A stretch of DNA of 63,819 nt, the filler included, from Pelomyxa schiedti (lineage: Eukaryota; Protista; Evosea), in NCBI GenBank assembly GCA_020536535.1. It is 9 parts of 9 records of this genome, joined end to end, with 100 filler letters (N's around TTAATTAATTAA, not from the genome) between each part and the next. Parts side by side here need not be neighbours in the genome. Positions count along the whole stretch, not along the records: positions 21,626 to 47,946 come from JAHLWZ010000119.1; 8 more parts are not named here. The stretch is one strand, 5' to 3'. Numbering within the stretch: the first letter of the stretch is position 1; each line of letters begins with the position of its first letter. The translations under genes were made by a program, and so were the position numbers. A model generated the notes under the pieces. It had not been told where the DNA came from. It saw only the letters and a program-made list of their open reading frames with translations, and searched no databases. This document shows, in pieces, positions 1-63,819 of the stretch.

Positions 1-597
1 AGCAGCAACTGGGACCACCAAGGAATCATGTGGTGGCTTGGGACCACCCCCGACCCCGGGCGCAGCCCCGACGCCCACACGCCCGAGTACGTCAACCCCC
101 ACGGCTCGGGCCTCGTCGTCGCCTCGTGGTCGAGCACCTGCGAGGGCGAGCCCCAGAAAGTGCTCGACCGCGACTGCAACGGCTACAACTGCACCAACGC
201 CTGGGGCAGGGCCATGAACTGGTGGCAGGTGGACCTGAGGCCCTGCGGCGGCTCCGTCTGCCCGTCAAAGTACTCTGTCAGGAACGACAAGTCGAACGGC
301 GCCTGCGCGCTCAGGAGCTGGGACCTGCTGGGGTCCAACGACGGCGCCACGTGGACCACCATCAAGAGGCACGCGAACGACCAGGCGCTCGACGCGCCGC
401 TTGCTGTTGGGTCGTGGGACCTGCCGGCGTCTACTGCCGCCACCACGCCGCCATCATCGCCGTCATCGTCGTTCAGTGTGTTCCGCTTGGCGATGACTGG
501 GCCAAGTGCGTCTGGCTGGAACTGCAACGGCAACGACTACCTGATGATTGCTGGGTTTGAGATTTATGGCCTGCTCACAATCACCACAAACCCGTGA
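1..597 (+). CDS. 3' part of a protein ending in a galactose-binding-like (HECTD1/F5-8C-type) domain; 5'-truncated by window edge
   Basis: Frame open from base 1 (SSNWDHQGIMWWLGT..YVNPH..GLVVAS..WWQVDL..ALRSWDLLGSNDG..W...YLMIAGFEIYG), matching the recalled pattern of the HECTD1 galactose-binding-like domain. Confidence 0.7.
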   Translation, partial: SSNWDHQGIMWWLGTTPDPGRSPDAHTPEYVNPHGSGLVVASWSSTCEGEPQKVLDRDCNGYNCTNAWGRAMNWWQVDLRPCGGSVCPSKYSVRNDKSNGACALRSWDLLGSNDGATWTTIKRHANDQALDAPLAVGSWDLPASTAATTPPSSPSSSFSVFRLAMTGPSASGWNCNGNDYLMIAGFEIYGLLTITTNP

Positions 598-661
598 TAC
601 TCCGCCCTGTTGGGAATGAGAGGGCCTGTTCTTGGAAGATTCCTCGATGTTAACGGTCAAG

Positions 662-2054
662 TCAATCTAGTGAAAAGGCATCACCAACTGCTTTCATGGC
701 GGCCTCAACCACAACGGAGCCGTTGAGTTCGAATTGTCCGTGTTGCCTCCATGCTTTAAGTGACCCCGTAGTCTTGAAGGTTGTCTTCCGCGTCGCCATT
801 TTTTGTACTGTTGCTACGATCAAATGACACGATATATAGTGTGGGGACAGCATGTGTCGTGGGTGTGTTGTCAGTTGCGCTGCCAAACAGTGGAGGTCTT
901 GCTCTTCTTGTTGCTGATTCAGTTTCTGTTGCTCTTGTTGTTTCAAGGACAAAAACAGAGTGTATCCTGTCAGGATGGCTGCCTTTGTTGGTGGAGGGTT
1001 CCATAAGAGACTGAGGGATGTTGCTGTTGATTGGCACAATCGTGGCTGCCCCGGTGTACCAATTGCTTCCTCTGTTTTGTTCAGTTTTGTTTGTGTTGGA
1101 TAAGAGACGGTTAGTGTTTGGGTTTTGTGTGACTGAACACACCAGGAGGGAGAACGACACCCAGTGATGATATTGCTTCACAGCACGCCGTTTTATCAAG
1201 GATTGAATAAATCCCATCAACTTCGCACGGGTTGAGCCTCTCTGGATTGGATAATACACCTTCCACAGTCTTGGCTTGATCAGTTTGGTGAATTGGGTGT
1301 TTCTGACCAACCTGCAGTGTTTCTGAGCAAAGCTTTTGAGCACTGATCAGAGAATCGTTAGAGGAAGAGTTCATTGCTGACAAAGAACATGAGTAAGCAC
1401 CCCCAAGATATTCAGAGATTGTTGTCAACACGGATTTCTGCTGATTCAGTCTTTCAACTGGGGTATGATTGTAAGTAATTACTTGGCGAGAATTATTAAT
1501 TAATTCTCTTCCATCACACCTTTTTTATCCCAAATATCTGAAGACTGTTGGTTCAGTAAATCAGTCCTGTTTCTCAAGAGATCCTTCAGGTTTGTTCCCA
1601 CCTTGTTCACTTCCGCCTGAAATGCGGCATGTTTCTGGCATAGTGTCACTGAGTGGTTTTTGAAGGGTCATCATTCAACCTGTTCGACAGATGCAATGAC
1701 ATTCTCCAACTGTTGCATTGCCACATCAACCTTGCTCTTTTGGTCGAGGCATCTCTTGGACAAAGTGGCTAGCTCTGATTTGCTGGATGCAATTTGATCC
1801 TCAGATTGCCCACAGTCCGAACCATCTGTCAGATGTGAGAATCATGATGTTCTTCAGGAATAACCTGTGGCCTTTTCCAGCTGCGTGATAACTTCAGGAA
1901 GTTGCCTGTTGGTTTCAACTGCCTTTCCACACTGAATTGGGGTCACCATTGAGCACTTGGCACACTTCACTTCAACAGTGTCTGGAAGCTGCAAACATAA
2001 GCAGCTGCCCTGGATGCCAATGTGTGGTTAACAAAACAACGAAAAAAAAAAAAT
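662..2054 (-). CDS. TRIM-like protein (end of Zn-binding/RING region, coiled coil, FN3-like domain); multi-exon, 5'-truncated
   Basis: Manual splicing gives ..EVKCAKCSMVTP..N..LPEVITQLEK | heptad-rich exons | ..GTPGQPRLCQSTATSLSLLWNPPP..LTGYTL (FN3 start); short GT-AG introns. Confidence 0.55.
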
Positions 2055-2154
2055 NNNNNNNNNNNNNNNNNNNNNNNNNNNNNNNNNNNNNNNNNNNNTT
2101 AATTAATTAANNNNNNNNNNNNNNNNNNNNNNNNNNNNNNNNNNNNNNNNNNNN

Positions 2155-2335
2155 CCATAATGCGACGCTGGGCCGTCGCGTCCAACGCAGCGATCTGTCG
2201 GCTGTACAACGAAGTGTCAATGCCAGTCATGTTTGGCGCTGTTGTGGATGGCGATGCGGTAGTCGCTGTCGTTGACGACGTTGTCGCAGATGCCGCGGGC
2301 CGGTCGATCTCCATGTCGCGTGGTACCGAACTCAT
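2155..2335 (-). CDS. N-terminus of a ubiquitin/UBL-activating enzyme E1-family protein (cut by contig end)
   Basis: MSSVPRD...GIDTSLYSRQIAALDATAQRRIM resembles the IDESLYSRQ motif of UBA1-type E1s. Confidence 0.7.
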
Positions 2336-2784
2336 CTCGTTGTTTTTTTCCAATGTTTTGTTCGTCTGTTGGTTTTTTTTTGGTTGTTTCGAAATTTCGT
2401 TTGGACTGGCACCCAGCCTAGCCAATCAGGCGGCAATTGGTGAAATTGGAGTGTTTGCTCCAATTGGTCCCCACTATGCCCAGGGCCCGTCCTTTTGTCT
2501 GTTCAATGTCATCTTGTTGTTGTCTTTTTTTCTTTTTTTTTTCCGTTTTTATTCATGTGTGGTCTAGTGCCTCTTTTGTGGGAGGAACTTTTTCTTCTCT
2601 TCAATTTCTCTCTGTTGTGTGATAGTTGGTATGGAAATTTTTGGAATGAAGAGGCACAACCTGCATNNNNNNNNNNNNNNNNNNNNNNNNNNNNNNNNNN
2701 NNNNNNNNNNNNNNNNNNNNNNNNNNNNNNNNNNNNNNNNNNNNNNNNNNNNNNNNNNNNNNNNNNTTTTTATTCATGTGTGGT

Positions 2785-4394
2785 CTAGTGCCTCTTTTGT
2801 GGGAGGAACTTTTTCTTCTCTTCAATTTCTCTCTGTTGTGTGATAGTTGGTATGGAAATTTTTGGAATGAAGAGGCACAACCTGCATCCACCAAATTGTT
2901 CCATTTGGTGAGCCACCCTTTGCCTTGACCTCATCCAGAAAGGCCAGTGCCTCCTTGAACCTGGCCTCACATTCAGCAACAGCAGCCTCTACCTGAAAGC
3001 GGGGGCCATTAGGGAATTGATTTGCATCATAAAATGAACTTACTTTCAGCGTCGCTTCAAGGAATGGTGCTCGAGCCTTTTCTGCTTTCTTCACAGCTGC
3101 TGCTTGATTGATTTTTGCACGAGAAAGAGGAAGGGGATCCTGTTGTTGGTTGGAAAATTGAAAGGAGGAATTAATTAACCTGGGATTTTAGAGCCTCCAG
3201 TTCCGCTAAAGCTTTGTTGCGGGATACTACGCCGCCTTCCTGTGACTTCCTCTCGAGTGTTTCGATTTTATCTGTGTATGCCTTCTCTTGTGCCTGAATG
3301 ACTTATTTAGGGAGGGGAAAAAGCAACTAGTTATACCTGAAGTTCCGCAAGAGCGGTTTTGTTCTCTTCGTCAGCCTTTTTGAAGGGTGCTTCTACTTCA
3401 CGTTGCTGGTTAAGTTTTGCAAGCATGTCATCAAGTGCGGCTTGTGCGGCATCCACCATTCCCTAAAGAATCTTAATTCAAAGACAGAAAAATGTGGCAG
3501 TACTTGTGCTTTATCCATTTCTGCCTTATTACTTCCTTGAGGTGCATTCATGAGTTGTTGAACAGTTTTACCATACTGAGTGCAGTTAAGCAAAAAATAA
3601 AGTTATATTGGCAACTGAAACCTTGAATAGGCCGTATTCAAGGAAAGACATGTGCTTATCGGCATCAACATCAATTTGACGCAATCTCTCACGTAACTGG
3701 ATTGCTGTGAGAGTTTCCCCAAGTCCTTCAAGGAATCTGTGAGCATTGAACTAGGAGNNNNNNNNNNNNNNNNNNNNNNNNNNNNNNNNNNNNNNNNNNN
3801 NNNNNNNNNNNNNNNNNNNNNNNNNNNNNNNNNNNNNNNNNNNNNNNNNNNNNNNNNTTCAAGGAAAGACATGTGCTTATCGGCATCAACATCAATTTGA
3901 CGCAATCTCTCACGTAACTGGATTGCTGTGAGAGTTTCCCCAAGTCCTTCAAGGAATCTGTGAGCATTGAACTAGGAGGCATGTTAGATAAAAGGAACTG
4001 AGCCCACAAAAAACAAACCTCGTCAACAGAGTGCCCTGCAACACCGTTTTCGTCCAATTTACACAAACTAGCAACCTTCATATGCCAAGTTAAAATTACG
4101 TGAAAGATACTACCCTTAATATACTACAATTTAAAAAATTAATTAAAAGTCATAATTAACAGCGAGAATAACCCACATTCTGCCAAATTGTCTCGACTTG
4201 AGGGGCGCAGTCCGCCCAAAATGCATTCATAAAAAAGCACGCCTGTTCTTTGTAGGGCAACCCCTGGACCTATTGATAGGAAACTTGTGAGTTAACAAAA
4301 GCGCCTCCGAGAAAAAGACGAAAAAAAGAAAGCGCACTTTTCCGAAAGAAGCCTGGAATTCCTTTGCTACACGTGACACGCCAACAGCTGCCAT
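2785..4394 (-). CDS. abpB: Calcium-regulated actin-bundling protein (Dictyostelium ABP34-like, EF-hand); multi-exon, spans two N gaps
   Basis: Spliced reading: MAAVGV..|..EQACFFMNAFW..FNAHRFLEGLGETLTAIQLRERLRQIDVDADKHMSFLEY..GGVVSRNKALAEL..DPLPLSRAKI..GTIWWMQ|REIEEKKKFLPQKRH*. Confidence 0.85.
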
Positions 4395-4636
4395 ATCGTT
4401 GACACTACTCCCCGATTAAAACGGCGTTTAGTTGTACAATTTTTCACCGAAGACAATCTTTGGGACTTATCCGTGGCATCTCGGAGACTCAGCACAGTTT
4501 TCGGTGCATAGGAGGACAACACTCAGGGCGAGGGTGTTGATGGTGATGGACAGAGTACTTTGTTTGTCCCCAAACTTGCGTTTTGTGAGAAACCGATTTC
4601 AGAGAGAACTTTGTGCTGCGACCCGAAGTGAGCAAA

Positions 4637-6166
4637 ATGAGTACCGCGCAGGTGATTAAACCCTCATGTTCCTCCCTCATTAATGAGGGTTGCTCTTCTC
4701 TTCACTAATGGGATGTATGTGTACGCGCACAGGCACGTTATGGTGCAGGGGAATTGCGGGGTTGGCTGGAAGTCAAGTCCAGCGGCTCAAAATGGGAACA
4801 ATTCCACGTCGTATTGAATCACGGCGACGGTTCCTTGAAATTCTACACCGAAACCAACGTATCCTCATGCTCGCTAAATTTAAAATTAAAATAATTGAAT
4901 TATTAACTTATATTGACTAGAAACGCCATTACTCATCCCTCTAAATAAAATGGGAGCCTATAAGCTAATTACAATTACATTGTGATATGGAAGCTTCACT
5001 ACTAACACAAACACAAGGATACTATCCTCCAAGCCTGGAGCCACACTGAAACTTCCACAACACTCATTTCGGGTTGGACTGTTAAGGTTTTTCTGTCTCC
5101 CATTGGGTTTTTCTTATGGGTTCTCTTCAGGAAGCTGACACAGCTAGTCCCCTGAGTTTGGTTCTTCAACCTCCAAAAGGGAGGGCAAAGGAAATTGTCT
5201 TCGCATTCAGCACGCCGGGAGAACTCAAATTGTGGTTCAACGCTCTGAAAATAGACCTCGTAATGTGTAAACCCCTCACAAAACATATCGTAGATTCTAA
5301 TTCCTTTTCCTACGTCAATGACAGGCACCCCCATTGTGTTTGGTATTCCCATTGCAGTTGCTGCATTTAAAAATGGAAAGTATCCCATTCCTCTGGCAAA
5401 GATTGTGGAATATCTCAGAAGTGTTAAAGGTGGATCTCTTTTCTTTGGCAGATGAATCTTATAGCAACAAGCCAACACCGTTGACGGTATTTTCAGGCTG
5501 AGTGCCGCTACAACATCCATACAGCGAGCGAAAGAAGCTTTTGATAGAGGTACACCCGTTTCAAGTCCATTCCGTATGAGTAATCTGTCAATAAGGGGAA
5601 ATTCCAGTGTATGATGACGTCCTTACCGCAGCTAACCTTCTGAAATTGTACTTTATGGAGCTTCCCGATTGCCTTCTTACATATGAACTATATGATTCGT
5701 TTCTAGAAGCTGGAAGTATGGCCCGCTGTGTAATGGCTACGGTTTACTTTCCCTACAGGGCAACAGAACACTATTGTTCCTCTATTGAAGGGGCTAGTCA
5801 ACAAACTACCGCGGGCGAATCAATACAGTCTCGCCCATCTACTGGAACTTTTGGCGTGGGTTAGTACCTTCTTTCATGAACAAGAAATATTATTAGTTAC
5901 CTGTCTCTCAGATTGCAGCCAGTTCAGACAAGAATAAAATGAACAGCTACAACTTGGCGGTTGTATTTGGACCCACTCTCCTACACAACAAGGAAGACAA
6001 TGCCATGATGCAAAGCAGCACAATTAACTTTGTGTGCCAGTCCCTTATTGATGACTACACTCAAATTTTCGCGGTAATTTCATGCAACCCAGCATTACAT
6101 TTTTAATAATCAATAATTTAGGGTGTTGATACTTCCATTCCACTTGATCCCCCCCAAATCCCTTGA
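4637..6166 (+). CDS. PH-domain + RhoGAP protein, multi-exon
   Basis: ELRGWLEVKSSGSKWEQFHVVL and ELKLWFNAL (PH); VFGIPI, DGIFRLSA (arginine finger), AANLLKLYFMELPDCLL, YNLAVVFGPTLL (RhoGAP); stop at 6164-6166. Confidence 0.9.
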
Positions 6167-6248
6167 ACAAAAGTGTTTGAGAACCAAACCATATTATTAT
6201 TGAGGACAGACAAAAAATTCCCCACAAAAAAGTGGGTTTGTTTTACAT

Positions 6249-8630
6249 TTACACTCTTCTTGGTTCTAGAAGGAAAACGGAACAACTTGAAGTTGGAAGA
6301 GGTAGGGGGGAAGTGCAGTATGGTTGTACAGTTACAGACGAGAATAGTGGTATTCTCTTGACCTTGGATTGTTGTTTTTTTTTTGGCTTTTCTGCCTTGA
6401 TTCTATGCTTAGTGTGCTTGGTAACTGACGTTGATGTTGATGGTGACGGTGACGGTGACGGTGTTGGTGTTGGTGTTGGTGTTGGTGTTGGTGTTGGTGT
6501 TGGTGTTGGTGTTGGTGTTGGTGTTGGTGTTGGTGTTGGTGTTGGTGCTGTGTGTGAGATACTAAGTGCTCCCTTTTGGGGCCGTTGGTGTGGTCGTGGC
6601 TGCAACTGTGACTGTGGTTGTGGTTGTGGTTGTATTTGCAGTTGTGGTTGCGGTTGTAGTTGTTGTGGTTGGGGTTGGGATTGGGGTTGGAGTTGGAGCT
6701 GGAGTTGGGGTGGGAAGGAGCCCTCGGGTTCAATTTTTGGTTTTGCCTCATATCCAGTTGTGGTGCTGGGTTCTGATGGCTTATTAGTGGCAAACCGCCT
6801 GACAAAACTGCTAACACGAGATTCAGAAGACTGCTGGGATCATAAGAGTCCTATTTATTAAAAGAAATACATACTTTCATCATTTGCTCCCATGTAGAAA
6901 GTGAGAGGATGCTGCTTTGTTCGCATAAGGTTGATATTTCTGTCTGTGTAAATGAAACAGAAATGACGGAGTGTAATACCTTTGGCTTTCTGAAGACCTT
7001 GGTTGTAACCAATGATAAACCTTTTTTGGTGGTGAAAACACTATCATTCCCCCTTCAGGGACATACGTCATGTGATCTAAGGTTTCCTTCTGCTTTTCAA
7101 GTAAACTGAGTAGGCTGCAGTTTGACACACAACTACCACTTTCATAATATGGCAAATCGTGGCATGTTGAAGTGCAGTAGTGGGAGTGTAACAAGTTTAT
7201 CTGCCGGTACTGGACAATGAGACCGGCCATCAATCTAAAGGCTTTAATTCCATTATGGATGGCAGCAGATGTCTCTGTGAAAGCCAACTCAAGGCCCTTG
7301 ACATCAATGGGCATGTCAGGAGGGCAGGGGTGTACTTTTAGTTGGTCGTAATACTCTAGGAAAAAGGTCACTAACATGAGCACTACGCAGGTTTTTTACC
7401 AAGGTTACTGTTATATATTTTAATCCAGTTCTCATAGAAGTCGAAAATACTGTCACAGCTTCAAGAATGTCAGAGCATAACGTGAAACGTTGCTTTTACT
7501 AGAAAGTTGGGTCAAATCTCTTTGTATTCATCCTGACGTGCGGGAATGTAAGAAAAGCAAATTTTCCCGACAGTAGAAATCCACAATAGCTTGGCAATAG
7601 AGATCCTTTTTTCAGTTCCTAAGACTATCAATGATGGCATTCAGGTGGGGCAGGGGGCATACTTTCATGCTCTTCATGTAGTCAGCATGGAGGGACGCAT
7701 ACTTTTTTTCATTTTCCTGGAATTGTTGCAAGAAATCTCTGCCATGCGTTGGAATCCAAAAAGTGTGACTGAAAAGTACTTCTTGATGGAAAGATGTCTT
7801 AGCATTCCTTCGATTGCTTCCTTGAGGTACCTATACGTGGCTGTGTATTGCCGAGAAAAAACAAGGCATTCTCTTATTAGCATGTTGTAGTCCTTGAACA
7901 TTGTAAGCCTCCACTTTCATTAACGCAACTAGATTTCCCACACATGCAAAATATGAAGAACAATCCTGCAATTATCCACCGGTGTTTTTCTGCTGTAGAT
8001 CTTTCCTGAAGACCATTACACAACAGAAAATGAAAGACCTCGTACCGAGTGTTGCTAACTGGTAATCAACCGTAGGAATATTTACTGCGAGTTTATCCGG
8101 CAAGGTTATTGCTATCGGTATTTGTTCTCCGCATTTCAATCTACGGAAGATAATATACTACTTTTTTTCGAGCAAATTTGGGGAGGAGAGTTAGAGGTGC
8201 GTTCACAAAGTACATTCAAACCTCGTGAGGAAAACGTGTGTCTGGGTCTGTGACTCTAATCGCACTATATTTTTCAAACCCAACCCAAAAGTGAGCTTCA
8301 AACAACTCTTTTATATCTCCCTTTGAATGAAATAAGTAAGAGAAATAGCCAAAAAAAAAAAAAAAGTGCGCTCACAGGGTGGTGAACATGATAGCACTTG
8401 ACACCAAAATCATTGCTCCCATCACCGTCGCCATCGTAGATAAGAACACCCTTGGTCATTACTCCCTTGGGTTTTACGCTGGCCGTCACTTCCACCCCAT
8501 CGCCCTGTGGCGCCTGTGCCGTTCCGCCCGTAGTAAGTGCTCCCCCCCCGCCAGTACCCAGCCGCTTTCCCGATTGTGGGTTGGCCCCCGGCGTAGCGCC
8601 CGTGCCACCGTCGAAGCTGTCAATCTCCAT
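6249..8630 (-). CDS. Hypothetical multi-exon protein with Gln/Pro and (Pro-Thr)n low-complexity tail
   Basis: Exons join in frame via GT-AG introns (..KCYHVHHP|LTFGLG..FLTR|LKCGEQ..); tail PQLQLQ..PTPTPT..; no family recognised; start codon uncertain. Confidence 0.55.
6440..6716 (+). repeat. Coding hexamer microsatellites, (GGTGTT)n and (GGTTGT/GGTTGG)n
   Basis: Directly visible tandem hexamers; they encode the PT and QP runs of the minus-strand gene. Confidence 0.9.
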
Positions 8631-8870
8631 CAACAACGGTCGTTCCGGAAGATGGTTCTGCTGACTGTCTCTTGTTGCCGACAAAGTTGGACTCCGGAGA
8701 GGTGGCAAAAACCCTCTCTACTTGGGGATATCACCAATTTATTACTGCTGCCCAATTGAACAACTTGCATCAATAACTCGTAGGACAAAGAGCAGAAAAC
8801 GGGGAACGCCAGTGACCACGTGCAAGCGGGGAACGACGGAAGCGGGGCCCCGCGTCCGCTTTACAGAACA

Positions 8871-10692
8871 ATGACACCAGTACCCCCTCCTTCTCCTGCG
8901 GAGATCGCTGCCGCCCGAGCAAGAACTGACCCAAGAAGACACGAAGGCGCGGAGCGAGGCCGAGGGCAAAGGTCGACCGAGGAAGGCGGAGGAGGGCGAG
9001 GACGAGGACGAGGAGGAGGGGCACCGAGGGCACACAGGGAGGGGGGCGGCGACGCAGGCGGCGGCAGAGGGGCGCCGAGGCACCGCGGCCGCGGGCGGGC
9101 CAGGGGGGGCAGCAGCGAGGAGCCGAGGCAGCCACCCCGCAGCGACGCGGCGGACAGCAGCAGCGCAGGCATAGGAGACAATGGCAGCGGGTGGATTTTC
9201 ATCGGCGGCGGGGGTGGGGCAGAAGAAGGCGAAGGGGAAGAGGAAGAAGAATGGTACAGAGGAGGAGGAGGACGAGGAGGAGCGCGATCGGGCTCGCTGC
9301 CATCATCGTCATCGTCATCATCGTCATCATCGTCATCGTCAGGTGTCCCGTTGTCATCACAGCGGGAGATATACTATGAGATGCCGGGGTTTGGAGTGGA
9401 CACGGAGCTGGGATTCGAAGTGGAGCCACCGCCGCCGGTTTCATCGTCTGTGTGGATGCGAATGCCAACGATGACAACCATGACCATGCCACCGAATTCG
9501 TGGATGGAGCCACGTCATCCGCGGACATTGATCAGTGGTGGTGGTGGTGGATCACAGCTGGAGGATGATGAGTTGTTTCGCTGCCCGTATTGCTCGTGTG
9601 CATTGCTTTGCTTGTGTTACTATTCTTTTTTTCCCCGTTGATTATGATTAATCTGCTCTCCATCTCTATCTGCTTTATTTATTTTTTTTTTTGGTGTTTT
9701 GAATAGGGAAGAGATGACCGGTGCTACTCTTGTACAACATGTTCTGGAAATTCATCCTACAGAAAATAAATCTGTTGTGTGCCCGATTTGCGCTTCTCGG
9801 CCAGGTACTTTTGGTTCTCACCTGAAACTGTCTTTTCACTCTTTTTCTGTATTTTTTAGGTGGTGATCCCAACTTCAAATCTAAGGACTTCCATGGGCAC
9901 TTGAGACTGCGCCACGCTGACAATTTGCCCATACCCCCTTCTCGATTTCAATCATCTAGAGCCGCGTCACACCGGCAGCTTGTTCACATGAACGCTCATC
10001 CCAACGACTTTGGAGGCGGTACCTTCCCCTTTCCAGGTGATGGTCGCAAAGAACATATCAACCACGCGAAGAGTGACAGTGAGAGTGACAGCGATAGTGA
10101 TAGTGGCAGTGATAGTAAAAGTGACAGTGACAGCAGTGATAGTAATCACAAGGTAAACAGCCGGGTCAAAACCAGAAGTAAAAGCAGAAGCAGAAGCAGG
10201 AGTAGGAGCCGGAGTTCCTCCCCAATAATATCCTTTCAGGAGGCAACAGAACCCATACCCCCCGCATCAGTACCAGTACCTCCAACTCCAGAAGAGTTCA
10301 TGCAGATAATAGGAGCACTTAGAGGGGACCCAGAAGGACCCTCCATCTTCATCAGCGAAATGCCCCCTCAGTTCATCCACAGTGGTACTGAACCCAACAA
10401 AAACAACGAGAACTCCCTCAAACCCAAGAAAAAAATCAAGTCAAAGGTACCCACATCCAGCAGCGGCGGCAAACCCATAATTGTAGGAGGCCCATTGCCA
10501 CCACCGCCTTCATCACACAGAAGAATACACCCGAGGTTCCTTGGTTCCGGCGGAGCAGCTCACCACAGCAACTGCACCCATAAGTACAGTACCAACCACA
10601 CTGCAAAACTCACTAAAGCAACCACCGCTGACCCACCACACAAGCTTTTCCTCACTGAACTACTGTTTTCTTCTCTTACAAAGAAAAATTGA
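8871..10692 (+). CDS. Di19/RNF114-type C2H2 zinc-finger protein with long low-complexity regions
   Basis: Spliced: FRCPYCS|GEEMTGATLVQHVLEIHPTENKSVVCPICASRP|GGDPNFKSKDFHGHLRLRH, the zf-Di19 pattern; flanking G-rich, SD, RS and P-rich tracts. Confidence 0.75.
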
Positions 10693-10728
10693 AGAGAATT
10701 GGTTTTTGAACTATTTTTCATTGTTTTG

Positions 10729-12378
10729 TCACAAGTGCCTCATTTTTTTTGGTTCAGGTTTTGATGCCCTTGCTTGTGAGTTGTTGGGTTTTGTTCTTCT
10801 TGGTGGGGGTCTTGCTCCTGTTGGTGTTTGTTGGCGATTCTTACTTGCGGTTGTTCTTGTAGTAGTAGTTGAAGTTGTGGAGGATGGGGAAGTGGGTGTG
10901 GGTTTCAGGGATGTTGTGAACTCTATTGTTCCATCCCATTCCGGAACTGTTGCGGATTCTGACTCGCCACTTCTTCCCCACTGCCCAGCTGATACACCAT
11001 AGGGCCTTCGCATGTGCAGGCCTTTGTTGTTGAAGTAGATATCCTTCCGGCTATTCTGGGCCCGGAGTTTATCAAGTGGTGACAGAGTTGGTGCGGAAGT
11101 GTTGTAAACGTAGTGACTTCCTCGCAAAATCTGGTTGGAACCGGCGTGCTGTGCACTGGTTGGTCTGCCTGGTTGATTAAGGTAGAAGTTTGCGTAATCG
11201 GCGGCCTTTTGGGCTGCGGCTTCCTTCAAGTGCTGGGGAAGCTGGGTGTCCTTCCCTGTTACAAAGTTAGCAATGAGTTGGTTCTGTAGAAGCTTTACTA
11301 AGTCTCTCCATAAGGTCGTCCCATTTGAATCCCGGAAGATATTTAAGATTCCATAGATGTTCGCCGTGCTTGTATGCTAAAAACGGTTCAGGGTACTTAA
11401 TTTGGGAGATAAAAAACATACTAATAGGCGTATTGTTCAGCTGTTCTGCAATATTCTTGCCGCGAGTTTTATTGGCAAAAAGTACCCAGCCATGTTTCCA
11501 ACTGAAAAATCCTTTTCCATTCCCTGGCAGAAAAATGTCAATCCGGCAGTGTATAGTTTCGAAAGAATAATAGATAGACAGATAGATAGAGTAACTACTC
11601 AACTGCTAGGAATAGTCCTCCCCACAAAGTAAAAGTCCAGCACTGTGCCTAGCTCCCTCAGCAGCTTGACAAGACCCCCGGGGTGAATCTTTGGGGGGAC
11701 GGTCCCAACAAACACAATGCCCGACTTGGCGTGTATTGCAGCCAGTCTCTCGGTCATCTTCACGGCCTTCTTGGTCTCCTTCAGCTCGTCCTCGCCCTCG
11801 TCCTTTCGGAGCCTCTTTGAACCGGCCATTTTGGCGCCGGCCTTTGCGGACGTGGCCTTGGACTTTGCCTTGTCCGCCATTCGTTTTTCCTTTCTCTCGA
11901 GCTTCTCCAGCAGCACTTTGTCCAGTGCCTCCTGGTGCCACCGCTCCACGTTCCCATAATACCTCATCTCCCGGCTCGCCTTTTTCTCCTCCTCCCCCTC
12001 CTCGTCCTCGTCCTCGTCTTCCTCGTCCTCCTCCTCCTCATCGTCGTCATCCTCTTCGCCATCGTCCCCGTCCCCGTCCTCGTCCTCGTCATCTTCGTCC
12101 TCTGGCTCTTCCTGTTCGTCGCCGTCTTCGCCGCTCCGTTCCTCCTCGTCCTCGTCGCCGTCCTGGTTCTCGTCCTCCCCCTCGGCGTCGTGCCCTCTGG
12201 CGTCCTCGTCGTCGTCGCTGCCATCTGGTGCGACGGTTGTGGTGGTAGTGCCATTGCAGTCTGGTGCCTCGGCATCGCTGTCCTCGTCGCTGTCGGCAAC
12301 CGGTGGGAGCCTCCTTAGGCCCGCCGGTGCTTCGGTGTCCGCGCTTTTCGTGGGTGCGTTCTTACGCCGACTCGTCAT
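10729..12378 (-). CDS. ESF2: Pre-rRNA processing protein ESF2/ABT1 (RRM) with acidic N-terminus
   Basis: SGIVFVGTVPPKIHPGGLVKLL..HGWVLF..KNIAEQLNNTPI..HLWNLKYLPGFKWDDLMERL matches the ESF2/ABT1 pattern. Confidence 0.85.
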
Positions 12379-12560
12379 GCGTTCGGCTTGTTGATTGCGA
12401 TTTAATTTCCGAGGTGCAACTGGTATCGAGGTAGTTTGAGGGTGGGAGCGACCCTGCACCTTCCAATTTGGTTGTTGCCCACATATGAATGATTGGAGTG
12501 TGGAACCAGAACCTTGTGGCGGTCCTGTACATCAATCACGATTTGTAGATAGATAGATAG

Positions 12561-13956
12561 ATGAGCGGTGGCACGTGCGGGGACGAAGGGGCGACAGTGG
12601 GCCCAAGGCTTAAGATTGTTGTCCGGAAGTTACCTCACAATTTAAAGAAAGAGGCGTTCCTTGCGGCAGTGGCAGCTCCTGCACCACCATCCCATAATCA
12701 GGCACCACCCTCGCCACTACCACAAACGGCAACGACTGCTACTCCGGGGGGCGATGCTGCAACTCCGGCGACATCGACGGGGGCTCCCCGAGTGACCCAC
12801 AATTTTGCTCATTTCTACTATGTCCCTGGCTCCAAATTGTGGGTTCACGCCAACAAATAATTCCTTCCTCCCTAGTTTCGTCTTGTCATTTTTTGTTATT
12901 ACCTTTTAATTATGGGATTCAGGCACCATCGGCACTCGAGAGCTTATATCACTTTTAAAACTGAACAGGAGTTAATTACGTTTCACGGCACTTTTCATAA
13001 TCACCTTTTTGTTGGGCCAAAAGGTGAGCTTTCTTGCCTATTTGGTATTATTCTTACAAGTTGAACAGGTTCTGAAGAAAGGGCCCAGGTTGAGTATGCA
13101 CCGTATCAGAAATCACCCACAGTTAATAAAGTAGATGAAAAAGAGGGAACCATCGATACAGGTTAATCCCAACACCACTACGCGCAGCCTTATTTATGTA
13201 GACCCCGACTTCACTTCCTTTGTGGAACGTCAGCAGCAGCCGCAGCCAGTTCGTACCACTGTTCTCGATGATAAAGACAAACCAACTGAAATTAAGGGTA
13301 TCATTCTATCAATAACCAATCTAGTTACAATACCTAGAGCAATTATCACCCCTTGTTGAATATCTATTAGCACGCAGGAGTTTCCCACCTCAACCCGTTT
13401 ACAGAGTCTCCAAGAAGGTTGTATCTTTACATTCCCCAGTTACCAACCAGAATAAAAAGAACTCCCCAGTCCTTGAGGGTCCTACTACTACCACAACTAC
13501 TACAAGTTCTAAGCCTGGTGCCAAGATTCTTACAATTACACGCCGCATGAACATCAGCACACCTCAGTCCCCATCACCCGTTGTCACTCCTTCACCCCAA
13601 GCTATCTCACCAATGCCATTACAACCCATCACAATACTGCACCACTCAGGAGCCACTGCAGTCTCACCTACACCCGCATCCGCACCCGCATCAACTCCTA
13701 TGGCTATGCAAAGTACACCCGGTACACAGCCTGGTGACCAGCCAGTTGTACAGTATGTACCGCAATTATGGCAATTCCATTTCTTACACTGGAACAACAG
13801 GGAGTTCCAGGTCAGCGTTGCCCCAGGCAAACCAAAAGTCAGTGTTGTAAAAATAACCAGGTACTGATGGTCGAATCCCAATCACTTTTCCTTCCAGTCT
13901 CTGTACCAACAAGGAAACTCGCTCCTCTTCCAAAATCGTGGCAGTATCACAAGTAA
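12561..13956 (+). CDS. UPF3: Nonsense-mediated decay factor UPF3 (Smg4/UPF3 domain), multi-exon
   Basis: LKIVVRKLPHNL..FYYVPG..SRAYITFK..F..TFHNHLFVGPK|..AQVEYAPYQK..EGTIDT|DPDFTSFV. Confidence 0.85.
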
Positions 13957-14021
13957 TTTAAATTTTTTGGAAAAGGAAAAGTAACTCAATGCTCCAAAAC
14001 GGTTGGTTTTTTTTTTTTTTT

Positions 14022-15054
14022 TTACATCAGAGAACACTTTTGTGATGAAGAGGGAATTGTTGGTGGCATCAGTTGCTTGGGGTCCAGTCCAAGATGCAAA
14101 ACTCCCCTCGTCACCTCTGTGTTGTTGTTAATTTCACACTTGTGGGTGCTTGTGTGGTACTTACCCTCGAAAACATCATCAACCTGTAGCCGTGTTTTGG
14201 CACAGGTCTCAAAGAAAGGCAGGTTCAATGATGTGGCCAGTGACACCCCTTGTTCCACTGTCACTTGTCTCTGGGGTTCAAGGTCTACTTTGTTGCCCAC
14301 TATCACACCTGTGATGGGTTGTTGGCAGCTTTCCTCTTTCTTCTATATTTCTATTTAGTGCTGGGTGTGTTTGTTGGTTTGATATGAGATATATTTAATT
14401 AACTAGAGACAGTGTTCGGGTGGCGCATACATGCAAATGCAGATCCGGTTTTAGCCTTAAGTCCGGCGATGCGGTCATACAATGGGCGTACTTGGTTGAA
14501 GGAAATGCTGGATGTGATAGAGTACACAATCACGAAGCCCGGCGTCGCTTCGATGTACCTGTCCTGCATAAGCGTATACTCTTCATATAACGGTGCGGCA
14601 TTGTGTATCTCAACGCAGCAAGGAATGTCGTCGATGGTAATATATTTCCGCTTTGTGGAATTAGCAGAGAACAAACTTAAGTATTAAAAATGCTCTGCTA
14701 GGAGTATTTAATTATTAGCCGTCAATAAAAGAAAGTACCCAAACGTCGTCAAGTGATGGGTCATACTCCGCGAGACTGCGAAAGATAGTAAGAGAGTGGT
14801 GGCTTTTTTTTTTTGGGTACTTACAAACGCTGTTGCACGTATTGTACGCACAAGGCGGATTTGCCAACGTAGGGTTCCCCTGCGATAACCAACACCCTGA
14901 TGAATGGTGTTGTTTGTGTTGTTGGTGTGGTTTGTTGGTCGGATGGTGGTGAACATGCGCATGAGACTGTGGTTGTGGCCCCTCTGGGTGGCCGGTACGA
15001 CGCCGCTGAGGTAGGAACATATTGTGATGTGAAGACACAACCACCGGCGGCCAT
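14022..15054 (-). CDS. Ras-family small GTPase with atypical G1/G3 motifs and C-terminal CaaX; start approximate
   Basis: GEPYVGKSAL (G1), EYDPSLDD (G2), VEIHNAAPLYEEY (degenerate G3), GNKVD (G4), ETCAK (G5), C-terminal CSLM. Confidence 0.85.
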
Positions 15055-15114
15055 CAGACAGCGCGAGCTTCCTTGAACAACAACAACACAAAAAAAAACC
15101 AAGCGGTTCACGTC

Positions 15115-17223
15115 ATGAGCGGGGGTGCTCGGCAGCGCATTGCTGTCTTCGCGGGTGTGTGGGTTTTTTTTTTTTTTTGTTGGAATGGCAACTCCATAGT
15201 TCCCTCGCACACACACATACACATACACATGGCTGCGTAATTGGCCAACACACCAAGGTAGGTAGTTTCAACCCACCGACGTACGCCCACGTTGCGATTG
15301 CGGACCTCCTGGCACGTGACTTCGACCGGGTTGTTGTGGTGCCAACTGGGCCTGACCCTCGGTGCCCCACTGATGACTACATTCCGCTGGCGCACAGGGC
15401 TGCTTTGGTCGATGTGGCTTTTGCTCGTGACAGTCTAGTATGTAGAACAAATGGTTTAGTAGTACTTTTTTGTAAGTTTAAACAGCTGGGGTATTGATGT
15501 ATTGACCTAAAGCAAGGTTCTGGCTGGGAGCACAACGGGACTTAAAAGTGGGAAGATTACTGTTGATTTGTTTGACTTGGAAGCTAAGAGCTTCACACCC
15601 TCTGGAGAGCTTATTAACAAGTATGAAGCTGATGGTGATGTATGGTTGGCAGTCGGGATTGACCTCGCTGCGCGGACTGTTGTGCCACTACCATCTGGCG
15701 AACATGTTGTTCCGAGTATTATTGAAGCCAAGTGGAACAACGGGGATCGATTGTGGTCGGAAAAAAGGTTCGTTATCATTCAAAGAGACTCCAAACCTAC
15801 ACCCCCAGCCACACTTCTGCCGCCAGCTCATATACTTCTGCCTCCTGTCCTCGGGATGGCTCAAGGTACTTTCTTCAAGGCAAGCTATGTCTAATCTTCA
15901 ACAGAGAAGGTGAGAGAAGAGCTGTTCAACCACAGGCCTTGCCACCCGTATGTGCCCCCTCGTGTGGCTGCATACATTCACCAATATTCGCTTTACTGTG
16001 GCGTTCCACCCCCAGTAACAACACCGGCCACACTTACACATATTAATGCACTTCTTGTGCACGATCCCTCAAACCCCAAAGCAGAAGCAATAAGGGTGCT
16101 CCTTACCAAACTTGGCGTAAAAGTATGCACCACACTACCTTCCCCAACTGCCGAATCTCCCACAGAATTACCCAACGTTGTCATTGTTGCTGGTGGTGAT
16201 GGAATGATGCTGCATGCCATCCGGTCACACTGGCGTCTTCGTATTCCTTTCTTGGGGATCAACTGTGGGCATGTTGGATTTTTATTGAATGAACCTGATG
16301 CCGTTTTTTCACTTGAAGCCACCAGTTGTACACCTATAGACTGGCCCAGTTTAGCCTCATCGTTTAGCTCTGCTGCTCTTCCAACACCTCCACCCCTTCC
16401 AACACCAGTTTCTTCAACAACCACAACAGCTGAACCTCCCCTTCCAACTCCATCCTGTAGTGCTGCAACACTAACCCGGACCCCAAACCTTCGCCGTATT
16501 GTAGGACCAAACGAACTCACCATTCACAAGCTTCCACTGCTGTTTGTTGAGGCTATTCAATCTTCTCCAACCTCCTCATCAGAGCCGATTGTCCGGCAAC
16601 TTGCATTTAACGACGTCTGGGTAGAGCGATCAACAGGCCAGACTGCTTGGATGGAATTATCCGTAAATGGAGAAATCAGAATTCCAAAGCTAATAGCTGA
16701 TGGACTGCTTATTAGCACAGCAGCCGGAAGTACCGCTTACGCACAAGCCATGGGTGCATGCCCTATACCAGTTGGCTGCCCGCTACTATGCGTTGTGGGT
16801 AATAATGTAGCATTCCCATTGTCCTGGTACGCAATTCCTTTCCAAAATTCATCACCGGAAATAACATATTATATTATATCATTTTATATTCCCAAACCAA
16901 ACAATGTCCGCCTGAGCGGCTTACAATAGAATAGAATTCTACCCCGCCATAATTATTTTTAACAAACAAACCAAATATATACTGAACCCTAATTCCTTAT
17001 ACACAGGAAATGTGCATATCTACCTCTCGACGCGGAAATCACGATCAAGAGCGTAGACCCGGCGAAGCGTCCCATAAGGGGCTTTGTTGACGGGCTTGAA
17101 ATGGGCAATCTACTTACTCTGAGGCTGCGGGCCAGCAGCATCGCCGACTGCAGCCTCCTGTTCCTCAAATCACACGACATGGTCACCAAGCTCAGCCGCC
17201 TTCAATTCCCTCACACACTGTAA
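15115..17223 (+). CDS. Fusion of a nicotinate/nicotinamide-nucleotide adenylyltransferase-like domain (NadD/NMNAT) and NAD kinase (NadK); multi-exon
   Basis: Spliced MSGGARQRIAVFA|GSFNPPTYAH..HRAALV..VREEL..YVPPRVAAYIHQYSLY, then in the same ORF VAGGDGMML, FLGINCGHVGFLLN, FNDVWV, ADGLLISTAAGSTAY; last exon ends ..LQFPHTL* at 17223. Confidence 0.88.
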
Positions 17224-17332
17224 CTCTAATACCACCCAGAGACCGAGAAGTTTGATTGATTGATTCACGTAATTTTTTTTCCCTTTTATCATTGACTGAT
17301 GTCGTGGTATGTAAGGAGGCCTACCAATTCTC

Positions 17333-17613
17333 TCAGTCGTGGGTGTGGGAGCCCACGAGGCGCATGAGAAGTTGAAGTATGAAGGGGTCCTGACTCAGCT
17401 TCATTATGCAGGGTGGGTCCCGGCATAACTCCTGGATAGTAGGGGAGTGCTGTTCCAGTAGAAACTTAGCTATTGACGTGTGTTCGGCTGCACAGGCTCG
17501 GCGGATGCACGCCACAGCTTGTGATTGGGCAATCTCGGGGTAGTTGACAGATATCCACTTGACAGCTGCCATGTTTCCGTTGGAGGTGTATATTTCCAGT
17601 GGTGTGCGTGGGC
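17333..17613 (-). CDS. C-terminal fragment of an ankyrin-like repeat protein (cut by N gap)
   Basis: AAVKWISVNY..AVACIRRACAAEHTSIAKFLLEQ is ankyrin-like. Confidence 0.45.
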
Positions 17614-17713
17614 NNNNNNNNNNNNNNNNNNNNNNNNNNNNNNNNNNNNNNNNNNNNNNNNNNNNNNNNNNNNNNNNNNNNNNNNNNNNNNNNNNNNNNN
17701 NNNNNNNNNNNNN

Positions 17714-19434
17714 ACCCCCATTGTGTTTGGTATTCCCATTGCAGTTGCTGCATTTAAAAATGGAAAGTATCCCATTCCTCTGGCAAAGATTGTGGAATAT
17801 CTCAGAAGTGTTAAAGGTGGATCTCTTTTCTTTGACAGATGAATCTTATAGCAACAAGCCAACACCGTTGACGGTATTTTCAGGCTGAGTGCCGCTACAA
17901 CATCCATACAGCGAGCGAAAGAAGCTTTTGATAGAGGTATACCCGTTTCAAGTCCATACCGTATGAGTAATCTGTCAATAAGGGGAAATTCCAGTGTATG
18001 ATGATGTCCTTACCGCAGCTAACCTTCTGAAATTGTACTTTATGGAGCTTCCCGATTGCCTTCTTACATATGAACTATATGATTCGTTTCTAGAAGCTGG
18101 AAGTATGGCCCGCTGTGTAATGGTCAATGGTTTACTTTCCCTACAGGGCAACAGAACACTATTGTTCCTCTATTGAAGGGGCTAGTCAACAAACTACCGC
18201 GGGCGAATCAATACAGTCTTGCTCATCTATTGGAACTTTTGGCGTGGGTTAGTACAATTACCTTCTTTCATGAGCAAGAAATATTATTAATTAGTTACCT
18301 TCTCAGATTGCAGCCAGTTCAGATAAGAATAAAATGAACAGCTACAACTTGGCGGTTGTATTTGGACCCACTCTCCTACACAACAAGGAAGACAATGCCA
18401 TGATGCAAAGCAGCACAATTAACTTTGTGTGCCAGTCCCTTATTGATGACTACACCCAAATTTTCGCGGTAATGTCATGCAACCCAGCATTACATTTTTA
18501 ATAATCAATAATTTAGGGTCTTGATACTTCCATTCCACTTGATCCCCCCCAAATCCCTTGAACAGAAGTGTTTGAGAACCAAACCATATTATTATTGAGA
18601 ACATACAAAAAATTCCCCACAAAAAGTGGGTTTGTTTTACATTTACACTCTTCTTGGTTCTAGAAGGAAAACGGAACAACTTGAAGTTGGAAGAGGTAGG
18701 GGGGAAGTGCAGTATGGTTGTACAGTTACAGACGAGAATGCTGGTATTCTCTTGACCTTGGATTCTTGGTTTTTTTTTGGGTTTGTTGGCTTGGTTCTAT
18801 GCTTAGTGTGTTTTGTAACTGATGTTGAGGTTGATGTTGATGTTGGTGCTGGTGACGGCGTTGGTGTTGGCGTTGGTGTTGGCGTTGGTGTTGGCGTTGG
18901 TGTTGGTGTTGGTGTTGGTGTTGTGTGTGAGATACTAGGTGGTCCCTTTTGGTGGGGCCGTTGGTGTGGCCGTGACTGCAACTGTGGCTGTGGTTGTGGT
19001 TGCTGTTGTGATTGCGGCTGTGGTTGCGGTTGTAGTTGTAGTTGTTGTGGTTGGGATTGGGGTTGGAGTTGGAGTTGGGGTGGGAAGGAGCCCTCGGGTT
19101 CAATTTTTGGTTTTGCCTCATATCCAGTTGTGGTGCTGGGTTCTGATGGCTTATTAGTGGCAAACCGCCTGACAAAGCTGCTAACACGAGATTCAGAAGA
19201 CTGCTGGGAGCATAAGTCCTATTTATTAAAAGAAATACATACTTTCATCATTTGCTCCCATGTAGAAAGTGAGAGGATGCTGCTTTGTTCGCATAAGGTT
19301 GATATTTCTGTCAGTGTAAATGAAACAGAAATGACGGAGTGTAATACCTTTGGCTTTCTGAAGACCTTGGTTGTAACCAATGATAAACCTTTTTTGGTGG
19401 TGAAAACACTATCATTCCCCCTTCAGGGACATAC
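17714..19434. repeat. Near-identical second copy of 5327-7066 (3' half of RhoGAP plus 3' end of PT-tail gene); probably an alternate haplotype
   Basis: Colinear over ~1.7 kb with scattered SNPs and microsatellite length changes; lies after a 100-N gap at the scaffold end. Confidence 0.9.
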
Positions 19435-19545
19435 NNNNNNNNNNNNNNNNNNNNNNNNNNNNNNNNNNNNNNNNNNNNTTAATTAATTAANNNNNNNNNN
19501 NNNNNNNNNNNNNNNNNNNNNNNNNNNNNNNNNNGAAAAGCTTTC

Positions 19546-20265
19546 ATGGCCACAAACCTCCCATTGCCCATGGTAAACTTACACCAGGTGACAGTCGGTC
19601 TTCTCACAAACAACTACTTACCAACCAACTCAGAAAACATCATTGTGCTGTCACTAGGCAAGTCTGGAAAGGGGAACAGGTCCTTGGGCAAAGGTACTTG
19701 GGCAAAGGTTGTTGTGTTGGAACCCTTTCTTTTTTTTCTAATGGTGGCTTGATAATCAGATCAAGTACTCTGGCTGGCCCACTACACAGCCAATGTCACC
19801 AGAGGATGTTACTTTCTTGTCCCCAGAAGTTCTCTGCAGCACCCAGGAGACATCTGTTGATTGTGGCTCCCCCTCTGCTGATGTTTGGAGCTTTGGTGAG
19901 CAAACTTCTGAAACCACCTCATTCTATCAAATCTCACCATTGTAATTTCAGGAATTACAGCCTCCCTGCTTTTGGACCCTCTGAAACGGCCATATGAACA
20001 CCTCAGAACAAACAAGAAATACCTGTTCACAGACTACTCTGTATCCCCACCCTGCCACAACTGCCTCTACCCAATGGCGATTGGCCTTGACCTCATCAGA
20101 GGCAAAATCACACCCTTCCCCAGTCGTCCTCCTCCTTCATCCTCACCACCACAACCCCTTCTGTGGCGATTGGGCCATCAGATGACGACGCTGTGCCTGG
20201 ACCCCAATCCTGCCACCAGATCAATACACACCATTGTCAGAGTGTGGGATTACTTCTTGCCTTGA
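19546..20265 (+). CDS. Hypothetical protein fragment(s)
   Basis: Protein-like reading ..HLRTNKKYLFTDYSV..TIVRVWDYFLP*; frames discontinuous; no family recognised. Confidence 0.3.
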
Positions 20266-20321
20266 GAACCAGGCCCTTATTGTTGCATCCACTGTGGGAT
20301 ATTTTTTTTGGATATTCTTCT

Positions 20322-21253
20322 TCAAAAAAAAATAAATGGGATATTCATATCTATTCTTGCAAGCCGGCCATTTACCTTCGTGGTGAATATGTTATCACAT
20401 AGCTTGGTTCTCTCCCCAGTCCAGAGGCTCACAGCAAACGCGCAGTTCCCTCCCTCATGCACCACCACGGGGTGCCCACTGTCATCCATAAAAATGAACG
20501 GGTAGCAGCACCACAGTACTCCCTCGGGGTCCCCTGAGAAACCCTTCTCCCTCACAATGACAAGTGACCCAGCAGAGAAGCTCCTGGCCAGGTCCACCGT
20601 CAGCAAAGTGTCCCTGGGCCGGTCCGTCTTAGGCTGGGCTGCCCCAAAGCCAAACACCATTGAAGCCTCGTCACCCTCCCCCTCGATGAGGGCAGGCTCA
20701 GAGTGCGAGAACACAACGTCGAGGTCTCTCATCTCCGTGTCCCTCACAGGGACTGTGACAGGCACCCATGGAAACCCCTGCGCCTGGCCCCCGTCAGCTG
20801 TTTTATTTTCCACCCTTTGCACGTGGAGCTGCTTGCCGTCCCACGCCACGCCCATTTGTGGTTGCCCCAGCAGGGCAGCACAGGAGGGCAGGGGATGGGG
20901 TCGACCCTGGGCTGGGGGCCCCGCGAGAAGTCGAAGATGTAGAGAGCTCGGGCACTTCTGAGGGTGGCCAGCAGCCTGTCTGGATCCAGCCAGCACAGCA
21001 GCGAGTGGTTTGGGGTCCACAAGTTGGTCTCGCTGGTGCTGACGACGCCGAGGGTGGGCCCGATCGACACAACCGTCGAGAACTCCAACTTGGTGTGGAC
21101 TATGAAGCGCCGGACGGGTGTGAGCACCCAGCGCTCGGCTAAGTCCCTCGCCACGTCGTTTGTGAGGCGGTTTGCCCCGCACGAACAGATTGTGGGTTGT
21201 GACGGGCTCAAAGCGAGCAACATGGTGAGGGCTTGGTCTCGGGCGTCGAGCAC
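20322..21253 (-). pseudogene. Frameshifted member of expanded family 1 (xDQ..PxCG motif plus beta-rich body)
   Basis: Frame 1 ARDQALTMLLA..RWVLTP..IGPTLGVV..NHKW; frame 2 VAWDGKQLHVQRV..VDLARSFSAGSLVIV; one missing base near 20850 joins them; an in-frame TAA follows the nearest upstream ATG. Confidence 0.6.
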
Positions 21254-21625
21254 CCGGTCGATTGTTATGTGTCCTTAGTGCATTTCAAAACTATTTTCAA
21301 AATTTCTATTGTTTTGAAAAAAGCAAAACAAGGTCCTGACTTCGAGTGTGGGAACCACGTTGTCGGGAACACGGTGGTAACGTGGTTCCAACTAGCAGGG
21401 TCAGTTAGTCAATCACAGCCACAACAAGCCTCATGATGTGTGGGTGGACTGTCTTGGAGATCATACTGCATCCTGGGTGAATTGACTTGGAACAAGACCA
21501 GCAATCTGGGAGTGCTCATCAGAGANNNNNNNNNNNNNNNNNNNNNNNNNNNNNNNNNNNNNNNNNNNNTTAATTAATTAANNNNNNNNNNNNNNNNNNN
21601 NNNNNNNNNNNNNNNNNNNNNNNNN

Positions 21626-22262
21626 TAGTTGCGTTTAGTTACCCATTTCAAACCATGGTGGATGATGGCGCACAGGTCAGCAAAGGTGTCTCCCACGATG
21701 CTCCTCGTGTTGGAGTACCTCGTCATTCCATCCTCGACTGAAGGAACTTCGCCCTGTTTTGTGTGACATGTCAGCAAAGGAACGAACGAAGAGGGAGGAG
21801 GTGAAGAGAGGGAACGGAACAACAAGATAAAATGGGGAGGGGGGGAGGTGAGGAACAAACTGTCTTTGGGTAAATTCGGACGGCCACGATGAGGGAGTCA
21901 GGGATGAGTACGTCCACGACGTGTTGGTCGGTTGTCAGCCTCACCCCAGCTTCTCTTACTGCTGGATGTCCACTTTTCTGTGGGTCTCCTATATTCAAGA
22001 CCTCGGTATGCACCACGTTCGCCACGGGAACGCTGTACGTGCCTGCCTCTGCCTGGAAGAACCGCTCGAGGGGTCCCTCGCCATTGCTTACGTCCTTTGA
22101 CAACAACCTCTTGAACATCTTTGCTGGGGTTTTGCTTGTTTGTTTGGTTGCTTGGTTGCTTGTTTTCTTGCTTGGGTTTTTTGAAGCTTTGTTGGCGGTT
22201 TTGTCTCTTTTTAAGCTTAAAAGGGGAAGTAACTTTTCGACAAATTCCCGAACTTTCCTCAT
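21626..22262 (-). CDS. Hypothetical protein, 3'-truncated by contig end, at least one intron
   Basis: ATG at 22262, ORF MRKVREFVEKLL..VAVRIYPK, continuing after a probable intron as ..TRSIVGDTFADLCAIIHHGLKW. Confidence 0.45.
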
Positions 22263-22669
22263 TTGGCAAAATATGATATGAACAAAAGAAACAATAGCAG
22301 TTGCTGTGAGCAGGTTTTTTGTAGGAAATCAATTTTGGGAACTCTAGCCGTTGGCGGCAAAAGTGCTTTCTCGGAGCAACCGCTCAACAGTTGGATCAGG
22401 AATTTTTTTTTATTCAGCCAGTTGAGGTTAAAGCAACTTGTGTTTGTTCTGGTCTCGGGGCTGAGAATAGAGAGAACAAGGTTCGTTCTATTATGCCTAC
22501 CATTCACTGCTTGCTGTATTCGTGCGTCCATCTGCGCTGCGTGTTGATCGGCATTACAGTGGTTGTGATGTGTCCTTTCCATCTGCCAACACAGCTCTGT
22601 TCCTTCATGAGACCCATCAGCCCACTCCCTCTCTGAACGCAAACGTGGTTGGGTTGGTGTGCTAATGTG

Positions 22670-23110
22670 CATCTGAATCGGAGCGAACCGGAGTACAGGG
22701 GTAAGTTCAGATGGTTCAGAGTAAATCGCGGCAATTGGAGCGACCTGGAGAAGGCGAAGAAACAGGAGCAGAACGGAGTAAAGCGATGGTCAGCCTAGTA
22801 AGATGAAGCAAAACGGGGAAAAACGGAGCAAAAGGGCGCAAAACGGAGCGAAGACGGAGGGGAACGGAGTAAACCGAAGCGAAACGGAGCGAAGCCAGAG
22901 TAAAACAGAGCAACCAGCATTGGCACTGAGCTGGTCTGCTGTGTTCATCAGGTTGGTAGTGATTGCCAGTGGGGGGTCGGAGTGAACGGGGAAAATCGGA
23001 GTGAACCAGGTTGATTCGGGGTGGATCAGAGTGAGCAGAGCAAAACCGGGTGAACCGCAGTGAATCTGGGTGAACCAGGGTGAGCCGCAGTGAAACCGAG
23101 TGGACAGGAG
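22670..23110 (+). repeat. Degenerate 10-bp-period purine-rich tandem array (units like AAACGGAGCA / TGAACCGGAG)
   Basis: aaacggggaa aaacggagca aaagggcgca aaacggagcg (22811-22850); tgaaccgcag tgaatctggg tgaaccaggg tgagccgcag (23051-23090). Confidence 0.75.
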
Positions 23111-23814
23111 TAGACTGTCGCAGTCAGGGCCATCGAAGCGAACCAGAGGGAGTGGGGCTGACAGGTGCAGACGGCACAGATTGGTGTGGATCGGGGCACC
23201 CGAATTAGTGCAAAATAGGATTGCAGTGCAGATTGGCATGGGATCGAACTGACGAATATCGGCGTTACAAGTACAGTTGAATGATCCGGTACTGTATGTC
23301 ATGGGTGCTTCCTGGTCCGAGCCTACTCATTCTCTCCCAGCACCATGGTGAGATCTAAATTAGTCTTACACCGGCCAGAATTATGTCTCTCCTTGGGTGC
23401 TGCACGTGGTTTGGGAATTTTGGGATGCCCTCCTTTCAGTAGAGCCCTCCTTCGCTACCTGTCTCATTACATTCCCCCGTGTGATCTCACTAGTTTCCTT
23501 TTCCATCTCTCCCAATATCGCCCTTCCCAAGTCGGATTGCCTGTCATCATTATTACTCTTGCTCTCAGTTGCGCGTTGGCAACAAAGTCCTCAGTAGAGG
23601 CTGTCTCTTGGGCTGTGACCTGCTCCTCAATTCTGCTCAGCCTTGATGCCCCGTGGGAGTAGCCCTACTCCAACTCTGCCCTTGCTCCATGCTCTATTGT
23701 GGGTCCCTTGTCTGGTCAGCAGTATATTCCTGTGTGCTTGCCTCCTCGTCCTCATCCTTGATCCCTTTCCATGTGCTGGGGTCCTCAATATCCCTCTCCT
23801 CCTTCTCCTACCTT

Positions 23815-23910
23815 CCTCCTTCTACCGAGGAGCAACTCCTCCTTCTATCGAAGAGTGGTTTCCTATCCTCCTTCTATCAAGGACATGGTCCTCCTTCTAC
23901 CGAGGATGTT
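23815..23910 (+). repeat. Short imperfect tandem repeat with core CTCCTTCTAYCRAGG
   Basis: About four copies of the core separated by ~8-14 variable nt. Confidence 0.6.
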
Positions 23911-26475
23911 GGCAATCCTTACGCCTCCTCTTTCTAGCATTGGCTTTCCTTTTTATGGCTCCTCCTTCCAGCAAAGAGCATCGATGTTCCTCCTATCGAG
24001 GGTTAGGTCATGTGTGATGCAGAGGGGGCTCCCTGCCAAATTTTCTGGCCTTGTCTCGTCTCATCCATTGAGTTTTCCCTTTTTGTGCTAGAACAATATT
24101 ATATGGGTGCGGAGGTGCCTCCATCATTGCTACACTCCGTAAGTATTATTAGATAGAGGGGACTCCAAACTGCCATCCTCCGTTAGGTTATGTTTGGTGG
24201 GTGCTCCACCCACCAGTGTATTAGAGATTGGGTCAATGGCTTTAAGGATATTAGAGAGTGCACAATGCACAAGATATCCCAGTGGGTTGCGAGCTGCAAC
24301 CCTGTAGTGGGCTACACGTTACCAATGTGGCGGTTGCTCCTGCTAGCAGAGGGGATTTTCACATACCCAGAAAGGTGCTCATTTTCCCTCCCTCATCCCG
24401 CCCGCAGATCGCTCCCACACCCAACGTCGTGTATTGCTGTTCGCCTCTCCTGTGCCACTCCCCTCGTTCGCGTGGTACATCGCCAGCACCTCCCCGTGAA
24501 GTTGTTCAACACCGCTTGCGCAACCTCGCCTCGTCGTGCCGTAGGCGGCGTGTAATCGCTGTCGCTGGCCTCGCTTCCCTGCTGTGGCGCTTGGTGTCGC
24601 CTTCCCTGGCGTGTGGTATGCGCTGGGAGACAAAACCTAACACCTCCACCATGTTAGAGATGTAGGTGTAACGTACTCTGCAGGACTGCGAACCGATGGG
24701 GCCTAATTAGGAATCCTTTAAGAATCTCTTCGTAGGACAGTACTGCAGATCCGCCTACCTTGGTGCTTATCGGACATGATGGTCTAAAAAACTGCCCCAC
24801 AGGCTTGTAGATCACTGGCATAGCCCCACAACTGCATGTTGACTGCCGGCATTGTGATTGATGAGCCAGTGTGTTGTGGCATATGAGTGGCTCTGGATCC
24901 ACAAACACAACCCCAAGAAAAAAAAAGTAAGGGCAAATAGGCACCCCAAACCATGTTTTTAGCTTTTAACTTCTTATATGCCAGAATACTTGTACATGGT
25001 AGACCTGTTTCAAGTTAGAAACGTGAATTTTTCTTGAGCTAACACACATCCGGGACTGACATTTTTGTGTTCTCATACCACACAAATTCAACCACACCCT
25101 GCCTCACTGTCTCAGCAAGTGCTTGTTGTATATCTCTAGTGATTTCTTCATCTGTGAGCCCATCCTTTGGACCCCATGTATACCACATCAAGAAGTGTCT
25201 TCATTTCAGTAAAAACTGGAACAGAAAAGGGATTTCATAATACTCAGTGCCATCAGGGACATGATACGGCCAGATGTTTCTGGTAAACACTTTTTTGTGT
25301 GGAAGGTTTTCAGTAGGAACGTGGAGTAGCGTCGTGTGTCTTGTTGCTCCATCTGGTCTATTTGATCATTTGTTCAGAATTTAGTAAATTATTTCTTGAA
25401 GGTACAAGGTTGCGCAAGTGGTTTAGGTTATTCAGTGCAGAAGAACCTCTCAACAGTAACCTCCACAGGAAGCATTCCAAACAGTGTTGCCAGAACATAA
25501 TCCCCCATTGACAAATACTGGGTCCGAATATTTGCCATGAACTCCTCCTTTCGATGTTGGTCCGCTGGAAGCAGCCTCACGTGCTCCCATCCTGGAAAAA
25601 ACACAAGTCAGGATGCAATTAGTATTGTAAAGACAAAACCAGGGATCCAGCCCATTGTCTTGTGAAGACTGTTCAACATCTGTTTGTTGTTCACTTGTTG
25701 TTCACGGTAAATGCGATAACACACCTCAGGGCGCTTGAACACCTTACCATTAATGACTGGTTGCTCCCTGTTGATCATTTTCAAATATGCGCGAAATTTC
25801 CCCAAAGACCTACCCTCAAGTTGGTTTGCAGGCTTGGTCTTCGAATTGGGAGAATCATCATCCATAAATGCCGTGCTTTCGCATTAATGACAACTTTTTC
25901 AGTTCATGTAAATACCAAGGCAACCATGCATGTTGAAAAAGAATGGCCGAGAACTGAGAAAACTGGCACCGAAATGTTGTGCTATGCTTCTCTGGTTGCA
26001 AGGAAGAACAATTTTTGAAAAAGCACCTGGACCAAGAAAAAACAAGACAAATAGAAAAGAAAAATGCGTCAGCGAAAGAGAAGACAAAAGAAGAGAAAAT
26101 TGAGTGGTGTCACACGAAACCGTACTAACGTACACGTATGCTTTTTTTGTGTTGTTGTTACAGAGTAATGGAACGCAAGGCATTGGTTTGAGGTACACCA
26201 CTTTTTTGGAAACAACGGAACGGGCGTTCGAGTTCACGTGTATGCATTACCCTACCCAGGGGGAAAGGTTTGCCCATTCCCCATGTTTCACCCAAGCCTT
26301 TTTTCACCACCAGTCAAAAAAAGTGCCAAAGGAAATCACCACTTACAAAGGAAGTGTCGCAGATCTGGGTCATTGACCCCAAAAGGCCATCACCCAGGCT
26401 GCTTCCTGTTTGGTGCTCCGACTATAAAAAGAAAAATCTCATAAGTGAGGGATTGTTATTGTTCACATTCAGATC

Positions 26476-29400
26476 TTATGTGAAAGATACGGTTACAGAG
26501 TCACCACTATTACACAGGGCAACTGCAGGGAATAAGGGTGCATCAGCAATGCCTGTAATAACTACGCCCAGGTCACGATCCTTGTTTGAGTTTTACGCAA
26601 GGTCTCCAAAGGTGAGGCTACACACATTCACTTTTAAGGCGGCAGTGTGAGCATTACTGTCAAAAGTGAGCAAGACTTCTTCATTGACACCACATCTTAC
26701 TCCACTGTCCCAGGTTGGTGATTGTTGTCCCTGTCCCCTAACACGGATAGTGGTGGTATTCACACCATTAAGACAAAAGCAACCACTAAAGGAGATGGAG
26801 ACACAGCCGGTTCCACAGTTGTAGGCACCTCCATAACCACAGGGGTACCCAGAAGTATTTTTCGTACTGTAACCGTTCCATAGGATACCTTCGATCTAAC
26901 TTAAGTTGAAGAGAAATATGATTCAAGGGGAATATTCTTACCAGACTGATTAAAGCCCACTCCAATCCTTTGCTCACCCGTCCTGTTAATGTGGAATTTT
27001 ATGCGAGCCACGCCACAATGTTGCAGATTGAGATTTGCTAGGCCCAGCCACCACTGTGAAGAATTTCCGGCGTTTGTCACAGTATGGTTGTTATCTGACA
27101 GTATCCAGCATGGGGGGCAGCTAGCAGCATTGAAGCCAACACTACTTTCATGAAGAACTAAAGATAATCAGGAAGGGAATTTGGTGTCAGAGAGGAGACC
27201 AGTATATTGCTGCCGTGAATTGGCCAGTTGTGCTGTCAAGTCTACCAGGTTTTGTTTTTATAAACAGACTGAGAAAGAAAACTACCTTGACACCTCCTCT
27301 CCGCAGCCGCTAGCCTTTCAAGGTTTTCTGAAGCGTTTTCAAAATTGTAAGAATCAAGTAATTCTTACGGTCATTTAGCAAATTGATTCTCTGCACCTGT
27401 TCAGACACAGCAGTCTTTTCTTGTTTCAGCCCTGCGAAGAGTGAAAAGAGACACTAGACTAAAATTTCTAACTTGAGAGTTCCTCTGTGGATTGGTTGAT
27501 ACATTGATTCAGTTCCCTCTGCAATTCTGTCTATGTTAGTGAATAGAAGTATTTTGTGTGTCTTACTGCATCCTTCCTCTTCCAAAATAGTGAATTGTTT
27601 ACGCAACTCTTGGGAGAGTTATTCGACCTCCAGGATTGCTCAAACATACCTCGCAGAGCATGGTTTGCCTCTGGCTCTCGCTTCAGAAGTGCCTTGGCTT
27701 TCAGGGCTAAAATCTTTTAATGGAATTTCCACATGGAGAGCTACATTTAAAGTCAATGGGAGCTAGATCATGGGGCACCACAGATTGAGTCTGTGCAAGA
27801 GCATCCTTGAACTTTGTTTGGAAGTAGAGAAACCTACACTTAACAATTGGTGACAGGTTACCGTGGCAGAACACACGTGTTGACAAATAAGAAGTCATCT
27901 TGGAAATGGTGAGGAGATTAATAGAACAATAGCAGACTTTACCTGTATGTATTGAAAGCAGTTTTTTACATAGTGATGCAGAATTAGCTGAGTCGCAAAT
28001 CAACTTGGAAAGATTTTCATATTCCTGTAGCAGCGTAGATGTTCTTTGGAATGCCAATGAGCTAATCTCTGTTGTTTCCTGAAATAGTCTTGGATTGGAA
28101 TTCGAATCACAGGGTACATTTTCTTCCTGTTCGTACAACTCCAAAATCGCTTTAATGTAATCTCCATGAGCATCAGTTAGTTCCTGTGCAGTTTCTGCTT
28201 GGTTTATTTGTATCTTCTGAATGATTTCTTTTCTCCTTTGATTTAACTCAGAAACTCTGACATCCAGTTTGCTGCTAAGTTGTCTGAGTTCTTCCTGTAT
28301 TGACATGTACATACGCACTTGCGTAAAAAGGTTCTTCACATACCTTTGTGCGACACACAGCTACAGGGAGCGGTTCTGTGATATGATTTACATGTTCACC
28401 ATGTTGCCTGCAAGTCAGGCATACAAGCTGCCCAGGCCGGCCTTCTGGGGAACAGGTAGTACATAGAAGATCGCGAAGTTGCCCGGAATGCTGAGGGTGA
28501 ATGCAATATCCCGAGGTCTCATGCCATGGAAGTATAAGAGAAAGGGAGGACTGAGTTGGAGGTTGGCCAAACAACTTGAACCCAGGGATTGCCTCAGTGT
28601 GCCCTGGCTGTATCTTAGGTAAAATTGGTTCATTTACAGCTGTATTTGTAGCTTGCACCTGTTGGTTGTCTTCGTACTCAATCATGCGGCCCTGTGGGAT
28701 GAAATATCCATATGACTCCACAAGTTTTGTGAGATTTGGATGTGAATAGAACTTCACTTCAAATGTGATTGGGCTAATTGGAACATCCAAAATAGGTGGG
28801 ACTTGAGAGATAAGTTTCTTGCAGAAATGAGGATAACAAAAAAAAAAAAAAAACATTAGCACCTCCAGGGAGGCACGTAGGAAGCTCTTCTTTTTTAACA
28901 ATTCAACAGAGGTTGCATGTTCAATGTAATTCTTACACTGTTCAACACCAGCAGCTGACTCATTCTTAAGAGTTATTGTCATGCATCTTTTCACATCCAG
29001 AGCCACTTTTTTTACTTAAAAAGGGAACAACTGTGAGCCTTCTTACATTTGTCTTTGAAGTATTGAGCAATCTGACTAAGTATATGGAGTTTTCTTTTTG
29101 CTATTTTTCCTTCTAGATCCTCAAAAAAAGTATTTATGCTTTTGGTGCATATTGTCACCTCCGCTTCCAATAAATTTTCTGTTGCACGAAAATTTTCAAG
29201 GGGGTTATCCAGTCCGGCAATGCCTACGCGGACATTAGTCTTGCATAGGAATTTTTGTTTGAATTACGTTGAGTCAACACTGACTGGAGGGAGATGAGTT
29301 CATCCTAGCAGAATGAAGATAAGTAAACTGGATTCTATTACCAAGACTAACTTTTGTTTTTTCTGCTGCCTTTTCTATTCCCCAAACTTTGTGACGTTCA

Positions 29401-29842
29401 TGATTTTCAGACTATTTTATGGAAATTGAGTGGTGGGAATGTAGCTGGTGATGAAAACCTTACACACTGAACATATAACAACTTCACAGAACATGCAAAA
29501 GAGGTTTGCTTTCTCTGAGTGTAGATCGCACTGTGGCACAAAAGATGAAGCTGTCACTGCGCGCACAGCAGCCACAAGTGTACTGTTGCATAGCACATCG
29601 CGAGGAACGAAGATTGTGACACAAGTAGGGCACCAGATGCAGTTCCCTGCATGATCTTTGGTTGGCGAGGAATCAGGCTGCGGTGTTCCCTCTTCTGTTG
29701 TTGCCTTGGTGGAGGAACTGGGAGGGGACTGGAGGCAACAAGCTCTGCATGCTGAATGACCGCAAGAGAAAGTAACAGGATCATCAAGCAGACGCTGGCA
29801 CACTGGACACGACAGGGCGCGGGAAATGTCACTGTCACCCAT
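26476..29842 (-). CDS. TRIM-like E3 ligase: RING, B-box, coiled coil, second B-box, coiled coil, SPRY-like domain; multi-exon
   Basis: CPVCQRLLDDPVTFSCGHSACRAC..WCPTC (RING); CDLHSEKANLFCMFCEVVICSVC (B-box); CIHPQH..LLCTTC..VCLTC..HGEH..H (B-box); LSDNNHTVTN..KFHI..IGVGF and DLGVVITGI..LFPAVAL..GDSVTVSFT* (SPRY-like). Confidence 0.8.
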
Positions 29843-30568
29843 ACCAACAAGATTTCTTTGTGTTTGCAGTATTTAGTCTTCGGTTGGATAAGTTGATTGT
29901 GCCACCAAGTTGTTGGTTTCAGTTGGCAACTGCGGACGTAATTCGCAATACACCAGGAGTGCCTGGGGCCAGAGAAAGAATATTATGCCCAACCTACTCA
30001 CATACCAGTCGGCCAGCTTCTCACCATCAAAACCCCCAAACGTGGGACTACAAAGTCGTGGGGCCGATCATATCAGTCCCGAGGGTGGATTTAACGTGCC
30101 CCATTTCCAGTCCTGATAAACTGCTATGCAACACCTGTGCTAGTTTTTCATTGACAGGGAAGTGCCCTGTTCTCTTGGAAGAAATGAAGCTGCCATGTGT
30201 GAAAGACAAAGGATTGTTCGATGTTGCACAAAAAATCATTTTGTGAGCCTGGGAAACATTATTTTGAAGTTGGCTAACTAGTGGTTGCACTGAATAGCCA
30301 TATATCAATTTCCACTCCCATGTTAGTCGATTCAATTTCATGTTTCATATTTCCGCAGTGTCAGTTGTGCCAGGTGTCATGGTGACAATGGCCATGACCA
30401 CTAGGCTGATCAGGAATCCCCACACAATCAAGTATGTATCTCAGACAAGTTCTACGTGAAATCAACTTAGTGTGGCGAGGTGACTTCGCGTCGCTGTAGT
30501 TCTACTTACGGTTCTAATCACTGCTTGATGGATTTCTGGGAAAACTACCGAAAAAGCGATCTATCCAA

Positions 30569-31138
30569 ATGTCAAGCAGGCAAACAAAGGTGGTTGCAGC
30601 GGCAAAAAGTCACATAGGAAGCTCGAACTGGTCCCCTACTTGTTGGAGATGGCCTATGGTGCCAACCGAACCAAAGTGCAATTTGTTTGTGGCTGAAATG
30701 TTACGTGCTGGTGGTGTTACTGTTCCGGACCCATACTCTGTGAGTATCGTCTTGTTTGTTCTTTGTATCTCTAATGTATTCAGGGTCCCACAACCAGGGA
30801 ATACTTTGGGAATGCTTGTCCACTGGGGCACCACTGCGACAATATCACAAGGCCACCAACTGCTGCTGATTGGGCAAACTCCAGCTTTGCACTTTTGGCA
30901 TCCTTTAAAGTACGTAAATACTTACATACTCAACACTCTGAGTCCTTTCTTTCCTTAGGTTGTGACTGGTGGACATTCAGCCTGCTGGCCTGGAGATATC
31001 ATCAGTGATGGTTCACACTGTGGCATCATCACAGGGGTCAGAAAAACTGTATCCGCAAGTTACCTAACATCCAAAATCGAGGAGAATGACTGGGGATGGC
31101 GGGGTGAACATGTTGTAATTCGTAGATATCACCCCTGA
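30569..31138 (+). CDS. NlpC/P60-CHAP-like (papain-fold amidase) protein, 158 aa, 3 exons
   Basis: Introns 30740-30783 and 30910-30958 give VVAAAKSHIGS..KCNLFVAEML..PPTAADWAN..PGDIISDGSHCGII..ENDWGWR; Cys in CNLFV and His in SHCG fit the catalytic pair. Confidence 0.7.
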
Positions 31139-31246
31139 TCAGCCACATAGAAGGCTCCGACAAAGAATCCTTTAATTATTAGACACAAGGTGGTTGTTGT
31201 GCCCATTTTGATTCAATGATTTCAGGGAAATCAACTCTTCCCAAAA

Positions 31247-31849
31247 ATGGGGCAGTACTACAAGGCGATCATCCTGTTCGCGCGCCGCGACGGCACCACC
31301 ACCAAGGAAGTCATCCGCCTCTGGCTCTCCCCTCACGACTATCACGAAGGCGCCAAGCTCATGGAGCACTCCTACCAGGGCCACAAGTTCGTCACGGCGT
31401 TCGAGTTCCTCCTGACACCCGAGGGCCCCGCCCACATGAGCCGGTGCGTGTGGGCCGGCGACTACGCAAACAAAGAGCTTGACCTTGCACGCAACCCAGA
31501 CAGCGACGACGACGAAGAAGAAGACGAAGACAAAGGGTGCAACCTGTTCTCCATGGCGGACGACGACACGCTGGCGCAGCCGCCGGTACGCAGCACCGCC
31601 GCGTACCGATACATCGTGAACCACAGCAAGAGGCAGTACGTGGACAAGAGCAGGTGCTTGAGCTTGAGCATCCACCCGCTCCCTCTGCTCCTGGCCGAGG
31701 GCAACGGCCGAGGGTGCGGCGACTTCGGAGGCAGCGACGAGGAGCTGGTGGGCGCGTGGGCTCGCGACGTCATCTCGGTGGAGAAGACCGTGCCTGCTGG
31801 CTTCACTGAGCTTGAGGTTGATTTTGCAGAGGGGGGAGAGGAGGACTGA
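31247..31849 (+). CDS. Intronless GC-rich 200-aa protein resembling uncharacterised giant-virus/phage proteins
   Basis: MGQYYK..GAKLMEHSY..FVTAFE..LTPEG..RCVWAGDYA..YIVNHSKRQYVDK..IHPLPLLLAEGNGRGCGDF..VGAWARDVISVE; family recognised from memory only. Confidence 0.7.
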   Translation: MGQYYKAIILFARRDGTTTKEVIRLWLSPHDYHEGAKLMEHSYQGHKFVTAFEFLLTPEGPAHMSRCVWAGDYANKELDLARNPDSDDDEEEDEDKGCNLFSMADDDTLAQPPVRSTAAYRYIVNHSKRQYVDKSRCLSLSIHPLPLLLAEGNGRGCGDFGGSDEELVGAWARDVISVEKTVPAGFTELEVDFAEGGEED

Positions 31850-31999
31850 GTGCTCCTGAACTTGAATTCACATTTAATTCATAATAATTTAATTAACTCC
31901 AGAACTAGCTTGGAGTTGAGTGCAATTGACGTTGTGACCAAACAACGAGACTGTGTCGTCGCAGTCTACCGTAACGGCGCAAACCACGACAACATAAAT

Positions 32000-32086
32000 G
32001 GCTGAATAAAAAAATCAACAGACCGGAACACTGTACTTTTCGTTATCATCGCTCAGGATCGGGTCTGGTGTTTTTTTTATTCAGCC
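32000..32086 (+). mobile_element. MITE family A, copy 1 (TIR GGCTGAATAAAA, 4-bp TSD AAAT)
   Basis: GGCTGAATAAAAAAA...TTTTTTTATTCAGCC flanked by AAAT at 31996-31999 and 32087-32090. Confidence 0.8.
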
Positions 32087-32091
32087 AAATA

Positions 32092-32249
32092 TTGGACGTT
32101 TCAGTCAAAAACCAGCCACACAAACAAAAAACGAGAACCATCATCAAAATCAAACGAAATGCACTGGGTGCGCCCAGTGTATAAACTTGTTTTTTGTTGG
32201 TTGTTTTTATTTTTCATTCATTATGCCGTTTTTTGACTGAAACGTCCAA
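32092..32249. mobile_element. MITE family B (20-bp perfect TIR TTGGACGTTTCAGTCAAAAA, TA flanks; Tc1/mariner-Stowaway-like)
   Basis: Perfect inverted repeat 32092-32111 / 32230-32249, TA on both sides, central hairpin CACTGGG-TGCG-CCCAGTG. Confidence 0.7.
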
Positions 32250-32290
32250 TAAACACTGAAATTACCTAAGGGGAACTGAAAACGAAACAT

Positions 32291-32362
32291 GGCTGAATAA
32301 AATAATCAACGGACCGGAACGCTGTAACTTCGTCGCTCAGGATCGGATTTTTTTTATTCAGC
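32291..32362 (+). mobile_element. MITE family A, copy 2 (internally shortened, right end decayed)
   Basis: Shares GGCTGAATAAAA-TCAAC.GACCGGAAC.CTGT..TCGCTCAGGATCGG..TTTTATTCAGC with copy 1. Confidence 0.75.
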
Positions 32363-32408
32363 TCGTTGTTCTTCCTAGAATTTCAAAATTCTCGGAATCC
32401 CGGTAGTG

Positions 32409-33878
32409 ATGGCGTCTGTTGGCAACAACAAGGTGGGGCGGCAGCACAAGCGGCGGCAGCCCGCGGCGGTGTCGGTGGCCGCGATGGTCAGCGCGGCCGA
32501 CCAGTTCGCGGCGCTGATGGCGTCGTCCCTGCCGCGGTGCGGGGCGCTCAGCCCGGCCCGCCCCGTGTGCTGCGCCGCGCCGCTGGCCCGCCACCTCTGG
32601 TGCGAGTGGGTGGCCGGCCCCCGCGTCGCGGCGGAGGTCACCCTGGTCGTCGCGAACAAGCACAACGGAGCGGTGTGGGGGGACGCCCCGGCGTGGCAGT
32701 CGGTCGCGTTCGGCGTCTCGCGCGCCACGCTGGGCGTCACGCGCGGCGGGCGCGTGGGCGCCTCGGGCGTCTTCGTCGGGTGGGCGGCGCCCGGCGTCTC
32801 GCTGCAGAGGAGCGTGCATCGCGCCGTTTCGCTGCACCTGCGGAGGGAAAAGAGCATGACCACGGTATCTGGTGGTGGGAGATATGGAGCTGACCATCAT
32901 AATCATGTTAATGATGATTATGTTGGTGGTGGTGGCGATGGTGGAGATGGGGGAGGAGGAGGAGGAGGAATGGGGAGTGGGGGTCAGGATGGGGGTGTGC
33001 TGGTTAGCAGGGACGAGGTTCTGTGCGACGCGGTGAATTCGAAGTGGTGGGTCACATGTGAGAGGGCCGTCGTAAGAGACGAAGGAAAAAGAGGAACTGC
33101 AAGCAGTAACAGCAACGGCGTCACACTGGCAATCACTGGAATTCACTGCTACACCGCTGCTACTGCTACTACTGGTGCTGCAGTGACTGTACCGTGCGTG
33201 GCTGGGATTGTCGTTCCGTGGGTGACCGCTGTGGCACCAAACAGTCGCCTGTTCCTGAACAACGTCTTTCCAGACGAGGCACTGTTGACTCTCAACCTTT
33301 CCACCCAGGAGATTTTCCTCACTCTGTTTGATGTCAATCAGACAGCAGAATCAAGGAGAATTTCAGTGCTGGCCCAGACCTCCATGGGAACAAGGGGAAG
33401 GAAGATTGGTGATTCTCCTTTGTCGGCTGCGCCATCTTTCCAAGGCGTGCCTGTTACAGCACTGGTTTTGCGGAGGGAGAAGACTGATGGCTCTATTGTC
33501 TTCGTCTTGAAGCCATCAGCAGGCGCAGTATTCCAGGTTGAGGCCGCAACAGGTGAGACAAAGGTGCTGTCAACGAGGTGCACAGACCTGTCACAGCTGA
33601 GTGAGACCATGTTCTGCATTGGGAGTACCTATGGCTGCGAGAAGTCCTACGAACTGTGGGACTGCCACAACGTGGAGCAACCAGTGAGGTGCTTCCAAAG
33701 CGGTGACAACTTCGACCAGGTCATTGGCGGCTGTGGATTCCTGTTTGCAGTGAGCGAGAGGGACAGGAAGATACACGTGATTGACGCGTCGTCAGGGCTG
33801 GCTGCCATGATCACCCTCGATGTGCTGTTTGCCTCCACGTTTTACATCATCCAGCAATCCTCCATCTTCATCTCATGA
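32409..33878 (+). CDS. Expanded family 1 member, intronless (~490 aa)
   Basis: ADQFAALMASSLPRCGALSPAR..W.EWV..FGVSRATLGV..NSKWWV..FDVNQT..ELWDCHN..FDQVIGGCGFLF. Confidence 0.85.
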   Translation: MASVGNNKVGRQHKRRQPAAVSVAAMVSAADQFAALMASSLPRCGALSPARPVCCAAPLARHLWCEWVAGPRVAAEVTLVVANKHNGAVWGDAPAWQSVAFGVSRATLGVTRGGRVGASGVFVGWAAPGVSLQRSVHRAVSLHLRREKSMTTVSGGGRYGADHHNHVNDDYVGGGGDGGDGGGGGGGMGSGGQDGGVLVSRDEVLCDAVNSKWWVTCERAVVRDEGKRGTASSNSNGVTLAITGIHCYTAATATTGAAVTVPCVAGIVVPWVTAVAPNSRLFLNNVFPDEALLTLNLSTQEIFLTLFDVNQTAESRRISVLAQTSMGTRGRKIGDSPLSAAPSFQGVPVTALVLRREKTDGSIVFVLKPSAGAVFQVEAATGETKVLSTRCTDLSQLSETMFCIGSTYGCEKSYELWDCHNVEQPVRCFQSGDNFDQVIGGCGFLFAVSERDRKIHVIDASSGLAAMITLDVLFASTFYIIQQSSIFIS

Positions 33879-35402
33879 TCACTTCTTCCTGGCTTTCCAA
33901 CAAAAAGTGGATTGATACTTTCTCCGAAATTAAAAGCCACAAACACCTCGTTTGTTTCCACCAGTGTATCGTCTCATTATTGTATTAGCCCGAAATATCA
34001 AGCTCGTCGCTCGAACCCAGCCGTATTTCTTCCTCACGATCGTAACATTTCGGACAGGAGTAGCCGAGCGCTCGCCAACATAATTATTTAGATACGGAGG
34101 AAATCCGTTTCGTTCAGTATCCACCCTCCTTGGCAAGTCCCTCAAGATGAAACCACGGTACCTTAAATTACTCAGGGTCTGAAGAGACATGAGCTGTGAA
34201 CTCTAAATTAGTATGAGTTCAAAAACCATCTGCTGTATAACTGTGGCAGTATAGTACAAACTTCATGCAAAGGCTGTGCTGTTCTTTTATTGCTTATATT
34301 CCTGGAACAGAACCTGTGTTGTGACGTTGACAATACTTTCTGGAACTGCTGTCACCACTTTTGTTGGATAATTTACTGAAACCCCATGTGAATCCCACAA
34401 ATTTTGGAAGGAACTGGCCATTTCTTTTCACCGACTATGCTTGTTCCATTGGATTGAAATGATGCTTCAAGAAAATGTGACAGCAGAAACCGTTTGAAGC
34501 TCTATCTTGGAACTGTTTTCAAAAGGAAAAAGGGGATTGGCACTTGTGGTTTTCCATTCTGAATGGAAAGAAAGCTTCCCAATCCCATCCTACAACCAAA
34601 ACGTGGCAATGCTCTTCTCCGATTCGCCAAGCCATTTTAAGAATCTTCTCCTTTGGTGCCCTTAACTTTGTGCTTTTATGACACAGGTTTTCTGAAAAGT
34701 AAGGTGCACAAAGAACCACCTTTCTCTGGGAATAAGAATCTTTGAAATGTACAACTTCGGATATTATTGACAATGTTAGCTAGGATACTCTCTATTACTA
34801 TGAACCAAACCTCCATTGCTTCTATTCTGCAAAACAAATTGTATTGTATAAAACTGGAAAGAAGGCTATGTGTCGAAAAACAAAGCAACAAAAGTAGCCC
34901 AAAATCCTTGAGGAAGGTCTGTATGTACCATTAACAACAAAATGAAGTCCAAACCAGTTGAGCCAAGTTCAGAGATAGAGAACAACGTAGCTTTGGACCA
35001 CACTGAAACTTATATTGTAACAGAGTAGAATGAGATTAAACTGGCACTTTAACTCCGATCTGTCTTGTCATTACTGTTGGTCATACCAAGTGGTATTGGC
35101 GAAGCTAATGACTGGAAACAGTTATCTGGGGAAGTGCGTGGAATATGCTCCAAGGTTTAGGAGCCTTCTCCTGGCTTATCTGGAAAGTGACAAAAAAAAA
35201 AAGTTCATTCTTATGATGTGCTTATCTGCAAGGAGTACACTCTCAAACGGGGCAACATGGCGTGCATTCTGAGGTGTAATTCTTGCTACTGTTAACATTC
35301 ACAAGATTGATGAAACATGTTCCTCATTGAAAAGATTGACATGAAAATACTGAAAGCTTTTGGAAACCAGAATCCCAAATTTCCACATTCACTTGTACAT
35401 CT

Positions 35403-35491
35403 GGCTGAATAAAAAAAACACCTGACCGCCGATCCTGAGCGATGACAACGAAAATGACAGCGTTCCGGTCTGTTGATTATTTTATTCAGCC
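35403..35491 (-). mobile_element. MITE family A, copy 3, inverted (TSD ATCT)
   Basis: Reverse complement aligns to copy 1 end to end; ATCT at 35399-35402 and 35492-35495. Confidence 0.8.
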
Positions 35492-36445
35492 ATCTTGTTT
35501 TTATTTCATGATACAGCGGAAATACCATGGGAAAACGAAAATTTACACGTCACAAAACGCAAGATGTGCTTGTGAAAGTATGGGTACTGCTTTTTCCCAA
35601 AGCTATTCATGGAGAACATACCATAGAAAATTCCTGAAGTAAGCAAGGCAGTTCTCACAATAACAATATCAGCCAAAACAAATCTGCAACAGATCACAAT
35701 GACACTGGAACAACACAATTATACATTTGCACAGGTTTTATATTTCAAATACCCCTTGAACGAGCTTCCCTGGACTCACACTTATTGCACTAGTAAGGAT
35801 GATATTCCCCACGCATTTCACTCTATGAATACATGGCAATGCTTGGCTCCGGTTCTTTTGGAATTCTTTCAAATTCTCCTGTGGAATATGTCGCAAAGTT
35901 GCCACTACCGGCAGCAGATTCATGTATGTAAAAACTGATGAGGAAATTACATAGATTACGTGATCTTCTCCACAGAAGAAACGAATTACGCAGTCAAATT
36001 CGAGATTGTATTAGCCGGCAGTTTCCCAAGTACCAGCTTTTCCACTCAGTCGCTACTAACAACTCCACAGACATTCTGTTCTTTGAACAGGAAAAGGAGT
36101 GTCAGATCCACCTCCTCCCCTTTTCCCTGCCACTTGGAGAGCACTTATGGTGTAATGAGAGCTGTGAATTCACACCCTGAGTCTCCTGGTGTGATGCCCG
36201 TTCAAATGTCTGAGAAACCCACAAAGAAAAGTGCTATTTCTCCGACTACTGCCCCCCGGTACAACGGCTATCTTTTTTTGCTGAATCATGTGCAGATCAA
36301 GAGAGGTCGCACGAAGCTTTGCACACTTGAGCTCCTGAATTCGACACCCAGCGGAACCATCTTTTTTTCCTGAACACAACGGCAAGAAGTTCGGCTTTTT
36401 CCCGGTGCCACTTTTTTTTGGAACACAACGTACCTTACGGTATTC

Positions 36446-38678
36446 ATGACAACGGACGAGGCACGGGCGACCATCAGGCACATTCTGGAGACTTCGAGGG
36501 TTGTGTGGGACAACGTGGTGGCCCCAGGGTGGCTCGAAACCTCCTCCTCGCCGTTGCTCCCGCAGGACGGCGAGGAGGGCGGGTCGATGGGCGCGGACGT
36601 GTTCCGGGCTGCCGGGGCCATGTTCCCCCTCGTGGCCCTCGCCTGCTCCCGCGTCCTGCGCCGCGCCCGCGAGGAGGGCCGCTCGCACTACTGCGCCCTG
36701 TGGGCCGCCGGCATGGCCGGCAGCGGGGCGTGCGTCTCGTGGATCATCGCGCACCACACGCGGGAGTCGCACCGCGGCGCCCGCAGGCCCCGCACCAGCA
36801 CGGTCAAGGAGGCGGGGTGGGTGCTGTGCGGGCTGTGCGACTCGGGCAACGTGGCCGCCGCTCGCTCCTTGTTCGGCGGAGGCGGAGGCGAGGGAGATCA
36901 CATGAGCGGGGGGGGCACCTTCCCTTGGTCATTGTGGGATGGGTACCGGGTGCCCGAGTGGTCCCCGGGTTTGGCCGGAACGGTGGCTCCGCCAAACACA
37001 GTCAGAAGTTCCGAGGCTGATGCGAGTGAACTGAGGACCGATGTGATGGAGTATGTGAAGTCAGGGCGTGCCGCGGGCGGGCGTGGGTGGAGGAACCTCG
37101 AGTCTGTGAAGTGGCTTATGTCTGCATTGCGTGTTGGGGCTGGCGACTCTTGGGTCTTTATGGCGGCCCTGAGATTGGCTCTCTGGTATGGCGCGACGGA
37201 TATCATGAAGTGGTTGGAGAGTGAGTTTAATTTGGTGACAAAGTTGCCTGAGGTGAGCCGAATCCAGTTGATTACAACGTGTGCTTCTGGTCACGCACCA
37301 GAAAATGTGAAGTGGTTTGCTGAGACCTTCCCGACCCTTCCTACTGGAGGTCACCTGTTGTCAACTGTGATGAGGAATGAACACAGCACTTTGGAGCAGT
37401 GCCAATGGCTGAGAAGCCATTTTCCAGAAGAGGAAATTAGCGACTTTACCTTGTCCGCAATAAGAAGTTCAAATATTGGAAAGTGGGCACTTTCATCTTT
37501 TCCCATTGAGCCAGGTGAAGGCACTCTGAACAGAATGTGCCGTTACATTCAGGACACGAGCTTCGTGGAGTGGCTCATCACTGAACGGAACTTCACCCCA
37601 ACAGCTGTCACGTTTGCTTGTGTTTGCTCCACAAGCCAAGGTGGATGCACTCTTCCACGGTGGCTCTCAACCAAAGTGAAACTGGTACCTGCTGATATCC
37701 AGGTCTCCCTTGAACGCGCCCTGAGCTGGAACAACACTGCAATTGCAGACTGGCTGGAGAGCACTTTCAGTGTCATGGGAGCTGTGACTGCAAGTGCTGA
37801 GGCTACTGCTGCCATGCTTGTTCAATTGTCCCAGGAGAGAGGTGATTTCACGAACAAGGTGGATGGACTGCACTGGTTCCTTCAGCACATCCCACATCCC
37901 GAGAAAATCCCTGCGGCTTCAGTCCACAAGGCAATTTCAGGGGCCCTGAAGTATGATCGTGTTAACTTTGCACTTCAGCTTCTGGAGGTGTTCCCCAAGT
38001 ACAAGCCGCAGGAAGGGGACACAGAGCTGCTGGAGTCTATTTTGAACGCTTTACTGAGAGGGAGTTATGTAAAACTGCAACGTCTGATGGCCTTGTTTGG
38101 ATTCTCGTTATTCACCAGAGAGATGGTCGCAACGTCAATGACCCGTCCAGCATTTCGGCCCTCTTCAGGCAAATGCGTGAAGTGGGCAATCACACAGTTC
38201 CGCCTGGAAGGGACACACATAAAACATAATCACAACAGGCTTCTCTTCAGCCTTATCCTGAGAAAGAAACCGAGTTGCGCAGAATGGCTCATTGATTCCT
38301 TTGGAATCACTCATGATGAGGTCTGTATGGTGCCAACACACCAAAATCCATTAGTAACTTCTGAACATCCCCAAATAGGTCATTGATATGTTCAGACACT
38401 TTCTGAGTTCCCGGGGACACTACTTTGTCATGGACCTGCAGACATGGAAGATGATCCTGCGCAAATTCCCAAGGATAGACGCCGATGTGATTCGCAGGCA
38501 CTTGATGCGGGTTGCTGTCATTTCTCCATCAATTGCCACGTTCACAATGAACCAATGCGGCATCACAATCGAGGAGATTCGCCACCAGTTCGATAGACTT
38601 GGACACTTTGAAAACCCAGAACACAGGGCACGGCTCACAACTGAGCTCCGAATGTGGCTTGGCTTGACTGGAGGGTAA
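36446..38678 (+). CDS. Expanded family 2 member: conserved N-terminal motif plus degenerate ankyrin-like repeats; single 3' intron 38321-38378
   Basis: SRVVWDNVVAPGW..AAGAMFPLVALAC; repeated helix units ending in WL/WF (LCGLCDSGNVAAARSL, ALWYGATDIMKWL, ALSWNNTAIADWL); splice ITHDE|VIDMF joins the ORF at 38388-38678. Confidence 0.8.
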
Positions 38679-39210
38679 GAAACTGGAAAACAAACGAATA
38701 AAAAAAACACCTATCCGGTATCAAGTTGGGTGATAAAATAATCAACACACTCTGCCCCTTAAATTTTCTCTTTCAACCTAATTAAATAGATTCGTCTCCT
38801 ACAGAGCACCGGGGTTTATTTTATTCTCCCAGCTTGAGTAGCACGCACTTCCACACTTTTTTTAACAGTAAGTCTTTGTGGCAACTCGTGTGGAAGACGT
38901 TCCTTGTCCGATTTTCGTTCGCCACTACGAAGAGTACGCTATGTTTACCGCCGTAATACGCGTCCCTGCTCTATGACGTCTACACCTGCCGAGTTAGGGT
39001 TCAGGTTGTCACTCAGCACTGTGAAATTCCCTCTTAACCTGACCCGTAACGCGAAAATGATTGGTGCAAAAAACTTTGAGGGATGCAGGGAATTGCAACA
39101 TCTCGACAAACGGTATAAACACAAAAAAAAACAACAAGTGCCTTCCACAGAGTGGTGTCTCCCCCCCCCCACCAAACAAGTTTTACACTCGAATTTAACT
39201 TCCGAAGAAA

Positions 39211-40521
39211 GTGCTTTCGCCGGCACGAGCAAGCGGCACCACTCCACCTGCTCGACAAGGAACGACAGCGGACTGCCATGCCGCAGCACCCACAACTCCA
39301 AATGCTCCAACCTCCCAAACGCCGGTGACACCTTCACCAGTACCAGCTCAAGGAACAACAGCAACGGCAACGGTGGTGACGATGACGACTACGACGACGG
39401 CCACACCGTCACCTCCAACAAGCATGCCGGCAGTAGTGGAGCCGTCAGCGTACACGAAGCTGAAAAGGTTCATGGAAGGGGTGGCACGTAGCTGCATCGA
39501 CAGGGAAGAGGCGACAATTGTTGGATTGGTTGCACTCTTGATGGGCGAGCACTGCTTGTTTCTTGGCCCGTCGGGCACGGCCAAGAGCATGCTGGCACAC
39601 ACAATGCTGCGGTACGGGTGCAATATGAGCCCGAATAGATATTTTGAACTCGCACTGCATGCTGGAACCTCCATGAATGATATTGTCGGACCTGTTGATC
39701 TTGTGGTACTGAACGGAGACAAGAAAGCTATACGCGACAGAAGGAATCACATTTACGTAGATGAGTGTGTAACGGCTTTCTTGGATGAGATATTCAAGGC
39801 ACCTCCATCGACCCTCACAGTTCTACTTTCACTCCTGAACAAGGACGACTTCAATGACGGGGAGAAAATGGTTAAATCGCACTTACACACCGTTTTCTCC
39901 GCCAGCAAGGAGATTCCGCTGGAGTCGAACCAAGGAGCCCTCCTTGATAGATTTTTCCTGCGAGTATTTGTTGATGGGATATCCGAGAAGCGTATTCTGT
40001 ACAGCTTTCACCAGAGTCCGCCAGCGGAATTCCCGGAACCTAGGATGGACTTCCCCTTTGTGAGAGACTTTGCCGATGCAGCCAAGGAAGCTATCCCCGA
40101 CCCGTTCCCGGAGCAGATGCAAGACCTTCTGAGCGACTTTGATGAGTTTGTTGTTGGACTTGAGCCAGAGAAGCACCAAGTGGATGACATGGCAGAAACC
40201 CACGGTGGTTCTTTGCTCACTGACCGCAGCCGCGTGAAGCTCGGCTGCATGGCACAAGTCATTGCACATGCACACAATCGCCAAAAAGTGCACCCCTACG
40301 ACCTGTACATGTTTGTCTACGCTGTTTGGAAGACAAAGGAGCAATTCACGAAAGTCTCCAACTGGATGATCAACCGCCTTCGCCAAATCCCACTAGATTT
40401 CGCAGTCCTGCAGGACCACCTCTTCATCCCGCAAAGAGTGAAGGATCGCCTGCTGGAGGCACCCAACAGTCCGCAGTCAACTGCTGACGTGGTCAGCACT
40501 CTTTTCCTTTCTAGAAGATGA
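39211..40521 (+). CDS. RavA/MoxR-type AAA+ ATPase domain, intronless; probably the 5' part of a fusion with the downstream kinase; start uncertain
   Basis: IDREEATIVGLVALLMGEHCLFLGPSGTAKS (Walker A), FLDEIFKA (Walker B), SASKE (sensor 1 region), ALLDRFFLRVFV (Arg finger). Confidence 0.85.
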   Translation: MLSPARASGTTPPARQGTTADCHAAAPTTPNAPTSQTPVTPSPVPAQGTTATATVVTMTTTTTATPSPPTSMPAVVEPSAYTKLKRFMEGVARSCIDREEATIVGLVALLMGEHCLFLGPSGTAKSMLAHTMLRYGCNMSPNRYFELALHAGTSMNDIVGPVDLVVLNGDKKAIRDRRNHIYVDECVTAFLDEIFKAPPSTLTVLLSLLNKDDFNDGEKMVKSHLHTVFSASKEIPLESNQGALLDRFFLRVFVDGISEKRILYSFHQSPPAEFPEPRMDFPFVRDFADAAKEAIPDPFPEQMQDLLSDFDEFVVGLEPEKHQVDDMAETHGGSLLTDRSRVKLGCMAQVIAHAHNRQKVHPYDLYMFVYAVWKTKEQFTKVSNWMINRLRQIPLDFAVLQDHLFIPQRVKDRLLEAPNSPQSTADVVSTLFLSRR

Positions 40522-41600
40522 TACTAATGAAAACCAAACAGAGGAATCCACATACAGTGGAACTCATTGAGATTGAGAATTTCAGGGCTGCAGAACTACT
40601 TGGAACAGGCTCAAGTTCAGCAGTTTTCAGGGTGCAAAACCGCAATTTCCACGATGGAGACATGGTGATCAAGGTTCTGTTCAACTGGGAGAACGCACAA
40701 CAAGTTCAACAGGCAATACCAGAGTGTGGAATGCTCTCCTTACTTCCACCCCACGAAAATGTGATCAACCCTCTTGGCTCCTTTGTGATCCCTTAGTATG
40801 TCTCCCTTCCCACTGAAGCACTCAACAAACACTTGCAGCCTACCGGCCGAGTTTGCAGAGAAAATACCACTTGACCAGCCATTCTTCAAAGAACTGTGCA
40901 ACAACAAGTCACTTGCCATCCTCATGCCCCATTGTGGTTTCACTTTACCATCATTTTTCTCTTCCTTGCTCATGAGGTGCTCCAAAGCATTGCTGATCGA
41001 CAATTTCCAGAGTCTGTTCGTTCAAGGGCTCCAAGCAATCCACCACATTGAGTCACATTTTGTTGTTCACAGGTTGTACTGCTTCCCCTTCCACACTCAA
41101 ACCAACTCAAAAAACACAGGGACATCAAAGGGGACAACGTTCTTGTTGACCCAGAGAGTGGCAAGCTGACCCTGGTTGATTTTGGTGAGGCTCAGCACTG
41201 CCCAAACCTTCAAATGGTTTTAAGTGCAACAACACAAGCATGGGGAAATGCAGGCACAATTCCCCCCGAGCTGAGCGCACTCCTCAAGAGTGTCACAAGG
41301 GGAACCGGCAGCAGTGGGGCAGTGTTCTCATACTCAAAGTGTGACTCTTTTGCCCTTGCCCTCACTTTCTACAATGTTCTTCTGCCACCTGAGCACAAGT
41401 TCATTGGGAGTGTGTTGAACCATGACATGAGTGTGTTCAGCACCCACTCACTCCTCAGTGAGTTCCCTTTCTCTGTCTTTTCCTCTCCCATGGTGGAACC
41501 TCCATCAGAGTTAATCCAGCATGTGATGATTGGGATGATGAATCCTGATAAGGGTGCCAGGCTCCCTGCTGCTGATGCCATCGAATTACTCACATCCTGA
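40518..41600 (+). CDS. Ser/Thr protein kinase domain with two introns
   Basis: LGTGSSSAV, MVIK, HENVI, spliced HR|DIKGDN, VDFGE, GNAGTIPPE, SKCDSFAL. Confidence 0.85.
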
Positions 41601-41685
41601 AACAACAATCCCTTCAAGGAACAATGTCGTTTCGGTGAAAAGCCGTTGTTGTTTTTATTGATTATTTGTCCAACTACCAAGAGAG

Positions 41686-43876
41686 ATGAGCGGGAGAACA
41701 ACCTCCAATACTACTACATCCACTGCTTCTTCGAGTGGTGGTGGTGCGGCGCAGACGTGCGATATGGAGGGAACGCATGGTGTTGTTGTTAGGAGTGCAG
41801 GTCCCGTGGCGCCAACGTCGACGTCGACGGCAACGTCGTCGCCCGCGTCGGCGGTTTTTATAGCCGCGTGCCGGGGTGAGGTTGCCGTTCCTTCTTTTTG
41901 TTTTTTCTTTTCGCTTTTCGCTTTCAGTTGATGGTTTCACGAACACCTCTTGTAGCGGTATCCTGGGGATGCACAGGTGGGCACTGAGTTCTTACCGCAT
42001 AAGGCGTTGCCAATCACATGGTTCTCGTATGGGCTGGATTGGCTTGGTTGGACAGCAAGCTGGATATGGAAGAACCCAATATTCCAGGCTGACGATATCC
42101 GAAGGGTGCGCGCTTTTTTGCAATCTCATTCATTTCATATGACCTCACAATACAATAAAGATTGTCAGAGAGATGTGTGCATGCCATTCACCAATGCTTG
42201 GAGATATGTCTCCGGCTTTGCGAGCTTGGGACACGTGGTTGAGCAACTTTGATCTCTCACACGTTCCTTATGTATATGCTCTTCATACTTTGCAGAGGTA
42301 ACTTGTCCCACAGAATGCTCACTTCATGGTAAACGGGACAATGCACGGACTGGCTGAAGCAGGACTGAAGATTTGCCGATACACCGCGGACCATCCTGAG
42401 CTATCTCAGAAACCTCTAAATCCCATCATGTTCATTTCTGGTCTTCCACGGGCTGGAACAACCATCCTTCACAAGTATATATTTCTTTTCAGTACTAGTT
42501 CCATCAGTTATACTCTTACCGTGATTCAGTTTGGTAGCCTCAGATCCCCGCAATCGCGGCATTCATTTGTTTGAGATGCACCATTTGGTCAGCCCAACAC
42601 CTCCCGCCAAGTCAAAGGAGGCTCTGTTAAATGATCCTAGAATAGAGGAGGTTGTCTTCATTATCAAATCCTCTCTCCAACCATAAATTCAGTGCAAGAA
42701 ACACTTCTTTGGACTTCATCGATTCATTAAGGACTACTGGTACAGAGTCACATTTTATTTTTTCTTTCCTCACCAAAGCGTTTTGTTTGTGTCAGGCCAG
42801 CTGTGGCAGAGTCTCACTTCACAGGACCTGAATCAATTGGTGTGTTTTAGTTTCTTGTGTGCTCCTTAACTTTTTTTTTTAAGATGAAGAAAACTATATT
42901 ATGTTGTTCTCCTCCAGTTTATCCGTTTTTTCACTTAATATTCACCAAAAGGAGTTGGATGGGTCTTTTCTTCATTCATGGCATTTTTGCTGGTGACGCC
43001 TACATGGATTATTACCTGGAACCTGACAAGAACTTCTTGTACAGGGTGTTGAGGACTTTCCTACAAATACTCAATTCAGTATGTCTGGTTATTCAAGAAG
43101 TCAATTTTTGTTCTTAACCTTTGTTATTTTAAGGGTTTTGCGCCGGAAAATTTGTGGATATATAAGTGCCCTGCACACAACCTCTGGCTGGATGCCTTGT
43201 TGCAGGAAATTCCCGATGCACGTGTTCTCTTCATCCATCGCAACCCTGCAGAAACTATTCCCTCTTGGGCAGCTTTGCAAGAAGTATCCCTTTCAACACA
43301 TATGAAGTTCATTTTTTTTATTTATTCATTACAATACTGAGTAGGTTATGATGAGCCACTTTTATCATGATGGGAAATGGAACCGTCGAGATATTGCCAA
43401 GAGTTCATTGAGAATGTGGCGGACTGCAGCCTACAGAGGCATGGAGTGGCAGCAACGGACCGACCCAAAGCATTGGTACAACATCTTTTACAAAGGTGCG
43501 AAATCCACCTTGTTCTTTCTTCCAAAGAGACTGAGAAGCATGAAGATTTCCTTGCTGATCCAACTGGATGCCTTGAGAAAGCCTATGAACACTTTGGAAT
43601 TCCATATACGTGTGTGATGTTGATATTTCTGTTTTTATTGCCCCTCAACACCTCCTGAAGGGAAGAGGCAAGAACAGCAATGAAAGCGTGGCTCGCAGCT
43701 AACCCACAAGGCAAGCATGGCAGGAGGCACTACACTCCTGAAATGTACGGAATGACAACAGCAAGTATGTATCCGCAATTCCGGTTTTCACCAATGCAAT
43801 AAAAACGCAAACTCCAGGTCTTGAAGAAGCATTTGGAGAGTATTTGAACCGCCATTGTTACCCCGGAAGTCACTAA
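41686..43876 (+). CDS. P-loop sulfotransferase (Sulfotransfer_3 / actinobacterial Stf-like), multi-exon
   Basis: FISGLPRAGTTILH (5'-PSB loop), WIYKCPAH, LFIHRNPAETIPSW (3'-PB), NPQGKHGRRHYTPEMYG. Confidence 0.85.
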
Positions 43877-44211
43877 CAAGGGTAAAAATGAATGCAAGCA
43901 CATACAATTTGCTATTTTTCTGTATTTCCTTTTGATACCACAACACCATTTGATTTTTCCCCAAATTATAATAAATAATAATATGTTATTATTCCTTCCA
44001 AAAAGCGATGATTACAACAAAATGTGAGTGCTTCGGCCCTAGGCTGCCAATAGTAAACTAAAAAACTAAAAATTTGATTCCAGTCTTCCTTCTTGCATTT
44101 TTTTTCAGTGGTATCAGATTGCAATACTCAATATTTGTTTGTGATTACATTGTGGCAGAGAAAATTAAATACACTGGAGGGGAGCCAAAAAGGAGTCATA
44201 ATCCAGAGTCG

Positions 44212-45444
44212 TTACAAGACCGAATCCTGGGGGTGTATCAACGCAGGCATTGCCAGAGAAAATGCAGCAACAAGACATCCCGCAAAGGGCTCAATCACCG
44301 TCACAGAGTGCTTAACAACCACAAACAAGAAGCCACTGCCAGCCACAACTTGATCGAAGTTATCGTCCGGGTTGATTGCCCTCAGTGGTTGGTCAATGTT
44401 GTTGCAGTCCCACAGTTCGTATGACCTGTATTTTTCGTGCCAAATGCAGAACACTGAGGATGAGACTTGTGTGAGGTTATTGGGCTCTGAGTAGCTGTGT
44501 TCCTCTTTCTCAGTGATCTGTCTGATTCCCCCTGTTCTGGGGTCAATTGCAAACACCTCACAAAGAAATGTCTGTGCAATAAAAACCATATCAAAGGTCT
44601 TCCTTCTCATGACAAGAACAACCCCAAATGTCAGTCTGTGTCCCGACAGGGGGAGCATTCCAGTTGACGCAAGAACGGCAAGTTTCTTTGACTGGACAGT
44701 CTTCCGAACATCAAACAGAGTCAGAACAATGTGGCTGTGATTGCGCGCTGCCACAACAGCCTCATCAGGCACAGTCTTGCTCAGGAAGACACCAGCCAGA
44801 CTGTGCAGTATGTCACTCCCCGGAATGCGGAACTCCAGAGGCTCTACCGGCTTCTCCTGTGGGCATTGTGGTAGTTCCCAGATCATCACGGTTTCGTGGT
44901 CACTTCCTGGTGCTGGGCTTCTGGCGTTGAGGAGCCACATGGAATTTGCGGCCGCGAAAAAAGGGCTGCGTTCGGATTCAGCAAAGGTGCAAACAAAAGG
45001 CTGCGCCTGGTTTCCGAGGTCTCTGCATTCGTTGCGGCTGCTGATTTGAAGGTCCAACGACCTCAGGGCATACCCATTCCCATCTGGGACCAGGACCTGT
45101 TCCGGGGCCACGCACTTGACGCGATGCAGCAAGTCGATGCCTTGTAGGTAAGTGACACCAAGCAGACGCCTGGACAACCCAATGTGCACAGTGCTCGGCG
45201 TGCTGTCATCGGTGAAATCCGCCGACTCAAGATACAGAACGAAGGCGGACGCGCCGGCCAGGACAATTTCGCTCCAGAAGTGTGACATGAGCGGCGCGCT
45301 GGCGGACATGATTCGGGCCGGGCTGTGGGCCCCGCACCGCGGGTGCGACGACATCAACAGGGCCGCGACCTGCCAACTGGCTAATTGAAGGTGAGCCACC
45401 TCGCGTATGCGCGGCGTTTGCCGTTGCGGCTGTGTTGTCGACAT
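44212..45444 (-). CDS. Expanded family 1 member, intronless (410 aa)
   Basis: WQVAALLMSSHPRCGAHSPAR..IGLSRRLLGV..NSMW..FDVRKT..ELWDCNN..FDQVVAGSGFLF. Confidence 0.85.
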   Translation of the reverse strand: MSTTQPQRQTPRIREVAHLQLASWQVAALLMSSHPRCGAHSPARIMSASAPLMSHFWSEIVLAGASAFVLYLESADFTDDSTPSTVHIGLSRRLLGVTYLQGIDLLHRVKCVAPEQVLVPDGNGYALRSLDLQISSRNECRDLGNQAQPFVCTFAESERSPFFAAANSMWLLNARSPAPGSDHETVMIWELPQCPQEKPVEPLEFRIPGSDILHSLAGVFLSKTVPDEAVVAARNHSHIVLTLFDVRKTVQSKKLAVLASTGMLPLSGHRLTFGVVLVMRRKTFDMVFIAQTFLCEVFAIDPRTGGIRQITEKEEHSYSEPNNLTQVSSSVFCIWHEKYRSYELWDCNNIDQPLRAINPDDNFDQVVAGSGFLFVVVKHSVTVIEPFAGCLVAAFSLAMPALIHPQDSVL

Positions 45445-45481
45445 TGGTCGGGGTTGTTGTTGTTGCGAGTGTAACGGTTCG

Positions 45482-45568
45482 TCAAGCAGTGATTAGAACT
45501 GTACTGCACAGTTCGACTGTTGTATGTAGTTCTAAGTGTGGTTCTAATCACTGATGGATTTCTGGGAA
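45482..45568. promoter_or_regulatory. Dyad element (13-bp IR CAGTGATTAGAAC / GTTCTAATCACTG); its right half recurs at 30496-30542
   Basis: Arms 45487-45499 and 45541-45553; TGTAGTTCTA..GGTTCTAATCACTG..ATGGATTTCTGGGAA present at both loci, each just upstream of a start codon. Confidence 0.5.
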
Positions 45569-45642
45569 TCCGTTGGTACCCTGCGGGAGATCCAGGCGAC
45601 ACCTAGAACTGATTCCCGTGTCTTATCAAGAGGGCACACTAT

Positions 45643-46347
45643 TGTGGTTGTACTAATCAAAGTAAGAAACACTAAACTCTTGTGTTGTATTCAGGCTTCT
45701 TACTCCTTACTAACAACAACTATCAACACCTCACAGTGGTGGTCACTATCCAAACCCAATCTACCTCCACACAACCTGAGGCAATACTTTCTGGGGGTCT
45801 CTGCAGAAATTAGAACAGGCACTCGTACCACAACAACTACAAGGACAGGAGCATGAGCAGCAGCGCAGCAGGCACTGACAGTGATCAAATTGATACCAAC
45901 ACTGTCCTCCTTGGGGCTCTATTGGAAGTTATCATCAAACAAGGGAATCTACTCGAATTGCTTCTGTTGTGATTAGATCAGACATCTGAGAATGAGCCGA
46001 GACCCAGCCCTGTGGTGATACCAGCAATCATGCCAGGTGCTAGCGTTCCTCCAGCGACGTATCTGATGCTACCACAGACCATTGGGAAGCTCTCCAAGTT
46101 CTCAGGAGCTGGAGCAGAAGACGCCAGGATGTGGTGGCAAGAACTGCTGGCACATAAGGAAATCAATGGCTGGGATGAAGCACTTACCATCAAGCACGCC
46201 ATTGCAAGTATCTCAGGCACAGCCAGGGTTTGGCTCACAGTGGATGTACTCTCTATTACAGAATTGGCAGCATTCAAGAAGGCTTTTTGGGAATACTTTG
46301 TTGGAGAGAACCCCATGCTGGACATTATCAGGACCATGGACTTGTAA
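45643..46347 (+). mobile_element. gag: Ty3/gypsy-like LTR retrotransposon remnant: putative LTR end, PBS and truncated gag
   Basis: ..TCACA-G-TGGTGGTCACTATCC (PBS-like, 45737-45751); gag-like reading from ATG 45853 with an internal TGA, then KFSGAGAEDARMWW..WDEALTIKHAIASISGTARVWL..FKKAFWEYF; no pol seen. Left boundary uncertain. Confidence 0.7.
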
Positions 46348-46569
46348 TAACAACTTATATAAAATCTTCCTCAGCCCACTTCTCACACTCCACCTTGAAA
46401 ATGTTGTGGATTTTTGTATTTTCATTGATGAAAATAAGAAAAGAACTTTAGAGGATCAGCATACAGAATCCATGAAAAATTCCATTGATGAAGAACCACC
46501 CCAGCAATGGCTTTGTTCTGAGCCCCCAAGTTCCATGCCAATAATCCGTATTATTTAACAGCAGCAGAG

Positions 46570-46791
46570 AAACGGCGGATCGTGGGGCTGTCCCGGATCG
46601 TGTGGGAGCGCGTTGTGGTGGTGCCCTGGGTGCTGCCCCCAGTCGCGGTCAACGACTGCTACGGCCCCTCTGCGGTCTCGTGCGTGCTCGCCACGGCGGA
46701 GGCCATGTTCCCCCTCGTGGCGCCGGCATCCTGCCACAAGTCAATTTGGGATTGTTCTCTCAGTGTGGCGTTGGTAGAATCGTTCAACTGA
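46570..46791 (+). pseudogene. Isolated 5' fragment of expanded family 2
   Basis: GLSRIVWERVVVVPWVL..LATAEAMFPLVAPASC, then unrelated sequence and a stop. Confidence 0.65.
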
Positions 46792-47175
46792 ATCGCCTGG
46801 GCCATTTGGCTGAAAGGCTGAGCCCGAATCCACATCGGAAAATAAGCCACGACCCCTGAACAAAAACCACCGAGACCGTTTTTTTGTTGGAACCAATTTT
46901 CGAGGTGATGACGAGTGGCCGCTTGTGGGTGGTGGAGGTGTCGCGAGTTGTGTGGTGTGTGATTCTGTAGAATACACAAGCAAACTCTCTGCGAGCACGA
47001 GCACGAACACCGAGACTGAGAGACTGACCTGCTGAGTCAGCACTCGGACCTGACATCTTAGGAAATCAAGTTCGCNNNNNNNNNNNNNNNNNNNNNNNNN
47101 NNNNNNNNNNNNNNNNNNNNNNNNNNNNNNNNNNNNNNNNNNNNNNNNNNNNNNNNNNNNNNNNNNNNNNNNNNN

Positions 47176-47946
47176 TAAGTATATGGAGTTTTCTTTTTGC
47201 TATTTTTCCTTCTAGATCCTCAAAAAAAGTATTTATGCTTTTGGTGCATATTGTCACCTCCGCTTCCAATAAATTTTCTGTTGCACGAAAATTTTCCAGG
47301 GGGTTATCCAGTCCGGCAATGCCTACGTGGACATTAGTGTTGCACAGGACTTTTTATTTGAATTACGTTGAGTCAAAACTGACTGGAGGGAGTTGAGTTC
47401 GTCCTAGCAGTATGAAGATAAGTAAACTGGATTCTATTACCAAGACTAACTTTAGTTTTTTCTGCTGCCTTTTCTATTCCCCAAACTTTGTGACGTTCAT
47501 GATTTTCAGACTATTTTATGGAAATTGAGTGGTGGGAATGTAGCTAGTGATGAAAACCTTACACACTGAACATATAACAACTTCACAGAACATGCAAAAG
47601 AGGTTTGCTTTCTCTGAGTGTAAATCGCACTGTGGCACAAAAGATGAAGCTGTCACTGCGCGCACAGCAGCCACAAGTGTACTGTTGCACAGCACATCGC
47701 GAGGAACGAAGATTGTTACACAAGTAGGGCACCAGATGCAGTTCCCTGCATGATCTTTGGTGGGCGAGGAATCCTCAAGCCGCGGAGTACACACTTCTGT
47801 TGTTGCATTGGTGGAGGAACTGGGGGGGGACTGGAGGCAACAAGCTCTGCATGCTGAATGACCGCAAGAGAAAGTAACAGGATCATCAAGCAGACGCTGG
47901 CACACTGGACACGACAGGGCGCGGGAAATGTCACTGTCACCCATAC
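47176..47946 (-). repeat. Near-identical second copy of 29077-29844 (5' end of TRIM-like gene); probable alternate haplotype
   Basis: Colinear with SNPs and one 3-nt indel; after a 100-N gap at the scaffold end. Confidence 0.9.
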
Positions 47947-48046
47947 NNNNNNNNNNNNNNNNNNNNNNNNNNNNNNNNNNNNNNNNNNNNTTAATTAATT
48001 AANNNNNNNNNNNNNNNNNNNNNNNNNNNNNNNNNNNNNNNNNNNN

Positions 48047-48146
<100 letters not shown>

Positions 48147-48385
48147 ATACTTACAATACACACATGCACTCTTGCCCTCCTCCTCTTCCTCTTCCTCCTC
48201 CATGTCTTCTTCTTCTTCCCCACACAAAAGTGGTGCACTTCGTTTGCACACTTTTGTGTGGTTTCCTCTTTTCCCTTACTTTTCCTTGTGGACTCGTGTT
48301 TATATGTAAATACAGTACCCCAATCATTTCCGAGATAAACTTCGTGGAACTAACAAGTTTTTTTTCTAGTAGTGTTGGGGCTGAA

Positions 48386-51300
48386 TCAGAGGCGGTCCGG
48401 CAGCAGTGCGGCTTTGAACTCTTCAAGGGAAACCAGCCCGTCGTGGTTTGTGTCCATGGATTCATGAAGCTTTTGGTTTAGTGAGTGCGGAATCAGTGTT
48501 GCCGGTACATAACATACCCGTTTTATCTGATCATCACTCAGGGGTATATCCAGCAGAATGGATAGTGCCTTAAGGCCGGCCTTCAGTTCATCAGCGGTGA
48601 TGGTTCCGGAACAATCCACATCCATTTGCCGGAACAGCCGGTTCACCTGAGAAACAAAGGTATGATTAAGTTTAGGAAGAAAAGTGGTGGAATCTACATA
48701 GACTTTCTTTTTGCACATCTCCCTTGCTATGCTTCCTCTGATTTGACGATAAAACGCCCTCTCGTTCTCTTTCTCGTAACAGGCAAGCTGCAACTGCCTC
48801 AACGCGTGCTCAAAGTCATCAAAAGATATTGTTGGTGATGCCGCGGAAGAATTTTTGGTCATCATAGACTTGAGCAGAACCGCGGCGTCAGATTCTGTGT
48901 GCTGAGCCCATTTTGTGGGTGCGTGGGACTTGAGGAACTGGAAGAATTCTGGTGGCGAAATAAGGCCATCAGAGTCCGAGTCGATAGAACTGAACACCAA
49001 GTGCAGCTTTGCAAGGTGGGAACTGCAGCCAGTTCCCGGTGATGCCAGGCTTGATGACGGATCAGCCGGGATGGAAGTGGATTCCACAATAGAAAATAAA
49101 AGCAGTTTCTGCTCATTGCTCCATTTTGCCTTTTGGGGGAGGTTAATTTCGTTCAATCATTGTTTGTTGGGTACCTTTTTAACTGCTTCAAAGTTTTTAT
49201 GCAACCAGTCGTTGAACTCGTTGTAGTCTACGCAAAGACAGTGTAAGGATAACAACACGTGACTCTTTCAATGGCTTTTAACGGCATCATACCAAGTTTT
49301 CCATCTTTATTTTTATCAACAACCAAGAACAGATCACATATCTTCATTTTTTTTGCGTTAGTCTGCCATGTAAATATTGTAAAACTACAACCTGCTCGTT
49401 GCTCAACTTGAGATCAAATGAACTGAGGGTTTGTAGAAATTCAGCATATGATATTTGCCTATTTCCATCAGTGTCAAAGAACGCGAATGCTTGTAGGATG
49501 TAAGTAGTAAGTCCGGTTTTTATCTGACTGCTATTACCTTCTTCGATGCTTCCGATATTTTCCAGCAGGAACTGATTTATTCTTTCTTCAACAAGATCGG
49601 CCCATGTGTCCCATAAAATGCTGTGTAATAATATAAATGTATTTTAAAAAAAAAGGTTGGTTGGTGTGTATAAATAAGAAGAACGAATTTCATGATATCA
49701 TGTGGCTATTCTTTTGGGAGAAGGGAACTTACTCTTGTGGAATAATGTTGTGCTGGTCAAGGAATTCCATGTAGGCAATCTTCTCATCGGAGTTTGGCAC
49801 AGCAAAATACTTCCAAAGGTGTTCCCATTGAAGATGATCACTTATTACCTTTTTCATTACTAAGAAGAAGAAGGAGACTCAGAAAAAGAAAAAGAAAAAA
49901 AATTGGAGAATAAATAATACCTTCTATAAACTCGGGAATGGAAATTTGCCCCTTTTGGGACCAATCAATACTTGCAAATTCCATGGCGAGCACATTTCTG
50001 TTGATAAAGATCCTCTGTGCACTTTGCGCTTAGGTTCGCGTTCGCAAAAAAAAAACGGTCTGTGGGTACCTTTCTTAACTTCTCTATGGTGATCTGTTGG
50101 CAGTTCACTGCTGTGGACTGGAAAACCATGGCATAAAACTTGGGAAAGTGAACTGGCGGGAAAGAATTGGAAAACAAGCTATGAAGATACCGGATGTATT
50201 GTAGGGATAGGGGGTTTCCCTGAGTTGATCGCTTCACTGAACTCATCATCAGAAAATATGCCAACAGCACCTTTGTTATCAGAACACCCGTTGTAGTTCG
50301 ATGCAGAAAAGAGCGTGAGAACTTGGCCTTGGTGGTGCCACTGAAATCCTTCATCTGGCTATTGTGACACAGTAAGAAACCAAGCACAAAAGAGAAATAT
50401 ACTTCACTGGTTCGTGTGACCGAATGATCAATGACAGGTTGTTTGTTCTGAGGAATGTTTCTGTTACATCTGGTCCCCACTACCATCCCCAATGTGATGA
50501 ACATGAAGAAAGATTATTATTTCAATGAGATAGATGATGAAGAGTGAAGGTCTACTTACAAGCACAGCAACTTGCCGGGGGCTTGGTTGAGTTCCAATAA
50601 CTTGTGGAAATTAGTTTTACACATGAAGAAGAGGAAAAAAACTGTCATCTGCTGGGTCACTCCAGAGAGCACACTCGATGAGATGCAATTCACGTGCCAG
50701 TTGGGGATTCGTTTTGGAAAAAGGTCTCAATTGTACAGGTTCAACGTTGTGAGGAAGTAAACTAAGTTCGTGAAGGGTAACTTCAGCAAAGTTACTCAAC
50801 CCTGGTGATCGTTAGCCTCGAGCTCAATTTGAGTTCACTGGCATACCGCCATGCAACACAAGCACTTTGTCATTGATCACGGTGAAGAGTGGGAGAGACT
50901 TGAAAGACTCAGAGATGACATCGAATATTTCCGGAGAGTATTTCTTGGTTACTTCTTTCCCAAAAGAATACGATTCGCAAATATAACGCTGTTATTTAGA
51001 GTTAAAAGGAACCAAAGGGCTATGTGGGTAGTCGTCACTTGTTCATGATTTCCTCTGTTGAGAAATGTGGCACTTGGATTGCACATAACCAAAGCATACA
51101 AAATGAGTAACACCTCCACCCCTTGAGGTCCTCGATCAATGAAGTCACCATTGAACAAGTAAATATTGTTGGTGGATGGTAAACCTTCTGACGTGAAAAA
51201 CCCACCAGTTATGGGGGACTTGAATACCAAAAGCTTGGAAGATTGTTACAAGGTCAGTGAGTTGTCCATGTATATCCCCCACAACCACCAACTTCCCGCC

Positions 51301-52153
51301 CTGTCATAGTTGAGTGCCAAGGAGGAAAAAGGTGTCAGAAGACTTTAGGAATGGTGATGTTCATAAGTGATGTCCAGTTCGTTGTTGCATGTTGCATGAA
51401 GGAAGCCAATAACCTCTCCACATAAGCCATGTGTAACAACACATTTGACTGGAAGGAAGAAATAAGAGACATCACAGATTTCACTGTAGACAGTGAAAAA
51501 AAAAAGTACAGGTGGGAGTTGCACACTATTGATTTTTTGTGGCAGGTGAGGTCCTTTATAGGATGCATCTGTAACGAGAATATCAGCTTTTCCTGAGAAT
51601 CCATCAGCGTGTAAACAGACAAATTTAAGAAGAAACCTAAAACAAAGGACTTTTTCATGAGTGCATCCAAGTGATTCGCACAGGAGGTCCTGTGTCTCAT
51701 CTCCAGACTGGAAAGAGCTCCAGGCCCAGTAACATCTGGGGACACACTTTCAACTGAAGAAGCACTGGAACTTGAACTTGTAAAAGAACTAGAAGGCGTG
51801 GAAGAAGACGACGACGTTGAAGAAGTCGAAGAGGCCAAGCTTCCAGACAAAACGAAGCTCGACTTGGAAGAATCGAGGGTTCCCCCTTTGAGTGAGAGAG
51901 GGTGAACACCCCCACTTACCGCTGACGAAACCAATTCATTATACAGCTGTTCTTCCCTCACAAGGTCCTGGTCTTGTTAATTTTCATGTCAGATACTAAG
52001 AAATATACATCCAAAAAAAAAAAAACCAGGTGGATCAAGAACCTTCAAGTAGTTCCAAAACACTGAAAGCCTCCTTGAAAAACCTTGAATCGCCACCACT
52101 TTCGAATGAATTGCCTTCGTTTCCTTTTGGTTTTTTTTGGCAAAAAGACACAT
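48386..52153 (-). CDS. PPEF: PPP-family Ser/Thr phosphatase with IQ-like N-terminus and multiple C-terminal EF-hands (PPEF/RdgC-like), many introns
   Basis: VAIQGFSRR (IQ-like); VVGDIHGQ, NGDFIDRG, RGNHE, LWSDP, SPRQVAVL|WGPDVT..IIRSHE; EF-hands DSDSDGLISPPEF, DVDCSGTITADEL, DTNHDGLVSLEEF. Confidence 0.85.
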
Positions 52154-52307
52154 GTCTATGCACATAGAGACACCGACGAAACAACACCAAAGTTAACATA
52201 GATTGTTTTTTTTCCTTTACCCGCAGTTACGGCGTTGCAAGCAGGAAAGGTCGTCATCAAAATTTTTTTGTTTTTTTCGTGTGTGAAAATTTCGCGAAGA
52301 CGATAAA

Positions 52308-54843
52308 TCAAGGAAGTCTCATCCAGGAGAGGCCCAATCGGTCCAGCTTTTGTGGGGTTGGGAGGCCTGAGGTCAAGTCCCAGCCCATTGCCTCGAAGTG
52401 TGAGTCCAGTGCCTGCTTCAGATTCACAACTTGTCCAATTCCTATTGGTGCTGTATTCAGGATGTGTTGAGGGAATTGCTATATGAACAACCTTTGCCGT
52501 CAATAGCGGGCTGAGAAAGGAACCTGGATGGAAGCGTGTCATCCTTCCTGTCAAATCCAAACCGGGCCATCAGCATCCGTTCCATATCTAGTATGTGAGA
52601 ATCAGCGGAATTATTCCAAGGGAATAGAATGTGTTGGACAAACTTATAACGCGTTCGGCTGCAAGCAATAGGTCATCCTTGGATACTGTCACACCGGTTG
52701 CTGCAGATAGGCATTTGGCCCAAGTGCTGGCACTGACGGCGAGAGTGATCGATGCAAATAGGCAGACTCCAAGCAAATTTGTGGCCATGGAGAGTTCTTG
52801 AAGAGGTTTAATCCAACCTTTGTTTCCGTCCTCCAATGGGTCAACATTCCCGGTTATGTTGAGCTCTGCCGAGCGGTAACCGTAACTGTGTAGTTGTTAT
52901 TCCATTAGTACAAGCCGATTTACATACGCATCAATTGTCGAAGCATAAGGACGAAGGTGATCAGCTCCCCTCGAGGATGTGGCGTGAGCAACGGCTTCAG
53001 CTTTGCTTGCCACAACTCCGCATGATGCCATCTCAAGCCCCTTTACATGCATTGCGGCATCAGCTGCAGTAGAACCTTGTATTCAAATGAGGGATATAAA
53101 CCTGAGAGTTGAACTTACCAAGCCTTGCAGCCGCAGCGGCAACGCCGAGGCCAAGTAACTTGCCCAATTCAGTCTGTTGTGCTCCAATTTCGTTAACCAG
53201 CTCAATGGCCATTTCTCCATCACCCCATCTGAGTTCTCTCCCACATATTTCTCTGGTGAGGATACCCGATTCGTACCACTCGATAGCGGTAGCAATGCAC
53301 TGACCACATGAGATGGTATCCAGGCCGAGTTCATTGCATCTATTTGATAGTGCTTTTAACAAAGGCGTTGATTCAGGAGTAGAAACCTATAACTTGCTTT
53401 GGCGATGGCGTTGAGATCCGTAATTCCGCATTTACTGCCAAATGCTCCGAGTGTTTCATACTCAGGACCGCCTCCCGAGGAACCTGCACCACCGGTGAGA
53501 AAGTTGAGTCACTATGAAAGGAAGAACCTGCCCAGGTCCCATTTTTAATTGTTGTGTGGCGGCCACATGCAATTGGACAACCCATGCATGGCGCTGGTCT
53601 CACTTCAAGGTCTCTGTGATAAGGGTCCTCCATTTTGAGTTAATTTAATTTGTTGTAAAACAAATAGTACAAAACCTGGAAAAGGGTTGCAGAACTCTCT
53701 GGAAAAGTTGTGTTTTGCCAATTCTTCGTTGGGAGCAACCCAAGTGCGCAAATACCATCATAAAATCCGGGAGTTCCATGAGGTTTCTGCAAAGAATTTT
53801 TCTTAGTATTTCAGCAACTCTAGGACACACACCAGAACATCTCTCACAAATCCTTCATTGAACAATTCTTTTCTTGCCTCTTCTGCTGCCTGAAACATAT
53901 AAGTGTGTAAAGGGTATTTTGTGACACATACTACTGCCATTGCCGAAGGGTCGGCAACTGTAATTTGACTGGTTCCAATCACTGCGACGGCCTTGAGGTT
54001 TTTTCCTCCCATCAAAGCGCCAGCACCTCCTCTCCCAGCAGCCCTTTCCGCGTCGACTGTGATGGATGCATACGCCACCATTTTTTCGCCGGCTGGTCCG
54101 CATGAGGCAATGGACATTCGGCCGTGCCTTCCCTTGATAATGGCCTCAGCAGCGGGAACTTCTTTTCCCCCTGTTTGAAAAATTATTATAAACGCAGTAC
54201 AGGGAAGAGTGAACCCACATAGGTCTGATGCATCTTCAATTGTGCATGTATCATTGTTTATAACCACGTAGACAGGCGACTCAGCCCTACCAGTGAATGC
54301 AACCATATCCCATCCAGCTCGTTTGAGTTGCCACGCAAAAGAACCCCCAACATTGGATGCACCAAGTGTGTGGGTTGTGGGCGACCTGAATATCACAACA
54401 AGCCTTCCACTTGTGGGAGTTGAAGTGCCTATATATGATGAATATTTCTATAAGGAATAATACAGTCAGGTATCAGGTTAAATATACCAACCTGTAAGAG
54501 GTCCCGTAACAAACAACAAGGGCTGCCGCGGATCATGAGGGGCCCAAGTTGGATCGAGGTTTGCACCCTCACACAGCCACCTGACACCAAGTCCCTCCCC
54601 ACCAATGAAGTCTCTGCTCCATTCCACTGGTAACACCTGTTAATACTATTAAACCAAAAGTTTGGTCACTTTTGTACATTTAATTAAAAACAAAAAAAAC
54701 GGAGCCTCACTCACATGAACCGACACGACTCTCGTAGTCAGATCAATCAAAAGAAGTCGATTCCCATGTCCACCAGTGGTACTAGTTGTCGGTGTTACAG
54801 TAGAACTTGTGGGAGACGGCGCCGACGTGTCGGTTTGCGACAT
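52308..54843 (-). CDS. aor: Aldehyde:ferredoxin oxidoreductase family protein (AOR, W/Mo-bis-pterin + 4Fe-4S) with about 10 spliceosomal introns
   Basis: GGHGNRLLLIDLT..|..FIGGEGLG..GPLTG..SGR..SPTT..SNVGG..LKRAGWD..CGPAGE..AAGRGGAGALMGGKNLKAV..CMGCPIAC..GPEYETLGAFG..NELGLDTIS..HVKGLE..RGADH..LGVCLF..DDTLPSRF; first intron 54637-54714 (GTGAGT..AACAG). Confidence 0.93.
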
Positions 54844-55149
54844 TCACACAATCCAAAAAAAAGATTCAACTCCCTTCTTTGTCTTCTCAAGACACAAAGC
54901 CATCACTCACCGTACTAATCTGAGGGTGTGGTTCCCTCTCCTGCACACCCTGAGAAAGGTAGAGTAAAGGTTCTCATGTGGTTCCGTGGTTTGTTTGTGT
55001 AATTTACTGGTCAATTTTGCTGCTACACACCTTTCACCTGCAACCGCTTGTGAGAATCATCTCAGATTCAATAATCATATCAATATGATAATCATATTAT
55101 TCCGGTATTATTATGATTATTATATATCAATAATCATAATAATACCGGA

Positions 55150-55651
55150 ATGATGGACGCAACGGCGAGCGACGGGAGGATACCAGAGGGCTCATCGTGC
55201 ACATCTCTCAGGGTCCAGGATCAATTCGCGGCCATTTTGATGTGCGCACATCCCCGCTGCTGCGGCATGCACCGCGCACAAGACCTGTCGTCGGATCCGT
55301 GGGAAGAAGCGATCCGTAGGCCGCCACCAGAGGTGCCACAATGTGATTCATTGGGTGCCATCAGGGTGCTGTGGGACTGGCTCTCCCACGCCCCGACGAG
55401 GTGGTTCTTCCTCATGTCTTCTGCATACAGCCGTGGCATTGGAATTGCGTTTGGAGTGTCACCACTCATGGGCGCCGTCACGAGCGACGTGCGTTTCTTG
55501 CAGCCGCCCCCCAAAGTAAGCTTCGTTTGCGCCAACCCGTTCTGTGTGTTGTCGAAGGAAATTGTCGAGGATGATGGCTACTTTTTTGACAAGTTCAGCG
55601 TCACCAGCGTCGCGACTTCGGAGGTTCTGACATCTCTCAAGGTATACACTG
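55150..55651 (+). CDS. Expanded family 1 member, 5' part (cut by contig end)
   Basis: VQDQFAAILMCAHPRCCG..VLWDWL..IAFGVSPLMGAV. Confidence 0.75.
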
Positions 55652-55751
55652 NNNNNNNNNNNNNNNNNNNNNNNNNNNNNNNNNNNNNNNNNNNNTTAAT
55701 TAATTAANNNNNNNNNNNNNNNNNNNNNNNNNNNNNNNNNNNNNNNNNNNN

Positions 55752-57253
55752 ATGCAGTGGCAGAGGCTGTTGTGGTGGTTTGTGCGGGTGTAATGGCCGC
55801 GAGTGCTCGTTTAGCCTTTACGGCGGGCCACATACTTGCAAGTGTCTGCATGACCTCCTTTTGTGTAACTTTACGGCCGGTTTTGGCTTCTAGCTGTGCT
55901 CGAACTGATGGCGTTTGCTCACGGGCAAAGTATAGGAAGCTTGATGGATCATTAGCCAAGGTTGTGCCTCTTGATGCGGCGGCGGCGGTAGTTTTGCTTC
56001 GAAGATCAACAAGCTCAAGGGTACCTCCACAAACACCACATATCTCCTTGCTGGTGTTTATCGACTTGGAGTGTCTTCCAATTCTGAACACAGATTAATC
56101 TAAAAATTGATTGCAATGTGCACATACTCATTTGAACATTTTGTGCACTTGAACATGTATTTGAAGTTGAGAGAGTACCGGTGCGTAGTAGTGATTTTGA
56201 CACCACCACCATAGGCTTGTTCCACTCTTCTCCCCCTGTGCATGTTTTAGAAGTGAGTTGCTCGGCCTTGATACCATTGTTTGAACTCTTTTCCATGCGG
56301 CTTGGCATGTAAGTTGTTGTCAATATCACTAACTGCTGCATGGCACATCTCATGAAGAAGAGTATCCCGTAGTTTCTCTATTTTTTTAATAAGAAAAACC
56401 GGAAATTAGGCGGAAGNNNNNNNNNNNNNNNNNNNNNNNNNNNNNNNNNNNNNNNNNNNNNNNNNNNNNNNNNNNNNNNNNNNNNNNNNNNNNNNNNNNN
56501 NNNNNNNNNNNNNNNNTGCGGCTTGGCATGTAAGTTGTTGTCAATATCACTAACTGCTGCATGGCACATCTCATGAAGAAGAGTATCCCGTAGTTTCTCT
56601 ATTTTTTTAATAAGAAAAACCGGAAATTAGGCGGAAGGAGGTACCGTATGTTGTAAGAATTTTTGGTGACAGTTTGATAAAAGTTTTCTTGGTTTTACTG
56701 TGGCAGCAATAGCCCGCTGCTCTTACGAGTTTTGGTGACCTATTTTGAAAGTAAATTAACAAAATGGAACAAGTCCTTACCAAATAATTGCCATATCTCC
56801 AGCAAGTTTGTTCCCAAAAACGAGGTGGTTGGCTTTTTTGAATATCTCTCTGGAAAGAGCTATTCTTTCTCGCATAAACTTGGACCTTTTCTTCCTTTCA
56901 AGTTCCTCTGGAGTGTGCTTTTCCCGTCTCTCTCGTCTTGTTTTGGTTGTCTCAAGTGAACTTTTTTCTTTCATCCTATCATGCGAATCTTCTTCAGACT
57001 CCTTGTCACTTTCAGTACAATCTTCCTCTGAATCACTTCCTGAGTTGACGTGGTCCTCATAGTCACTCCGAGAGTCAACATCATCTTGGTCACTGCACGA
57101 CTCAGATTCATCACCGTTGCTATCGCTAGTATTCTCTTGTGATTCCTCTGAGGCCCTGTCGTCACTGTCAGAGGAACTTTGGTCGCCACAACTGCTTGAT
57201 TCGTTGCGATCATCATCAGGCACAACAAAGCTATCACTTTCCCCACCACTACT
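55752..57253 (-). CDS. GCNA: GCNA/ACRC-like SprT metalloprotease (acidic IDR, SprT, Zn ribbon, HMG-like); partial, spans N gap
   Basis: D/E/S-rich stretch, RERIALSREIFKKANHLVFGNKL..IIW, EKLRDTLLHEMCHAAV..KPHGKEFK, KCTKC..IGRHSKS..CGVCGGTL, FLYFAREQTPSVR..QKEVMQTLASMW. Confidence 0.8.
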
Positions 57254-57609
57254 NNNNNNNNNNNNNNNNNNNNNNNNNNNNNNNNNNNNNNNNNNNNTTA
57301 ATTAATTAANNNNNNNNNNNNNNNNNNNNNNNNNNNNNNNNNNNNNNNNNNNNTCAGGCAACCACCTTGTACTGATACCCCCTTGCATTTCGTCTTCAAA
57401 CCGTTTGGGTTTGATCACTGGTTCCGTGAACTACAACTGACACGCCGAAAACAACACCAGGGACCGACGACGATGTGTTCTCTGACCTAATGTCGCGTGG
57501 TGGCGTCCAACACGCTGCAACATCAATGGTTACATTGGATAAAGAGAGGTTTGCTTAAAAAAACCTGTATCTCGGTGGTGTTCTTGGTCTCCATTTTAGA
57601 ATCAAAAAG

Positions 57610-59576
57610 TCCCCCTTACTCACCCTTTTCATCTTTTGTGGCCATTAACCAGTGATGTCCTCTACCGTCAGATCAGGGAAGTGCCTCAGAGTGAACTGTG
57701 TAATTACAGGTGAGTGCCGCACAAGCTTTAGGAACTCACATCAACTTTTGAGGTAACGTGATGTTGAACCTGTTTATGAGCCACTCTGCACAGCACTCCT
57801 TGTCACACGACATCAGTTTGTACAGTAGCTCGTTGTTGTCAGCTGTGATGTGTTCCCGTTCAAGTTGAAAGTGTGTGATCAGCCACTTCACTGCTTTGCT
57901 GGAAAACAAACCTGGCTTTCAAGGCCCCTTGAGACACACTCCTTGGTTAAACCACGGATGTTGTTCTCCACCATGGATGCAATTGTTTGTACCTGTTGGA
58001 GAGAATCGAGTTGAAGTATGCTTTCTCTGAGGGCCTGTGCGAAGACTTCTGACTTGTCTTGTTCAGGGATCATTGGGAACTTCTCAAGGAGCAGACTTGC
58101 CACCCGAGTTGACTTAGGGTTGCACAAAAGATCTCTTACACTGTCCACAACAAACCCTGTTTGATGTTGAAGGGTGCCACTGAAATCCAGGTGCGCCAGA
58201 AGCCAGTCTAGGCCTGAAACCCCTCCTCTGGAAGAAGGAATTCCTTTGCACACTCTCACAAGGAGCTGTCTCGAAGCTGTGACTCCCCTGTGCCGTTCCA
58301 AGAGGTGGTGGGCATCTTCCAACCATGACGCAATCGAAGTATTGCTGTTGGCCAATGCAGTGACAAATGAGTTGTCAATATCCTCTTGTGAAAGCAACAG
58401 TCTCGTTGACAACCACTTCACCAGTTTGGTGCTATCTTCGAAGTTCCTGCAGACTGTGAGGAATAGCTCTGGTGTAACAGTGACCAAGTTGGCTTCCACA
58501 AAGAATTTGATGAACTCAATTGGTCCAGAGAAATCCTCCGTAACATACAAGGGAACACTTGCAATAACGCCAGGCAGTTCAGACATCACCCACTTCAACA
58601 CATCAAGCCTTCTGATGAAACTAAACTCAATGGGGTCAAGAGAGTGAGGCAACTCAATGTGTTTGCTGACGTATTGGCAGATTTCCTCACTGCTACCCCT
58701 CTTTCCCCCAATGCAAGCCATGAAAGTACTGTAGTGTGAACACGCTTGGGGAAACGTGGCAAAGCACCACTTGACAACCTCCAGGTTCCCACTCTCACAT
58801 GCATTTGAGTGAAAGTCCCTGTAGCCGTGTTTCTTGAACCTTTCCACCAAGTCAAAGGTGCCAACCATCCACTGAGCCAACTCCAGGTGACCACTGGCCA
58901 GAGCAGACCCAAGTGGCCCCACAAATTCCCACAGATCCTTGATTCCAAACCTCTGGATCAACCACTTGGCCGTGTCCCTCCTCCCCCTCCCACAAACCTC
59001 CCTCAAAATTCCAGAAGCCCTCACATTTTCAGCCAGCTCCTGCTCCCCTGAGTAATGAGTTTCCCCTCCACTCTTCTCAACCCCACTGCTGAGACCAGCA
59101 TGCTGGTCTCTGTTTTGAGTGAGGCCGGGCCAGTCCCCTCCAACGAGCCTTTGAGCCTCCTCCAGGTGCCCACCCGCACACAGCCCCCCAAGCACACACA
59201 TGAACTCCTTGTTTTCTCTCCTCCTCCTCCCAATGCCATCCTCCATCGTTGTGCTCGGGCTTCCTCCCTCACCCAGTCCATCAGTTTTGGTCACCTCCTC
59301 GTCTTCTCTCGCTGCAGTATTCCTCCTCCTCCTCGACGCGATGAGCCAGTCCACGTACGAGGTGCTCCCTGCCTCCACCGCCGCGCGCAGGGCCACGTGC
59401 CATCTGTTCGGCAGCACCACGAGGGCCTTGCACACAAGGCCCCTCAGGGGGAACAGCGCCTCGACGACCACACACAGGGCCACGGCGTGCTTTACCGTCA
59501 GTTCGAGGCGGGGCCTGGGCAGCTTGGGCACGAGCCAGGGCATGAGGACGGCGTCCCACACCACGCACAACACCAT
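57610..59576 (-). pseudogene. Expanded family 2 member (ankyrin-like), frameshifted near 57905 (pseudogene or homopolymer error)
   Basis: VVWDAVLMPWL..EALFPL..C; repeats LCAGGHLEEAQRL, ALASGHLELAQWM, ACESGNLEVVKW; one extra T in GTTTGTTTTCC restores SSKAVKWLITHFQLEREHI..NELL..CAEWLI, homologous to the 36446 copy. Confidence 0.7.
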
Positions 59577-60599
59577 CACAGCGCGTGGTTAGTGTAGGTT
59601 GGGAATGTGGCACACTTCAGTGGAGTGGGGGATTTACCTTGGTGATGACAGGCTTTCATCACAGTTCAAGTCTTGGATGCTGCTAAATCGAAAAAGAAAA
59701 AAAGGAGGGGTAACACTCCAGCACCACAAGGTGCCGAAAACAAAAGACCCATTTCAACACAGGTTGAACGTGGGAAAAGGAAAAAAAAATCTGAGATTGG
59801 AGGTGAGGCAATACTGGGGAGACAAGGAAGGAGAAAACCTGATGAGGAAAAGCGGAGCAGAGCTGCGCTCACCATTCTCCTGAGTGGCGTCAGTATGTAT
59901 ATATACTAAATAATANNNNNNNNNNNNNNNNNNNNNNNNNNNNNNNNNNNNNNNNNNNNTTAATTAATTAANNNNNNNNNNNNNNNNNNNNNNNNNNNNN
60001 NNNNNNNNNNNNNNNTAATATGCAGTAAAAGCATACCTCAAAATACTTTGCACTACTAGGGTACCGGAACAACACGCCAAAAACGAACCACCATCACAAT
60101 ACATCAAAAAAAAAACCAGCGTCGTTGATACGATCAACTGCCCCGAAATTAAATTAATTTTTGTGTTGGGAGACGCCACTGTCCATTTTTTATTGAGAAG
60201 AGAAATGAGTGGAATGTGCACATGAAGTAACATTTACAACCATTGTCGAAATGGGAGAGCTTACACTTTTTTTGGTGCTCCTTAGCGGTTTGCATTGAAT
60301 CCAAGGCAAATTGATGGCACCAAGTGGCTCTTGGGTGACGTCCGTCAACAAGACACAACTCCTCAGCTTGCATGTGTGTGGTCATGCTGCCATCAACACA
60401 CATGGGCGTTGTCATGTGCACACAATGGAGAGGTCCACCTGCTGATGGAAATAACCCTGCAGAAACTCGCTGAGGGTTAACAAGACCCTTGAAATCTATT
60501 ACCTGAGGAAAACTGTTGGCCTGCCCCAAAGCACTCTGCCTTGTTGGAGCCAACGAGGTGTTTTTTCCTTCAAACAGCCAAGGGAAAGCTTGGTGGGAA

Positions 60600-61090
60600 T
60601 TAAAAACAACACAAGGGCATCACGCCGAGACGCCGACACAGAGGAAATCCGAGAGTGAGGACACAGCACCCAGTGAATGGCTCAATCACGCTCAAGTTTG
60701 ATCCACATGAGCAGAGGACGAACCCCGATTGTCCACACACCACCTCGAAGCGTGGGTGGAGCCGGTGGAGGAGGAGTGGTTCCTCCTCATCCAAACGATT
60801 GGAATTGGTGGTGTACATGATAGCCACTTCGGAGGGGTTGGTTGGGTCGTTGCAATCACAAATCAGCAAGTCGTCGTCTGTTGCTTCTTGACGATCCCGG
60901 ATGAGGAACACAGAGTCACTCAAAGGCATAAACCAAGAGAATGGGTCAAGTGGCGTGCAACAGCCAGTCACTTCCTCTACAAGACCACCATCACCCGGTG
61001 TGTGCATGTTATCAGAGATGTATTCCGTGAGGATGAAACAACGGGCACCATTTTTCTTCCTCGGCACCTTGTGGAAATGCCACTGCGAAC
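60600..61090 (-). pseudogene. C-terminal half of a family 1 member without a recognisable N-terminal motif
   Basis: RKKNGARCFIL..LSDSVFLI..ICDCNDP..FEVVCGQSGFV..VIEPFTGCCVLTL aligns by eye with the C-termini of the 32409 and 45444 proteins. Confidence 0.55.
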
Positions 61091-61203
61091 AGGCACATTG
61101 AGTAGTCTGAGTTACGAAGGCGTGGTTGTAGCATCGATTTGGTTATTTTTGGGTCTGTTACATTATTTAACATCATAAGAGTTTGTCAAATTTGAGGAAC
61201 CTT

Positions 61204-62406
61204 TTACAAAGAGGATTCACAGTCAAAGCGACCACGGTGGGAGTTAAAGCACAAAGGGAAGTGGCAGACACATAACCCTGTGGCAACATCACGAACAGTG
61301 AATGTGATTTCAGTGGAACTTTCACTGCCACTCACAGCACCACTGTGAGCAATGAGACCTGAGTGCAAAGGGATTGCTGGGCACGCCCATGTGCACGGTG
61401 TTGGTGTCAGTTTCTTGTTTGCAACGTTGTACACTTTGAACTTGGAGTAATCCCTTTGAGCCCTCACAAACAGATGGTTCCTGCCAACCGGTGTGACGAA
61501 GGCATACTGTGGAAACCGTGCAACTTGCTTCTCAGTTGTCATGTCAACCAGAACAGTGTGGTAAGTGGGGTCGAGGTGCAATGTGCAGATTGAGCCATCA
61601 GGCCGCCAGATAACACCCTTAATCTGCATGTTTCCAACGTAGCGGCACATCAACTTGGATGTTGCAACCAATTTTCCTTGGTCGAAGCTGGCTTGCAGGT
61701 CACAGAACAGTATGACACAGCTGCCAATTTCTTGGTCGAAGGAAGAAACGATCACCACATCATCACAAAATGGTGAGAACTGCAGAAACCTATCACGCAG
61801 GCTCCTGTCGACGCACAGTGGAGGATCCTTGGACAGATCACCTCCAACAATCTTCCAAATGCGAGTTGTGTCCATTTTTGGGAATCCAACGACCCACCTC
61901 CTGTTGCACAACGGTGGGAAGTAGGACCATCCTTCCAGGGGAACCTCAGTGGTTCTTAAGCTTCGAACTGTTCCAACCTCCTCAATTTCAAACAACTTCT
62001 TCCTGCGACAACCCACCGATTCCACCAGAATCCTGTTGTGTCCCACACACCCACACACCGGCCAGTGTGTGTACAAAGAGTGACGGACAAGCCCCAGAGT
62101 GGGTGACACAACCACGTGCAAGTAGTGACATGGTATTGGGAGTGTGATCACAGCCTCTTCACTTGGCCACAGAACCCAGTCCTCTGCCCATGCCCTGAAC
62201 AACGCGGTTGATTGTATCCATTGTATCATTGATTGTGAAATATGTGCCCAGACAAATTTTGCTGTTTTGGTCGATGGTGGTGGTTCTGAGGTTTTCCCCA
62301 GTGATGGTTGTGGTTGTGATGATGGTGAGAAACAACCACAGCAACCTCTTTGTTGGATGGTTGTTGGGGCACAAAGAATAACCATCACCTGTGACTTGGC
62401 TGTCGT
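61204..62406 (-). CDS. Expanded family 1 member (divergent subgroup), intronless, 5'-truncated
   Basis: AKSQVMVILCA..RGCCG..WAEDWVL..VVVSPTLGLV..CNRRWVV..IWKI..CDLQASFDQGKLV. Confidence 0.7.
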   Translation of the reverse strand, partial: TTAKSQVMVILCAPTTIQQRGCCGCFSPSSQPQPSLGKTSEPPPSTKTAKFVWAHISQSMIQWIQSTALFRAWAEDWVLWPSEEAVITLPIPCHYLHVVVSPTLGLVRHSLYTHWPVCGCVGHNRILVESVGCRRKKLFEIEEVGTVRSLRTTEVPLEGWSYFPPLCNRRWVVGFPKMDTTRIWKIVGGDLSKDPPLCVDRSLRDRFLQFSPFCDDVVIVSSFDQEIGSCVILFCDLQASFDQGKLVATSKLMCRYVGNMQIKGVIWRPDGSICTLHLDPTYHTVLVDMTTEKQVARFPQYAFVTPVGRNHLFVRAQRDYSKFKVYNVANKKLTPTPCTWACPAIPLHSGLIAHSGAVSGSESSTEITFTVRDVATGLCVCHFPLCFNSHRGRFDCESSL

Positions 62407-63587
62407 NNNNNNNNNNNNNNNNNNNNNNNNNNNNNNNNNNNNNNNNNNNNTTAATTAATTAANNNNNNNNNNNNNNNNNNNNNNNNNNNNNNNNNNNNNN
62501 NNNNNNTTCAAGCCTTTTTGCACTTACAACTCCCAGAAGTGGTAAGAGAAATAAGGAAGGCTGAGGCAGCCAACGCACCACCTCCACCTTCATCTAAGTG
62601 CAGCGTGATGTAAAATTATCTTGCCTCTCCTACTAGACTGGACCAAAACCTGAGCGACTTTTTAGCACAAAAGGCGGTTTCGGCTAATATTGATAGGAAA
62701 AAATCGCGTCGCGCTTTGGTGTTGTGTCATCCCACAAAAAAAAATGGTGATTAGTGGTACGCCATCAGCAATTATCGCAATAGAACGTCTCTTGAACTCA
62801 CCAGGTTAGTGCTCACGTGTGGCATCAACTCAACACAGGTCCAAACAAACATACAACGACCTTCCCCCCCACTCTTAGCGGCGTGCCTGAGCCGCCACAG
62901 CAGGGCCCAGGCACTCCCTGAAGGAGGCGAGGTGAAGGCGCGCCGTGGCGGCAGGGGTGGATTTTGGTCGAGTACTCATGAACTTCGGCCAATAAGCAGA
63001 AGTTTGTGAGCTCATGAGCGCTCCTGAGCTTATCAACTTGGCTTGAAAAACTTTTTGTTTTCTTTGAATTCCTCGAGGATGGCCGCTTAGGTTGATCTGA
63101 TTGTTTTTCGACTCGAGTACCCGAATTCCTGCTCTTTGCGGGGTTGTGAGTGAGGACTGTCAGCAGATGATTGTATTCTCCCTGCTTGCAGGTACTAGCA
63201 TCTCAGCTCTGTAACACTCCTGTAGCCAAGGTGTCTGAGGGCCTAGAGGAATCTCTACTCTCCTTCCTAAGCGGACCTCACACAGGTTTTTTCCTTGACA
63301 TTGATCACAAATGAGCGCTCATGAACCGTTGATGTTGCTCACTTAGATCTGTAATGAGCGTGAGCCGCTCATAAATCCACCCCTGCGTGGCGGTACTACG
63401 GGCGGTCTTCGGCTATGAACCATTCAACCCACAATCCGATACTCCCTTCCTCAGGAAATTGTGGTCTTTTTTCCGCAAAGTGATAGTACCAGAAGAGAAG
63501 TCGCTGTTTCGGAAAGAATCAGCCCAAAGGTAACCGACCTCAGCAAGGTGTTGAGTTTAGGCCACAAGACAAAAATCAGATAAAGCC

Positions 63588-63624
63588 CAGGATCGGTCGG
63601 TCTGGTGTTTTTTTTTATTCCGCC
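63588..63624 (+). mobile_element. Right half of MITE family A (partial)
   Basis: CAGGATCGG..GTCTGGTGTTTTTTTTTATTCCGCC followed by AGAT (ANNT). Confidence 0.6.
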
Positions 63625-63626
63625 AG

Positions 63627-63819
63627 ATGTCCAGTACCGGCGGTGGTGTGGCCGTAGATGCGACAACAAAGACCATGACGACAAATGGCGGTAACGGTGG
63701 TGGTGGTGGTGGTAGTAGTGTGGGTGGTGGGGCCGGTGTGAGCGGAGGCAACGTGGTCGGTGGGAGTGGTGTATCCGCTGTCAGACTGCCAAAATCTACC
63801 TTGTCACAAGATGTAGTGT
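63627..63819 (+). CDS. 5' start of a gene with Gly-rich N-terminus (runs off window)
   Basis: ATG TCC AGT ACC GGC.. open to the window end (MSSTGGG..GGGGGG..PKSTLSQDVV). Confidence 0.45.
   Translation, partial: MSSTGGGVAVDATTKTMTTNGGNGGGGGGSSVGGGAGVSGGNVVGGSGVSAVRLPKSTLSQDVV

Follow-up and report, generated by a model that had tools for sequence, protein, structure and literature searches.

A single nuclear gene of the anaerobic amoeba Pelomyxa schiedti (Archamoebae), in which a bpMoxR/RavA-type AAA+ ATPase became fused to a protein kinase within Pelomyxa to give what may be a ring-gated kinase, is the probable content of positions 38.8-41.6 kb of the window (the whole stretch of DNA that was analysed, 63,819 nt). 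The piece comes from contig JAHLWZ010000119.1. That the ATPase and the kinase belong to one fused coding unit is highly probable. The fusion is real, young and unusual, and we infer its function. The predicted product of ~780-805 residues would consist of a short basic N-terminal exon, a Thr/Pro-rich low-complexity region, the bpMoxR/RavA AAA+ module (alpha/beta domain and lid), a linker of ~20 residues and the kinase. In translation the frame is open over ~2.25 kb across three introns. The features of the gene are as follows:

38843..38972, + strand: candidate transcript start and 5′ leader (X4 contig 38843-39014 with template-switch oligo; 5′ end predicted)
38973..39137, + strand: predicted first coding exon, start ATG 38973 or ATG 39057 (frame and paralogue parallel; ends at phase-0 donor GTGCCT)
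39138..39207, + strand: predicted 70-nt intron (acceptor conserved with annotated intron 1 of P0001)
39208..39423, + strand: Thr/Pro/Ala-rich low-complexity N-terminal region (translation; aligns with P0001 residues 48-120; dN/dS 0.36)
39457..39996, + strand: AAA+ alpha/beta domain, bpMoxR/RavA type (PF20030 E 9e-26; PF07728 E 6e-15; RavA 3nbx E 1.6e-19; alignment A1)
40195..40368, + strand: AAA lid, AAA_lid_8 (PF17868 E 5e-7), followed by a clade-specific DHLFIP helix to ~40440
40492..40541, + strand: fusion intron, 50 nt, GT..AG, phase 0 (joint in X4 record 28; phases checked)
40542..40795, + strand: kinase exon 1 with GTGSSS 40602-19, VIK Lys 40671-73 and alpha-C Glu (Pkinase positions 3-67, E 3.8e-4; X4 and X1 cDNA contigs)
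40796..40838, + strand: kinase intron 1, 43 nt, phase 2 (GT..AG joint in X4 cDNA; split codon TA^C = Tyr)
40839..41072, + strand: kinase exon 2 with hinge and alpha-D/E, ending ..VVH-R (cDNA contig and translation; no Pfam match alone)
41073..41119, + strand: kinase intron 2, 47 nt, phase 2, dividing HR^D (GT..AG joint in X4 cDNA, cut +5; split codon AG^G = Arg)
41120..41600, + strand: kinase exon 3 with DIKGDN, DFG 41178-86, PPE, subdomain XI Arg and stop TGA 41598-600 (Pkinase positions 123-258, E 5.4e-6; cDNA to 41351)

A previous sequence-only reading had noted that the ATPase stop and the kinase start overlap as ATGA at 40518-40521, which is the case, and had predicted that splicing joins the two ORFs in frame. 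This was borne out by a 2,022-nt X4 cDNA contig (record 28), which aligns to 39190-40490, 40541-40795, 40839-41067 and 41115-41351 with three GT..AG joints, and by the GenBank product, in which bpMoxR and Pkinase occur together. All exon junctions are in frame. The fusion joint lies at 40490>40541 (cut +1); its shorter flank measures 255 nt, the depth is 21, and the intron runs from donor GTCAGC at 40492 to acceptor CAAACAG^AGG at 40541. The phase-0 acceptor proposed previously, TCTAG^AAG at 40514, is unused. We rejected the corresponding 77-nt intron (40438-40514) because the cDNA is spliced at 40492-40541 and because the skipped stretch (VKDRLLE...DV) is coding sequence, with conserved counterparts in the paralogue and further members of the family. 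Both the old stop (TGA 40519-21) and the old start (ATG 40518-20) lie in the intron that is used, and therefore its excision allows the two frames to be read as one. Both old codons have remained intact, so that an mRNA in which the intron is kept would yield an ATPase-only protein. With 50 nt the fusion intron is within the range of local intron sizes (42-58 nt); its donor is weaker than GTATGT, GTTGTA and GTATAT, the other donors in this region.

Evidence for the fusion joint comes from a single assembled contig (one run, one sample), and such contigs give no isoform shares or transcript ends. A mis-joining of paralogues by the assembler is unlikely, because the bases just 5′ of the joint are unique to the window copy and distinguish it from the paralogue. 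The X4 contigs carry Smart-seq2 template-switch oligo ends, and the library type was deduced from this oligo and the splicing rather than from the record. Over 40319-41057, the contigs of X2 and X3 are unspliced. As they are spliced nowhere and lack the template-switch oligo, they are probably genomic DNA. Both halves of the gene are covered by RNA-derived contigs: X4 spans both, and X1 lies over both and includes three intron-free contigs downstream.

The ORF at 39211-40521 (+ strand) had been described as RavA-like, and it indeed matches Pfam bpMoxR, AAA_5 and AAA_lid_8 as well as the E. coli RavA structures (E 1.6e-19). The best-matching Pfam family was bpMoxR (PF20030, E 9e-26) with 90.6 bits against a cut-off of 27, followed by AAA_5 with 56 bits (cut-off 22) and AAA_lid_8 with 29.8 bits (cut-off 22.8). 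Walker A (GPSGTAKS, 39565-39588), Walker B (FLDEIFK, 39778-39798) and the ALLDRF Arg finger (codon 39949-51) are present as read before. As to the sensor-2 Arg, R268 and R286 are invariant in alignment A1, in which the clade motifs GGxLLxDR, HPxDL, WKTxxQ and DHLF were found as well. At sensor 1 the reading of Lys instead of Asn was correct (ASKE, codon AAG 39907-09); the same alignment has Asn in 10/10 aligned relatives, and RavA has Asn too. The codon shows no read difference and is covered by contigs from X2, X3 and the X4 cDNA. The assignment to the RavA/bpMoxR kind thus stands, and midasin or VWA8 was ruled out by the Pfam, PDB and NCBIfam profile matches. The protein is not a RavA orthologue either, as its score for the NCBIfam equivalog NF010054 was 78.8 bits (cut-off 681), with the match confined to positions 13-192 of 498. 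PADLOC returned no defence-system match for the ATPase, and the window protein had no match to the PrkA models. Compared to E. coli RavA (PDB 3nbx, 6q7l), the AAA+ module aligns over RavA residues 12-211 and has the same Walker A/B motifs, Arg finger and lid type. However, the window gene lacks the triple-helix, LARA and a ViaA/VWA neighbour, has the sensor-1 Lys, and is eukaryotic, intron-containing and fused to a kinase.

The kinase half has two introns of its own (40796-40838 and 41073-41119), as predicted, and both are GT..AG joints in the cDNA. HRD and DFG are also intact, with HR^D split by intron 2 and DFG encoded at 41178-86. Per-exon translations revealed the catalytic residues GTGSSSAV, VIK, IPE, HRDIKGDN, DFG, PPE (for APE) and GAR. 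The kinase domain is divergent with its catalytic residues kept, and its HRDxKxxN loop is of the Ser/Thr type. When exons were searched singly, the two that matched Pfam PF00069 stayed below its gathering cut-off of 31.7, with 20.4 bits for positions 3-67 and 26.4 bits for positions 123-258. The joined GenBank product has precomputed Pkinase and PK_Tyr_Ser-Thr matches without a weak mark. In the Atlas features kinase exon 3 scored 0.96, with kinase clusters making up 28 of the 30 matches, and its kinase matches among PDB sequences were sub-threshold only (GSK3, ASK1).

The closest paralogue of the window ATPase is P0001, a P. schiedti protein of 712 aa with bpMoxR and LIM domains. The two are 80-84% identical over the ATPase module, and have the N-terminal low-complexity region and the intron 1 acceptor in common. 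At the DNA level, the similarity to the P0001 locus is ~90% just upstream and ends at 40499, which places the breakpoint between 40499 and 40500, 18-19 nt from the ATG at 40518. Because this similarity ends inside the fusion intron, the intron covers the scar of the rearrangement. We propose that a duplicate of a gene encoding ATPase, helical tail and LIM would have been broken at 40499 and set 18-19 nt 5′ of the ATG of a kinase gene, within the Pelomyxa lineage. The donor of the fusion intron would have been recruited from a former Val codon, and the acceptor would lie in the old kinase ORF, eight codons from its start. The locus is an unusually clean case of the birth of a fusion gene, with the scar, the old stop and the old start surviving in a 50-nt intron.

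A young gene of this sort might also be a chimera without integrated function, left by a recent and tolerated rearrangement; the ATPase would be losing its activity, and either the kinase alone would matter or neither part. Divergence from the paralogue is low (dS 0.27), and a pairwise dN/dS of 0.38 indicates relaxed constraint for an enzyme. Only the window copy has lost the sensor-1 Asn, which is invariant elsewhere; its Lys and the dN/dS would also fit a decaying ATPase. In the tree the window copy and P0001 sit on a long stem (1.7 changes per site), and the gene is the single one of its kind, not conserved in the other sampled genomes. However, dN/dS is well under 1, the ~2.25-kb frame has stayed open across three introns, and, sensor 1 apart, the motifs of ATPase and kinase are all intact. 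Moreover, both halves are covered by the X4 and X1 RNA-derived contigs and the intron that heals the scar is spliced precisely. We consider a chimera without integrated function unlikely.

The ATPase had been described as intronless. This holds for 39208-40491, but not for the gene as a whole, since an upstream exon and a 70-nt intron are predicted by homology to the paralogue. The acceptor of that intron, TCCGAAG^(A/G)AAGTGCTTTCGCC, is conserved at the P0001 locus, where intron 1 is annotated, and has no read support. The exon at 38973..39137 is the sole ATG-initiated frame that is able to reach the acceptor 39207^39208 in phase 0, with no joint seen in the reads, and it parallels exon 1 of P0001. 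Further upstream, a Smart-seq2 template-switch oligo ending in GGG precedes the X4 contig 38843-39014. Strand invasion does not explain this tag, because the genome has no GGG at that point, and 38843 is a candidate for the 5′ end of the transcript. The leader contains a short upstream ORF (ATG 38941) whose stop TGA at 38974-76 overlaps the ATG at 38973. In the predicted 70-nt intron a C-run of variable length was observed, with one extra C after 39160 in X3.

The GenBank model is larger. It extends over 36446-41600 and encodes 1,519 residues, with bpMoxR, AAA_5, AAA_lid_8, Pkinase and PK_Tyr_Ser-Thr in one product, and it also takes in an upstream 646-aa repeat ORF (36446-38386). If this model were correct, the repeat domain would precede the AAA+ module and the kinase in a STAND-like sensor-NTPase-effector layout. 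The 646-aa ORF and the ATPase ORF are on the same strand, ~500 nt apart; a consensus donor GTAAGA at 38675 overlaps the stop TAA (38676-78), and an in-frame path leads from 39005-39137 to 39208, so that our reconstruction of this protein is one codon short of 1,519. On the other hand, the X4 cDNA contig 38377-38749 runs unspliced through this donor and stop and past an AATAAA at 38697 before it ends, the tagged 5′ end at 38843 follows, and the read contigs contain no joint anywhere in 38.4-39.2 kb. An intron of ~330 nt would be needed, compared to 42-70 nt for all others here. In addition, the coding sequence of P0001 begins with a short ATG exon of its own, and the gene upstream of it lies on the other strand. 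The 1,519-residue protein is thus doubtful, and the inclusion of the 646-aa ORF is probably an over-merge of two genes. Such merges by a predictor are likely because the genome is compact, with the next gene 86 nt past the kinase stop. The model merits re-examination.

Two separate proteins, an ATPase of at least ~436 residues that ends at TGA 40519-21 of an intron-retaining mRNA and a kinase from its own transcript starting at ATG 40518, with the spliced fusion as minor read-through, would agree with the intact overlapping stop and ATG (ATGA), the weak donor GTCAGC and the unspliced X2/X3 contigs through 40319-41057, but are very unlikely, as X2/X3 are probably genomic DNA, the one contig over the site that is clearly cDNA shows the splice (depth 21), the transcript-guided GenBank model fuses both halves too, a eukaryotic ribosome would miss an ATG ~1.5 kb into the mRNA, and the promoter of the kinase would need to sit in ATPase coding sequence because the breakpoint leaves 18 nt before the ATG.

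The ATPase had been taken for a laterally acquired bacterial protein that was recruited for a kinase. Our tree placed it instead in a clade of eukaryotes (support 100/98) with Pelomyxa, Blastocladiomycota and a prokinetoplastid, which rules out a recent bacterial transfer into Pelomyxa; paralogues in this clade have other C-termini, and the kinase was joined later, within Pelomyxa. The partners found C-terminal to the AAA+ module were LIM (P0001), a weak caspase-like domain (P0138 and P0140), and ankyrin or zf-RanBP in other eukaryotes. A bpMoxR module with a weak caspase-like domain is the architecture of the P. schiedti paralogues KAH3757805 and KAH3760538 (860 aa). The P. schiedti paralogues differ in their C-terminal domains, and kinase and sensor-1 Lys occur only in the window gene. 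Of the 150 nearest cluster representatives, 52 proteins were scanned, and none has a kinase. The literature yielded no described example of a fusion between a MoxR-type ATPase and a kinase, as the sequence-only reading had also stated. We considered whether the C-termini of P0138/P0140 could be kinases, but there was no similarity. Their Peptidase_C14 matches were weak, just one reaching the cut-off, and the AlphaFold model of this region was poor (pLDDT 49) and gave no meaningful match in Foldseek; for these reasons 'caspase-like' stays a weak lead.

How might such a fusion work? The AAA+ module would form a nucleotide-dependent ring, as other MoxR ATPases do. This ring would bring the C-terminal kinases together or hold them on a client, and ATP binding would gate trans-activation or substrate access. 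The change from Asn to Lys at sensor 1 would slow down hydrolysis, favouring a long-lived ATP-bound 'switch' over a remodelling motor. This oligomerisation switch, which we propose by analogy, is a tentative mechanism that may well turn out otherwise. Kinases gated by an NTPase, among them LRRK2/ROCO and the STAND kinases, have central roles as switches in signalling and immunity. In ROCO/LRRK2 (Roc GTPase-COR-kinase) and in STAND-kinase fusions, for example PknK of M. tuberculosis, an oligomerising or switching P-loop module and a kinase are found in one chain. The module in these proteins is a Ras-like GTPase or STAND and not a MoxR-type AAA+, and homology to the window gene is limited to the P-loop fold. 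Bacterial PrkA combines AAA_PrkA with a kinase-related C-terminal domain in one polypeptide. However, it belongs to another AAA+ clade and its C-terminus is not a canonical Hanks-type kinase. If true, a MoxR-type AAA+ ring that gates a kinase would be a third independent solution beside ROCO and STAND kinases.

It is established that MoxR family members form rings via the Arg finger (Kaur et al. 2020, PMC7159879). Typical effectors of the bacterial MoxR-vWA-beta-propeller ternary conflict systems include kinases and caspase-like peptidases (Kaur, Burroughs, Iyer, Aravind 2020, PMC7159879). There the effector domains belong to the vWA protein, which is encoded separately within a three-gene operon (PMC7159879). 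The window ATPase has the PF20030 family and the ring-forming Arg finger in common with these systems, whereas its effector-like domain is located directly on the ATPase. The same survey does not mention eukaryotic members (PMC7159879). A eukaryotic bpMoxR clade with swapped effector-like domains ties the bacterial MoxR-vWA systems to eukaryotic architectures, a link that is absent from this survey. More speculatively, and with low confidence, the clade could represent an undescribed eukaryotic family, found to date in Archamoebae, Blastocladiomycota, a prokinetoplastid and uncultured eukaryotes, of apoptosome- or STAND-like assembly switches with interchangeable C-terminal effectors (kinase, pseudo-caspase, LIM, ankyrin), a single-chain counterpart of the bacterial MoxR-vWA systems in stress, immune or cell-death signalling.

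As noted previously, no VWA gene adjoins the ATPase: none was found within 10 kb by tblastn and gene calls. When two vWA-bearing relatives were searched by tblastn against the window piece and the three paralogue loci, only the ATPase itself was hit, by a method that is insensitive across introns. Adjacent vWA and beta-propeller genes, as in the ternary systems, were not found at the locus. Pelo_1433 was dismissed as a beta-propeller partner, for which a weak Atlas lead and a pLDDT-40 model were the only signs. An all-beta fold for the two flanking genes, Pelo_1430 and Pelo_1433, came from a model of low confidence only. In the 12 kb of contig downstream of 36446, gene calls gave the 1,519-aa model, one sulfotransferase, and two further products that have no Pfam match. 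The P. schiedti paralogues are located in ordinary eukaryotic gene neighbourhoods.

The ATPase and kinase frames form one fusion gene, spliced through an intron other than the one proposed in the sequence-only reading, and the decisive evidence is a single 2,022-nt contig of sequencing run X4, which aligns to 39190-40490, 40541-40795, 40839-41067 and 41115-41351. The library type of X4 is not recorded; because the Smart-seq2 template-switch oligo is present at its loose ends and its contigs are spliced, we treated it as cDNA. Among the runs crossing the region, spliced contigs were seen in X4 alone (RNA contigs of X1 show an intron elsewhere). Contigs of X2 and X3 are unspliced here and probably genomic, and X1, recorded as RNA, gave small contigs over parts of both halves. 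The introns below, all GT..AG, were placed from the X4 contig with the cut offsets stated for it.

39211-40521, plus strand: ATPase ORF (Pfam bpMoxR, E 9e-26; also AAA_5 and AAA_lid_8)
40492-40541, plus strand: fusion intron, 50 nt
40796-40838, plus strand: kinase intron 1, 43 nt
41073-41119, plus strand: kinase intron 2, 47 nt

The fusion intron falls between codons at both ends, of the ATPase frame at the donor and of the kinase frame at the acceptor, so that the product reads ...STADV/RNPHTVELIE...; splicing removes both the ATPase stop (40519-40521) and the ATG at 40518. The original observation was thus largely right: the ATGA overlap at 40518-40521 is real, and a phase-0 intron does fuse the two halves into one in-frame spliced unit. 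The TAG acceptor suggested for it (TCTAG at 40514) is unused in the X4 cDNA. A 77-nt intron ending at 40514 was rejected, as it would remove a coding stretch conserved in the paralogue as well as in other members of the family. The transcript-guided GenBank model holds bpMoxR, AAA_5, AAA_lid_8, Pkinase and PK_Tyr_Ser-Thr in one product; the rival explanation, separate ATPase and kinase products, has to be weighed against this model and the X4 contig.

The Walker A, Walker B and Arg finger of the ATPase are all as first described. The ORF aligns with structures of E. coli RavA (E 1.6e-19, RavA residues 12-211), and its 78.8 bits against the NCBIfam RavA equivalog are far under the cut-off of 681 bits. 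The reported Lys at sensor-1 was confirmed (codon AAG, 39907-39909): the position is Asn in RavA and in all ten aligned relatives, which comprise eukaryotes, bacteria and one archaeon, and contigs of X2, X3 and X4 span the codon with no difference listed. The kinase, as predicted, has two introns and intact HRD and DFG. Its three exons encode the Gly loop, beta-3 Lys, HRDIKGDN, DFG, PPE and the subdomain XI Arg, with an intron dividing HR from D. When exons were searched singly, exon 1 gave a Pkinase match over positions 3-67 (E 3.8e-4) and exon 3 one over positions 123-258 (E 5.4e-6); by its language-model features, exon 3 leads to kinase clusters (score 0.96). The depth of X2 and X3 rises to 240-300 over 41322-41472, and the matches of several contigs are confined to short kinase segments (among 41322-41472, 40656-40698 and 41044-41073), beyond which the contigs diverge; one of them is spliced at the same position between HR and D. 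This suggests close kinase paralogues elsewhere in the genome. X3 also shows a joint in inverted orientation (40918/41158), of a kind that amplification chimeras typically produce.

The protein nearest to the ATPase ORF is P0001, a P. schiedti paralogue of 712 aa in which a helical tail and then a LIM domain come after the same ATPase. Identity is 76% across the entire ORF and 80-84% across the ATPase module. The DNA of the two loci is about 90% alike directly upstream of 40499 (...GACGTGGTCAGCAC) and unrelated beyond it. This break lies within the 50-nt intron, seven bases past the donor and 18 nt ahead of the ATG at 40518. On the simplest reading, a duplicate of the ATPase gene would have been truncated and set directly upstream of a kinase ORF; afterwards the GT of a former Val codon would have become the donor, and an AG eight codons inside the kinase ORF the acceptor. 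The pyrimidine tract and TAG noted earlier would then be part of the kinase-side DNA. For the ATPase module, dS to P0001 is 0.27 and dN/dS 0.38, from which the fusion gene is young and constrained, if somewhat relaxed. A further rival explanation is a chimeric gene that is tolerated while its ATPase decays.

When 1.84 billion cluster representatives were searched exhaustively with phmmer, P0001 scored 650 bits, the next ten proteins 130-190 bits, and the prokaryotic bulk followed from about 120 bits. The ten include two further P. schiedti paralogues, proteins of Blastocladiella and Allomyces, and, from EukProt, a sequence of strain PhF-6, which we take to be a prokinetoplastid. Two papers tie PhF-6 to kinetoplastids. 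A maximum-likelihood tree (47 rows, LG+C20 PMSF), unrooted and thus giving no direction of transfer, unites the window protein, P0001 and these ten (support 100/98). The window protein and P0001 pair on a long stem (100/100), and quick trees agree. Two metagenomic proteins carrying ankyrin are sister to the 12-sequence clade, while Dolichomastix falls outside it, among prokaryote-like rows. Judged from this clade, the ATPase is bacterial-type by family and would have arrived in eukaryotes well ahead of the kinase fusion, or spread among them. Recent lateral recruitment thus gives way to rearrangement within Pelomyxa, in a pre-existing eukaryotic bpMoxR family.

C-terminal domains vary among the relatives (LIM, weak Peptidase_C14 with E 1.7e-4 and 2e-3, ankyrin), and one relative has zf-RanBP at its N-terminus. 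No kinase domain was found in the ten best matches or in the 42 longest proteins of the best 150. The two further paralogues are as follows.

L002 10001-13367: P0138, 860 aa, same ATPase with a weakly caspase-like C-terminal region
L003 10001-12873: P0140, 860 aa, same ATPase with a weakly caspase-like C-terminal region

At the catalytic Cys position one copy has Phe and the other Pro, and the catalytic His is apparently substituted too in one of them. These C-termini may be pseudo-caspases; the structure model is too poor to confirm this. In the published account of bpMoxR systems, the vWA partner carries the effectors, kinases and caspases among them, and eukaryotic members go unmentioned (Kaur et al. 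2020, PMC7159879). In line with the earlier remark that no VWA gene is adjacent, neither the piece 21626-47946 nor any of three paralogue loci showed vWA similarity.

Ring formation via the Arg finger is established for MoxR ATPases (Kaur et al. 2020, PMC7159879), the linker from lid to kinase is short, and output domains are swapped at the same position among relatives. For these reasons we propose that a nucleotide-gated AAA+ ring could cluster the kinase domains or present clients to them; the sensor-1 Lys might slow ATP hydrolysis, so that the ring would act as a switch. NTPase-kinase fusions are already known as a kind, of which this MoxR-type gene is a further variant with a predicted function; our literature search found no case of such an ATPase-kinase fusion.

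At the 5′ end, conservation with P0001 intron 1 marks the acceptor TCCGAAG/AAAGTG at 39207/39208. The sole ATG-initiated frame able to join it in phase runs from 38973 (or 39057) to 39137, across a 70-nt intron, and X4 has a template-switch-tagged cDNA end at 38843. In GenBank, the gene instead begins at 36446 and merges an upstream ORF with the ATPase-kinase into 1,519 aa.

36446-38678, plus strand: upstream repeat gene, 646-aa ORF with modules of ~38 residues and a recurring xxWLxxxF

A Pfam search of the 646-aa ORF gave no match. In X4 cDNA a 58-nt intron (38321-38378) removes its stop and extends the protein to the TAA at 38676-38678. The merged model does have an in-frame path: the donor GTAAGA at 38675 shares bases with the stop codon, and the acceptor is at 39004. 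However, this path requires an intron of ~330 nt where every other intron here has 42-70 nt, and X4 cDNA continues unspliced through this donor and stop, beyond the AATAAA at 38697, up to 38749, with no joint seen. The merge is therefore unlikely, and GenBank is probably wrong on this point. The leader of the gene contains another ATGA overlap, formed by the TGA of a short upstream ORF (38941-38976, starting at ATG 38941) and the ATG at 38973, the candidate start. The C-run at 39160-39170, within the inferred 5′ intron, varies in length by run (X3 has one extra C), and X2 contigs lack a single base at 38700 and another at 38918.

The piece 21626-47946 is contig JAHLWZ010000119.1 of assembly GCA_020536535.1, and an ORF beside the locus, at 44212-45444 on the minus strand, matches Pelo_1433 of P. 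schiedti with 100% identity. The intron density of this anaerobic archamoeba is about 7.4 per gene, and 98% of the introns are GT-AG; the genome was obtained by whole-genome amplification from single cells, and the transcriptomes by Smart-seq2 (PMC8887013). Since the paralogue loci hold ordinary eukaryotic genes (e.g. kinesin, Kelch and Ras), the bpMoxR-type ATPase genes are nuclear and not contamination. A sulfotransferase gene starts 86 nt past the kinase stop codon.

41686-43876, plus strand: sulfotransferase gene, 500 aa, Sulfotransfer_3
42272-42313, plus strand: sulfotransferase intron, 42 nt, confirmed by an RNA contig of X1

Pelo_1430 (32406-33878, plus strand) and Pelo_1433 (44212-46082, minus strand) are a paralogous pair on both sides of the locus. 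Their family has five members, seen in P. schiedti only, all with an N-terminal HPRCGxxSPAR and a C-terminal ELWDC...DNFDQV motif. Weak Atlas leads point to beta-propeller-like folds (DCAF17, Beta_prop_At2g24240), and the AlphaFold model, with a pLDDT of just 40, has three helices followed by an all-beta part.

Follow-up and report, generated by a model that had tools for sequence, protein, structure and literature searches.

[quoted passage not shown] We observe how the gene is built and which family it belongs to, the conservation of its ligands, its prokaryotic ancestry and its eukaryotic context, and we consider it likely that this is an intact, laterally acquired nuclear AOR of P. schiedti or a very close relative, the product of which would be functional, ferredoxin-linked and probably cytosolic. 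The enzyme family is a known one, and what is unusual is that the host is a eukaryote. A 2018 comparative-genomics paper and a 2025 review of tungsten enzymes (PMC12096430) both list the AOR family from bacteria and archaea only, as an initial annotation of this sequence had also held, and tungsten use as a whole is likewise regarded as bacterial and archaeal; the only families assigned to eukaryotes are those of sulfite oxidase, xanthine oxidase and MOSC, all of which are single-pterin. No eukaryotic AOR was found in the searchable literature, papers on Pelomyxa and Mastigamoeba included, in which the colon spelling "aldehyde:ferredoxin" is not matchable. With an intact and domesticated AOR gene in the nucleus of an amoeba, the family reaches a third domain of life, and the question arises of the route by which a eukaryote would obtain the metal-bis-pyranopterin cofactor and of the metal that the cofactor holds.

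Gene structure and genomic context

The window analyzed is a stretch of 63,819 nucleotides (filler included) from assembly GCA_020536535.1, and the gene lies in the part taken from record JAHLWZ010001350.1 (positions 48,047 to 55,651). It runs on the minus strand from the ATG at 54843 to the last base of the TGA stop at 52308, exactly the interval proposed in the initial annotation, and its 13 exons, all in frame and free of internal stops, encode a spliced product of 642 aa. That annotation had counted about 10 canonical GT-AG introns; the splice-site type was correct for every intron, and the count is slightly higher, at 12. The introns are 42 to 78 nt long, fall in phases 0, 1 and 2, and are AT-richer than the exons (GC 0.23 to 0.48, compared with 0.51 for the coding sequence). 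The splice junctions are a homology-based model, in which intron removal restores the frame and collinearity with prokaryotic AORs, with no indels at the junctions. For intron 4, the donor GTAGTA was rejected in favor of GTATGT because it placed an indel exactly at the junction; for intron 12, the upstream AG (52451/52450) was rejected because it introduced a 3-residue insertion at the junction relative to all homologues; and an alternative splice of intron 8 was rejected because of an indel at the junction, judged from Pfam coordinates. No Rfam families were found in the piece that carries the AOR gene. The features are as follows.

52308..54843, minus strand: AOR-family gene, start to stop codon (gene model, end-to-end alignment with prokaryotic AORs)
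54715..54843, minus strand: exon 1, N-terminal extension and start of AFOR_N; in-frame TGA immediately 5′ of the ATG
54843-54772, minus strand: Ser/Thr/Pro-rich N-terminal extension, residues 1-24 (exon 1)
54492..54636, minus strand: exon 2, AFOR_N profile positions 19-63 (Pfam)
54219..54428, minus strand: exon 3, AFOR_N (Pfam, alignment)
54414-54394, minus strand: TSGR, equivalent of P. furiosus (Pf) AOR Arg76 (exon 3)
54363-54343, minus strand: GASNVGG, equivalent of Pf AOR Asn93 (exon 3)
53932..54170, minus strand: exon 4, end of AFOR_N; donor GTATGT (Pfam, alignment)
54051-54025, minus strand: AERAAGRGG, equivalent of Pf AOR Arg182 (exon 4)
53833..53889, minus strand: exon 5, interdomain linker (alignment)
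53676..53786, minus strand: exon 6, start of AFOR_C (Pfam, alignment)
53528..53627, minus strand: exon 7, carries CMGCPIAC (Pfam)
53588-53565, minus strand: CMGCPIAC, residues 311-318, three [4Fe-4S] Cys equivalent to Pf Cys288, Cys291 and Cys295 (exon 7)
53387..53483, minus strand: exon 8, carries GPEYE (Pfam)
53469-53455, minus strand: GPEYE, equivalent of Pf Tyr312 and catalytic Glu313 (exon 8)
53119..53339, minus strand: exon 9, carries the first pterin-binding motif (Pfam)
53335-53309, minus strand: NELGLDTIS, residues 365-373, first pterin motif, equivalent to Pf residues 338-346 (exon 9)
52928..53075, minus strand: exon 10, carries GADHLRPY (Pfam)
52968-52945, minus strand: GADHLRPY, with the equivalent of catalytic Pf His448 (exon 10)
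52644..52885, minus strand: exon 11, carries the second pterin motif (Pfam)
52782-52756, minus strand: TNLLGVCLF, residues 521-529, second pterin motif and fourth cluster Cys, equivalent to Pf residues 489-494 (exon 11)
52492..52587, minus strand: exon 12, AFOR_C profile positions 318-347 (Pfam)
52308..52441, minus strand: exon 13 and TGA stop; acceptor 9 nt downstream of the alternative AG 52451/52450 (homologue alignment)
48386..52165, minus strand: multi-exon gene for a PPEF-type Ser/Thr phosphatase with IQ motif, Metallophos core and EF-hands
55150..55651, plus strand: GC-rich ORF that runs off the piece edge; two hypothetical proteins of Pelomyxa schiedti are its only database relatives

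Downstream of the AOR gene, and on the same strand, lies the PPEF-type gene. The AOR stop is separated by 142 nt from the first ATG of this gene (52165) and by 154 nt from the second (52153), the latter being the spacing on the same contig that had been given earlier. One intron of the PPEF-type gene, 40 nt long and GT-AG, resembles the AOR introns in style, and its product also has Ser-rich low-complexity runs. The flanking ORF on the other side has paralogues in P. schiedti only, which points to this amoeba or a near relative as the source, in line with the GC and intron statistics given in PMC8887013. GC3 is 0.45 for the AOR gene and 0.49-0.53 for the PPEF-type neighbor; among seven prokaryotic relatives checked it is 0.71-0.91 in six and 0.37 in the seventh, a Thermoplasmata MAG (L024). 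Overall GC is 44.8% here and 60.7% in Mastigamoeba balamuthi, which was rejected as the source on this difference. Judged by these sequence features, the AOR gene is a nuclear, eukaryotic gene, because 12 introns of spliceosomal type interrupt it, its GC3 is like that of the host, and it is tightly linked to the multi-exon PPEF-type gene, which is eukaryote-specific; the earlier view that it is truly eukaryotic and not symbiont contamination is upheld by the same three features, the neighbor itself bearing introns.

Conserved residues and subfamily

Pfam AFOR_N (PF02730, positions 19-199) is followed by AFOR_C (PF01314, positions 23-385), collinear across the exon pieces and with E-values down to 7e-24, and over its whole length the product can be aligned with prokaryotic AORs, which are 617-621 aa long and 55-61% identical to it. 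All four [4Fe-4S] ligands are kept (C311, C314, C318 and C527, corresponding to Pf Cys288, Cys291, Cys295 and Cys494), and comparison with the printed 1AOR alignment shows that the equivalents of Pf Arg76, Asn93, Arg182, Tyr312, Glu313, Asp343 and His448 are all retained. Both pterin-binding motifs (NELGLDT and NLLGVCL) are present, together with the pterin, phosphate and Mg contacts TSGR, GASNVGG and ERAAGRGG; the product thereby contains CMGCPIAC, GVCLF and NELGLDTIS, the three motifs singled out in the initial annotation, which had assigned the gene to the family now matched by both Pfam domains. By its domains, Cys ligands and pterin motifs, the predicted protein is a member of the AOR family, and with every cofactor ligand and catalytic residue in place it looks functional. 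Two substitutions, D338N and D489N, are common to the whole closest bacterial subfamily, and the Asn of the first motif also occurs in the solved 9MQX chain. Of the columns that are invariant in 75 prokaryotic relatives, 85 of 87 are kept, a retention of 97.7% that lies in the range spanned by genuine prokaryotic members in a leave-one-out comparison; the two altered residues are R to Q at 417 and N to M at 572. At columns that are at least 90% conserved, 90 of 102 are kept.

Summed exon bit scores against solved structures were highest for 9MQX (163), 9G7J (144), 1AOR (142) and 8C0Z (136) and lower for WOR83 (120), FOR (115), WOR5 (103) and BamB (78). When the closest prokaryotic relative served as a proxy query, the same four chains likewise ranked above FOR, WOR5 and BamB. 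The amoeba sequence thus combines equivalents of Glu313, His448 and Tyr312 with closest similarity to characterized AORs, the features of AOR sensu stricto, and the best reading is that it belongs to this type rather than to the FOR, WOR5, BamB or YdhV types. The initial annotation had suggested placing the protein among the AOR, FOR, WOR and GAPOR clades, and by scores AOR sensu stricto is nearest, with GAPOR and WOR4, for which no chain was among the PDB matches, excluded solely by similarity to characterized AORs.

Prokaryotic origin

The IQ-TREE phylogeny nests the amoeba AOR in clades of 53 rows (SH-aLRT 97) and 61 rows (99), and the FastTree phylogeny nests it in one of 218 rows (support 100). 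The enclosing clade is bacterial and archaeal, and the trees single out no donor lineage. On this phylogenetic evidence the gene is of prokaryotic origin, because it nests within a bacterial/archaeal AOR clade, and the nesting in both trees agrees with the lateral acquisition proposed earlier. Its terminal branch is long (0.76, compared with a median of 0.10), and across all searches the highest full-length identity to a prokaryotic protein is 61%. No closer or eukaryote-like relative was found in a representative library, fragment-length proteins, GTDB genomes or JGI metagenomes, searches that used queries other than the full spliced protein and that annotated eukaryotic orthologues may escape. 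A 199-aa in-frame read-through query against the fragment-length proteins returned only prokaryotic fragments with at most 54% identity to the model, with neither a self hit nor an intron-bearing relative. Scanning the metagenomes with exon 11 yielded only uninterrupted prokaryotic genes, with identities of at most 61% over the full length, and two C-terminal fragments that reach 69% over ~130 aa. At the five loci of prokaryotic relatives that were scanned, the adjoining genes are unrelated, with no AorA, AorC or MoaD partner.

Discussion

The most direct challenge to a nuclear AOR would be that the sequence comes from a contaminating prokaryote, either symbiont or prey, or is an assembly chimera. 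Pelomyxa carries bacterial and archaeal endosymbionts, the assembly was made from single-cell amplified DNA, and the endosymbiont Ca. Syntrophus pelomyxae has aor gene fragments (CSYNP_03194/03195; PMC10579272), its own aor being listed as a pseudogene. We find this explanation barely conceivable, given that the frame is broken 12 times by short, AT-richer GT...AG segments and no prokaryotic gene is so built, that GC3 matches a eukaryotic neighbor ~150 nt away with the same intron style, and that full-length prokaryotic identity nowhere exceeds 61%. It is also improbable that the gene, while real and bacterial in origin, is non-functional, either unexpressed or the decaying relic of an old transfer. 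The long terminal branch, the changes at 2 invariant and 12 near-invariant family positions and the absence of the gene from published host metabolic tables would fit such a relic, but the exons remain open, GT-AG is kept in 12 of 12 introns, every cofactor ligand and catalytic residue is retained, and invariant columns are kept as in bona fide prokaryotic members. Moreover, with 12 introns gained and 40% divergence, intactness over such an age would need selection. The branch length and the two changed invariant residues are nonetheless points against our preferred explanation and leave room for some drift or shift of function.

We think it fairly unlikely that the protein is a functional AOR that does not use tungsten, for example one with Mo-bis-pterin like E. 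coli YdhV, or that it acts on fewer or other substrates. In favor of this, molybdenum is the metal that eukaryotic Moco pathways insert, the host annotation includes Mo enzymes (XDH) and a Moco sulfurase, the metal is not readable from sequence, and the branch could be long because the enzyme adapted to a new supply of cofactor. On the other hand, the amoeba protein groups with AOR sensu stricto and not with YdhV or BamB. Mo preference is confined to the YdhV clade, the second-shell residues Glu313 and His448 that the amoeba AOR keeps are absent from that clade and from the BamB (W) relatives, and W is the metal in all characterized clades of the AOR sensu stricto type, which have these residues (PMC12096430). 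As for the location of the enzyme, the 24 N-terminal residues are Ser/Thr/Pro-rich, with no Arg, no Lys and one Asp (the first basic residue is R29), which bears out and extends the earlier description of an S/T-rich extension lacking Arg, and the C terminus (...SWMRLP) is not PTS1-like. The predicted protein is probably cytosolic because the extension has no basic residues and the C terminus is not PTS1-like. Import into a hydrogenosome-like organelle or anaerobic peroxisome through a non-canonical signal could explain why 22-24 residues have no counterpart in prokaryotic homologues, and archamoebal targeting signals are divergent, with difficulties of prediction discussed (PMC8887013). We give this little credence, since the extension is unlike matrix presequences, "Aldehyde ferredoxin" was not found in supplementary tables of predicted organellar proteins, and the Ser-rich runs in the neighbor's product suggest that the extension may be a genome trait.

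For the preferred explanation, an intact and laterally acquired nuclear AOR, we propose that the gene was transferred from an anaerobic prokaryote, more likely a bacterium, and was then domesticated: 12 short spliceosomal introns entered it, its base composition came to resemble that of the host, and a short N-terminal extension rich in Ser and Thr was added. The encoded aldehyde:ferredoxin oxidoreductase would stand alone and belong to AOR sensu stricto, a type in which one [4Fe-4S] cluster relays electrons between the metal-bis-pyranopterin center and ferredoxin. We infer the expression, metal, cofactor supply, redox partner, localization and direction of the amoeba enzyme. It would turn aldehydes into carboxylic acids, or the reverse, in the cytosol, tied to a cytosolic ferredoxin pool shared with PFOR and [FeFe]-hydrogenases, both of which are cytosolic in the published P. 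schiedti metabolic reconstruction. The reaction may run toward aldehyde oxidation, feeding H2 production pulled forward by methanogenic symbionts, or toward aldehyde formation from acetate or other acids, which would then serve as a ferredoxin sink as it does in Clostridium autoethanogenum.

To our knowledge, neither a metal-bis-pyranopterin cofactor nor the assembly of one has been described in a eukaryote. It is quite possible, and we put it forward tentatively, that P. schiedti runs a working cytosolic W- (or Mo-) bis-pyranopterin AOR, either by assembling the bis-pterin itself or by symbiont supply. The P. schiedti annotation includes FdhF, four XDH genes, a Moco sulfurase and a Moco guanylyltransferase (PMC10579272, supplementary file 3), and own assembly might involve other acquired bacterial parts, such as this guanylyltransferase and FdhF. 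The published host table, a curated subset of the proteome, lists none of the pterin synthesis genes MoaA, MoaC, MPT synthase or MoeA/MogA, and the AOR is absent from it, though other pterin-dependent genes are listed there. Alternatively, the Syntrophus and methanogen endosymbionts may provide the cofactor or handle tungstate; of these, the Syntrophus symbiont has retained tupAB and moa/moe/mog. With the AOR gene, the obligately syntrophic consortium of amoeba, bacterium and methanogen gains in its energy metabolism a ferredoxin-linked step between aldehydes and acids that the published P. schiedti metabolic map lacks. A working enzyme would be the first eukaryotic member of the AOR family and perhaps the first eukaryotic tungstoenzyme, and activity of the gene would make tungsten (or Mo) a candidate trace-element need in culturing these hard-to-grow amoebae.

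The closest counterparts of the amoeba AOR are stand-alone AORs of Anaerolineae, Synergistota, Coriobacteriia, Desulfobacterota and Thermoplasmata (examples in this subfamily are Thermanaerothrix daxensis L074 and Thermovirga lienii P0151, P0164 and P0211). They share with it 55-61% full-length identity, domain order, Cys ligands, an Asn at the start of both pterin motifs (Asp in P. furiosus AOR), length apart from the N-terminal extension, and single-gene loci without partner subunits. Unlike them, the amoeba gene has 12 introns, the N-terminal extension, a much longer branch, eukaryotic surroundings and a GC3 below that of six of the seven checked. The founding tungsto-bis-pterin AOR, that of P. 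furiosus (1AOR), has the same AFOR_N and AFOR_C domains and is matched directly by amoeba exons, but it is distant, with Asp338 and Asp489 where the amoeba has Asn, and comes from a hyperthermophilic archaeon, whereas the amoeba enzyme is known from sequence only and belongs to a mesophilic eukaryote.

The C. autoethanogenum AOR (9G7J), also AOR sensu stricto and among the best-scoring solved structures, is mesophilic and ferredoxin-linked, and its conversion of acetate to acetaldehyde with ferredoxin is a precedent for acid reduction as a sink for reduced ferredoxin (PMC12727526). That enzyme is bacterial and its W dependence is experimental, whereas the amoeba AOR is a prediction. The catalytic subunits of Aromatoleum aromaticum AorABC (8C0Z) and of a gut-bacterial WOR complex (9MQX; PMC12318220) are likewise among the best structural matches. 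Both complexes use co-encoded polyferredoxin and flavoprotein subunits, none of which lie beside the amoeba AOR or its closest prokaryotic relatives. PFOR, [FeFe]-hydrogenase and PFL of anaerobic protists were laterally acquired. The amoeba AOR resembles these enzymes of Archamoebae and other anaerobic protists as a bacterial oxygen-sensitive redox enzyme that would have been taken up, intronized and placed on a cytosolic ferredoxin pool; unlike them, the AOR family requires a metal-bis-pyranopterin cofactor.

Results

Gene structure and genomic context

The aldehyde:ferredoxin oxidoreductase (AOR) reading frame at 52308-54843 is real and far beyond chance. Its segments run along the minus strand from 54843 to 52308, spread over all three frames, and the Pfam matches of their stop-free pieces are collinear, spanning AFOR_N profile positions 19-63, 63-132 and 134-199 and AFOR_C positions 23-51, 60-88, 92-118, 118-195, 197-241, 246-318, 318-347 and 351-385 (best E-value 7e-24). 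The three AOR motifs reported in the initial annotation lie where it had placed them. Joining exons by frame-preserving GT...AG pairs, and comparing each junction with an alignment of 75 prokaryotic homologues, gave a homology-based model of 13 exons and 12 introns that encodes a 642-aa product; the early reading of an intron-broken frame thus holds, although its count of about 10 introns was too low. The introns are 42-78 nt long (mean 51), all GT-AG, in phases 0, 1 and 2, with a GC content of 0.23-0.48 versus 0.51 in the coding sequence. At intron 8, Pfam coordinates preferred the splice giving ...AKASYRCNELG.... The first donor considered for intron 4 left an indel right at the splice site, which disappeared with a GTATGT donor 3 nt downstream. 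Intron 12 has two candidate acceptors 9 nt apart, AG 52452-52451 and AG 52443-52442; the upstream AG placed an indel at the junction, which was gone with the downstream AG, in agreement with the homologues. If used, the upstream AG would add Ala-Pro-Ile, and the double acceptor at 52442-52451 may be an alternative-splicing site. Because an in-frame TGA immediately precedes the ATG, the Ser/Thr/Pro-rich N-terminal extension of 22-24 residues belongs to the first exon, barring an unseen 5′ exon.

The neighbouring PPEF-like phosphatase gene lies downstream on the same strand and is itself multi-exon, with a calcineurin-like phosphoesterase core divided among several frames, EF-hands and, by eye, an IQ-type motif. 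PPEF architecture is known from eukaryotes only. Its distance from the AOR stop is 154 nt if it starts at ATG 52153, as first annotated, or 142 nt from ATG 52165. An unambiguous 40-nt GT-AG intron between ...IFQAF and EGLPSTNNIYLFNGDF... has the style of the AOR introns. Third-position GC is 0.45 in the AOR gene and 0.49-0.53 in two PPEF exons, compared with 0.71-0.91 in six of seven prokaryotic relatives, the exception being a Thermoplasmata MAG (L024) at 0.37. The match in composition and intron style to a eukaryotic neighbour therefore makes contamination or a chimera untenable, as the initial annotation had held for symbiont DNA. The piece at 48047-55651 has 44.8% GC; published values for the P. 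schiedti genome are 46.5% GC and 7.4 introns per gene, with GT-AG borders in 98% (PMC8887013). Taken with the P. schiedti relatives of the ORF at 55150-55651 (below), these values assign the piece to P. schiedti or a very close relative, whereas Mastigamoeba balamuthi is ruled out by its 60.7% GC. The N-terminal region of the PPEF-like product (51338-51961, minus strand) contains a long Ser-rich low-complexity run, similar in flavour to the AOR extension, so P. schiedti proteins may commonly carry runs of this kind.

Other features of the piece are as follows.

48047-48140: left-edge (TG)n microsatellite
55096-55121 and 55129-55154: arms of a near-perfect 26-nt hairpin with a 7-nt loop, in an AT-rich stretch that precedes the ORF within 55060-55651
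55150-55651, plus strand: GC-rich ORF (GC 0.54-0.61) from ATG 55150, continuing past the piece edge

The GC-rich ORF, directly after the AT-rich hairpin stretch, had no Pfam match. Its only relatives among 5.8 billion proteins were two P. schiedti hypothetical proteins from GCA_020536535.1, Pelo_18921 (78%) and Pelo_19216 (91%), whose contigs are tiny, at 1.2-1.7 kb. A species-specific multi-copy element, possibly mobile, is suggested.

Family, conservation and origin

An in-frame 199-aa stretch searched against 1.84 billion cluster representatives matched nothing but AOR-family proteins. Residues 25-641 of the spliced model align end to end with residues 3-617 of prokaryotic AORs (617-621 aa) at 55-61% identity, the top match being the relative P0164 (61.3%). 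P0211, the closest prokaryote, used here as a proxy, matched the solved AOR structures (gut-bacterial 9MQX, 1e-132; Pyrococcus furiosus 1AOR, 7e-128; Clostridium autoethanogenum 9G7J, 8e-120; Aromatoleum aromaticum 8C0Z, 5e-112) much more strongly than FOR (1e-87), WOR5 (4e-67) or BamB (9e-62). The summed bits of the amoeba exons likewise placed the AOR structures (9MQX 163, 9G7J 144, 1AOR 142, 8C0Z 136) above WOR83 (120), FOR (115), WOR5 (103) and BamB (78). In the alignment, with numbering checked on the printed 1AOR sequence, the amoeba protein retains all four [4Fe-4S] cluster ligands (Cys288, Cys291, Cys295 and Cys494) and equivalents of Arg76, Asn93, Arg182, Tyr312, Glu313, Asp343 and His448. 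Unlike P. furiosus AOR, it has Asn at positions 338 and 489 in place of Asp; Asn is common to the entire closest bacterial subfamily and also occupies position 338 in the solved 9MQX chain. Across 75 prokaryotic relatives, 87 columns are invariant and 102 are conserved at ≥90%; the amoeba protein keeps 85 and 90 of these, respectively, and in a leave-one-out test two genuine prokaryotic members score below it, which argues that the gene looks to be under purifying selection rather than decaying.

An IQ-TREE analysis (LG+C20, quick search) of 75 organism-labelled prokaryotic sequences, with 8 distant AORs as outgroup, placed the amoeba protein within a 61-row clade (SH-aLRT 99) and a 53-row clade (97), inside which it forms a polytomy with Desulfomonilaceae-type sequences and a Chloroflexota/Thermoplasmatota/Synergistota group. 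FastTree (255 rows) placed it within a 218-row clade (support 100) as sister to deltaproteobacterial MAGs and Coriobacteriia (93). Its terminal branch measures 0.76 against a median of 0.10. This nesting bears out the lateral acquisition proposed at the outset: judged from sequence, the gene is prokaryotic in origin, the donor was most likely bacterial although the trees name no single lineage, and the long branch indicates that the transfer is not recent. Searches ranked by likeness to bacterial queries or by exact peptides found no closer relative in GTDB species genomes (maximum 60% identity), JGI metagenomes (maximum 61% full-length, every match an uninterrupted gene) or fragment-length proteins (maximum 54%); given that ranking, a somewhat closer prokaryote could exist elsewhere. 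At two Coriobacteriia loci (L029 and L034), the AOR-bearing stop-to-stop frame extends to ~1030 codons, ~410 of them before the AOR domain, and could be either a fusion or merely an upstream gene sharing the frame.

Discussion

A scan of five prokaryotic loci showed the AOR relative as a stand-alone gene: the genes right next to it are unrelated, and none is an AorA (polyferredoxin), AorC (flavoprotein) or MoaD-like partner. Transfer of a single gene could therefore have been enough. The redox partner is likely a soluble ferredoxin, as it is for AOR of P. furiosus and of C. autoethanogenum. According to the published reconstruction, the P. schiedti cytosol houses PFOR and PNO, an acetate-forming route of ATP synthesis, and five "long" [FeFe]-hydrogenases. 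One possible role for the enzyme there is aldehyde oxidation, with ferredoxin carrying the electrons to H2 formation and methanogenic symbionts consuming the H2. The other is reduction of acetate or further acids at the expense of reduced ferredoxin, a reaction demonstrated for C. autoethanogenum AOR (PMC12727526); we favour neither direction. A cytosolic location is suggested by the N-terminal extension, which was originally described as lacking Arg and in fact has no basic residue at all, by a C terminus (...MRLP) that is not PTS1-like, and by the absence of "aldehyde ferredoxin" from the published supplementary tables of predicted organellar proteins. Within the AOR family, Mo preference is confined to the YdhV clade, and YdhV and BamB are without second-shell residues typical of aldehyde-oxidizing members (PMC12096430). 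Unlike them, the amoeba protein retains these residues, so we infer that tungsten is the better guess.

The curated host gene table of the 2023 consortium paper lists an FdhF formate dehydrogenase (Pelo_6878), four xanthine dehydrogenases, a Moco sulfurase (Pelo_8692) and a Moco guanylyltransferase (Pelo_18822), with no AOR or EC 1.2.7.5 entry and no pterin-synthesis genes (PMC10579272, supplementary file 3). The amoeba is thus already annotated as a pterin-cofactor user, bacterial-type items included, and may carry a wider, undiscussed set of bacterial-type pterin enzymes. For its symbiont Ca. Syntrophus pelomyxae, aor is listed as two "putative pseudogene" fragments (CSYNP_03194/03195), beside retained and expressed tungstate transport genes tupA and tupB and moaA, moeA and mogA (PMC10579272, supplementary file 5), a pattern that may reflect host-symbiont complementarity.

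The AOR protein is probably in the databases already, among the predicted proteins of P. schiedti. A full-text literature search, unable to match the enzyme name as written with a colon, returned no eukaryotic AOR report, and AOR goes unmentioned in the papers on Pelomyxa and Mastigamoeba. This agrees with the initial view that no characterised eukaryotic tungstoenzyme was known, with a 2018 comparative-genomics paper that assigns eukaryotes the SO, XO and MOSC families only, and with a 2025 review in which AOR/WOR enzymes are bacterial and archaeal (PMC12096430). By its sequence the amoeba protein is an ordinary AOR; the novelty lies in its eukaryotic host and what follows for cofactor biology.
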